Assembly: GCA_951406725.2 (NCBI GenBank) | Contig: OX597826.1 | Span: 63,054,001 to 63,118,000, forward strand | Source of the DNA: Octopus vulgaris | Taxonomy: Eukaryota | DNA: 64,000 bases | Reading direction: 5' to 3' | Shown: in pieces, positions 1-64,000 of the stretch | Numbering within the stretch: position 1 is the stretch's first letter | Layout of the letters: each line of letters starts with the position of its first letter | Program-made: the position numbers and the translations under genes | The notes under the pieces: model-generated | The model's input: only the letters and a program-made list of their open reading frames with translations | Told to the model about the DNA's origin: nothing | The model's database searches: none

Positions 1-589
1 CACTCGATGAATGCAAGAAAAAACATACAGTTATCCGTTAATGTGCGTGAGCACGTGTGTGAATATGTAAATACTGGAATTATTGTATCTTTTTTTGTTA
101 TGTCTATCGACCCGTCTTTGTATTCTTGCTCTACATGTTAACTGCTTCTATGAGAAGAGAAAGAGAATCTGTCAGAAAGGTCACTGCTTCCACCCTTCTG
201 ACAGCCGAACATCAAGCTGCGTGTATCACGCATTTGCATGATGCCCAACATTTACAATTGTACAAAGGTCTAGAATAATACATTAAAATTATTATCACAA
301 ATAAACACGCTTGAAATCGAATATAATTTTCTTATCAATACTTACAGTAACCTTGGCCCTCAATTTTTACCTTATCAAAACACACAGGCTAAATTTTCTA
401 AACAGTTATCAAATAACACCAAAAAGCAAATGAACTTTAATTAGACATCTTCTGATTAACTAACCTTTTCACCTTCTTATAATCTTTTGTGAACTCTAAC
501 CAAATTACTGTTCTAACATTCCTATGACCTATATCTGACACACCTACCTAAACCAGACAATTCGATAACAAAGTTTAACACGAATAACT

Positions 590-1024
590 GAACATGGGGT
601 CTTCCAGCAGACCCCTCTTGACCCAAAGCAGCACTACCTCCTCCAGGCGCTTGGTGTAGGCCTCCGTGATGAGTGTGAGGCCGTGTGAGAAGATGAATGG
701 AAGATTAACATCGCCATCATTAGTGATCACTCCAAACACCATGATGTTGACTGGATGTTTGATTTTTATCCTTCTCGGCACAGGTCCTCAGTTTGACACC
801 AAAACACTCAGAAATTTTCATAGTGGAGCTTCCGGCGCGAATGCCAAGCAGTACAGCATGTCGTTTCCAAATCTCTAGCAAAGTGAATAGCATCACGGTG
901 CTGTTTTTCACACAGACGGTTACCACCTTACCCTACTCTACTGTGTAGTCGGCAAAATAAAAAATAAACAATGCGCGAAATTAGATATATAAAATGGCGC
1001 CAATTTACCCATAGCTTCCGGTAT
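590..1024 (-). mobile_element. Internally deleted Tc1/mariner-superfamily (maT/DD37D-like) transposon relic
   Basis: Minus-strand peptides KRHAVLLGIRAGSSTMKISECFGVKLRT (HTH-like N-terminus) joined directly to KHPVNIMVFGVITNDGDVNLPFIFSHGLTLITEAYTKRLEEVVLLWVKR, then frameshifted AGRPHV (catalytic-domain segment). The end abuts TATA. Confidence 0.7.
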
Positions 1025-1245
1025 ATATCCCTCGTATCTGGAGACCTATGTGCTAGTATTAAGCCATATGTGTACATATTTATACACACATTTATATGTG
1101 TGTGTATGTGTGTGTTATGTGTGTGTACCATACACATGTGTATATTCATGTATGTGAGTATATGTTTATATATATATACATACATACATACACATATACA
1201 ACCATACATACATACATGCATACATGCATACATATATACATGTGT

Positions 1246-2422
1246 TTGCAATCCAAGAACAAGAAATATCAAACAAATACCAGATGAACAAATGGGACAG
1301 AGACGCAGGAAAAGCAGAAAAATGTGATAACCCAAGATATCGCCTACATCTTAAGCAGTTGTCCGGAAATGTCATCCCGATTATAACTGCCGATGAGACA
1401 GGATGTTGTAGCTGGGACACTGTATAATTAGATCCGTCGAAAGGTTAACCCCGAGGCCAAAGAAAGAAGAACCTACAATATGGTAGAAGCTATAGCCACT
1501 CATAATAAAAAGTATTATAGGTGGAATGTCCCTGTGAAAACCTCAATAAAATGTAAACATAATAGACCTGACATAATAATTTGGGATAGAGATGAGAATT
1601 TGTATACAGTTGTGGAAATCAGCTGCCCAGTCGATGATAACATAAAGCTAAAGATCAGTGAAAAAGAAAATACCTACGCTGAACTATTGAGGAATCTACA
1701 GAATACAATTTCGGGTTTATATCTGTAGTTATTGGGCACTAGGATATATAGCACACGTCCCACCCAGGGACATGGATACTTTTTTGGCCGGGTGAAATGC
1801 GTAGCCGTTGATGGCGGCGAGCTGGCAGAAACGTTAGCACGCCGGGCGAAATGCGTAGCCGTATTTCGTCTGCCGTTACGTTCTGAGTTCAAATTCCGCC
1901 GTGGTCGACTTTGCTTTTCATCCTTTCTGGGTCGATAAATTAAGTACCAGTTACGCACTGGGGTCGATGTAATCGACTTAATCCGTTTGTCTGTCCTTGC
2001 TTGTCCTCTCTGTGTTTAGCCCCTTGTGGGTAGTAAAGAAATAGGATATATAGCACACTGCCTACATACCAATCTTGATCAATTAAGCTTCTCAAAACTA
2101 GAAAAGAGAAAGCTCATTCGCAGACTACTGAGCCAAACATTCACTGGAACTGTAAAACTTTCCAGTAGTTTATCATTTAAGTATATATGAAAATGTCTAG
2201 AGAAGCATCTATACGCATGAGAATACTTACCTAAAACAAAACATACATCTATACGCATGAGAATACTTACCTAAAACAAAACATACAAATCTTCACATAC
2301 ACCGTATATACATACAAAAATACCCTGTTGATGTTGAAATTCCAATGAAGGAGCCTTAGATCAAGGTTAGAAACCGGATCTTTCTCTATTGGCAAGAAAT
2401 CTTGGAATAAAGCTAAATAATG
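1246..2422 (+). mobile_element. 3' fragment of R4/Dong-type non-LTR retrotransposon (restriction-like endonuclease domain plus 3' UTR), split by a SINE
   Basis: ORF 1480-1728 RWNVPVKTSIKCKHNRPDIIIWD...VEISCPVDDNIKLKISEKENTY carries the RPD..E...P..KY RLE signature. Upstream FAIQEQEI and a degenerate zinc-knuckle region. Confidence 0.8.
1757..2041 (+). mobile_element. tRNA-derived SINE, family A, with 17-bp target-site duplication
   Basis: A-box-like TGGCAGAAACG, B-box GAGTTCAAATTCC, body GTCGACTTTGCTTTTCATCCTTT..GGGTCGATAAATTAAGTACCAG. TAGGATATATAGCACAC at 1740-1756 and 2042-2058. Confidence 0.9.
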
Positions 2423-2776
2423 ACATACATAAATACACACATATATGCATGTATATGGATACATACATATGCACGTAGACATATGCAGTTCCATATCTAG
2501 AAGTGTATTGATGTATTTATATGTACGTATGATTGCTTGTGCTGTTGATGTACATATGCGTATGTGTGTGAGTACGCGCGTGCGTGAGCGTGAGTGTGTA
2601 TATGTGCGTGTATGATTATATTCGATCTTGAACTTACATATCAATAATCAGTTTAACCTGTCGGCAAAGATATTTTATGTGATTAGCAAAGATACAAATT
2701 AAATACAAATTTGTTTCAAAACAATATCGCTGACAACGACGGCGGCGGTGGTGATGGTGATGATCAGAACAAAAAC

Positions 2777-2924
2777 GAAGAAGAAGAAGAAGAACAAGAA
2801 CAACAACAACAACAACAACAAGAACGAGAACAAGAACAAGAAGAACAAAAAGGAGAAGAAGAAGAAGGTGGGAGTGATGTTGGTGCTGGTAGTAATGTGA
2901 ACCACAATAATCATGGTAGATGAA

Positions 2925-3000
<76 letters not shown>
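2777..3000. repeat. (GAA/CAA)n and (ATT)n microsatellites
   Basis: Direct trinucleotide runs. Confidence 0.95.
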
Positions 3001-3002
<2 letters not shown>

Positions 3003-3372
3003 AATATATATTTACTATATAAATGAAATATTTAAATATTGATTGCCGTTGTAGTTCCTATTGATGCTGCAGCATAGCTCCAGAGAAAATTTAGATTTTG
3101 CCTTGTTTTAATTGATGAAAAATGGTTTTTTGGGGGGGAGTTGTAAGGGAACTAAAGTTTATTTTAGATTTTTATTATATTTTGCAAATATTAAGTCTTA
3201 ATTTAATATGCCTTTCTCTGGAGAAGCGATAATAGGAAGTAACCACAAATGCCATAGAATCGTAGAAAATATTAAAAGCAAAAACAAGTTGATTAATAAA
3301 GAAAATCAGAGAAAATTTTAACAAATTAAATAAGCAGGCATGTTTGTGAACCGTTTAACAAATACAAATATA

Positions 3373-3745
3373 ACAAGAGCACTCAGAGGGCGAAAACCTC
3401 CACCAAGGCAACACCAACGTCTTCTCAACGAATAGCCAAAGATGATTTTTTAAATGAGAATATCTGAAATAAACTCAATTGCTTTCACAAACGAAAATAC
3501 TAAAAGTGAACCCGACCGCTCTCAAAACTTAAGTTTAAAAAACCGAAAAAATAATCCAGAATCCTTGTCAGGTACCGGATATTTTTCCAAAATCTAATCA
3601 GTTCGAGCCAGTCAGGAGGCCAAAGATCCCTGTAAGTTTCATTTGAATCTATCCAGTGGTTCTTGAGATATTTTGTCAAAGAACATACAAACTAACAAAC
3701 ACGACTGAAAACAATACCTTCGCCTTTGCTAAGGAGGAGGTAATA
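3373..3745 (+). mobile_element. Non-autonomous Helentron/DINE-like (HINE) element
   Basis: Subterminal inverted repeat ACCTCCACC (3396) versus GGAGGAGGT (3733), 3' hairpin ACCTTCGCCTT-TGCT-AAGGAGGAGGT (3716-3741), short CAAA-type repeat before it. Confidence 0.55.
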
Positions 3746-3862
3746 AATTGTTAAGAAATTTTTGAAGACGTCAATAACAAAATTAACAACAGCTTTCCGA
3801 GCGGTGTGAGCTAGAGAGTAGCTTGGACATAGGTTAATTACTGGAAAATAAAAACATTGAAA

Positions 3863-4034
3863 AGGCACAGGAGTGGCAGGGTGGTAAGTAGCTTGCTTTC
3901 GAACCACATGGTTCCGGGTTCAGTCCCACTGCTTGGCACCTTGGGTAAGTGTCTCCTACTAAAGCCTCGGGCCGACCAAAGCCTTATGAGTGGATTTGGT
4001 AGACGGAAACTGAAAGAAGCCCGTCGTATATATG

Positions 4035-4067
<33 letters not shown>

Positions 4068-4288
4068 ATGTACGTGTTTGTGTGTCTGTGTTTGTACCCC
4101 CAACATCGCTTGACAACCGATACTGGTGTGTTTACGTCCTCGTAACTTAGCGGTTCGGCAAAAAGAGACCGATAAAATAAGTACTAGGCTTCCAAAGAAT
4201 AAGACCTGGGGTCGATTTGATCGACTAAAGGCGGTGCTCCAGCATGGCCACAGTCACATGACTGAAACAAGTAAAAGAGTAAAAGAGA
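3863..4288 (+). mobile_element. tRNA-derived SINE, family B (full length)
   Basis: Head GGAGTGGC..GTGGTAAG...GGGTTCAGTCCC, CORE-like ACCTTGGGTAAGTGTC, internal (TA)/(TG) tract, tail GGCGGTGCTCCAGCATGGCC...GAAACAAGTAAAAGAGTAAAAG. Many copies in the window. Confidence 0.9.
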
Positions 4289-5227
4289 GGTATGCAAAAA
4301 ACAATGTTTTCTTGCAGTAAATTTTATTTAGGAAGGAACAAGAAGAAAATATATATCCCTTGCTTTTTTTTTAATACGAAGATGCCCTGGGAAAAACGTT
4401 TGGAAGCCTGTATCTGATCTTTGAGATCGAATTCAAAACTAGTTGGACAATGGGGTAAGTGCATCATATACCTACCCACAGGTAGTTGATAGAGTATGTG
4501 CGGAGATGCAACACAAAGCTCACCGCCAGAGAGGCTGGCACTGATGCTAACTATTGGCTTGTCATCAACTTTAGAGTACAATATAGTATAGGAAGTTGGG
4601 GAGTTCGGAAGTGATGAGCGGCTTAAGGTGTACTTAATTGCGGGAGAAGAAATGAGAGCAATTACGCTACTAGTACAATGCAGAAACTTTAGTTGCTACA
4701 AGTGTGAAAGCAAGAACTACAGAAGAGCATTCTGCAGAGGAAAGTTGAAAAGCAGTGAAAGAAAAATAGCAATGAACGATAACGGGGCAACGACAGAAAG
4801 CCTATAGACCACTGTTTCAGAAACACCAGTTCTCTAGTCCCAGGATAGCCTAGCAGAAAAACGGTGTGGTTTGTTGCTAACATGCCCATGGAGGTGACGA
4901 AATTCAGCTCTGAGAATCTGTAGTGTCACCTCTACAGCACACAAAGGTTTGATATTCATGAGAGTAAATAATGAACTTGGAAATTAACACAATGCCACAA
5001 CTATTGGTTTTACCATCCACTGTTCCTGATTGGCTCTTCTATTAAATATATTGGATTTATTGGATTTGTTCTACCATTCGCCATCATCGAACTACTCTAC
5101 CATGCACCATCTTGGACTGCACTACCATTTATCACCTAAGATTTCCTCTACGATCTACTATTCTGGACTGACTTCACTACCTACTGCATTGGACGCACAC
5201 TGCTATCCACCGGCTTGGACATATATT

Positions 5228-5655
5228 GGTTTCAAATTTTCGCACAAGGCCAGAAATTTTGGAGAAGAGTTAAGTCGAGTACATCGACCCCACACCGTAC
5301 TCTGCTGGTACTTATTTCATAGACCGCGAAAGGATGAAAGGCAAAGTCACCCTCGGCGAAATTTGAAACCAGAACGTAAAGACGGACGAAAAGCCTTTTA
5401 ATCTATACAATGTTGTATAATCTATACAATGTTGTATAATCTATACAATGTTGTATAATCTATACAATGTTGTATAATCTATACAACTCTGCTGGTACTT
5501 ATTTCATAGACCGCGAAAGGATGAAAGGCAAAGTCACCCTCGGCGAAATTTGAAACCAGAACGTAAAGACGGACGAAAAGCCTTTTAATCTATACAATGT
5601 TGTATAATCTATACAATGTTGTATAATCTATACAATGTTGTATAATCTGTACAAT
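5228..5655 (-). mobile_element. SINE family A fragment with 187-bp tandem duplication and 19-bp minisatellite
   Basis: ACTCTGCTGGTAC... at 5299 and 5486; repeated unit AATCTATACAATGTTGTAT. Confidence 0.8.
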
Positions 5656-6219
5656 ATTGTTAATAACATTTCTAATAAGAAATTTAGCAAAATAAACGAA
5701 CATATTTGCATGGAGATATCGAAATTAATGCATATAAAACCGATGTCCTACTTGGCCAAAATCTATGTATGCTTGTTGTTTTCTTTTCGTTGTTTTTTCT
5801 TCTTCCTCTTCGTCAGCTTCATATCCTTCATCTCCTTTTTCTCGTTAATTTTTTTTCTCCTTTTGATTCCTCTACTCTTCCTCCTCCTCCTCCTCCTCCT
5901 CTTCCTTCTTTTTCTTCTTATTCTTGCTGCTACACCCGAAGACGGCCTTATTCGAGCAGAATGACTTGTCATCAGAAATTTTCTAAAATATGTCCACCTT
6001 ACCTTCGTCTATAAATCGCAAAATGACCTTCAGTTCATCTAAATAATTTGACGGTTAAATGCAATCATCTTGAAAACAAACAATAATTACGAATCCTAAT
6101 AATTGTCTTTGTAAAAGCCTGGACATAATTTCATTTGATATCTGTTTTCGTTTTATGATATCGTGATTATTGAATACAGACAATAAATTGAAGTAATTCA
6201 GTTAATAGCAACAAGAACC

Positions 6220-6280
<61 letters not shown>

Positions 6281-6514
6281 TAATAATAAAGGGTTCAAAT
6301 TTTGCCACAAGAGCAGTAGTTTTGGGGGAGAGGATGAGTCGACCCCAGTCTTTAACTGCTATTTATTTTATCGACCCCCCGAAAGGATGAAATGTAAAGT
6401 CGACCTCGGCGGAATTTGAACTCAGAATGTAAAGACGGACGAAATACTGCTAAGCATTTTGACCGGAGAGCAAATGATTCTGCCAGCTCACCACCCTGAT
6501 CATAATAATAATGC

Positions 6515-6596
<82 letters not shown>

Positions 6597-6819
6597 GTAA
6601 TAATAGTCCTTTCTACTGTAGGCACAAGGCCTGAAATTTGGGGTAAGGGGTTAACTCGATTACACCGACCCAAGTGAGTAACTGGTACTAATTTAATCGA
6701 CCCCGAACGGCTGAAAGGCGCCGTCGACCTAGGGGTAATTTGAACTCATAACGCAGCGACGGGCGAGGTACCGCTAAGCATTGCGTCCAGTGTGCTAACG
6801 ATTCTGCCAGCTCGCCGCC

Positions 6820-6902
<83 letters not shown>

Positions 6903-7127
6903 CCTTTCTACTATAGACAAGAGGCCTGAAATCTTGGTGGGGAGATAGTCGATTACATCGACCCCAGTACTCAAGTGGTACTTATTTTATCGACCCCCGA
7001 AAGGATGAACTCGGCGGAACTTGAACACAGAACGTAGTGGCGTGCGAAATACCGCTAAGCAATCCGTCCAGCGTGCTAACGATTCTGCCAGCTCACCGCC
7101 TCAATAATAATAATAATAATAATAATG

Positions 7128-7203
<76 letters not shown>

Positions 7204-7289
7204 TGATAATAACAACAACAACAACAACAATAATAATAATAATAATAATAATGATAATAATAACAACAACAACAACAATGATAATAATG

Positions 7290-7363
<74 letters not shown>

Positions 7364-7385
7364 GATGATGATGATGATGATGATG
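6220..7385 (-). mobile_element. Three head-to-tail SINE family A copies (~6295-6497, ~6608-6820, ~6903-7102) separated by (AAT)n tracts
   Basis: Each copy has GTCGACCTCGGCGGAATTTGAACTCAGAAC...TTCTGCCAGCTC-like sequence and is flanked by AAT microsatellites. Confidence 0.9.
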
Positions 7386-7389
7386 AAGC

Positions 7390-8935
7390 AACAGGAGAAA
7401 AAGAAAACGCTTTTCTCTATACACAAGGAGGCGACAAAAAACAAAGCAGAAACAAAATCCATCGATAGCAGAAGCTCAAAATCTCTGATCTAATTGCTGA
7501 AACAGAATACCTGACTACAAACAAGTTTAAAGGCAAAACAATGTAAACAATCCTTAACAACCTGTACAATGAGACAGTTGACCACATCATCTCTGGTTGT
7601 CCAGTCCTTGCCAAATCGGAATATATATATATATAGACAAGACCGAGTAAGTAGTCATATCCACTGGATAACGTGCCACCGCTACAACATAAAAACTGAC
7701 AATAAATGGTATAAACATGTGCCAAACAAGGTACATGACAAAAACCAGACCAAAATCATCTGGGACATGCCTGTTCAAGCTGACAAAGAAATAAAAACCA
7801 GTCGCCCAGGCATAATAATCAAGGAATACTCTTTTACTCTCTCTTTTACTTGTTTCAGTCATTTGACTGCGGCCATGCTGGAGCACCGTCTTTAGTCGAG
7901 CAAATCGACCCCGGGACTTATTCTTTGTAAGCCCAGTACTTATTCTATCGGTCTCTTTTGCCGAACCGCCAAGTGACGGGGACGTAAACACACCAGCATC
8001 GGTTGTCAAGCAATGCTATGGGGACAAACACACACAAACACACACACATGCACATACATATATATATATACATATATACGACAGGCTTCTTTCAGTTTCC
8101 GTCTACCAAATCCACTCACAAGGCATTGGTCGGCCCGGGGCTATAGCAGAAGACACTTGCCCAAGATGCCACGCATGTGGTTGGTTAGCAAGCTACTTAC
8201 CACACAGCCACTCCTGCGATTGATAAAAAAAAGGACACCTGCTCACGGATAGATATTTCAGTCCCTTCTGACCAAAATATTGTCCAAAAAGAAGTGAAGG
8301 AATTGTCAATGTACTAAGACCTCGAATTTGAAGTATTCAAGATATGGGGCATAAAGGTGAAAACAATACCAGTAATAATTGGAGCACGAGGAATGAAAAA
8401 AAATTAATATTAACAAAATCTAGAAGCTTTACCTGGACCCTAAAAACTACACACTATCCAAAAAATAGCCCTGTTGCGAACAGCCCACATCCTACGCAAT
8501 ATATTATCAATTCAACAATACAACCCAAACAAAACATAAGACACACTCTATATAGTAAATATCCAATATGATAAACAATCATAGCAGGTCGAATACGCAA
8601 CGCTGTACACACACGACATACAATACAAACACTAATACTACAAAAAACTACACCAGACCCTATAACAAAAGAAACTGACGCAATATAATACCGTGAAGAC
8701 CTTGCATTTTCCCAACAACAAAAAAGAACACACAATGCATCACACACACACACAGAGTAACAACCGTTCAAGAATTTGGACCTGGAATTTCCATTTCCAG
8801 CGACTTCGAGGGCCACCGCCCAGTGGTGTCGGGCGTCTACGAAGTTTTTTTCTGGGGTCTCCCGCCTGTAACCCCTAGACCATCATCTAAACACCCTTAC
8901 CCATCTTGCTGCTTGACAACAACAACAACAACACA
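7390..8935 (+). mobile_element. 3' fragment of R4/Dong-type LINE (zinc knuckle, RLE, 3' UTR, (CAA)n end), split by SINE B
   Basis: ETVDHIISGCPVLAKSEYIYRQDRV..HIHW, IIWDMPVQADKEIKTSRPGIII, DISVPSDQNI..KE, TIPVIIGARG, TAHILR. Confidence 0.8.
7827..8218 (-). mobile_element. SINE family B
   Basis: Reverse complement of the 3863-4288 family; interrupts the LINE RLE domain. Confidence 0.9.
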
Positions 8936-9029
8936 GTAACATAGAGGTGTAGCAAATGATGCAGTAGAAACTTACTTGAAACTATCAAATGTTGAAAAAC
9001 CATAATAATAGTTGCAAAATTTGCGATAA

Positions 9030-9215
9030 GACCAGCAATTTTGACGAGAGAGGGGTTGTCTGGTACTTATTTTATTGACCGTGAAAGGATGAATGACAAA
9101 TTCAGCGTCAGTGGCATTTGAACTCAGGACACAATACAGCCGAACAAAAGCAACTGCAAAGTCTCGAGTTTGCATTTTACGTAATGCGTTAGCGGTTCTG
9201 ATAACTCGCCACTTT
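9030..9215 (-). mobile_element. Degenerate SINE family A
   Basis: CTGGTACTTATTTTATTGACCGTGAAAGGATGAA...ATTTGAACTCAG. Confidence 0.7.
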
Positions 9216-9285
9216 CTAATTTTTTGTGTTATTCAATATTTGTTTCTATGTATGTATCTATCTATCTATCTATTTATCTATCTGA

Positions 9286-9322
<37 letters not shown>

Positions 9323-9527
9323 CTATCTATTTATCTTCCTGTCGATGCTGGTCGCTTCAGTAATGCAAAAACACACGTGCTTTTCTCGTACTTTCTTTTC
9401 CTCATCTCCAGACTTTTTCTTAAATGTTCTTTGAGCGTCAACCGAATGCATTGACTGTGTAGATTATTTTGAATTTTGTTGTTTTCCTGTCTTTTGTCGT
9501 TACGTCATTTAACGCAACGTCATATGA

Positions 9528-12500
9528 CCCTCTTTGATCTCTGTCGGCACCCTCTTTGATCACTTTCGGCACCCTCTCTGATCTCTGTCGGCACTCCTCT
9601 TTGATCTCTGTCGGCACTCCTCTTTGATCTCTGTTGGCACACTCTTTGATCTCTTTCGGCACCGTCTTTGATCTCTGTCGGCACCGTCTTTTATCTCTGT
9701 CGGCACTCTCTTTGATCTCTTTCGGCACCCTCTTTGATCTCTGTCGGCACCTTCTTTGATCTTTGTCGGCACCCTCTTTGATCTCTAACGGCACCGTCTT
9801 GGATCTCTGGAATGTCAGCAATGTCAGGAATGTCTGGAATGTCTTTGATCTCCGTCGACACCCTCTTTGATCTATGTCGGCACTCCCTTTGATCTCTGTC
9901 AGCACCCCTTTGATCTCTGTCGGCACTCTCTTTGATCTCTGTCGGCACTCTCTTTGATCTCTGTCGGCACTCTCTTTGATCTCTGTCGGCACTCCCTTTG
10001 ATCTCTGTCGGCACACCTTTGATCTCTATCGGCACCCTCTTTGATCTCTGTCGGCACTCCCTTTGATCTCTGTTGGCACCCATTTAATACCTGTCGGCAT
10101 CCTCTTTGATCTCTTTCGGCACCCTCTTTGATCTCTGTCGGCACTCTCTTTGATCTCTGTCGGCACTCTCTTTGATCTCTGTCGGCACCCTCTTTGATCT
10201 CTGTCGGCACTCCTCTTTGATCTCTGTCGGCACACTCTTTGATCTCTGTCGGCACCCTCTTTGATCTCTGTCGGCACTCCCTTTGATCTCTGTTGGCACC
10301 CATTTAATCCCTGTCGGCACGTTCTTTGATCTCTGTCGGCATCCTCTTTGATCTCTATCGGCACAATCTTTGATCTCTGTCGAAACTCTCTTTGATCTAT
10401 GTCGGCATCCTCTTTGAACTCTTTCGGCACCCACTTTGATCTCTGTCGGCACCTTCTTTGATCTTTGTCGACACCCTCTTTGATCTCTTTCGGCACCGTA
10501 TTTGATCTCTGGAATGACAGGAATGTCTGGAATGTCAGGAATGTCTGTAATGTCTGGAGTGTCAGGAATGTCTGTAATGTCAGGAATGTCTGGAATGTCT
10601 GGAATGTCTGGAATGTCGGGAATGTCGGGAATATCTGGAATGTCAGGAATGTCCGGAATGTCTGGAATGCCAGGAATGTCTGGAATGTCAGGGATGTCTG
10701 GAATGTCTAGAATGTCAGGAATGTCTGGAATGTCAGGAATGTCTGGAATGTCAGGAATGTCTGGAATGTCAGGAATGTCTGGAATGTCAGGAATGTCTGG
10801 AATGTCTGGAATGTCTGGAATGTCTGGAATGTCAGAAATATCTGGAATGTCAGGAATGTCCGGAATGTCTGGAATGTCAGGAATGTCTGGAATGTCAGGA
10901 ATGTAGGAATGTCAGGGATGTCTGGGATGTCTAGAATGTCAGGAATGTCAACACTCTCTTTGATCTCTGTCGGCACTCACTTTGATCTCTGTCATCACCC
11001 CTTTGATCTCTGTCGGCACCCTCTTTGATCTCTGTCGGCATCCTCAATGATCTCTGTCGGCACTCTCTTTGATCTCTGTCGGCATTCTCTTTGATTTTGT
11101 CGGCACTCCCTTTGATCTCTGTCGACACCCTCTTTGATCTCTGTCGACACTCCCTTTGATCTCTGTCGGCACCCCTTTGATCCCTGTCGGCACGTTCTTT
11201 GATCTCTGTCGGCATCCTCTTTGATCTCTGTCGGCACACTTTTTGATCTCTGTCGGCATCCTCTTTGATCTCTTTCGGCACCCACTTTGATCCCTATCGG
11301 CCCCCTCTTTGATCTCTGTCGGCACCCTCTTTGATCTCTTTCGGCACCGTCTTTGATCTCTGGAATGACAGGAATGTCTGGAATGTCAGGAATGTCTGTA
11401 ATATCTGGAATGTCAGGAATGTCTGGAACGTCAGGAATGTCTGGAATGTCTGGAATGTCAGGCATGTCTGGAATGTCTGGATCGTCGGGAATATCTGGAA
11501 TGTCTGGAATGCCAGGAATGTCTAGAATGTCAGAAATGTCTGGAATGTCTGGAATGTCGGAATGTCTGGAATATCTGGAATGTCAGGAATGTCTGGAATG
11601 TCTGGAATGTTTGGATCGTCGAGAATATCTGGAATGTCAGGAATGTCCGGAATGTCCGGAATGCCAGGAATGTCTGGAATGTCAGGGGTGTCTGGAATGT
11701 CTAGAATGTAAGGAATGTCAGGAATGTAAGGAATGTAAGGGAATGTCAGGAATGTCTGGAATGTCAGGAATCTCTGTAATGTCTGGAATGTCAGGAATGT
11801 CTGGAATGTCAGGAATGTCTGGAATGTCAAGAATGTCTGGAATGTCTGGAATGTCAGGAATGTCTGGAATGTCAGGAATGTCTGGAATGTCTGGAATGTC
11901 TGGAATGTCAGGAATGTCTGGAATGTCTGGGATGTCTAGAATGTCAGGAATGTCAACACTCTCTTTGATCTCTGTCGGCACTCACTTTGATCTCTGTCAT
12001 CACCCCTTTGATCTCTGTCGGCACCCTCTTTGATCTCTGTCGGCATCCTCTTTGATCTCTGTCGGCACTATCTTTGATCTCTGTCGGCACTCTCTTTGAT
12101 CTATGTCGGCATCCTCTTTGATCTATGTCGGCACTCTCTTTGATCTCTGTCGGCACACTTTTTGATCTCTGTCGGCATCCTCTTTGATCTCTTTCGGCAC
12201 CCACTTTGATCCCTATCGGCCCCCTCTTTGATTTTTGTCGACACCCTCTTTGATCTCTTTCGGCACCGTCTTTGATCTCTGGAATGACAGGAATGTCTGG
12301 AATGTCAGGAATGTCTGTAATATCTGGAATGTCAGGAATGTCTGGAACGTCAGGAATGTCTGGAATGTCTGGAATGTCAGGCATGTCTGGAATGTCTTGA
12401 TCGTCGGGAATATCTGGAATGTCTGGAATGCCAGGAATGTCTAGAATGTCAGGAATGTCAGGAATGTCTGGAATGTCTGGAATGTCTGGAATGTCTGGAA

Positions 12501-15500
12501 TATCTGGAATGTCAGGAATGTCTGGAATGTCTGGAATGTCTGGAATGTTTGGATCGTCGAGAATATCTGGAATGTCAGGAATGTCCGGAATGTCCGGAAT
12601 GCCAGGAATGTCTGGAATGTCAGGGGTGTCCAGGAATGTCTGGAATGTCAGGAATGTCTGGAATGTCAAGAATGTCTGGAATGTCAGGAATGTAGGAATG
12701 TCAGGGATGTCTGGAATGTCTAGAATGTCAGGAATGTCAACACCATCTTTGATCTCTATCGGCACTCCCTTTGATCTCTGTCAGCACCCCTTTGATCTCT
12801 GCCGGCACCCTCTTTGATCTCTGTCGGCATCCTCTTTGATCTCTGTCGGCCCCATCTTTGATCTCTGTCGGCACTCAGTTTGATTTCTGACGGCAGCCTC
12901 TTTGATCTCTGTCGGCACTCCCTTTGATTTCTGTCGGCACACCTTTGATCTCTGTCGGCACCCTCTTTGATCTCTGTCGACACTCCCTTTGATCTCTGTC
13001 GGCACCCCTTTGATCCCTGTCGGCACGTTCTTTGATATCTGTCGGCATCCTCTTTGATCTCTGTCGGCACAATCTTTGATCTCTGTCGGCACTCTCTTTG
13101 ATCTATGTCGGCATCCTCTTTGATCTATGTCGGCACTCTCTTTGATCTCTTTCGGCACCGTCTTTGATCTCTGGAATGACAGGAATGTCTGGAATGTCAG
13201 GAATGTCTGTAATATATGGAATGTCAGGAATGTCTGGAATGTCAGGAATGTCTGGAATGTCTGGAATGTCAGGCATGTCTGGAATGTCTGGATCGTCGGG
13301 AATGTCTGGGATGTCAGGAATGTCCGGAATGTCTGGAATGCCAGGAATGTCTGGAATGTCAGGTGTGTCTGGAATGTCTATAATGTCAGGAATGTCTGGA
13401 ATGTCTGGAATGTCAGGAATGTCAGGAATGTCTGGAATGTCAGGAATGTCTGGAATGTCTGGAATGTCAGGAATGTCTGCAATGTCTGGAATGTCAGGAA
13501 TGTCTGGAATGTCAGAAATATCTGGAATGTCAAGAATGTCTGGAATGTCTGGAATATCAGGAATGTCTGGAATGTCAGGAATGTCTGGAATGTCAGGGAT
13601 GTCTGGAATTTCTAGAATGTCAGGAATGTCAACACCCTCTTTGATCTCTGTCGGCACTCTCTTTGATCTCTGTCGGCATCCTCTTTGATCTCTTTCGGCA
13701 CCGTCTTTGATCTCTGGAATATCAACAATGTGAGGAATGTCTTGAATGTCTGCAATGTCAGGAATGTTTGGAATGTCTGGAATGTCAGGAATGTTTGGAA
13801 TGTCTGGAAACTCAGGAGTATCTGGAATGTCAGGAATGTCTGGAATGTTAGGACTGTCAGGAATATCTGGAATGTCAGGAATGTCTGGAATGTCTGGAAT
13901 GTCAGGAATGTCTGGAATTTCTAGAATGTCAGGAATGTCAACACCCTCTTTGATCTCTGTCGGCACTCTCTTTGATCTCCAGGAATGTCTGGAATGTCTG
14001 GAATGTCAGGCATCTCTGTCGGCATCCTCTTTGTCTGGAATGTCAGGCATCTCTGTCGGCATCCTCTTTGATCTCTTTGGGCACCGTCTTTGATCTCTGG
14101 AACGTCAACAATGTGAGGAATGTCTGTATTGTCTGGAATGTCAGGAATGTCAGGAATGTCTGGAATGTCAGGAATGTTTGGAATGTCTGGAAATTCAGGA
14201 GTGTCTGGAATGTCAGGAATGTCTGGAATGTTAGGACTGTCAGGAATATCTGGAATGTCAGGAATGTCTGGAATGTCAGGAATGTCTGGAATGTCAGGAA
14301 TGTCTGGAATTTCTAGAATGTCAGGAATGTCAACACCCTCTTTGATCTCTGTCGGCACTCTCTTTGATCTCCAGGAATGTCTGGAATGTCTGGAATGTCA
14401 GGAATATCTGGAATGCCAGGAATGTCCGGAATGTCTGGAATGTCAGGAATGTCTGGAATGTCAGGGATGTCTGGAATGTCTATAATCTCAGGAATTTCAA
14501 CACCGTGTTTGATCTCTGTCGGCATCCTCTTTGATCTCTGTCGGCACTCTCTTTGATCTCTGTCGGCACTCTCTTTGATATCTGTCGGCATCCTCTTTGA
14601 TCTCTGCCGGTACCGTCTTTGATCTATGTCGGCACCTTCTTTAATCTTTGTCGACATCTTCTTTGATCTCTTTCGGCACTGTCTTTGGTCCCTGGGATGC
14701 CAGGAATGTCTGGAATGTCTGGAATGTCAGGAATGCCTGGAATGTCTGGAATGTCAGGAATGTCTAGAATGTCAGTAATGTCAGGAATGTCAGAGATCAA
14801 AGATAGTGACGATAGAGATCAACGAGTGTGCCGTCAAAGATCAAAGATGGTGCCGACAGAGATCAAAGAGTGTGACGACAAAGATCAAAGTCGGTGCCGA
14901 CAGAGATCAAAGAGTGTGCCGACAAAGATAAAAGACGGTCCCGACAAACCGGATCAAACCGGTTCAAATGTCAGGAATGTCAGAAACATCAGGAATGTCT
15001 GGAATGTCAGGAATGTCTGGAATATCTGGAATTTCAGGAATGTCTGGAATGTCAGGAATGTCAGGAATCCCCGGAATGCCAGAAACGTCAGCAATATCAG
15101 GAATATCTGGAATGTCTGGAATGTCAGGAATGTCAGGAATATCTGGAATGTCTGGAATATCAGGAATGTTTGGAGTGTCAGGAATGTCTGGAATGTCAGG
15201 AATGTCTGGAATGTCAGGAATATCTAGAAATTCAGGAATGTTTGGAATGTCAGGAATATCTGGAATGTCAGGAATGTCAGGAATGTCTGGAATGTCAGGA
15301 ATGTCTGGAATGTCAAGAATTCTGGAATGTCTGGAATGTCAGGAATGTCTGGAATGTCGTTAATGTCTGGATTGTCTGGAATGTCATGAATATCTGGAAT
15401 ATCAGGAATGTCTGGAATGTCTGGAATGTCAGGGATGTCAAGAATGCCTGCAATGTCTGGAATGACCCTCTGTCGGCCCCCTCTTTGATCTATGTCGGCC

Positions 15501-16293
15501 CCCTCTTTGATCTCTTTCGACACCCTCTTTGATCTCTGTCGGTACCCTCTTTGCTCTCTTTCGGGACCCTCTTTGATCTCTGTCGGCACCATTTTTGATC
15601 TCTTTCGGCACCCTCTTTGATCTCTGTCGGTACGCTCTTTGATCTCTGTCAGAACCCTTTTTGATCTCTTTCGGAGCCCTCTTCGATCTCTGTCGTCATC
15701 CTCTTTGATATATGTCGGCACCCTCTTTGATATCTGTCGACAACGTCTTTGATCTATATCGGCACCCTCTTTGATCTCTGTCGGCACGCTCTTTGATCTT
15801 TTTCGGCACCCTATTTCATCTCATTCAGGGCCTTTTTTTATCTCTGTCGGCACCCTCTTTGATCTCTCTCGGCACCCTCTTTGATCTCTTTCGGCACTCT
15901 CTTTTCTCTCTGTCGGCACCCTTGTTGATCTCTTTCGGCACCCTCTTTGATCTCTTTCGTCACCGTCTTTCATCTCTGTCGGCACTCTCTTTGATCTCAT
16001 TCGTGGCCTTCTTTGATCTCTGTCGGCACCTTCTTTGATCTCTGTCGGCACCATCTTTGATCTCTTTCGGCACCCTCTTTGATCTCTGTTGACACGCTCT
16101 TTGATTTTTGTCGGCATGCTCTTTGATCTCTTTTGGCACCCACTTTGATATCTTTCGGGACTCCTCTTTGATATATGTCGGCACCCTCTTTGATCTCTTT
16201 CGTCACCCTCTTTGATCTCTTTCGGCACCCTCTTTGATCTCTGTTGACACCCTCTTTGATCTCTGTCGTCACGCTCTTTGATCTCTTTTTCGG
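9528..16293. repeat. Compound satellite: alternating blocks of a ~22-bp unit (CTCTTTGATCTCTGTCGGCACN) and a 9-bp unit (GGAATGTCT/GGAATGTCA) with higher-order organisation
   Basis: Read directly. Roughly 150-160 22-mers and about 350 9-mers, estimated from block length divided by period. Main 9-mer blocks ~10510-10950, 11361-11955, 12280-12739, 13172-13631, 13715-13940, 14098-14332, 14372-14498, 14692-14790, 14968-15465. Confidence 0.98.
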
Positions 16294-16672
16294 GGTGTTA
16301 GTCAATTACATCGACCGCGGTACTCAATTGGTATTCATTTCATTGACCCCGAAAAATAAATGGCAAAGTCGACTTTGACGGAATTTGAACTCAGAATGTA
16401 AGAGCAGACAAAAAACTGCTAGGCATTTTGCCCGAAATGCTAACTATTCTGCCAGCGCACCGCCATTCTTGCTCCCTTAACATTACAACCCAAACAAGAC
16501 ACTGCCTGAAATTTTGTGGAAAGGCGTTAGTCGGTTACATCAACCCCAGTACTTGACTAATACCTAATTTACAGACCCGATAAGGATGAATCGTAAAGTC
16601 GACCTCGGTTGAATTTGAACCCAGAACGCCGCTAAGCATTTGTCCGACTCGTTAAAGATTCTACCAGCTTAC
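16290..16672 (-). mobile_element. Two degenerate SINE family A copies abutting the satellite
   Basis: GCAAAGTCGACTTTGACGGAATTTGAACTCAGAA and AAAGTCGACCTCGGTTGAATTTGAACCCAGAAC. Confidence 0.8.
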
Positions 16673-16886
16673 TTCGATGACGGTGGTGGTGGGGCGGAGG
16701 CAGTGGTGCTGCTGCTGCTCACGGCGATAATGTTGATTATGTTGATCATCATCATCATCAACATCATCATCATCATCATCATTTAATGACCATTTATTTG
16801 TCCCAAGAGCTTGGGTTAAAAGGAATATTACAAAACAGGGTGAACAGAGAGGGGGGTAAATGAATGAGGTGAAAAAACAAAGTATA

Positions 16887-17274
16887 TCTTTATATATAAA
16901 AGTCAAGTTGTGTGTCTGTCTCCTACGATTTAGATTCCTAACTACTCCCACATTTTGCGGTGCAGTTTAACCAAAATCTTATAGTCGTGATTCATATCGA
17001 GCCCTTCTGGGTATTAGCGCGCGTCTACGATGAGTCTACGATTTTTAAAAAAATTTACCATCATTTTTCCCATTTTTAATGCATTTTTTTGCTATTATAT
17101 ACGGGAAGTAACTCTCTAAAAATGTCTACGATGAGTCAACGATTTTTAAAAAAATTTACCATCATTTTTTTCCATTTTTAATGCATTTTTTGCTATTTTT
17201 TGGCTATAACTCTCTAAAAATGCTTTATAGTTATTTCCCTTACAAACCCGAGCAACGCCGGGCGATGCCGCTAG
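16887..17274 (+). mobile_element. Non-autonomous Helitron
   Basis: 5' TCTTTATATATAAA after an A; subterminal hairpin CCCG-AGCAACGC-CGGG (17247-17262); 3' CTAG followed by T; internal ~100-bp tandem duplication. Confidence 0.8.
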
Positions 17275-17727
17275 TAGTATATAAATGCCTTATCATAAGG
17301 AAAATAGTTCTCTTAATATAAGTGACGAGCCTCAAGAACAATTAGGGAGCTACACTGAACCAAACTCTCCATGACAACTAAGGGTAAGTGCTCTTTTCTA
17401 ATGGTTCACCATCGATCTACAGACGTATGCTTAAAATAGTTCCACCCACACAATATTCAACACAGTCACCACTGAAGGAGGAAGTAGGTGAGGAGAATAC
17501 AAAGAAGGAGGATAAGTTAGGAAGAGAAGGGGAAGCATTTTAAGGCTAGGGGACAAATCAATCACGTTAATTTCCAGAAAAATAAATGATACTTTATTTT
17601 CTCGACACCCGAAGAGACCAACGGAAAAAAAAAGCTCGTGTTGGTGAGATTTGAACTCACAACATATAGAGCCTTTTTTTTCCGACGCGCTAACGAGTCT
17701 GCCAGCAGACTGCTTTATCTTTTAATA

Positions 17728-17943
17728 TTGGGTTGATGCATAATTATTGCGGCTTTTTTTTTTTTTCAACAAAATCGATAATAATATTTAACAAAAACAA
17801 GCAAATGGGAAGAAATATTTGAAGTAGATTGTGAACATGCTCTGGAATAACCATTTAAAGATGTTTTTGTTACATGTCGTTATTGTTTTTGTTGAATAAA
17901 ATTTGTTTTAAAAAAAAGCCGCAATAATTATGCACCAACCCAA
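17728..17943. mobile_element. Mariner-type MITE
   Basis: TIRs TTGGGTTGATGCATAATTATTGCGGCTTTTTTT / AAAAAAAGCCGCAATAATTATGCACCAACCCAA, TA on both sides; the TIR resembles the Hsmar1/MADE1 type. Confidence 0.9.
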
Positions 17944-18174
17944 TATATCATGATATGTCTATTGATTTTATTGAATTTCTCTGTAGCATATTACTTATAT
18001 TCAGTTCATATTTCGTGTTGTGTACTTTGTAGATCCAGGTGATACAAAGCTAGAGGGTCATAGTTGGAAAGTCTTTCATGATAGTATTTTCTTCGATCAG
18101 GAAGGATTATGATCGTTTGGCAAAGATACTCTTTCCGTAAGTTTCCAATCGGAAGGTCTAAATTATTACAGAGA

Positions 18175-18219
<45 letters not shown>

Positions 18220-18280
18220 AACATATATACATAGAGAGAGAGAAATTGATATAGTTATACGTGTGCGTGTGTATACACAT

Positions 18281-18388
<108 letters not shown>

Positions 18389-18949
18389 ATGTATATGCAT
18401 TCATCTATATATACATATACATATACACACACGAACAACAGATTTATATACCGGACAATACAGGAAATAGCGTTAAGGTGTGTGGCCTTGAGAAGTAAGC
18501 TGATATCTAACAGAAGTACTGAATTACTTATACTACTTCCAAAACTATGGTACACTACACAACACTGCACCGTACTACCTTTCCATCTGGTTTAACCAGC
18601 GAATTATGTCTGTAAGCGGTTGCTAAATTTCTTAGAAATAGCAGGCAATATCCTTTCATATACCGTACAATCTTAAAAGTAAAATGCACTCGATGATGTA
18701 GCTGTGGATGGCCAAAGAGACGCAGTAGTCATAATTAGAAGATATTTATGCATACGATTGCTAGATTACGACTAATCTGGGATTAAAGGATATGCAACAG
18801 AAAGTCTGTTGGTCTCTCTAAAAGCTCTAGTTCACTACATAGCGTAATATCAAAGTTCAACACGGCAAATATTACATAGTCTCACAAACACAACACTCTC
18901 TAGTTCATTGCACTATGGCTATATCTCATCCTCGACTCTGCTATTTAAG

Positions 18950-18959
18950 ATAGACAGAG

Positions 18960-19050
<91 letters not shown>

Positions 19051-19067
19051 CAGACAGGTAGATAGAC

Positions 19068-19114
<47 letters not shown>

Positions 19115-19127
19115 CAGGTAGATAGAC

Positions 19128-19205
<78 letters not shown>

Positions 19206-19258
19206 GAAGACAGACAGACAGAAGACAGATGGACAGGTAGATAGACAGACAGATAGAC

Positions 19259-19334
<76 letters not shown>

Positions 19335-19392
19335 TCATATGCATACACATATACATATATATATATATATGAATATATATAGATAGATATAG

Positions 19393-19432
<40 letters not shown>

Positions 19433-19672
19433 ATGTATATATATATGTATGCATGTATGTATGTATGTAGGTAGTTAGGTAGGTAGGTAGGTAGGTTGGT
19501 AGGTAGGTTGGTAGGTAGGTAGGTAGGTAGGTAGGTTGGTAGGTAGGTAGGTAGGTAGGTAGGTAGGTAGGTAGGTAGGTAGGTAGGTAGGTAGGTAGGT
19601 ACTTAAGTACGTACGTAGGTAGGTACGTAGGTAGGTACGTAGGTAGGTACGTAGGTAGGTACGTAGGTATAT
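18950..19672. repeat. (GATA)n, (TA)n and (GGTA)n compound microsatellite
   Basis: Direct runs. Confidence 0.95.
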
Positions 19673-19902
19673 GTACACCCACACGGATTTTTATTATTGT
19701 GTATAGAAGAATATATTACTCAAAGAAATTCCAACTTTGATTTTCACGTTTTATTTACAATATTATAATAATATAAGATAATATAATGAAATGATAGAAT
19801 ATTGAATGTCCATTCTGATTGAACTAGTATTTCCATGCAATAAAATATGCAATCACCAGGTTCATGTAGTAGTGGTGACAGTTATGTTTTACAACTTACA
19901 AC

Positions 19903-19957
<55 letters not shown>

Positions 19958-20063
19958 ATGGATTTATATATGTATGCATGTATGTATGTGTGCATATATG
20001 CATATATATATATATGTATGTGTGAGTGTATGTATGTATGTGTATATATATATTCATACATAC

Positions 20064-20142
<79 letters not shown>

Positions 20143-20338
20143 AGTATGTATGCATATACGCATATATGTATATATATATATGTGTGCGTGTGTACGTATG
20201 TATATATATATATATATACGTGTATATATAAATATAAAGTTAATCCAAATAAGAAAGCACAAAAAACACAACAACGTTAGGACGTGGAACAAATATAGTA
20301 TTATTGGACGTTCAGGAAAGAAGGAAAGAAGGAGGACG

Positions 20339-20373
20339 GTTTAACGTTTCGAGCGGAGCTCTTCGTCGGAAAC
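20339..20373 (-). ncRNA. Minimal type-I hammerhead ribozyme motif (core variant CCGACGA) in a PLE-type pLTR remnant (~20235-20445)
   Basis: Minus strand GUUU-CCGACGA-A-GAGC-UCC-GCUC-GAAA-CGUU-AAAC: stem I GUUU/AAAC, stem II GAGC/GCUC, palindromic AACGUU stem III. Confidence 0.7.
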
Positions 20374-20620
20374 ATAGGAGAAGGAAAGATCCAGAGAAGG
20401 GAAGACAGAGGGAAAAAAATCGCCAACGGTACACACGCGGTCGCATATGCATGTATGTCACTTTCGCCGTGCCACCAAGTTAGAAAGACATAAAAAGACT
20501 AACAGCGTTTGTCAAGTAGTAGTGGGTGACCAACACAAAAACAGCTGCACACACATCCACACGCACATCGACACACATTGTATATATATGCATGTATATA
20601 CATATATATATATATATATC

Positions 20621-20985
20621 GACTCCGTCGGTCACGAATGACCATGGGTGCTCATAAGAGGTTCCCGTCCGGGGTACAAGTCTGGGCAGAAAGTCGCCTC
20701 ACTCTCGGACGCACAACCTAGGGTTGTTTTTATGGAAAACCAGAAGTCGCCCATGCATACTAGCCTCCTCTCTCTACGCCACCGATGATATCCAAGGGAA
20801 AGGCAAAGGCCGATACAGCTTGGCATCAGTCACATCGCAGCTCATCTCTGCAGGTGAGCGAACTGGAGAATCGTTAAACAAAGTGACTTGCTCAAGAACA
20901 AAACATGCAGCCCGTTCAGGGAATCGAACTCACAACCTCACGATTGTAAGCTCGACGCTTTGACCACTGTGGCATGCGCCTTCAC
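20621..20985 (-). mobile_element. tRNA-headed SINE (family D) with CORE-like segment and RTE-5'UTR-like body
   Basis: Minus strand: GGCGCATGCCACAGTGGTC...GAGTTCGATTCCC, TTGAGCAAGTCACTTT, TGCCAAGCTGTATCGGCCTTTGCCTTTCCCTTGG. Flanked by (TA)n. Confidence 0.7.
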
Positions 20986-21217
20986 AATGTATGGGTATAT
21001 ATATATATAGTTGCTGGGAAGCAAGCATCTTACTATACAGCCTGCCTGCGCCTCTATATAATGCATAATTTTTATAATACATAGGTATGATAAAACGTAT
21101 ATATATATATATATATATATATATACGTATATGTTCATATATATATAGGCATATATGTGCACACACATATATATACGTACATATATTTATATATACATAC
21201 ATACATTTATATATATG

Positions 21218-21250
<33 letters not shown>

Positions 21251-21251
21251 A

Positions 21252-22447
21252 CAGACATGACCGAAGTAAATAGACACCTTCATAGTCATTAAGATTTATT
21301 CAAATCTGAAATTATACTTTCAAATTATGTATTAATTGTTATAATGTGAATATCTAATATTTAGTAGACATGCCCTATGCATTTTTCAATGCAAGGTTCC
21401 TATTGGGTATATTACTGATCAGATGACGAATATGCTCTTGCGGAAATTCTTGCCAACTTTCATGCAGTACTCTCAAAAGTTTCATGAAGTGTCCTGTTCA
21501 TTTATGTCCCAGAGATGTTCAATAGGGTTCATATCTGGTGACTGACTTGACCTTGGAAGCTTTTTAATACCATTCTCATCCAACAAATCTTGGCTCATTT
21601 TAGCCAAGGGACAAGGAGCCCTATCATCCATAAATAGCCTTCTTTAATCATTTCACCACTGGAGAAGAATTGAAGGAGTCATTTCTGCAATATGGACATA
21701 TATTTATCTGATTTTATGTTTCCCTCACACTCCACCAGCTCTGTTCAACCATTGCTCCAAATTGCTTCCTAGAACATCACAGAATAGCTGCCGTGTGTCA
21801 TTGTTGGCTGTAATCTTTTCATATCAAATTCTTGATCACAGAATCTCCGGACCCACACTCGACCACTGTCAGGAAATGAGGCAAATCTGGACTTATCAGA
21901 GAATATGACAATGCCCCAAATTCTAGTGGCTTCTCCAGTGTTTTCTCAGCTTGATGTTGGCGGGTCGAAAAAGCGGCTTCCTTCTTGTTGCTCTGCTTTA
22001 TTAACTAAGTTTGTGGAGATACTAGGATTTTTCTGGGACTGACATCAGCTTCTGCTATGTCAGAGGCCTTGTAACGAGGATTATCCGCCACACTTCTCTT
22101 AGTAAATAGGTGTCCTGTCAGATGGTCCTGGTTGATCTGGACGAGGTGATGTGGACTCCTTCCCCTCTCTGGTGAATCACACAATCACTCTATTAACTGT
22201 AGAAAACGGTATCCCAAGATTTTCCGCCATTTTACGCTGACTGTGTCCACCTTCACAATGACCCACCATACGGCGTCTTTGAAATTCAGACAACTCCAAA
22301 GCTTCTTTTGTACATAGCATGATTAAAGTTACATGTAGAACATGAAAAATAAAATTGACAATTGATAAAGAATATATAAAACTTTGCAAGTTACAATAAA
22401 CATAAAACGATGTTTTATGGGATGCCAATTTACTTCTGTCATGTTTG
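21252..22447 (-). mobile_element. Near full-length decayed Tc1-like transposon
   Basis: ~27-bp imperfect TIRs (CAGACATGACCGAAGTAAATAGACACC / GATGCCAATTTACTTCTGTCATGTTTG). Minus peptides [61 protein letters not shown] with stops and frameshifts. Confidence 0.9.
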
Positions 22448-22828
22448 TGTATATGACAGAAGTAATGGTGGATGGATGGACATAACTAATTATATGGAGT
22501 GGCCCAATACACCCACGAAAGATTTTGTCATGTGGAGATGAATCAAACTATTATTAAAAATATATTTAGCTCTTATCCAATATATTGAGGAATATTTGCT
22601 TCCGTTTCATTTACTATATTTATACATGTACATATATATAAAATTCTATTAACAAATATTGCTGCTTATGGAACTTAAATAATGCGGCTGAAAAATCTAA
22701 GCATTTATGTCATTCCTGTAGCAACGTCAGCACCTTCAAAATTCTAAATGTCATGTTTATGTCTGGGGGTGTTTTTCTCCAGTTTGCAAATCCAGACTAT
22801 TTATGTGTGTGTGTGTATTTACACATTG

Positions 22829-22870
<42 letters not shown>

Positions 22871-22930
22871 CATATAAATATATATGTATATATATGTGTA
22901 TGTATGTATATATATATAATATGTATGTAT

Positions 22931-22996
<66 letters not shown>

Positions 22997-22998
22997 TG

Positions 22999-23058
<60 letters not shown>

Positions 23059-23312
23059 TGTATATGTATATAATATATATATAATGTAATAAAGCAGATC
23101 CGATGTAATCCAAAATGGTAATCTGAAATAATCCGAAAGTATAATCTAACAGAGTCTGATTTGGTAGTCTTAAAGGTAATTCGGTATGCATACAATCAGG
23201 TTTGACGTCATTAGCATTGAGAAGAATACTGTGAAATCTACAATAATAATACTAATATTAATAAAAAATACTAACAACAACAACAACATCAATGATGATG
23301 ATGATGATGATG

Positions 23313-23371
<59 letters not shown>

Positions 23372-23458
23372 CGTAGGTGACGAAAAAATACTATAAAAAG
23401 TTCGGCGTTGAATGAGTGAAGGAAAGACATGTTAGACAGTTTATATTTATTTGTCCAC

Positions 23459-23873
23459 TAGGCGCAGGAGTGGCTGTGTGGTAAGTAGCTTGCTAACCAA
23501 CCACATGGTTCCGGGTTCAGTCCCACTGCGTGGCATCTTGGGCAAGTGTCTTCTGCTATAGCCCCGGGCCGACCTATGCCTTGTGAGTGGATTTGGTAGA
23601 CGGAAACTGAAAGAAGCCTGTCGTATATATGTGTGTATATATATATATATATGTATTTGTGTGTGTTTGTGTGTTTGTGTTTGTACCCCTAGCATTGCTT
23701 GGCAACCGATGCTGGTGTGCTTACGTCCCCGTCACATAGCGGTTCGGCAAAAAGAGACCGATAGAATAAGTACTGGGCTTACAAAGAATAAGTCCCAGGG
23801 TCGATTTGCTCGACTAAAAGGCGGTGCTCCAGCCTGGCCGCAGTCAAATGACTGAAACAAGTAAAAGAGTAAA
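23459..23873 (+). mobile_element. SINE family B (full length)
   Basis: Closely matches 3863-4288. Confidence 0.92.
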
Positions 23874-24052
23874 ATCGAAACTCAGAAATGAAAGTGAAAC
23901 TGAAAATGCGTGTTTCAATGAGAAGCTATATTTGAAGCGACGAAGAAACACTGAGGGGAAACGTAGTTTTTAGCGTCGGAGAAGAAGGAGTTTGAGATTA
24001 GGCATCAGTTCAGGTCTCTTATCTATATATTTATTGTATTTCATTTCTTTCC

Positions 24053-24229
24053 AGGCATGTTGTGTGGTAAGAAGCTTGCTTCACAGCTACACGGCTCTGG
24101 GGTTCACTCCCACCGCATGGCACCTTAGTCAAGTGTTTTTTTCTACTGTAACCTCGGGCCGACCAAAGTCGTATGAGTGGATTTAGTAGACGAAAACTGA
24201 AAGAAGCCCGTCGTATATATATATATATA

Positions 24230-24281
<52 letters not shown>

Positions 24282-24305
24282 TGTGTGTGCGTGTGTGTGT
24301 GCGTG

Positions 24306-24345
<40 letters not shown>

Positions 24346-24480
24346 TGTGTTTACGTTCCCATAAACTAGCGGCTAGGCAAAAGCGACTGATAAAATAAGT
24401 ACTAGGTTCTAAAAACAATAAGTCCTGGGGTCGATATGCTCGACTAAATCCCTTCATGGCGGTGCCCCAGCATGGCCAAG
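24053..24480 (+). mobile_element. Degenerate SINE family B
   Basis: GTGTGGTAAGAAGCTTGCTT...CGGGCCGACCAAAG...AACTGAAAGAAGCCCGTCG...GGCGGTGCCCCAGCATGGCC. Confidence 0.85.
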
Positions 24481-24575
24481 ATCAAGTAACTTAGGCAATT
24501 AACAGTTTTCTTCACTAATTCAGCATCAAACTTGTACAACGTTTTATTCCTGCACTATATATTACATTTATACTA

Positions 24576-24790
24576 AGGCGGCGGTGCTGGCAGAAAGGTT
24601 AGCACGCCGGACGAGATGCTTAGCGGTATATCGTTTGATTTTACGTTCTGAGTTCAAATTCCGCTGTGGTTGACTTTACCTTTTACCCTTTCGAGGTCGA
24701 TACATTAAGTACCAGTTGCGCTCTTTGGTCGATCTCTTCGGCTGGCCTCCTCCCGAAAAATTTCGTGCCTTGTGCCTAGAGTAGAAAAAA
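24576..24790 (+). mobile_element. SINE family A
   Basis: AGGCGGCGGTGCTGGCAGAAAGGTTAGCACGCCGG...GAGTTCAAATTCC...CCTTGTGCCTAGAGTAGAAA. Confidence 0.9.
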
Positions 24791-24905
24791 TATATCACAT
24801 TTATCGATCCAATATACAAGAACAGGAGAGAATTCAAAGCTTGGTAAAATTACTGTAGAAAATACTCTTGGCAGAATCAAACATAATCAGTTATATGTTC
24901 TTACA

Positions 24906-25404
24906 TGGAAAAATGCGAGCATAAAAAGTAATATACTTAAGAATATAAACCTGGAAAAGTACAGGTTTTTACACCTATAAAAGTATAGGACAAGCTATTA
25001 CTTCTAGTAAAGTAAAGAATAAACTTTTTACTTAAAATATGCAGTAAAGACTGCCACTTCTAATTTATCACTCTTTATAGTTTTCATTGTTTAAATTTAT
25101 TGAACAAAACTGTTCAGTTAATTTGTAAGTTTGTTTAATTAGTCACTTTTTACTGTATTTTAGGTAAAAAAAATTAGCCAAATTCTACTTAAATAAGTAT
25201 TGTGTTAATTGTAAACACTAATAAAATAAGTTTCAATATTCAAATTTTTGTTTTAGCTGCAATATTTTAAGTAAAAAGTATCTTATTCTTTACTTTACTA
25301 GAACAAATAGCTAGTTCTATACTTCTACAGGTGTAATAACTTGTCCAGTACTTTTCCAGGTTTATAATCTTAAGAATAATAATTTTCATGTTCGCATTTT
25401 TCCA
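24906..25404. mobile_element. AT-rich MITE/foldback element with ~140-bp imperfect inverted repeats
   Basis: TGGAAAAATGCGA...TTTTTACTTAAAATATGCAG (24906-25044) is the approximate reverse complement of 25257-25404. Confidence 0.75.
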
Positions 25405-26221
25405 GACGTTGCTGTTATAAGATAATTAATAATGTGTCAATTAATAATTTAAGATTTTACCTTATAAAATACTGAAAGATAATATTTCAATTTTTCCACG
25501 TAAGTCATGATAATATTTCAATTTTTTCATGTTTAATTTAAATATATGTTGTGATTGAATTATTTGATATTACCCTCCACACGAAATTAATAATGGCAGG
25601 GATTTTTACCATGTTATGGGTTGCACCATGGCTCACCAAGTTACAAGAACAAGATCCCAAAACTATCAGTTACTAGGTTCTTCTTAAGTAACCTAATTTT
25701 TCACTATTAGGAGGTCACAGGAATGTATTCAACGAAAAATAATTTCCAATGATTCCGGAATTGGGTGGGGAGAACCACCCACCTCATTTTTTCTGAACCA
25801 AAATAAGGGGTTTTCAGCATATTAGGAGGTCAGGGTACTTGATTCCACGCAAAAAATCAAATTTGGGTTTTCTTTTCTTTGGTTAGTGAAAATATAGAAA
25901 TATATAAAGTTGTTATTTAACCTCAAATCAAACCTGATAATGCAAACCTATCATCAAAGACATTCCAGCCTTCAGCAAACCGTCTTTTTAGGGATTGTCT
26001 AGGACATTACATACAATGGGCGTATGATTTAGGTAGGGGGAAACTTTGGCTGCTATTTTTAGCGTGTCGAGCGACCAGGTAGAGGCTCTTTCTTCGATTG
26101 CTTGATGAGATTATTTACACATATATGTAATTTGTATATATATCATCGGCAGAAGTTGGAGAGTAAGTTTGTGTACTGGCACTTATCAAACACGAATTAG
26201 TCCATTGTCACTGTAACTTCT

Positions 26222-27035
26222 GACGAAATAACTTCTAAAATACAAATTTTTGACAAAAACGTTAAGAATAAACCCTGTTCTATGTGACACATTCTACTAG
26301 ACTTGGAAGTTTGAAAGTGTTTAGTTAAAAAAAATTAATTAAATAATCTGTACATCTAATTGAATAGATCTGAAATGGATGAAAGGCAAAGTCGACCTCG
26401 GCAGAATTTGAACTCAGAACGTAAAGAGAGACGAAATACTGCTTCTAAAGTACAAAATTTTGGCAAAAACGTTACGAGTAAACCCTGTTCTTTGTGACAC
26501 ATTCTACCAGTATCGAAAGTTTGAAAGTATTTAGTTTTAAAAAAATAATTAAATAATCTGTACGTTTAATTGAATAGATCCAAAATGGATAAAAGACAAA
26601 GTCGACCTCGGCGGAATTTGAACTCAGAACATAAAGACAGACGAAATACTCCTAAAATACAAAATTTTATCAAAAACGTTAAGAGTAAACCCTGTCTTAC
26701 GTGACACATTCTACCAATATCGGAAGTTTGAAAGTGTTTAGTTAAAAAATAATTAATTAAATAATCTGTACGTCAAACTCGACCTCGGCGAAATTTGACC
26801 GCAAACGTAAAGACGGACGAAATACTCAACTGTGTTTCGTCTGTCTTTACGTTTGCGGAAATTTTGTATTTTAGAAGGAGTATTTCGTCTGTCTTTACGT
26901 TCTGAGTTCAAATTCCGCCGAGGTCGACTTTGCCTTTTATCCATTTAGGATCTATTCAATTAAACGTACACATTATTTAATTAATTTTTTTTAACTAAAT
27001 ACTTTCAAACTAACGTTTCTGCCAGCTCACCGACT
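26222..27035. repeat. ~209-bp unit (SINE-A fragment plus unique AT-rich DNA), about three copies in tandem and one inverted copy
   Basis: GACGAAATA at 26222, 26430, 26640, 26816; inverted copy ~26860-27010; central hairpin 26799-26858. Confidence 0.9.
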
Positions 27036-27721
27036 TAGAACGTATACATTCATTTTAGAAATATATTCTTTATTCTCATTGCTAAGCGTTACTCCCTTAC
27101 TTTCTTACTTACTGACATTAAATTTCGTAACATTTTACCTCATAACTCTTTTTCTACTAATTTTTGTTCAATGCGACTAACAATTCTGAATTCCTCATGC
27201 ATTTTTCTATCATTTAAGCCTAAGAAAAGAATACTTTTAGGTTAAAATTTAAATATTTATGTTAAATGAAGGTGAATATCTGCCTTACTGCCCCCTTGAG
27301 GTCGCAAATATTTTGATGTAACTTTTTTTCTACTGAACCTAGTCTCAAACTATTTATGCCAAAGTGTAGCTGAGAAGGTGTCCTCCTTAAATCTATGAAC
27401 AGTTAGCAATTTATTTGAGAACTTAATTAGTGGTCATGCTTGGAAGCTGCTGCGACTGACGCAATGGTGGACTTAAGAGTATATTCAACCACTACGGTGG
27501 ATGAATGATATTCTTTCATTCTTATTCTTTTTATTTCTTTTCCGGGTGATCGGCTTGAACGGTTCTAGTCTATCACATTGGCTTCGGTTCTAATTTTCAT
27601 TTGATGCGTATCTCATTCATCTCAGTTTATAGCATTTAAATTTTATAGTTTGGTATATATGGAATCACTCGGACCCTCTGGTTCACACCGTTACAGACAT
27701 ACACACAGAAATATATATGCA

Positions 27722-27779
27722 CGGATAGGATTCTGAGCTCTCGGCGCGGCGGCCGGGATTCGCTTCCCCGCGTGTGAAA
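27722..27779 (+). pseudogene. tRNA-Glu-derived sequence (5'-truncated pseudogene or SINE head)
   Basis: CGGATAGGATTCTGAGCTCTCGGCGCGGCGGCCGGGATTCGCTTCCCCGCGTGTGAAA aligns by eye with metazoan tRNA-Glu (..GGTTAGGATTC..GCTCTCA...GCGGCCCGGGTTCGATTCCCGG..GGGAA). Confidence 0.65.
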
Positions 27780-27842
27780 TGCTCCGATTTTTACTGGTGG
27801 TGATCCAGCATGGTCACAGCCTAAAGACGGAACCGTATAAAA

Positions 27843-27987
<145 letters not shown>

Positions 27988-29347
27988 ACTTTAGTATTGA
28001 GCATAACCAGACATTTTTGAACCGTCAGTGTATTTGTAAATTAATTAAAATTTGCCACTTACATAAAGCAACTGCAAACGTTTGTTATGTTTATACAACT
28101 TCACCAGGGACATGGAAGAATATATCCATTCAACGATATTATTTCTGATATTATTACCACTTTCATTAGCAAGAAGTTATCCTACATTTTACAGTCACTT
28201 CAAAATTATGTTAAAATTAGCCTTGTTATGCTTATAACAAGACATTTATTTGACTGTTAGTTTTGTTATGCCAATTACTGGCATAACAGCAGTGTTTATG
28301 TTTCATATTAAACTTTACTATGGAGCAATATCCTCAAGTTTCTTCCTTATGTTTTTATCAACTCAAATCTACAGCAGAAAACACTTTCTCCGAAAATTAT
28401 AAAATTATATTTACAGCTGGCTCGAACCCCAAACCAGCTTGTTGTGAAACAAACTTCTTAACCACAAATATTTTCGCCTTAAACTGCGCAGTTTCAAAGA
28501 CATATATTCTGTCTTCTCTTGATATCAGCTACAACAATCGATTATACAGCAGCGAAGTTTGTTAATTTTCTATGAAGGAAAGATTTTCAGTTTATAAACA
28601 TTTTGCCAACCAACATTCTTTATACATTTGTTTATTTCTTATTCCTGTTGTTGTTGATGCTGACGTCGTTTTCATTTTCATTATTGGTAGTGCTAGTAAT
28701 GATGTTGGTATTCTTGTAGGCGTTAGCATTGGTGATGTTATTTTTATCATAATTTTGGTAATTTTTTTTTTTCTTTCAGTTAATGATATTTGGTCATGAT
28801 ATCTGTCATTCTAGAACATTCTAAAATTGGTTTATACAAGATATTTGTTATTTGTATTTTCCGTCCTTTTATTTTATGTATTTTTCTGCTGAAACAATAA
28901 ATATCATCATATTTTGAAAAATCTATATTCTCAAGGACAACTAAAACAACATCGTCAACAATGACAACAACAACAACAACTAGAATAACAAAATTAGCTG
29001 CAACCACTATTATAGTAACGTAAAAGAAAAGGAAAGGAAATAGACTACAACAACATCCCTTCATATTTCTATACTGAATTTTAGATTCAATTGAAAGCAT
29101 AGAACTATTCTCAAATAGCTACCGGAAGTACAGGAAGTATATTTTATTTTAGTGTTTAAATTTATATTTTTTTGTTCTTTTTCGATACCACTCCAGATTA
29201 AGAGTACAAAGATCGTCGAAAATTTGTGACAACGTCAATTCCTAACTACTACAGTTCCGTCATAAATACAACACATTCTATTTATATTTCTGTCAATACA
29301 ATAAAAACATATATACATTTTTTATTATTATTATCATTATTATTATC

Positions 29348-29414
<67 letters not shown>

Positions 29415-29415
<1 letters not shown>

Positions 29416-29635
29416 GGCGAAGAGCTGGCACAATCGTTAGTACACCAGACGAAATGCTTAGCGGTATGTTGCCCGTCGCTACGTTCTGAGTTCAAATTCC
29501 GCCGGGTTTGACTTTGCCTTTCATTTTAAATGAAGTTCCAGTGAAACACTAAGGTCGATGTAATCGACTAGCCACTACACACACACACACACACACACAA
29601 TATTTCGGGCTCTGTGCCTATAATAGAAAGGATTA
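29415..29635 (+). mobile_element. SINE family A
   Basis: AGGCGAAGAGCTGGCACAATCGTTAG...GAGTTCAAATTCCGCCG...TAGAAAGGATTATT. Confidence 0.88.
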
Positions 29636-29642
29636 TTATTAC

Positions 29643-29689
<47 letters not shown>

Positions 29690-29693
<4 letters not shown>

Positions 29694-30473
29694 CATTGTC
29701 ATTTACTTTTAATCTGCATGTTTGATGCAATCGATTGCCGGGGCACACCCAGCGCCCTAGGGCAAGTGAAGGTTAAGAGTTGTTGAAATATAGCTGAAAG
29801 CTTGGGGAAGGGAAGTAGAGAAATATCTCCATGTAATACAAACACAAACATTTACATTGATAGAGTTTTTCTAAGGATGTGGGCAGTACTTGTTAGCACA
29901 ATCTTTTGGATTTCCTTGAGACATGGTTCTCCAGGGATATTGTCTAGGTGTTTCTGGCATCCCTTTTTTATCATACCTAGGGCACCTACAATAACAGGAA
30001 CAGTTTTTGTTTTAAGATTCCACATCTTTTGTATTTCGATTTCCAGGGCAAGTGAAGGTTAAGAGTTGTTGAAATATAGCTGAAAGCTTGGGGAGGGGAA
30101 GTAGAAAAATATCTCCATGTAATACAAACACAAACATTTACATTGATAGGGTTTTTCTAAGGATGTGGGCAGTACTTGTTAGCACAATCTTTTGGATTTC
30201 CTTGAGACATGGTTCTCCAGGGATATTGTCTAGGTGTTTCTGACATCCCTTTTTTATCATACCTAGGGCACCTACAATAACAGGAACAGTTTTTGTTTTA
30301 AGATTCCACATCTTTTGTATTTCGATTTCCAGGTCCTTATATTTACTAAGTTTGTCAAATTCCTTTTCAGATACATTTTTATCAGTGTGGACGCTTACCT
30401 CTATTAGTCTGCAGGTATTTTCTTCCCTGTCTTTAACAATTATGTCTGGTCGATTAGCCTTGATCGTTCTGTT
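29690..30473 (-). mobile_element. 3' end of R4/Dong-type LINE (RLE domain plus 3' UTR) within (AAT)n, with 286-bp tandem duplication
   Basis: NRPDIIVKD..CRLIEVSVHTDKNVSEKEFDKLSKYKDLEIEIQKMW..TVPVIVGALG...STAHILRKTL; duplicated units 29759-30044 and 30045-30330. Confidence 0.92.
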
Positions 30474-30489
30474 AATAATAATAATAATA

Positions 30490-30545
<56 letters not shown>

Positions 30546-30582
30546 TATTATTATTATGATCATTATTATTATTATCATTATT

Positions 30583-30867
30583 AAGGCAGTGAGGTGGCAG
30601 AATCGTTAGCATGCCGGACAAAATGCTCAGCGACATCTCGTCTGTCTTTCTTTTCTGAGTTGAAATTCCGCCGAGGTCGATTTTGCCTTTCATCCTTTTT
30701 GGGATCGATAAAATAAGTTTCACTTGAACACTGGAATCGATTTAATAGACTTACCCAATCCTCCGATCTTGGTGGCCTTGTGTCAAAATGTGAAATCATC
30801 ATTATTGTTATTGTTGTTGTTGATGTTGTTGTCGTCGTTGTTGATCTTGTGCCTGTATTAGAAAGGA

Positions 30868-30914
<47 letters not shown>

Positions 30915-30915
30915 G

Positions 30916-30974
<59 letters not shown>

Positions 30975-31222
30975 TTCATCAACATTATTGTCATCATCAT
31001 CATTATCATCACCAACTTCATCTTCCTTGTTATTGTATTTATTGTTGTTGTTAACGCGGCCCATTGGCAGAATCTTTGTGGCGTCAGGATAAAATGCTTT
31101 ACTGTATTTATTCACTCTTTTGACAAACTGTGTTTCAAATCCTGCTCCTACCAACTTTACCATTCATCTTTTCGGGGTTGATACAATAAAGTTGAAATTG
31201 CTGGCCTTATGCCAAAATTTAA
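30583..31222 (+). mobile_element. Two SINE family A copies (~30583-30795, ~31057-31222) in ATT microsatellite
   Basis: GGTGGCAGAATCGTTAGCATGCCGG...CCGCCGAGGTCGA; second copy degenerate. Confidence 0.8.
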
Positions 31223-31224
31223 AG

Positions 31225-34200
31225 TTATTATTATTATTATTATTATTATTATGGAGTGAGGGAGCGGTGCATGCCATCAAAGTGACACTGGGGTAAAATA
31301 TACGAAGCCCAGTATACCCATCATGACTACCCATCTGATAAGGGTACACCAGGCACATGCATCACAACCATATGTGCGCGACATGGTGATCTCATATCAA
31401 GATAAACAGCACATGACCTTGCAGTTAGAATTTTCTTCTGGTCGAGCAACCCATCCCACTCAAAAGGTCCCTGAATAAGAGTTGTTTAAGGATGTTGAAC
31501 GAAACACCCATGCTTCCAGAGCTGAATTATTCAAACTCCAAAGAATCCCTCTCAACACATGGCTATGATGCTCCCCCACTACTTCTGCTCGTGATCAAAG
31601 ATGCACATATCGTCAGCCACTAAGGGACATGCTCAACTGGTTTTCCAGGGTGACTCTTTATCACCACTCCTCTTTTGTCTAGCCTTTATGCCGCTCTCAA
31701 AATTGTACGATGATGTACAATATGGCTATAAAATGTTAGATGAAAATATAAATCATCTAATTTACATGGATGATTTAAAGCACTTTGCAAAAAATGACCA
31801 ACAACTACAGGGTTTACTAGCGATTGTTAAACAATTCAGCGATGAAATCAGGATGCAATCTGGCCTCGATAAATGTGCAAAAGCTACCTTTATTAAAGGA
31901 AAAATGACAGAAGCATCCAAAGTTAAGCTTGACCAGAAGGATGTCATAAAGGAATTAGAACTATCGGAGAGCTACAAAAACATAGGGTTATTTGAAAGTG
32001 ATGGAATGAATCATTTAGCGATGAGGGAAAGGATCAGAAGAGTTAGTTATCGCAGGGTAAAGGCAATACTCAAGACAGAGTTGTGTGCAAGAAACAGGAT
32101 CGAAGCTATCAATACCTTAGCCATACCGGTCGTGACTTACAGTTTCAATATCATTAACTGGTCAATTACTGAAATATGTAATCTTCAGAGAAAAATACGA
32201 AAATTGTTGACAATGCTTAGAATGCACCACCCTAAGGCGGATATAGAACGAATCTACTTGCCACTAAAAGAGGCTGGCCGTGGGCTTTTCCAGCTGGAAT
32301 TATCAATGAAGATTGCCACTATTGGTCTAAACACCTCCCAGAAAAACTCTGATGATAGGATGTTAAAATATCTGAAAGCATGGAAAAAATAAAGCATCAT
32401 ACTCAGTAGCAAAACAGGCAAAGGAATATCTAAGTGAATTCCAAATACTACAATGAAAACCCGTGCTAAAACTGCTGCATTAGATATTCTGAATGATAAA
32501 TGGCAAGAAAAGCCTCTCAATGGCAAATACCCAAATATAGATAATAGTACCGATGTTGAGAAAGCCATTACCCATCAATAGTTAGCGTCTTCTGGCTCAA
32601 AATCAGAAACAGAAGTGTTTACCATAGCAGCCCAAGATCAATGCCTACCTACAAGAAACTGCCAGATCAACATATTAAAAAACGGCTGTAGCCCAACATG
32701 CCGTGTATTTACGCAACAAAATGAAACCAACGACCATGTTGTCTCCATGTGCAGTGAATATCTCAACAGGCATGATAGAGCAGCACAATATATTCAGTGG
32801 GTAATTTGCAAAAGTCTGGGCATGCCCCATGATAAAAACTGATGGGAACACACACTAACTCCAGTGCTTGAAAATGCCACATGAAATTCTTACATCTCCA
32901 GTACTGAGAGATTCATTGACACTGTTCAAAGTCAGTGTAGTTCTCCGTGATCTCATACATAAAGACAAGAGGTTTCTCAGAGTAGGTGCTATTTTATACA
33001 TTTCTAGACATTTCTTAATCCAGCTATGCGGTAGACTATCAAAAGCTTTTTCATAGTCTATCCAGGCTATCGACGAGCTTTTGTGTTGTATGTGACAATC
33101 TTCCAAAATCATCTAATATAAATAAGATAAGTAGCTTATTTTTACAAACATAGAATCCACGTTTACATCTTTTTTGCTCATTAGGGAATATGCCACTTTC
33201 TATTAAAAAACTATAGGTGTATTCAGTCAAGACATATGTTAGTATTTTATACATTGTTGTTAAGCAGGTTATGGGTCTATAATTGTTTAGTTCCTTTGTT
33301 GTCCATTTTTTGGAAGTAGGAATGTAACACCATTAACTAGCCAAGAAGGAGTCATACTAGGTTGTTGCAAAACATTGTTGTAAAGTTTTGTTAGCAGTTC
33401 ATGGCTCTCTGGGAAGGCATTAAACCAGAAGTTAAGTTTCATCCTTTCCTGGAGACTTCCATTTGCTTGACATCCTGAGAGCAGATCTTACATCCTCTAC
33501 CTTGATACCCACCCACGTTTGCTATTCTAAGGAGTCTAAATCTGTAGATATTCTATCAACCCAAGGGGCCTTTTCATTGTGTGTTTTTTCTTCTGCCCAA
33601 ATTTTATTCCAAAATTCCTGCACTTCTTTTAATGGGACATACTTTACTGTTAGTGGTATTTTCCTTATCTTCCTGTAAAAATTTTGGGGATTACGTTTGA
33701 ACATGTTGTTGACCTTGAAGAATCTAATGCGCTTTTCATACCTTGCTATGCGGGCAGCTTTAGCACAGACCTTTCACCTGATAGTTTCTATGGTGGTATC
33801 GATGTCAATTGTGGTTTTCATATATTTTTATTGATAGTCTTGTCAAACTTAAGGTTTTTTAAACATTCAATGTCAGACCTAAGCAGCTGAATTTGGTGTT
33901 GAATACGCTCTTGCCAAGTAGGCTTTTTGTGGGAATGTTGTCGTTTTCTAATCTTTTCACCACATAGGATCGTTGAGATTTTCGCGGATGCATAGTACAG
34001 GTGGTTGAGATCTGTAATATCAACATTATTAGCTGAAATTATGTCCTCAAGTGCAAGGCTTTGGTTAGAATTGCACATTTTTGGAAGAGTGTCGCATTCA
34101 TTCATACTGGTTTCTTTAATCTTCAGCCATTCAATCATGATTTGATTTCTTTTAGATCAAGTAGTTATGTTGGGTTAATTTCTGTGCGACTTCCTTCATC

Positions 34201-34940
34201 TATTTGATTTTCATCTGCCTTAGTTTTTATGGTTGCTTCAGAGAGTATTTCACTTTGCTAATCAGTTATATTAACTCGTTCTATCATTATTGCATTTTCA
34301 TCAGACCTGGGCTGGTCTATAATTATTTCTTCTGTTGTATCTTCTTTAGCAGCAACTTCGTTCCTTTTATCATTTACTGATTGTTCAATTTGATCAATCT
34401 CTAATTCAGTTAGTAATTTCCTTTTTTCATCATGTTTCTTCTGACGTTGGCAAGTTTATTACTGTCTAAGTAGGGTCTTACTTCAAAGTGTTTCTGTCTC
34501 CATTTTAAACAGGTTCGTACAGTATTAGATTTATTTGAGGGGAAATACATGGCATGATAGAAGGCTTTAAAAACTTCTTTATTATCTCCCCTAGAATATT
34601 TTTCACCCTTTTGCTTTTGGTTATTTGATGACGAGTATGGATGGAAATCTGTTGGAAAATTCCGGCTGAGGGGTACTTCCATCTTTGATTCGGGAACATT
34701 TGAACCAGTCGCTAATTTTTCGTACCCAATCTGGTTCATCACTCGGGTACGCAGCCCTTGTTCTTCTGGTTCTTGTTATCATCATTATCATCATCATTGG
34801 TGATCATGGTGAAAACGATTGTGTGGAGGTCGACGCTTAAAGGCTTGACAAAAGATACCCTTCTCTTCGACCAAGCCCTTATTGATTTTTAAAAGCTCCA
34901 CTTCAAAATGAAAATGGGCATAGACAAGACAGTATTCTCT
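31225..34940 (-). mobile_element. Nearly full-length decayed R4/Dong-type LINE with internal segment inverted
   Basis: Minus strand 34742-32867: N-terminal domain, NYRPITCLTTMYKILT, EQKRCKRG, AWIDYEKAFDSLPHSWI, ..ISCGIF. Minus 31640-31225: 3'-UTR-like sequence ending in (AAT)n. Confidence 0.85.
31641..32875 (+). pseudogene. Inverted internal part of the LINE ORF: RT C-terminal half, thumb and zinc knuckle
   Basis: FQGDSLSPLLFCLA, HLIYMDDLK, GLDKC, INTLAIPVVTYSF, HHPKADIERIYLP..GRG, AAQDQ, CR..ETNDHVVSMC, RHD, WEHTLTPVLEN. Confidence 0.92.
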
Positions 34941-34963
34941 CTCTCTCTCTCTCTCGCTCTCTC

Positions 34964-34998
<35 letters not shown>

Positions 34999-35553
34999 TT
35001 CTCTCTTTACTTTCTCTCTCACACTTTCACTCACTCTGTCAGAAGTAAGTGACTAAAGCAAATATAATTAGGATGAATGTATCTATTTAATCCCACACAC
35101 AAACTGTAAACTACCCTTGTTTTGTCCCCCACATTTGATGTCCCTGTGATAAATAAAGAAATCATTAACATTATTGTTGTTGCTATTTTTCTTCTTGTTA
35201 AAATCGTTTGTTATCGTTGTTGAAATTTCCTTTCTTTAAATATAATATGATGGTTTTGTCGTCTTTATATTTGTAAACAAAGACGATTTTATTTCAGTAT
35301 GAATATTTTTCAAAGAATCACTTTCATTGAATTCTGCTCTGTGTAAAATTAGCGTCTATTTTGGAGCAAAACTTGATGACATGCTCACCGCGCTTTGTAC
35401 AAATATAGCAGAAAAGGAGATTAAGATAGACAGAAGAAAACACAGAGAGACGAACAGAGAGAGAGAGAGAGAGAGAGAGAGCAAGTTTACATGCAAGAGA
35501 TCGTTTCTATATTGCTAAATGTTATTGTTATTATCCATATTATTATATCATTA

Positions 35554-37022
<1,469 letters not shown>

Positions 37023-37267
37023 TATGTGTGTATACACATACACACAGATGTTTATATATATATATATATATATACTTTAAAGTAGAAGGAATAGCTAAGA
37101 TTTTTTTACTGCTATTTCTAAACTTCAGTATGTGGTGAAGCAAATCGTTGCTGAACCCTAATTATAAAGTATTACTTAAGCTTACCATGAAATGGTCCTT
37201 TTCATACCGAATTCTACTTGGTGAAATTACTGATTACTTCTTAATTAATTAATTTCACCCTTTGTTA

Positions 37268-37394
<127 letters not shown>

Positions 37395-37436
37395 TGTATG
37401 TATGTATGTATGTATATATATATATACATACATATA

Positions 37437-37495
<59 letters not shown>

Positions 37496-38364
37496 CAAAC
37501 ATATAAGGGATGGCCATAATAGGACATCCGACTCACTAGAAAGAGCAGTTAAACTCTAAACCACTAATAGTTGTAATTCTGAAATGGAAAGAGAAATAAA
37601 AACGTTTACCCTCTCCTTTCTGGACTATGCATAGTTTCGGCAATCTTTAGTAAATAAAATTAATTTATTTACAACTGGCGTGCCTCTTCAGCGGAAAGCC
37701 AAGGACTACCATATAGTCACGAAGCGATAATAACCATGTCTCGAGTCTATATGCTATAACTTTTCAAAATCCACCACACTCGCGCGGTACATATATATAA
37801 TACACCGCGAAACACTCACAATCTATACTCGGAGTTTCCTGGCACCAGCTAGTATGATTTTTTCCGATTTCCTACAAGGCTTCATCACCTGCTGTGTAAA
37901 ACTATACGAAGGTAACAGAGATGGTGGCTGGAAATCGGATATCATCCGCTGCTGCCGGGAAATTCCGAGTACTGCATGTGCATATTTTTTAATTATCCTC
38001 TGTTTCAATAATATTGATGTCTACTGTTTTTGTTGATACAGATTACAATGGATTTGTTATATAATTATATAAATAACGAATCCTATGCAATCCGAGTGAT
38101 GAAGTATCATGTTATTAATTCGTCATTAATCTATTATTTTTAGTAATATTATTTCGTTGCGTGGTTTAACTGCGATGCTGAGTGCAGCATTGTGGATTTA
38201 TTTTGGTTTTCTCTTTTCTTTTATATGCCAAAGCAATGTAACACAATAGTTAATTTATGAGTAATACAGGATTCATAGTTTTGCATTAATATGTTGGTCT
38301 GATAAAGCTTTTTCCATGATAAGATTTGATTTAACGATTCTTTGTTCTGGAACACATTGATTAG

Positions 38365-38595
38365 AAACACTTTTGTCACAAACACTTTGAGCCAATTTTG
38401 CATTAGTCTAATCCTATTTTTTGTCCAAATCACTTTGACCTAATTGTACCTTGATCCAATGATATTTTCTTCCAAAACACTTTGGTCTAATCATACATCG
38501 GTCCGATATTTACTTCCAAAATACTTTGGCTTAATTATACATCGGTTTGATGATATTTTCTTTCAAAACACTTTGGTTTAATCACATATTGTTGG
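38365..38595. repeat. Degenerate ~42-50-bp minisatellite
   Basis: Recurring AAACACTTTGGTCTAATCATACATCGGT..GATATTTTCTTCC variants. Confidence 0.7.
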
Positions 38596-39361
38596 AATTA
38601 AACTTTCGTATCAACTTTCGACTACAACACATTTACTGCAAACCTATTTTTAATGAGATTTTTAATGACATTTTCTCAAAATTGCTTTGTTTGGGGGTCG
38701 GGTGGATTAAAACATTTTGAATTATTATAATTAGTTTTAATATATCGTTGTATAACAACTTTGTGCTTCGTCTAAAGCTTTAGTCTGGTGACGCATGTTT
38801 GTCAACAAAATTTTGTTCATTTCAAATAACACTCTAGTCTCAAGATATTTGGGGCTAACAGAATTTAAGCCTAATAAACAATTGGCTGAAATATTTCCAC
38901 CTAACGATATTTGGCCTAATTTAATTTAGTTTGTTGGTACGAATTAAATTATATACTGTCTTGCATGTAGCCTGTGATGTTTCACTGTTGTCTACTACCC
39001 AATCGATTATTCTATAGAACGACACATCAATTTATTAAACAAAAAATTACTGTCATTGGTCTCAGCTTACTACAAGAATTTAAATATAGTTCTTCTGTCA
39101 AATTGCTTTCAAGCATAGATTATTTTCTCGTTCGTAAGTGTGCAGATTATGTTTGATGCAAATTATTTCATTATTTAGAAAGCATCTTGGAGGGAAAAAA
39201 AAGAGTTTTGCATTATAAGCAACAGACAAATACTTGCAAGAATGTAAAGTAATAAACGCCACCTTAATCGGAGAGTAAATTAAAACATTGTCATTTTTTC
39301 TGTGCATTGAAGAAGCATGAACTTTTGCATAAATATGCAATTCGTAAAAATTTATCAATGT

Positions 39362-39696
<335 letters not shown>

Positions 39697-39764
39697 AGAA
39701 TTTTTTGCGTAATAAGATAAAAAACCAAGGCTGTATAGATATTAGAGCATTTATAGATAGAATG

Positions 39765-39814
39765 TCTTACAGCTGTTTCTGGGATATTTATTAATGATAT
39801 CCCTTCATCGGAGA
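39765..39814 (-). ncRNA. Minimal type-I hammerhead motif (core CCGAUGA) in a pLTR-like element (~39700-39845)
   Basis: UCU-CCGAUGA-A-GGGAUAU-loop-AUAUCCC-A-GAAA-CAGCUG-UA-AGA; 7-bp stem II; palindrome ACAGCUGU. Confidence 0.7.
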
Positions 39815-40005
39815 TGGTGTGAGAGGAAAGTTGAGTCATAATACATAATGTATATTATATGGCGGTGTCCCAGCATGGCCACAACTTGTGAGCTGAAACT
39901 AAATAAAAATAAAATAAAAAATAAATATATATATATTATATATAATAATATATGTATGTATCTATCTATGTCCTCTTCTATTTTTAATCATTTAAAGTCT
40001 TCCTG

Positions 40006-40235
40006 CGAAGAGGAGGAGGAAGAAGAGAAGTAGGAGGAGGAAGAGAGGTAGAGGAGGAAGAAAGGTAGGAGGAGGAGGAAGAGAGGTAGAGGAGAAAGAG
40101 GGGTCGGAGGAGGAGGAAGAGGGGTAGAGGAGGAAGAAAGGTAGGAGGAGGACGAGAGGTAGGAGGAGGACGAGAGGTAGGAGGAGGACGAGAGGTAGAA
40201 GGAGGGCGAGAGGTAGGCGGAGGAGAGGAAGAAGG
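40006..40235. repeat. Polypurine minisatellite (GAGGTAGGAGGAGGACGA-like, ~18 bp)
   Basis: Direct repeats. Confidence 0.9.
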
Positions 40236-40737
40236 CATAAAGTTGTAAATGCGTTTTGCAGGCATTTCATGTTTTTTTGTATTTTTATTACGGTATTGAT
40301 GATGTCATGTGAACATCATGCGGTTTACGCAAGACAGCACGGAGTGTAACACCCCAACACTGAACGCCATACCACAACACAACGTGTAGTCGCCCAACAC
40401 AGACAGTCCGGGATGCTTTCGGTCAAAAGTCTTCTGGATGAGAAGTGATCTCCGACCGGACGACGACATCTACTACGACAAGAACATCAACAACAACAAC
40501 AATGACAACAACAGAGGTAACGACGATTACAACAACAGCATCGGCGGCAACAGCAACTACTACTACTATTACTACTACTAATACTACTACTACTACTACT
40601 GCTATGTGTTTATTCATTCAGTAAATTGGTTTATTGGTTTATTGAAAAGTCTTAAACTTCCATTAATCAACTTCTTAATTGCTAATTATAACAACGAACG
40701 GTTGATTAACCAGCCAACCAGCCAACAATTGCTCCAA

Positions 40738-40788
40738 TGGTGGTGGTAGTGGCGGCGGCAGCGATGGCGCTGATGGTGATGGTGGTTT

Positions 40789-40836
<48 letters not shown>

Positions 40837-40884
40837 TAGTAGTAGTAGTGGGTGGTGGTGACGGTGGTGGTAGTTTTAGTACTT

Positions 40885-40918
<34 letters not shown>

Positions 40919-40929
40919 GTGGTGGTGGC

Positions 40930-40970
<41 letters not shown>

Positions 40971-41124
40971 GTGATAGTGGTGGTGGCGGCGGTGGCGGCA
41001 GCGGCGGTGGCGGCAGCGGCGGTGGCGGCAGCGGCGGTGGCGGCAGCGGCGGTGGCGGCAGCGGCGGCGGTGGTGGTGTTGGTGATGGTGGTCATCGCCG
41101 TCATCGTCGTCGTCGTCATTGTCG
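40738..41124. repeat. (GTA)n/(GGT)n tracts and (GGCGGTGGCGGCAGC)n 15-bp repeat
   Basis: Direct repeats. Confidence 0.9.
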
Positions 41125-41256
41125 AGGCCTTACTACAACCTTAATCACTCATAAATACTTTCTATTTATTAACGTCCACATAAAATATTACGTTACCACC
41201 AATTTCCACTGACTCTGCTCATGCTGCTGATATTGTTTGCACTGTTGCTATTGCTG

Positions 41257-41558
41257 TGGAGGCGCAATAGCCCAGTGGTTAGGGCAGCGGACTCGCGGTC
41301 GGAGGAACGCGGTTTCGATTCCCAGGCCAGGCGTTGTGTGTGTTTATTGAGCGAAAACACCTGAAAAGCTCCACGAAGCTCCGGCAGGGGGTGGTGGCGA
41401 CCCCTGTTGTACTCTTTCGCCACAACTTTCTCTCACTCTCTCTTCCTGTTTCTTGAGTAACGCGATGGACTGGCGTCCCGTCCAACTGGGGGGAACACAT
41501 ACACCACAGAAACCGGGAAACCGGGCCCATGAGACTGGCTAGGCTTGAAAAGGGCGAC
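41257..41558 (+). mobile_element. tRNA-derived SINE, family C (V-domain-like)
   Basis: A box TAGCCCAGTGG, B box GGTTTCGATTCCC, GCGATGGACTGGCGTCCCGTCCA...CAGAAACCGGG resembling the V-SINE central domain. Confidence 0.8.
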
Positions 41559-41937
41559 GTTTTTTATCGTGTCGCTGTTACTTTTGGTGTTGTTGTTGCT
41601 ATGTTGATGCTGTTGTCTTCTTCTTCCAATCAGGTCTCACGCCATTAGCCACAAAGAATAATCTCTAATTCGAGCCTACTCTAAGCTACCAAGAATGCGT
41701 GTGGCAACTTGAAGATCCACCCACCACACGCGATAGACTGGCGGTTGCACGGGCGCGAAAGCTACGTTGTTATCCTCATTCCGTAAACGGTGGCTTTTAA
41801 CGGGTGGAGAGCCGAACCATCTTGTGGTACAGGGAATTTGCAATCTAGACTAGGGTCTGACAGTTTACCACAAGTTTACCACAAGTCTGAAAGTTTACCA
41901 AAGTTACACCATGGTTCCTCTGCTTTGTGGCAGAAGT

Positions 41938-42123
41938 AGGAAGAAAGAGTGAGAGAAAGTTGTGGTGAAAGAGTACAGCGGGGACCACCCCTCCCCCGCC
42001 GGAGCCTCGTGGAGCTTAGGTGTTTTTGCTCAATAAAAACTCACAATGCCTGGTCTGGGAATCGAAACCGCGTTCTTACAACCACGAGTCCGCTGCCCTA
42101 ACCACTGGGCCATTGCGCCTCCA
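41938..42123 (-). mobile_element. SINE family C, 5' part, inverted relative to the 41257 copy
   Basis: Approximate reverse complement of 41257-41447. Confidence 0.85.
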
Positions 42124-43164
42124 CGATGCTGTTGTTGCTAACACTGCTAGTGTTGTTCATTCTGCTGTTATTGATGTTGTTGCTCCTAGCACTGCTGCTG
42201 TTGTTGCTAACTTCGCTGTTGTTTCTGCTAATATTAATGCTGTTGTTGCTAACACTACTGCTGGAGCTGGGGCTGTTGTTTCTGTTGCTAAAACTGATGT
42301 CGTTGCTAACACTACTACTACTACTACTACTACTACTGTTATTGCTATGTTTGTTGTTATAGCTGCGATGATGTTGCTAACACTGCTACTGCTAGTGATG
42401 CCGCTATTATTATTGTTGCTACTGCTATAACAGGCGCTGTTGTTGCTAACACTATTGCTAATGCTTCTGTTAATGTTGTTGATAATGCTGTTGCTAACAC
42501 TAGTACTTTCTTACTACTGATGTTTGTTTTTTTTCTCATTCCTTCTGAGTATACTGCTGGTATTGTTGCCAACACTTCTGATGCTAAAAGTTATGAAGCT
42601 GTTGATAACAACAACAAAAAAAACTGTCTACACAAACCAAAGATGAACATCGATGAACCTTACTTTTAAACCCAACGGCATGCGTTGATTTCTGTTTACT
42701 TTCGTTTGTACACCAATTTTACAGGTGTGTATGCGTGTATATCTATGTATGTTTGTATGTATGTGTATATCTATGTTGTATCTTGGGAGAGTTATTTTGT
42801 TTATACGAAACTAACACATGTACAGTACATGTGTTCCCCATTGGTTAAGCGACTTTCCCGAAAAAACAGAGGATTTCGCAGATAGGCGCAGGAGTGGCTG
42901 TGTGGTAAGTAGTTTGTTTACCAACCACATGGTTCCGAGCTAACCAAAGCCTTGTGAGTGGATTTGGTAGACGGAAACTGAAAGAAGCCCGTCGTATATA
43001 TATATATATACATATAAAAAGCAATAAAGATTCAAGTTAATTTAAATGAATTTACTTGAATATGGTACCTAACTTAGATGCACCAAAAAAAAACTATACT
43101 GATTTAACAATACAGTAATGTGGGGTGATTATAAGCGAGAATGAAGCAACAAGAATGGATAGGT

Positions 43165-43255
43165 TTTTAGTACAATCGTTTCATACAAGGACAGGTTTTA
43201 TTAAAAGTTGCAAAAATTACAGCATATAAACGTGTCCCGTACTCATCAGCTAAAA
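43165..43255 (-). ncRNA. Type-I hammerhead ribozyme, intact core
   Basis: Reverse complement of 44075-44165. Confidence 0.88.
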
Positions 43256-44074
43256 TACATGTGAGTTCTCTAGACATCTTAGTGGTTGAGGCTATACTCA
43301 TGAAGTAATGTAGATAATTAAGTAACATAAACAGATTTCAAAAGTTCATTAAAGTTCTTTAAAGATGATGTACAGTCTTATCACAGAATTTTAAAAAAGT
43401 CTTAATAGCATCACAGAGAAGGTGACCTAATCCATAGTGCACATATGAATTTCCAGAGATATGATGAGGGATTACATACTCACAGAAGACAAATTTATCC
43501 ATTGTTAATTACAACGAGGTGGGTTTCAATTCCTGCTTATTAGCATTACAGAGAGGGTGTATTAATCCTTTGTATAGATGCACAATTTCCAATGGTGTAG
43601 ATGTAAATTTCCAAGGAATTTCATATTCACAGGCGATAAATTTATCAATGGTTGAACACAATGAGGTAGGTATCAATTCTTGCTATATGATTAGGTATTT
43701 GCCACATTAATCACATTACTGCTATTTACAAGAGGCTGTAGCTATTTAACTTTTAAAGGCTGAAGGGCTTACTAGAGCTGTATAGAATAGAAAAGGGAAG
43801 GGCATAGAAGAAAAGAGAGAAAATAAAGGAGGAGGGAGCAAAAAGGGGGGGGACTCAAAGAGAAGAGAAAAGGAAAAAGAGAATAAGAAGAAGAAAAAGA
43901 AAAAGAGAAAAGAGAAAGAAATAGGGAAGGAAGGGAAAAAATTCTGTGATAAGACTGTACATCATCTTTAAAGAACTTTAATGAACTTTTGAAATCTGTT
44001 TATGTTACTTAATTATTTACATTACTTCATGAGTATAGCCTCAACCACTAAGATGTCTAGAGAACTCACATGTA

Positions 44075-44165
44075 TTTTAGCTGATGAGTACGGGACACGT
44101 TTATATGCTGTAATTTTTGCAACTTTTAATAAAACCTGTCCTTGTATGAAACGATTGTACTAAAA
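44075..44165 (+). ncRNA. Type-I hammerhead ribozyme, intact core
   Basis: UUUUAG-CUGAUGA-GUACGGGACA...UGUCCUUGUAU-GAAA-CGAUUG-UA-CUAAAA: 6-bp stem I, ~10-bp stem II, GUA cleavage triplet (predicted cut after 44159). Confidence 0.88.
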
Positions 44166-44496
44166 ACCTATCCATTCTTGTTGCTTCATTCTCGCGTATA
44201 TATACATATATATATATATGCGTGTGTACACGCATATATTCTCACTTGTGTGTCTGTGTTTGTCCCCCTAGCATTGCTTGACAACCGATGCTGGTGTGTT
44301 TATGTCCCCATTACTTAGCGGTTCGTCAAAAGAAACCGATAGAATAAGTACTGGGCTTACAAAAGAATAAGTCCCGGGGTCGAGTTGGTCGAGTAAAGGC
44401 GGTGCTCCAGCACGGTCGCAGTCAAATGACTGAAACAAGTAAAAGAGTAAAAAGAGAGAGAGTGTAAACTGCAAAACCGATATGTGGGTATATATG

Positions 44497-44528
<32 letters not shown>

Positions 44529-44671
44529 GTATATCTATGCATCTATATGTATTTGTTTGTGTGCGTGTGTATGGGATTTGGAACACCAAAGACGAATTTC
44601 GCGTCTGTACAGCGTTAAATAATGCAGATATGATCCACATGATAATATATATACATACATATATAACTGTG

Positions 44672-44712
<41 letters not shown>

Positions 44713-45132
44713 ATGAATGTATGTATGCATGCACAAATACATGCATATATATACATATAGATGCACATACAGGTAAATATATATATATATATATATATAT
44801 ACATACATATAATTCGTGTATGCCTCTGTGTGTGTTTGTGTAGGTATATATATGTGTATACAGATATACAAACCTAGTTCTTTGATGTAATACATAAAAC
44901 ATATATACCATGATAACTGACTAACAGTTCATATCTAATTTCATTTCGGTTCATAGATTCTAAAGGGGAAAATACAAACGAACAACGACAACAGTACGGA
45001 GCTGAATCTGATGAAACGTTTGCGAGTGTCAGAGTTAGTGTGCTTGTGTATATATGCGTATGTGAGGATGCGTAATCTTATAATGCTATCTGTTACTTCT
45101 ATCTTGTCCATCGACATGTGAAGATATCTCTA

Positions 45133-45239
<107 letters not shown>

Positions 45240-45411
45240 ATAGATACAAAAATGTTCAAATTACCCACAAGGAATTGATTTGAAAAGCCCACTCGATTGG
45301 GAGAAAGCGCTAATCGAATGATATGATCTGAATGATATGATATATATGTAAAAAATGTAATATATAAATAAATATCTATAAATATGAACCATCCGATCTG
45401 ATTACCTCATT

Positions 45412-45465
<54 letters not shown>

Positions 45466-45523
45466 TAAATATATACATATATAGATACATATATATACAT
45501 ACATAAATATATACATATATATA

Positions 45524-45604
<81 letters not shown>

Positions 45605-46460
45605 CTGATATGGATGGATGGATGGATGGATGGATGGTATGGATGTACACGCGCGCGGATATTTTGAATGGCATACGTTCGGGTGGGTGTATGTACTCGT
45701 ATATGTTTTTGTGTGTGTATGAGTATGCATGTTCATATTTATTCATAATAATATATAATACAAACATCAAACATAAGCACACAGACACATATATATGTGT
45801 GTATGCATAAATTAATATATATATATATATAAACACACATACACACACACACACATATACACGCACACACACATGCACAATATATATATACATATATATA
45901 TACATACATATATATATATATATATATATCATACATTTCTAAATATTTTGTACATGTGTGTATGTAATTATAAACAGCATATTTGGAAACAGAGTCACAT
46001 CAATCGTTGGATGACAATATGCAGTTTTTTTTCATTAAATATAATCGAAAGCCTTTCTCCGACCACCACCAACACCACCTCGTTCAATGATGGAAGCAAT
46101 TACTATTTCTGGTGATGATGAAATATGAACTATTCTTACAGTTGTTATATTAATTTTTTTTTTAATAAAGAAGACCTATCTACACTTGCCTTCATATAAC
46201 GCCTTTGTTTTTTTTGTTTTTTTTACGGACGTGTTTTTTAGGAGGTGTTTGTTTTTAATCTATAACTTTATGCTAACGACAATTACTTTTGTGTTTTGTA
46301 TAGCAACGCATATAAATCTGCATATTAAAGGGTGACAGGGGGGTGTTTCTGTTAATTGTAGAATTGATAAAGCTAAGCTTTTTTATTAATATACGACATG
46401 TCCATACATACGTGCATAGATACGTGCATACATACATGCTACATACATACATACGCGCGC

Positions 46461-46524
<64 letters not shown>

Positions 46525-46743
46525 ACACGCACACACACACATATTTAACTGTTGTGATTTATAGAGAAAATGTAGGGAAAATATGATAACCACAAGATGC
46601 AGTTTATATCATACATGCATAGATACATACACATGCATATATATATATATATATATATTATAGATAGATAGATGCATACATGCATACATGCTTACATACA
46701 CATATATGCATATATATACACATATATATATATATATCTACAC

Positions 46744-46814
<71 letters not shown>

Positions 46815-46936
46815 CTAAACTGGCAAAATGACCATTCCGAAATATAATAATAACAATATATATATATATACATATAAAAAGGAAAGAATAAATAGAGTCA
46901 AAAAGAAGAGGGATACGATTAGAAAGCTGTTTAATG

Positions 46937-47025
46937 ACCACTACACATGTTTCGATACAACATATATCCAACTACATACAGGATTTAAATTTAAATTAAG
47001 TAACGGTTGTATCTTCGCAGGTGAT
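46937..47025 (-). ncRNA. Type-I hammerhead motif with 1-nt core deletion (CUG-CGA)
   Basis: AUCAC-CUGCGA-A-GAUACAAC...GUUGUAUC-GAAA-CAUGUG-UA-GUGGU: perfect 8-bp stem II, 5-bp stem I. Confidence 0.7.
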
Positions 47026-47119
47026 ACATAATCGCTGTCTCCGTAATTAAATGTTCGATTTCGATGCTATCACATCCAACTGGCTCCTTTGAAAATATCT
47101 GTTCTTTCCTTTTTGCATT

Positions 47120-47267
47120 TTTACATTATTTACATTTGACGGATATTTGGCCTCATTTTGTTTGTTGTTAACACAACGTTTCGGCTAATATACCCTCCTG
47201 CCTTCATCAGGTGTCTTGGGGAAATTTCGAGCTTGGGTTCTCTTTTCTAAGGTTTTTTTTCAATGTA

Positions 47268-47357
<90 letters not shown>

Positions 47358-48735
47358 AATAATATTATTATTGGGGTTAGTAGCCCGCGCTCTTAATCAC
47401 TATGCCATATGCCCGTGGGCAATTATGGAATGAATTTTTAGGTCATATAAATCTAATATTTTCCTTTCCTCCCTTAATACCGGTTCCCATATGCTATTCA
47501 TATCTGCACTCGGTCTGCTTAGGAGGTTGTTGTGTCCTAGCATATGTGCTGCTTTTTTAGTTTTCGTATGGATGGTTGAAATTGAAGTTAAGGTATCGCC
47601 CAGTGAAGGTAGGTTTGCGTTATACGGATGTTCCGAATCCATACTCGGTGCGTGTTATTAATACGTCCAGGAATGCTAGCTGATTGTCTTTCCCTTTTCC
47701 ATTGTGAACTGTATGGATGATGGATGGCTTTATTGAGCTCACATGATCTAACAGCACTTGGACATCTTCCTGGTGGGGCCAGAGTATAAAGGTGTCATCA
47801 ACATATCGTAGCCACAGAGTCGGTTTTAGTGGTGTTGATCCTAAAACCAAATTCTCAAAGTATTCCATGTATATATTGGCTATTATCGGTAATAGTGAGG
47901 AACCCATAGCTAAACCCTCTTTTTGTCGATATATATCAGTGTCCATACTGAAATAGGTAATTTCTACACAGAAGCTCAACATTTCCATCAATTTTTTTAT
48001 TGGTATACGAGTGCGTTCTTTTAGATGGGTATCTGTCACTAGTTTTCCTTGTATCACCGACAGTGCTTCACCAATTGGGACTTTGGTGAACAGGCTTATC
48101 ACATCTAGACTCACCATCTGGTTTGATTCAATGGGGGTATCCTTGATCAATTCTGTGAAGTGGGTGGAATTCTTCACGTACGATGTTGACTTTCTTGCTA
48201 ATGGACTGATTATATCCACAAGGAAGCGGCTCAGTGGATGACATGCTGAACCTCTACAGCTCACTACAGGTCATAATGGAATACCATCCTTGTGAATTTT
48301 AGGGAGACCGTACACGTGTAGTAGTTTGCTGTAATGTTGAGTCGGTTGTCTGTATTTCATTAGTGTAAAGTGATCTTTGTTCTTGATCAAGATCTGACAA
48401 CTTCCTCTCTGTTTTCAGAATTGGGTCTTTCTTTACTTTGCTGTAGCTACCATCACTTATAATACTTGCCAATTTTTCCGAGTAGTCAGACTTGTTCATC
48501 ACCACTGTAGCATTTCCTTGTCCACTGGAAGTATTATGATGAAATTGTCACTCTGTTGTCTTTTGATAGCGAACTTTTCTTCCTTGATGATGTTTGGTTT
48601 AGGAAGTTTCGTTTTTCCAGTTCTTGTCTCACCTTCCACCTTAGTTCATCTCCCTGAGCTTTTGGTATCTTTACGGCTATCTCTCAATAGGGGCTAATAT
48701 GTCCAAGTATGGAATTTGCTTGATAGTTGTCACTA
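47120..48735 (-). mobile_element. Penelope-like element: decayed RT, most of endonuclease deleted, 3' pLTR with hammerhead
   Basis: ILPVDK(G)NATVVMNKSDY, PKIHKDGIPL*PVV, MVSLDVISLFTKVP, YRQKEGLAMGS, ANIYM, WLRYVDDTFILW, FLDVLI. Confidence 0.92.
47170..47215 (-). ncRNA. Minimal type-I hammerhead ribozyme, intact core
   Basis: GACAC-CUGAUGA-A-GGC...GCC-GAAA-CGUU-GUGUU; palindromic AACGUU; lies 3' of a PLE RT on the same strand. Confidence 0.85.
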
Positions 48736-48753
48736 AGTATGAAATGCGCTAGA

Positions 48754-49185
48754 TGGTTGCGATATGTTGATGACACTTTTATATTCTGGCCCCACCAGGA
48801 AGATGTCCAAGTGATGTTAGATCATGTGAGCTCAATAAAGCCATCCATACAGTTCACAATGGAAAAGGAAAAAGACAATCAGTTATAGCATTCCTGGACG
48901 TATTAATAACACGCACCAAGTATGGATTCAGAACATCCGTATACCGCAAGCCTACCTTCAATTCTCACCATCCATACAGTGTACAGAAGGGATTGCTCAG
49001 TGCCTAAAACATCATGCAAAGAATATAAGCAGCAATTCTGATACCCACCACGAAGAAAAGATCAAGCTCAGAAACAATGTATTAAGCAACAACTACCCCC
49101 AAAGGCATACTATCTACTCCAATTATGAAGATAAGAGAGGATGAAACCAATAAACTGTCTAGTGTCTGTCTACTGTATGTGAAAA
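48754..49185 (+). pseudogene. Second, inverted PLE RT/thumb fragment of the same family
   Basis: WLRYVDDTFIFWPHQEDVQ...FLDVLITRTKYGFRTSVYRKPT..SHHP...NNYP; approximate reverse complement of 47605-47814. Confidence 0.9.
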
Positions 49186-49540
49186 TTGTCATGATGTAAA
49201 GTGTAAAGGGGGAAACAGTTAAGGTCTATTCGTGGAAAGAAAAACCTACGGAAAAGACCACGGTAACCTCGGTCAATAATGTCACATGTTAACTCATTAA
49301 TTTTCAAGTAGGTAACCCTCTGTTTTAAATTTTTCAGGGTTCATAGGATTATGCTCAAGGTGGCTTCGTCCTTCATACATGCCATCCTTGCTACATTCAC
49401 CCATCTTTTTTGGGGGGGAAACATTCGTTAGACAAAACTTGCCTCTCTATTATCACATTCCTTTTCAAGTGATACTTGAAGAAGTTGATGAGAGATTGAC
49501 CAGGGAGGAAAGTGTTTGTCCCTAATACTTGATAGATAGC

Positions 49541-49589
<49 letters not shown>

Positions 49590-49699
49590 GGTGGTGGAGA
49601 GAGATAGTTGTGGGTGTTGATTGGTCGACTCCCATGTAAATACAACCGTGTACTTCTCAGTCGTGATTCAAGACGGAGCCAATACATAAACTGAAGAAC

Positions 49700-50420
49700 A
49701 AAACGATAATCCAAAACAAATCTTTTATAGCTAGAACCTGTTATCAACCTGGAGAAATGCAGCATCTTACGGGTTATATTGAGAAATATTCTCGGAATGT
49801 TATAGACATTGATGGAAAACCATGACAAAATATCAAGAATTTATAACCGATAATGGACATGAACTACGCAGAACAAACGAGTAATCTGTTTAGGATTCAT
49901 TGTGCGTAATAATACGTAAAAATCAGTGTAATATATTGCGCACTCATTTCCAGGAGAGTATGAACAATAAGCCTGGTAAATAAGCCACAGAAAGCCTTAA
50001 TCATCCAAAATTACGCTCCATCTAGCGATTACAATAACGAACAAGAAGAGATTTTCTATGAAGATCTGGTAGAAAATGATAAGGGAATATAACAAAAAAG
50101 ATGGGATTAGCTGTTCGTGATGTTGTGAAAGAAAATGTTAGTAAATAAGGCTTAGAGAGAAAAAATAAAGCTTTTCACGTATAGAATTGTCGAAAATTAT
50201 CACAAGAAAAAGAAACAAACTAATTACAGCAAAACTCGATATGGAAGCACAAAACTTCAAGAACAGTAATATAGTGTTCACCTGGAGGGAGATATAATAA
50301 ACTTATTGATTTTATTTTCATCACAAAAGGACATCAAACGAATATAAATGAAGCTAAAACTGGTGTTTCTCTACGTGCATCAGCTATTCTGATCTTTTAT
50401 TAATAACTATAAACGTAAAA
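49700..50420 (+). pseudogene. Decayed AP-endonuclease domain of an RTE-like LINE
   Basis: RTCYQPG, GFIVR, LIIQNYAPSSDYNNEQEEIFYEDL, SPGGRYNKLIDFIF. Confidence 0.65.
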
Positions 50421-50939
50421 CTGGGATATGTTCAAGAAGTACCTGAACGCAAAAATAATGGTATGATGGTAAAGAATTTTGAAAATCAGAATTGAAACCA
50501 AGAATCTCAACCACATGTATGATTATTATTATTTTCTATTTCAGTTCGTAGCATTCTGAGTTCAAATGCTGCCGAGGTCGAATTTCCTCCTTTCGGGTTG
50601 ATAAAATAAGTACCAGTTGAAGAGTGGGGTCGATGTAATCGATTTAACCGCTCCCAATTATCGACGACCGCTTCTGGTGAAATCACTTCCTCAACAAAAC
50701 GACTCGCCTTTCTCTTGAGGACCCGGATGATGCTTTAGCCCCCTCATCTTTCGCAATAATTAATGACTCTCAACAAACTTCAGGTGAGGCCTATAATGAA
50801 GTTTTTCACTAGCATCAAGACCGGTGTTGCTACTGCAAACGCACACATCCAGGTCCGCATCCAGAAAAGGCATAAAGTCGCACCTATACACACTCCGACC
50901 TTAACCCACAGATGCAGTATTTTTTTCTATCAAGTTTCC

Positions 50940-51128
50940 TCCTCACTTTTCTCTCTTTCTCTCTCTCTCTCTCTCTTTATTTCTCTCTTTGTTCCTTCCT
51001 CTCTATATCTCTCTCTGTTTCTCCTTCCCTATTTTTTCTCACTCTCTCTCTCTCTCTCTCTCTCGGTACATATTTCTCTCTCATTCTATCTTAGATAGAT
51101 AGGTAGACAGACAGACAGACATACAGAC

Positions 51129-51166
<38 letters not shown>

Positions 51167-51237
51167 GTAGATAGATAGATAGATAGATAGATAGATTGAT
51201 TGATTGATTGATTGATAGATAGATAGATAGATAGATA

Positions 51238-51315
<78 letters not shown>

Positions 51316-51356
51316 CTGATTGATTGATAGACAGACAGATATATATATATATATAT

Positions 51357-51415
<59 letters not shown>

Positions 51416-51416
51416 T

Positions 51417-51457
<41 letters not shown>

Positions 51458-51460
51458 TAG
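50940..51460. repeat. (CT)n, (GATA)n/(GATT)n and (GA)n microsatellites
   Basis: Direct runs. Confidence 0.95.
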
Positions 51461-52250
51461 TCGTTAGCTTTTATATATTTCTATCTCAAATCGGCACTTC
51501 AGCGCTTCACAACGCATAGAAATCGAGACACGTTGCCCATGGATGGCCGATTGTCATATCATTAATCACCTTGTAAACAACATTGCATCTAAATATTCAC
51601 GATTGCCATTAAAGATCAATGAGGTTACTCTATATTACATTCTTCTTTATGTTCAATTTTCTGTGCTTTTTTTTTTCTTTCGTAGAAAGAAAAAAAAAAA
51701 CACCTCCTGCTTATTACCTTTTCTACACCAGACGTCTACTCCACATGCCATGCACCTAAACAAGCCAAGAAATCAACACACACACATGTAGACGGTTGTA
51801 TATACACGCAGTGATAAACATGGGAATACACTCATTCCCAAAGGACACACATACACACAAGAGACAAGATAAAAATCATAGTACTATCCATTATGATACT
51901 TTCAATCAATAGCGAGGAAATTAAATTACGGTGTGTGTTTTAAGTTAATGAATGACTAGATATTAACTTACTAACCAGCTAAAGTGAAAGAAAAAACAAT
52001 ATTATAAAATATTATGTGGAAACAAAAAGGTAAATTAAAACATAAAAATTAATATTAAAAATTATATTTTCAGATAATAAAGTTTGAAGTAATTAATTCT
52101 AATATTACAATATATATGTGTGTGTGTGTGTGTGTGTATGTATATGTATCTATATGTATATGTATATGTGTATATATGTGTATGTATGTATGTGTGTATG
52201 TATATATATATACATATATGTATGTGTATATATATGCATGTACTTATATA

Positions 52251-52297
<47 letters not shown>

Positions 52298-52762
52298 ATA
52301 TATGAATGTTTATGTGTATATAGTATGTATGTGTAAGTATGTATGTATGTATGTATGTATGTATGTGTGTATGTATGTATGTATGTATGTATGTATGTAT
52401 GTATGTATGTATGTATGTATATATGTATGTATGTATGTATGTACGCGTATATTATGTGTGTATGTTTGTATGAATGTTTGTATGTCTGATTATGAGAGAA
52501 TGAGTCAAACGGACAGACAGACTGACAGAAATTTTTTATCGGTTCGGTTAGAATATTACAAATGTTTTATTATTGATTAATGAAATTACATTATGTCATG
52601 AAAACAATTCATATTTTTCTTTGGAAAAGAGGATGTTTGTGTTAAATATTATCACTGTATTAATTTCACATCAGAATATTAAAAAAATATAATGATATTT
52701 TAATGTTTGGTAGACGATACATGTAATTTATATTAGTTTAGATAATAATGATAATAATGATG

Positions 52763-52832
<70 letters not shown>

Positions 52833-52881
52833 TAAATAATAATAATAATAATAATAATAATGATAAATAATAATAATAATG

Positions 52882-52937
<56 letters not shown>

Positions 52938-53942
52938 TAATAATAATAATAACAGCAACAATAACTGTGATAATGATATTAACTATTACGCCCCAGCCAA
53001 ACCCGTACCATAAAAATTTTTTTATAGATTAAAAAGAGATAAAACCAGAAGAAAATGGCAATTGCGCAGACATTGGCAAAACTAAACAGTCGCACCTTGA
53101 TACACACATGTGGCTATAAACGAAGTTTTAATAGTAAATTTATTATCGTAGCTAGTGAGAAAGAATTGCTAGGTATGTGTCGGCTCAAAAACTGAAATAA
53201 TGTGAACTATACGTTATGATGGACCGTCTGGTTTGAGCGATACGCTCGTGATTGGGAAAGAAGAGAAGTAACGTACAGCTATAGCTTCAAAAACGAAGGC
53301 AACATTCAAATGCTCAGAGTAGAACTGTTACGAAGAATCCTCGATTGATGTGTGGCACAATGTATTTTCTATGGACTGAAGAAAGGCACACTGTGGCGTG
53401 TATCTGGGTACTAAGAAAAAGGACAGGCTGACTGGTGAAGTTGTCTCCCCTGCGAAGGAGCTGCTGTCGAAATATATGGAGAGACGGAATTTGAAGATCA
53501 CGACCAGGGCCATTGAAAGAAACAACTTCACTTGTCAGTCTGTCCTCTGTCTTAATAACCTGATACACGTCACAGTATGTTGTACTTACGGTCCTATTTA
53601 TAACTGCACTGAATGCTTGCCTGCTGGGGTTGATCATGTATTTATCCATAAACGGTTACCGGGTGCAGCATATACATTTACCTATTATATAAACATAATA
53701 ATTTTACCCATTATTCAATCATAAACTGAAATATTCTTATTTTCAAAACATAGTTGCAAATGGTTTTCCAGCCGTGACAGTCTCGACCTTTTAGGAGTAA
53801 AACAAGTCTGAAACAGCTGTAGTGAACATCAGCCCACCTATGTTACTATATGGGGAGAATTCACGAAAAAGACACAAGACGAAGACAGGTGGTGTAGAAA
53901 ACAAACAGATGTATTATTATAACGCTCGGGAATTGAAAAAGT

Positions 53943-53978
53943 CTTTTACGTTTCGAGCCTACGCTCTTCCACAGAAAG
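53943..53978 (-). ncRNA. Minimal hammerhead motif (core variant CUGUGGA) in a pLTR-like element (~53845-54060)
   Basis: CUUU-CUGUGGA-A-GAGC-GUAG-GCUC-GAAA-CGUA-AAAG. Confidence 0.7.
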
Positions 53979-54067
53979 GAACACAGAAAAAACAAGGAGA
54001 GAAACAAGGAGAGAAAAAAATGTGTGTAGTGGCTACCGATCTATCATGGCGACTATGTTACTATATT

Positions 54068-54731
54068 ATGTATGTATGTATGTATGTATGTATGTATGTA
54101 TGTATGTATGTATGTATGTATGTATGTATGTATGGTTGCATGTATGTATGTATGTATGTATGTATGTATGTATGTATGTATGCATGTATGTATGTATGTA
54201 TGCATGTATGTATGCATGTGTGTATGTGTGTATGTATGTATGTATGTGTGTATGTGTGTATGTATGTATTATGTATGTATGTGTGTATGTATGTTTGTAT
54301 GTATGTGTGTGTATGTATGTATGTATGTATGGTTGTATGTATGGTTGTATGTATGTATGTATGTATGTATTTATGTATGTATGTATGTATGTATGTATGG
54401 TTGTATGTATGCATGTATGTATGTATGTATGCATGCATGTATGTATGTATGCATGCATGCATGTATGTATGTATGTATGTATGTATGTATGTATGTATGT
54501 ATGTATGTATGTATGTATGTATGTATGTATGTATGTATGTATGTATGTATGTATGTATGTATGTATGCATGTATGTATGTATGTATGTTTGTGCCTGTGT
54601 GCCTATGTGCCTTTCTGAATGTATCTATATGCGTGTGTCTCTGTGCGGTTGTTGTGTGCCACTGTTTCACTTTGACCCTCCTATACTTGCGTTTGACGTA
54701 CACATCTTGCATTTGCTGCTATTGATGCTGG

Positions 54732-54793
<62 letters not shown>

Positions 54794-54978
54794 TGAGATG
54801 GTAATTAGTGATAGCATTTACAGCTGCCTCTCATATATTGACCATTTCAAGTTTGACATATTCCTATCATAGCTCACTCACACGCACGAACGTGCACACA
54901 CGTATGTATGTGTGTCTATGCATGTATGTATTTTCATTTATACATATATATATATATATATGTATGTATATATACATC

Positions 54979-55011
<33 letters not shown>

Positions 55012-55382
55012 TTCCATATACATATATACATACATATATATATATGTATATATATACATACATACACACATGTATCTATATATACATACACATATATATA
55101 TACACATACATGTATATATATACATATATATGTATATATATATACATACATATGCATGTATTCATACATATATATGTGTGTGTATGTGTGTACGTATGTA
55201 TACATATATGTGTACTTAGACATGTAAGTGCATGTACATACGTATGTGTATGTACGTATATATATGTGTGTGTGTATGTATATATATGTATATGTATGTA
55301 TGTATGTATGTATGTATGCATGCATGCAGGTATACATGCAAGGCTTTCTCAGGTTTATTGCCTCTGTCCTCTCTCTCTCCCC

Positions 55383-55413
<31 letters not shown>

Positions 55414-56137
55414 TCTCTCTACTACATGATTGATGTAGATACGTCACGTATTTGGTACACATACAAAATCACACACGCACACACACACACACACACACAC
55501 GCACACACACACAGACACAAACACGCACACACACACACACACAAGGATACACTGGAATGCAGTGCACGTTCAATACATCAAACATTGCTTGACTGCATCC
55601 GCACCATTCACTAACATATAGTAAATCTAGCACGACACATGCATACAGGCCGCAACTACACAATCGGACGCACATAAGCACACACATAACAAACAATAAT
55701 GCATCATATACAAAATATGCACTCCATACGCAATATGAAGCGCAGCAAGTACACATTCACACTCATACTCACACAAACACCTTGTTTATAGATACATCGA
55801 TACTGTAAACAGCGTACATACGTAGCTAGATATATGCAGCAGCAAGATGCAAAGCTTGTCGCATACATACAATCACATATACACACATATGTATATACAT
55901 GTGTGTGCATGCGTGTGCGTGTGTTTGTATATATATATATATATATATATGTTATTTCATGGTAAATTTGTAAATAGATATAAAGATAAATTTATAAATC
56001 CGTAAATATGTAGATTCGTATAGATAGAGCTAGATAGAAATATATATACATACATATATATGCATATATATACATATATATACATATGTATATATGTGTA
56101 TATATATATATACATATATATATATATACATATATAC

Positions 56138-56168
<31 letters not shown>

Positions 56169-56450
56169 CATATATATATACATATTTATATATATATATT
56201 ATATGTATATATATATATATATATATACATATAAATATATATATATATATATCTGCATATATATTATATATACACATATATATATATGCATATGTATATA
56301 GATATATATAGATATATATATATCCATATGTATATATATATATATGTATATACATATATATATATATATATATGCGCCCACTCACAAATCTCTGTGAGAT
56401 TTATATATATATATATATATATATATATCCATATGTATATATATATATCC

Positions 56451-56505
<55 letters not shown>
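54068..56505. repeat. Extended (TATG)n, (TTG)n, (TA)n and (CA)n microsatellite zone
   Basis: Direct runs; source of the spurious VCMY/IY ORFs. Confidence 0.95.
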
Positions 56506-56510
<5 letters not shown>

Positions 56511-56864
56511 CCACTCACAAATCTCTGTATTTACAGATTTATCTTTAAGATAATAAAGTATTAATTAATTGATAATCAACGAGAACAAATTAATATGGTC
56601 TGTTAATAAAAAAATAAACTTGCTCCCGAAAGACCGAATGACTCTTGAAATCAACATCAGAAATGTTTTTGGGGCCCATCTAAAATCATCTCGGATTAAT
56701 TTTTTTTAATTTCAGTGTTATTGAACTTCAGTGCAACTTACTGCACTGAAGAATATATTAATGCACTTATGGAACTTTCATTTGCCATAATTAACCTGTA
56801 TTGATTCAAAATTACAATGCTATAATGCAGCTCATGATTCTAATATTTTTTTCTTTTGCCATAA

Positions 56865-57265
56865 GGTGGCGAGCAGGCAGAGTGGTTAGCATGCCAATCA
56901 ATATGTGTAGCGCCATTTCCTCCCACTTTACGTTGTTTGTTTGTTCCTTCTCGAGCTATGCCTGGCTAATAAGGGCCGGTTTCCCGGTTTCCTTGGCGTA
57001 TAGGTTCCCCACTTGGAACGGCACGCCGGTCCGTCGCAGGTGAGCTGCAAGATGCAGGAGGAAAGAATAAGAGAAAGTTGTGGCGAAAGAGTCAGCAGAA
57101 GTTTGCCACCCCACTTTACGTACTGAGTTCCAAATTCCGCCGTGGTAGACTTTGCCTTTCATCATTCCGGACTCAATAAAATAAGAACAAGTTGTGAACT
57201 GGAGTCGATATAATCCACTTTCCTCCTCCGTCGTAATTGCTGACCTTAGGCCAAATTCGAAACCT
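56865..57265 (+). mobile_element. SINE family A interrupted by a 5'-truncated family C SINE (56934-57109, minus strand)
   Basis: 12-bp TSD CCCACTTTACGT at 56922-56933 and 57110-57121. Confidence 0.85.
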
Positions 57266-57390
57266 ATATTTTTGCTCTGCCATAAATTTCTACTCGAAGA
57301 TTGTACGTGAAGATTGCAAAGAAGGAAGAGAGCTGGATGGTTTTTGTTTCAGTTAATTTAAAAGGTAATGAGCAATTCAGTAAAATTGTC

Positions 57391-57554
57391 AGGTGTAGGA
57401 ATGGTTGTATGGTAACTAGCTTGCTTACCAACCACATGGTTCCGGGTTCAGTCCCACTGCGTGGCACTTTGGGCAAGTGTCTTCTACTATAGCCTCGGGC
57501 CGACCAAAGCCTTGTGAGTGGATTTGGTAGACGGAAACTGAAAGAAGCCCGTCG

Positions 57555-57605
<51 letters not shown>

Positions 57606-58070
57606 GTGTGTATACGTTTGTATGTCTGTGTTTGTCCCTCCCCCCCTACATCGCTTGACAACCAATGCTGGTGTGTTACGTCCCCGTAACTTAGCGGTTC
57701 GACAAAAGAGACCGATAGGATAAGTATTAGGCTTACAAAGAATAAGTCCCCGGGGTCGATTTGCTCGACTAAAGGCAGTGCTCCAGCATGGCCACAGTCA
57801 AATGAGTTAAACAAGTAAAGAGTAAACTAGTGTAAAGTGGCGAGCTGGCAGATACTTTATCGAGCTGGACAAATTGTTTAGCGGCATTTCTTCCGCTCTC
57901 TAGTTTTTGAGATCCGAGATCCATTTTACCTTTCATCTTTTTGCGGATGAAAGGCAAAGGTCGATGAAATAATTACCAGTCAAGTACTGAGATCGATATA
58001 ATCGACTAATCCCCCCCACCACCACCACCACCACTAAAATGGCTGGGCTTGTGCCAAAACTTTAAACTAT
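57391..58070 (+). mobile_element. SINE family B (57391-57824) followed by SINE family A (~57835-58070)
   Basis: Matches to the other copies. Confidence 0.88.
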
Positions 58071-59099
58071 TATTAAGTTAATGTTTGAAGCATAAACTAA
58101 CACGAAATTTTGTTGGAAAGTTTTAATTTACATTACTTTAAGACTTTAAGAGACATTGTTGATATCACAGAACCAATGGTGGTCTCAGGCTGGTCGGTAT
58201 CAAAGGGTTATATGTGTTGAGCTATCAGACATTTTTCATTAAGTCAGTTATCTCAAAAACGTTATTTGTTTGCTCTGTGCAATCAAATCTGCTTTTGTTT
58301 ATTAATCGGTCGTCTGCTTCAGCGAGTGTTAATAAACGCTTAGTTCCATTGGTGGAAATAACAACGAAAAAGATTTAATATTCAGTGAAATTAATAGATC
58401 TCACAGTATGTAGCCTATATTCGTTTTCAATACGCCGTCGTTGAATATTTGCAATAAAAGAATCATAGTATCGTGTATGACGTTGGCTTGCAATGGGTCA
58501 CTGGTGAATCGCTGCGTTTGTGACAAAAGCACATATAACACTATGGTACAATCCAGCTACCTCGCAAATCTACCAATGAAGGAACATCTACATGATCATT
58601 CGGCCTAACAGAATTAGCAGCCAAATCTCCTTTAGATTACAATTTACTTTCTTTAAAAAGGAATGACATTGAATAATGTAACGATTAAGCCTGAGGAAAC
58701 TCGTGAAGGGTTTTTCTCTGGGTTTTTTTTTTAAGTCAATAATGTGTTAAATATTGATATTTACCGCAAGGAATTTAATGTCTACAGTTCGGAGTTTTAT
58801 TCTTCATCAAAGAGTAAACTTCCCATACATCACAGCAGCTTACCGAACTTACCAACGTTCTACGCACTCTCCACATTAGATAATTTTCTGACATAAGGAA
58901 AGTGGGGCGGCTCATGGTCAGAACAAAGTCTAGCGTCTAAATCTGTTTCATTATTGCTGACGTGAGAACAACTGCAATCATCGAATCTCTATTTGCTCAT
59001 ATTTCTCTATTTATAGCAAAACATTTCCGCCACCTTGTACGGGATCGGTCTATACTCTCAGCTTTAAAATACTGCGGTTGAAATACAATGAGTAAATTT

Positions 59100-60720
59100 C
59101 TAGTTTCTTATCTATGCTCTTCAGTTCACTTCACTTCTTTCTGGCTTATTACATTGAAACGGTAGTTCATGTCTGGGATTGTCTAATCTATGTTTACCCA
59201 TAATAATATTTATTGCATTGATTTCGATGTGCTTAATATAAGTCTAAAAATATAAGTCATCGATTAACATTATTATTCTCTCACCAATTATTTGATCCTT
59301 CTTCTTCAATATTTTTAATATCCCAAGTATTAAATGTTTTCGTCCATGTGACTATTGATATTTTTCGCCGATTTTTCTGCTGCAAAACTTCTCCAATTTT
59401 CCCTTTCAATTTTATATGGTTTATCGAACTAGTTCCATACACCTTTTAGTACTTTCATGTGTAATTTTGTTCTTATTTCCAAACTTTTTATGCCTAATGT
59501 AGCTTCATAAACATAACATTTTAGGTTTTAGTTAATTGGTTTCTTCTTAAAGAAATTTCGGTACATTTTTTCTCTTTAATCCATGTTTATGCACATACCT
59601 CTGGTTAATCGCTGTTTTTCAGTTCTTGTATATAATTTTAAATCATCCACATAAAGAACGGAAGACTTTGAGTGTTTTTTTTCTATTGCATTTCTAACCA
59701 TTAAGCTTGCTTCAACAGATTTTTTTCATGGATTCAAAGCTAAATAAAAGAACAAAATGAATATATTTTCTCTGAAACATTCCTCTTATTTTTCAGATCA
59801 GGTCATTTATAATTTTTAGTTTATCTCTTTTTTTATTGATGTTTTTCTTATTGACATGATGTGGTTTATGTACAGCCTTAGTATTAAGGCCGCAATGTTT
59901 ATATTTATTATCTCAAATACCCAGGAATATTGTGTGCCGATGAATGTTTTTCAGCAATAAATCTATTCTATGCTCGGCTTGTTGTGTTCCTTTTCTATTG
60001 TTTTCAATAACTTGCACGGTTCACCAACATTATTTTCTTTACATCTACACAATCATTTCAGCACCCCTTCTACTCCTCTGGTAAGATATTATTATCTTCC
60101 AGATGAAAAGCCAGCCTGTTAGAAAGTATAGATGCTGGAGTTTTATATATTGTTACCAAGCAAGTTATCGTTGTGTAATTTGGGAAAGCATGTGAGAGTT
60201 TTGGTTTTAGAAATTAATGTTTATCCTCCTCTAATAACATATGAGGTGTTGGTTCTGCTCTCTATAGCAATTCACTGAATACATCATGCATACCTATAAT
60301 ATCGGTCGCGTATTTTAACCAAGAATTAGGGGCTCTATGAATACCAGTCGCTTTTCAACTAATAAGCAGTCTTCATACTTTCGATAAATTCTTCATTTGT
60401 TATGCTGGGCCATACTTATAATATATTACATCTTCCGTTTCCTCTCCATTTGTTATCCAAGATCTATATTTATTGTGTTATATAGCATGTTCTGTGTGCT
60501 CTTATGGTGCAATACGATTGCTATTGTTGTGGGTGTTACGTCCGGTCTAACATTTTTTCTCGGGTTCACTGAAGACGTTTTTCATTTGTTTTTCCTTGGT
60601 TATTTTTTTATTTTTGAAACGGAGGATTATAACGGTTCTCACTCGATATGTCTTTATCAAGAGCAAATTACATTAACTTATGTTTCACTTGAGGAATTCC
60701 CTCTCAACTGTAAAGATTAT
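59100..60720 (-). pseudogene. Highly decayed R4/Dong-type LINE RT region
   Basis: NYTTITCLVTIYK (~60150-60180) and LYVDDLK (~59640-59657). Confidence 0.6.
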
Positions 60721-61185
60721 ATTCTCTAAATAATTTGTTTATTTTTAGTCGTTGTTGTTTTTTTGTTTGTTTGTTTGTTTTGTTTTTTTACTTTTTAGTA
60801 TTAGAATAGTCCATTTCAATGAATAAGGACTGATCCTTTCTCATACTTGTATAGAATATTTGCTTCCCACTCAATTGTGCGAGTTAGGTTCTTAGAAAAG
60901 ATTACTGGAAGTAACGGTGTAACAGAACCGTCGTTAGTGAGTAACACAAAATATCTAGCCGTATTTAGGCACGGTTCTTAGATTCTGAGTTCAATTTCTA
61001 GCAAAAACAACTTTTCTTTCATATTTCCGTCCAAACAGATTTATGATCAAAGACATTGCAGACTTATTCCATCGACCTCTTTTGCCGAACCACAAAGTTA
61101 CGGGAGATAAGCACATCAACAGCGGTTGTTAAACGATGATCAAGGACAAACAGACACGAAGATACGCTCACATAGTTACGTATGA

Positions 61186-61227
<42 letters not shown>

Positions 61228-61235
61228 CTGTGTCT

Positions 61236-61296
<61 letters not shown>

Positions 61297-61340
61297 TGTG
61301 TGTGGAGAGAGAGAGAATGTGTTGGAAATTCCATGACACA

Positions 61341-61650
61341 GTTATAATATTTGGAGAGAAGATTCTTTTCTCAAAGAGTTGAGATTGAGAAATGAACGTT
61401 TTTAGAAAGTCGAAAGACACTAATCTTTGGGAAGAGATTTCCCAAAATGTGTGTAGGCTTTGCGCTTATAAATGTGCAAGCGCTTTCAGTTTGAAAACGC
61501 TTGAAAACGTTAAGAACTGAAAACGCTTGCACATTTACAAAAGCAAAGCCTACACACATTTTGTGAAATCTCCTCCCGAAGGTTAGTGTCTTTCGACTTA
61601 CTAGAAAGGTTCTTTTCTCTTTGTGAAAAAATATTCTCTCCATATATAAC
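61341..61650. repeat. Foldback palindrome / MITE-like element (~150-bp arms, short loop)
   Basis: AAGTCGAAAGACACTAA...CAAAATGTGTGTAGGCTTTGC...AAATGTGCAAGCG mirrored at ~61515-61650. Confidence 0.88.
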
Positions 61651-61866
61651 ACCGTTTACACGACTCTCTGCTTGGAATGACCAATTATAGATACCATTGG
61701 AACTCACACACGAGGAACAGGAATCTTATATGTATGCCATTCTGCTTAAATAATGGAACTGCCGGTACAATATCCTTACGTATCTTACGTCCGTTTTCAT
61801 TCTCCACTTTACTCTGTATTTCATATCTTCTCTAGAATAACTATTGCTTAACCATTATCTCGCACC

Positions 61867-61916
61867 GTCTATGATGAAGGGATATATAAAAAATCTCCCG
61901 GAAACAGCTGTAAGAC
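61867..61916 (+). ncRNA. Minimal hammerhead motif (core AUGAUGA), same family as 39765
   Basis: GUCU-AUGAUGA-A-GGGAUAU...AUCUCCC-G-GAAA-CAGCUG-UA-AGAC; downstream ~60 nt is homologous to the 39.7-kb copy. Confidence 0.7.
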
Positions 61917-61974
61917 CTTCTCTTTATAAATGTTCTGAAATCTTTCTCAGCCTAGGATTTTTTATCTCATTCTG

Positions 61975-62030
<56 letters not shown>

Positions 62031-62032
<2 letters not shown>

Positions 62033-62193
62033 CGGGCTTCTTTCAATATCTGTCTACCAAAATTCACTCACAATATTTTGGTCGGCCCGAAACTATAGTA
62101 GAAGACAGTTGCCCAAGGTGCCGCGCAGTGGGACTGAATCTGAAACCATATTATTAGAAAACAAACTCCTTACCCCACAGGCACGTCTGCGCC
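62031..62193 (-). mobile_element. SINE family B, 5' half
   Basis: GACGGGCTTCTTTCA...TTGCCCAAGGTGCCGCGCAGTGGGACTGAA. Confidence 0.85.
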
Positions 62194-62378
62194 TGACTGA
62201 AATAATATCTTTAGGAACGGTGAATCTCGAAGGAAATAAAGCTATAAATAATAGTGTGTAAGTATTGGCTTAACAACCTTTTGGGTAAAAAAGATGTATG
62301 TATGTATGTATGTATGTATGTATGTATGTATGTATGTATGTATGTATGTATGTATGTATGTATGTATGTATGTATGTT

Positions 62379-62409
<31 letters not shown>

Positions 62410-62559
62410 ATGTATGTATGTATGTATGTATGTATGTCTCTTCTGTTTTTAATCAATTCAGTTCTTCCCCTGAAAAGGACCTGGTTTCTAAAAATAATTC
62501 AAAGCTCCATCACTTTAAACCTGAGGAAAGTCTTGCATAGTTTTATTGCCCAGCTTACA

Positions 62560-62795
62560 GTATGTATTTTTGATGTACAAAAGAGTTGATTGATTTCTTT
62601 TTCTAAAAATCCAAGCTTATTCAGACTGACAGTTAGGCATTACTTACAAAACAACGTGCTCCAATTATTATTCGTAAAAATATAAATTTGTAATCTGGAT
62701 AAAGAAGCTGGATGTTTCGAAGCAGTTGTCCATAGTTATCTTCTGTCTCTTTGATTTTCAAAGAGACATTCACACCAGGAGGGCAGAACAGCTGA
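62560..62795 (-). pseudogene. RLE-domain fragment, same LINE subfamily as 1246-2422
   Basis: CPPGVNVSLKIKETEDNYGQLLRNIQLLYPDYKF..IIIGA versus CPVDDNIKLKISEKENTYAELLRNLQ. Confidence 0.75.
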
Positions 62796-63246
62796 CCTCT
62801 ATGTGTGTTAGTATGTATGTATATATGTATGTATATATGTATGTATGTAAGCGTACCTATCATTGTTTGAGTACACCGGCTGAGATATTTACACCTAAAG
62901 TACCTCAAAGTAAGCTCATTCATTAGAGTAAAAGAACGGCAAAATTAACACCAGGCTAATTACTATCAATATAATTAACAAAAAAGAAATTCTTAATGAC
63001 TTTACTCCAGCATGAACAAATGTCCAATGACTGAAACCTGTAAAAAAGAACAAAGATTAAGAGAATAAAAGATTAAGAGAATTATATAATGTCTGCCACG
63101 TTTTCATTTTCTAGTCTTTCCAATTTCCAGACAAACGCCATTAAGAAAACACAATTGCTTGTTTGCAGCATACAATTAATATTTGAAAACAAAATAAATT
63201 GTTTTGATATTATTATTATTACTATTACTATTATTATTATTATTAC

Positions 63247-63297
<51 letters not shown>

Positions 63298-64000
63298 CAT
63301 TATTATCATCATTATTGTTATTACTATTATCATCATCATCATCATCATCTTTTTCATCTTTTTCGTCTTCTTTTTCTTCTTCTGCATCTTCATCCTCATT
63401 ATCACCTTCTCTCCTCCTCTTCCTCCTCCTCCTAATCCTCCTTCTTCTTCTTCCGTTTCATCATCATCATCTTTTTCTACTCCTACTATTGCTATTTTAT
63501 CACATTTCTTATTCGTTGATTCTCTTTTCTGTCTATTTCCATACATTTTTTTACATTATTTCTATTATATTTTTGTGCATTTTGCTACTTTTACTTTTTT
63601 CTCTTTTTTCATTCTTTTGTTCTTCCTCTAAAATTATTTTCCTTCACTTTTTTTTCTTTTTCCTTTATTGCTTTCGTTTTTTTTCTTTTCGTTTTTTTTT
63701 TTGTAATGTATTTCATTTGGTACTAATGTTGTTTAATATTTCCAATTACGTGTTGCGAGTGAGTGGCAGGATTAGTTCTAAGCAGGAATGTCTCTTCTAT
63801 TGATTTGCTGTAACATCTTGTCATAATAGCCTACTGTGCAATTCTAAATCTATGTAGACCAGAAGCAAGAAAGACTTCTACGTTTTTAATATCGTTTATG
63901 TTTTCGTGTTCACATGTACATAAGCATGTATATAAGTAAAAGTATACACGTATACATACATATGTGTATATGTGTGTGTGCATATATATATATATATATA

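Follow-up and report, generated by a model that had tools for sequence, protein, structure and literature searches.

A tandem array in the window (the whole 64,000-nucleotide stretch of Octopus vulgaris DNA analysed here) raises the question of why two short repeat units, alternating over 6.8 kb, should each resemble the binding site of a signalling effector. The units are a 22-mer with a TCF/LEF-like site (module A) and a 9-mer with a TEAD-like site (module B). A sequence-only reading of the locus had described about 150 TCF and about 350 TEAD sites and proposed a natural integrator of Wnt and YAP signals. Its coordinates and its anatomy of two alternating units were borne out: the composite minisatellite array spans 9528-16294 (+ strand) and is comprised of 12 forward 22-mer stretches, 12 9-mer stretches, and one inverted 22-mer block, giving approximately 154 22-mers (147 forward and 7 inverted) and 346 9-mers.

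From 5' to 3', module A blocks occupy 9528-10510 (+), with a short 9-mer run interrupting at 9800-9843, followed at 10511-10949 (+) by a block of module B, in which the unit TC(A/T)GGAATG carries the TEAD core GGAATG with a 9-bp period. Three A+B super-units on the + strand fill 10952-13630 (10952-11954, 11957-12738, and 12741-13630). They are 91-97.5% alike mutually and 89-95% alike to 9844-10949 (89-97.5% overall, with super-unit sizes of 0.8-1.1 kb), and represent higher-order duplication. Beyond them lie short alternating A and B blocks, duplicated internally (13635-14791, +), an inverted module A block of 7 units (14792-14938, -), a remnant of a 10-mer designated module C (14945-14964, -; AACCGGTT at 14957), which forms long arrays at other loci, a final module B block (14965-15466, +), and a final module A block (15479-16294, +). 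Immediately 5' of the array, at about 9499-9527 (+), is a TGACGT-rich remnant of module D, presumably CRE/ATF-like, with ACGTCA at 9502 and 9517 and TTAACG at 9509; longer runs of this module were found at loci L059, L060, L067, L071, L073, L078, and L081. The 5' flank at 9241-9497 (+), which is copied together with the array, has 94% identity to the flank of the array at locus L031. Further upstream (9045-9131) lies a short interspersed repeat of very high copy number, which we take to be a SINE, and a related copy starts directly after the 3' end of the array (about 16295). The inverted 22-mer block, the remnants of modules C and D, and the 0.8-1.1 kb super-units had been overlooked in the sequence-only reading.

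A protein-coding repeat was considered and rejected: the longest stop-to-stop frame is 300 aa, the unit varies between 21, 22, and 23 bp, and many frames occur on both strands. No Rfam match was obtained in 8000-18000. Neighbouring genes had been suggested as a line of inquiry, and no host gene was found in the window, where the 149 ORFs scanned yielded no host exons, only pieces of reverse transcriptase and transposase.

The density of sites in the array is high. CTTTGAT occurs 136 times (131+5) in the array vs. 12 times in the remaining 57 kb of the window, GGAATG 255 times vs. 25, and the double GGAATG at 3-bp spacing 173 times vs. 0 outside. The earlier figure of about 150 TCF plus helper-like sites holds for the number of units (154) but overstates the intact sites, with CTTTGATC kept in 108 of 138 parsed 22-mers and CTTTGATC together with CGGC in 82 of 138. 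Likewise, the figure of about 350 TEAD sites corresponds to the 346 units, but since GGAATG is intact in just 249 of the 346 parsed 9-mers, the number of sites is closer to 250. The A/T position was confirmed as the main polymorphism of the 9-mer (1434 T and 1246 A among 2813 units across loci).

Both units agree with published consensus motifs, as the sequence-only reading had stated. Module A consists of a linker, an 11-bp HMG-type site (core CTTTGATCT), and a reversed helper-like 7-mer. In PMC4154663, the HMG consensus is SCTTTGWWSWW and the helper consensus GCCGCCR, the first four bases of which weigh most, while the arrangement KK0 places the reversed helper directly after the HMG site with zero spacer and yields higher TCF affinity and tissue-specific reporter activity. 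Module A has this exact geometry, matching the consensus at 9 of 11 HMG and 6 of 7 helper positions (PMC4154663). The helper domain in question, the C-clamp, occurs in non-vertebrate TCFs (PMC4267635). For module B, the TEAD core is GGAATG, the 3-bp-spaced double motif is described as the common TEAD arrangement, and the 9-bp period generates precisely this pair (PMC11526998). The module C motif AACCGGTT corresponds to the Grainyhead consensus given in PMC5829564. A TEA-domain gene was found in the genome; a search for a TCF gene with the N-terminal beta-catenin-binding family found nothing and was uninformative, as its control was also unmatched.

The agreement of both units with effector motifs had been taken as an argument against chance. 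Shuffled 22-mers contained CTTTGWWS in 0.75% of trials and shuffled 9-mers GGAATG in 0.53%, and a helper site is expected beside an HMG site by chance in 4% of shuffles. Any match to a panel of 19 motifs was found in 11-17% of shuffled 22-mers and 6.4% of shuffled 9-mers. The argument from the two units thus stands at a joint chance of about 1%, which makes it a modest one when taken alone and, where many windows are scanned, not a decisive one. The description of the two units as unrelated was upheld, their likeness being no more than chance (P 0.22-0.70), and derivation of the 9-mer from the 22-mer tail was rejected on the same result. Modules C and A are alike at 8 of 10 positions (P 0.08-0.10), and module C may derive from module A.

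Stronger evidence came from the pattern of variation among 22-mers, which was examined in 3481 units from the 32 loci with at least 20 units, out of 56 stretches, with one N-containing block dropped. In this set the most conserved 9-bp window among the 22 was CTTTGATCT. The borders of the constrained block coincide with those of the published HMG core. Because this block is a single unbroken stretch, a test of its location can reach at best 1 in 22. Substitutions that violate the published HMG consensus were classed as core-breaking, and a variant reaching 10% of a locus was counted as a spread event. In the 32 loci, core-breaking and tolerated changes arose equally often, with 6.3 and 6.0 singletons per type, respectively. 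Spread events numbered 6 for core-breaking vs. 86 for tolerated changes, and 5 of 23 core-breaking types had spread vs. 18 of 26 tolerated types (Fisher p 0.0014), with the reservation that spread events are not fully independent because loci share ancestry. A held-out set of 9 loci, in which 1478 units had been delimited with no motif as anchor, gave 0 core-breaking spread events vs. 13 tolerated and again returned CTTTGATCT as the top window. A base-matched position test for the core gave p 0.0008 and 0.0027, and a position test within the detection anchor alone was not significant (p 0.10). Indels in the 22-mer fall nearly all in the linker.

The TCF core CTTTGATCT is therefore the part of the 22-mer kept most intact, and broken forms of it arise but rarely spread. 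Evenly spread substitutions, which had been named beforehand as the outcome that would count against a TCF reading, are not what is seen in this constrained core. Consensus-tolerated alleles inside the core were not favoured in the 32 loci, and conservation is just as high at T16, T18, and C19, which lie outside it. For the adjacent helper, the zero-spacer KK0 geometry is exact, but constraint is intermediate to weak (position test p 0.016 and 0.095), and in 17 of 32 loci the change G21A has spread. Judged from the motif and its conservation, the repeats are likely bound by TCF. Module B gave 1.2 spread events per type in the TEAD core and 1.75 in the flank, which has just 3 positions, so that the core is not clearly the more constrained of the two; the core change G9A has spread in 11 of 33 loci. 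In module C, the CCGG centre is more variable than TTTGA.

The array is not a solitary one, and the genome search that had been recommended was productive. An exact 33-mer of module A gave 945 matches in the 2.8-Gb genome, the window itself lying on contig C13. The matches listed for this 33-mer and for other probes of the family give at least 67 arrays in at least 55 clusters on at least 17 chromosome-scale contigs (C1-C15, C17, and C18). Arrays measure 0.2-12 kb and chains of them reach tens of kb, e.g. near the end of contig C2. The 56 annotated stretches, which were selected by different modules, comprised 12 with A+B, 11 with A+B+C, 4 with A+C, 1 with B+C, and 28 with a single module; regular A-B-C super-repeats occur at several loci. 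Of the loci picked by module A, 4 of 12 in one set and 1 of 9 in another contained the 9-mer as well (5 of 21 together). The TCF and TEAD pairing thus loses the special standing it had been given and becomes one of many module combinations, and the data lend no support to a dedicated Wnt/YAP integrator.

Clusters lie closer together than random among the arrays listed (22 vs. 11.9 within 5 Mb, p 0.007). The sequences flanking array ends are for the most part unrelated, with no common terminal structure, and arrays were found inside other satellites and microsatellites. For the unique 5' flank of the window, however, all 4 strong copies adjoin family arrays vs. 0 of 15 weak matches, and the arrays have therefore been copied along with bits of flank. 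The commonest A-to-B joint shares TCTG (22 cases) and B-to-A joints share TGTC. Because these tetranucleotides are common to both units at the joints, microhomology repair is the probable origin of the junctions. Mobility with flanks, mixing, higher-order duplication, and selective retention of the TCF core are accordingly properties of this family. Subtelomeric placement was rejected: among the arrays listed, 11 of 55 clusters lie less than 10 Mb from a contig end, where 9.5 are expected. The genome carries expanded single-exon protocadherin clusters, which together with the presumed SINE are indicative of a coleoid cephalopod; an association of the arrays with protocadherin clusters was sought and none was found. 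Each of two homeobox loci (C14:64.14 Mb and C15:47.58 Mb) has a pure module A array nearby, one of them 21 kb and the other 44 kb from the gene. Overall closeness to homeobox genes was not significant among the arrays listed, with 2 at 0.1 Mb or less against 0.44 expected (p 0.07) and p 0.15 for the mean distance.

Module A is also found beyond the assembly. Of the words sampled, 40, 33, and 22% were recovered from sequencing runs under three other organism labels, in which contigs bearing module A number in the thousands. At the flank, runs X18 and X20 differ by 1 letter in 170 and represent close kin; in run X19 the 22-mer is abundant and much of the unique flank has no cover, a gap that proves nothing. 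Four RNA runs with the species label of the window held next to none of the words, which neither shows nor excludes transcription, and the same applies to runs of other labels guessed to be RNA, with 4-16% of words.

Modules A to D belong to a larger library. The mixed chains are built from about 15 recurring unit types, whose order changes between loci; family arrays adjoin further minisatellites that several loci have in common, and 132 kb of chain extensions contained the same modules again. A panel motif was present in 13 of 20 chain units vs. 3.3 expected (7 of 20 without a match), where the 19-motif panel was picked after the units had been seen and the test is thus post hoc. With A/B-containing rows removed, 10 of 17 units matched vs. 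2.9 expected, and manual exclusion of the remaining duplicates reduced this to 9 of 15, where about 2.6 would be expected. In the far-plus-arbitrary control, 6 of 17 rows matched (2.7 expected), though 6 of the 17 are themselves library modules. The 11 non-library control minisatellites, counted by hand, gave 2 matches vs. about 1.7 expected, a control set that is small because arbitrary control DNA had 2 qualifying minisatellites in 160 kb. The frozen panel applied to the 132 kb of extensions was uninformative, yielding just one new unit, which was not linked to a chain and matched no motif.

The 52-mer module carries what we take to be STAT-, NF-kB-, and ETS-like sites; two library units are presumably MEF2-like, the 21-mer octamer-like, and some units CRE-like. 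The 59-mer module contains inverted TEAD cores, and GGAATGTT, with one TEAD core, is its top conserved window. In the 56-mer, MEF2-like positions are more conserved (p 0.007), and in the 52-, 34-, 21-, and 13-mer modules motif positions are no more conserved than others.

Our tentative reading is that the array is a member of a dispersed module family in which the TCF core is kept, likely because bound units are preferentially copied or retained. TCF would bind the 22-mer core, and bound units would be duplicated or retained in preference. As factor-bound sites may be prone to breaks and duplication, units with a good site would out-copy those without; binding-linked duplication has been described at human germ-line factor-bound sites (PMC8559717). 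Factor-bound arrays may furthermore meet and serve as templates for each other, inserting into one another via microhomology-mediated repair, and microhomology insertion is described for mixed fly satellites (10.1101/846238). The arrays would act as binding platforms (sinks), probably repressed by default, with enhancer activity a by-product at copies landing near a responsive gene.

Preferential copying is not the only process that could leave such a record. Host selection, in which arrays are kept as enhancers or silencers for signal-responsive control of nearby genes and the module mix represents the inputs (here Wnt plus Hippo), predicts identical core constraint; the present data do not separate the two, and they are not mutually exclusive. 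The KK0 geometry, with its 4% chance, fits such selection since it raises TCF affinity and drives tissue-specific reporters (PMC4154663), as do the regular A-B-C super-repeats at several loci and, without significance, the two pure TCF arrays near homeobox genes (21 kb and 44 kb away). Human tandem repeats can act as strong enhancers, yet most motif-cluster repeats left neighbouring genes unaffected (PMC13373173). The octopus arrays point the same way: no host exon was found among the 149 ORFs of the window, homeobox closeness among the arrays listed remains at p 0.07 and p 0.15, protocadherin clusters have no link, A and B occur together in just 5 of 21 A-picked loci, and arrays sit within other satellites or microsatellites in chains of tens of kb. 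Host-selected control regions are therefore rather unlikely as the main explanation.

Slightly less probable, and in our view unlikely, is that these are neutral minisatellites whose likeness to motifs is a look-elsewhere effect and whose conserved block reflects old linker variants or another binder (e.g. a lineage-specific zinc-finger protein). An any-motif chance of about 1% for the pair, the many windows scanned, and the post hoc panel are what this explanation would draw on, together with negative constraint tests in four modules, a TEAD core not clearly above its flank, an anchor-only test at p 0.10, and the possible derivation of module C from A (8 of 10), which lowers independence. However, core constraint was repeated in held-out loci and after base matching, the borders of the conserved block are those of the published HMG core, and non-library minisatellites had no excess of motifs (2 of 11 vs. 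about 1.7, by hand). A remnant of a transposon or large DNA virus, seeding enhancer repeats with this module set around the genome, would account for the closed set of modules in fixed local orders and for flanks common to subsets of loci. We consider it quite improbable, since most of 104 array ends have no common termini or flank, the shared flank has just 4 strong copies, the 22-mer dimer was unmatched in viral contigs, and no carrier ORF adjoins the array.

The family has partial parallels in known systems. As in human Satellite 3 (HSat3), where simple motif enrichment predicted binding and the satellite is a platform for TEAD and NFAT, the tandem unit recapitulates the TEAD core GGAATG as a 3-bp-spaced pair (PMC11526998), and the density of sites is of the same type (136 CTTTGAT and 255 GGAATG in 6.8 kb). 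HSat3 is a bound, megabase pentamer satellite, whereas here the arrays are 0.2-12 kb in chains of tens of kb, dispersed, and built of several unrelated modules, with binding predicted and the TCF unit under apparent constraint. The homotypic factor-site clusters also resemble the MORC3-repressed tandem repeats, including IFNB1-MRE, which are latent enhancers held shut (PMC13373173). Those repeats are described as single-locus and single-motif, with no sequence kinship, in contrast to one mobile mixed family of at least 67 arrays. Many small dispersed clusters, mixed units, microhomology joints, higher-order repeats, and local spread are shared with the Drosophila 1.688 and Rsp-like satellites, which differ in that units here are 9-60 bp, of about 15 types, and match factor sites (10.1101/846238). 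The duplication bias of PMC8559717 likewise has binding itself multiplying motif copies, but it concerns single 5-20 bp human insertions, not kilobase arrays or their spread. Finally, the 22-mer corresponds to the KK0 pair of synthetic HMG-Helper or TOPFLASH-type reporters (PMC4154663). By analogy, the family, likely TCF-bound, may work like HSat3-type platforms and MORC3-restricted repeats and spread like mixed fly satellites.

A more far-reaching and doubtful proposal is a coleoid mobile combinatorial kit, in which homotypic clusters (TCF, TEAD, Grainyhead, CREB/ATF, STAT/NF-kB, MEF2, and POU) reshuffle into kilobase composite enhancers; if true, the kit would, on landing across the genome, create new signal-integrating control regions in single steps.

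The words 'satellite', 'tandem', and 'TEAD' are absent from PMC13652810. The unit strings had no exact occurrence, and no description of the family was found, in the literature searched (octopus/cephalopod, satellite, and TCF), supplements, subscription papers, and repeat databases lying outside this scope. The factor-binding satellites known so far are isolated human examples, and natural TCF sites have been said, to our knowledge, not to occur in dense clusters. Here, constrained TCF cores number in the thousands and are intermixed, at dozens of loci, with further modules that carry motifs. Such a family makes it possible to test directly if tandem repeats arise and spread through factor binding, and if repeats are a source of ready-made enhancers or a means of titrating Wnt effectors. 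Binding-coupled copying alone, if true, would still explain non-random minisatellite units. If factor-bound, the repeats would be ready-made candidate regulatory pads, and if some copies are enhancers, they would provide a route to rapid regulatory novelty in coleoids, a lineage known for regulatory rewiring.

Besides the composite minisatellite array, the window contains broken reverse-transcriptase fragments together with a weak transposase helix-turn-helix match (31595-33112, 47623-48270 and 22180-22485). Four unrelated local tandem duplications, of 187, 210, 286 and ~47 bp, were also present (5299-5664, 26222-26774, 29759-30333 and 38371-38584, respectively).

Within the genome holding the window (G000), at least 11 family arrays fall within the 10 Mb surrounding it (contig C13:55.6-65.5 Mb), and no homeobox matches were found in this region. 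An inverted duplication of array plus flank, i.e. a fold-back structure, was observed at C13:61.757-61.766 Mb (stretch L095). No family arrays were seen in two complete listings on contigs C16 and C19-C30, which represent ~22% of G000 with unplaced pieces included; their absence there may be an effect of the search.

A chain of many library modules, tens of kb in length, was located on C2:215.45-215.50 Mb (L027, L083, L128-L130), ~100-150 kb short of the contig end, and is a possible reservoir. A very abundant 13-mer module (L027, L057, L083, L128-L132) matched none of the 19 transcription-factor motifs in the panel; its conserved core, CTATTT, is shared with the MEF2-like modules. The 52-mer module (L061, L074, L077, L083, L135) contains as many as three STAT-like sites. 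On visual inspection, the first site varies at its three free middle bases, although an overall test of whether motif positions are more conserved in the 52-mer was negative. A 54-mer tandem with an AP-1/ARE-like site (L075:6337-6557) lies ~1 kb from a family array.

A pure candidate TCF-site array of 331 units (L118:785-8066; C15:47.57-47.58 Mb) is flanked by two paired-class homeobox genes (L119, L120), one of them 44 kb away; the top solved match was aristaless, and the two genes are probably Rx-like and homeobrain-like. Another candidate TCF-site array (L117:3538-5322; C14:64.14 Mb) lies 21 kb from a homeobox gene in L116, presumably Vax-like, for which solved matches were generic only. 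A family array is situated 0.74 Mb past a run of ~10 homeobox matches on C17:70.0-78.5 Mb, likely a Hox-type cluster.
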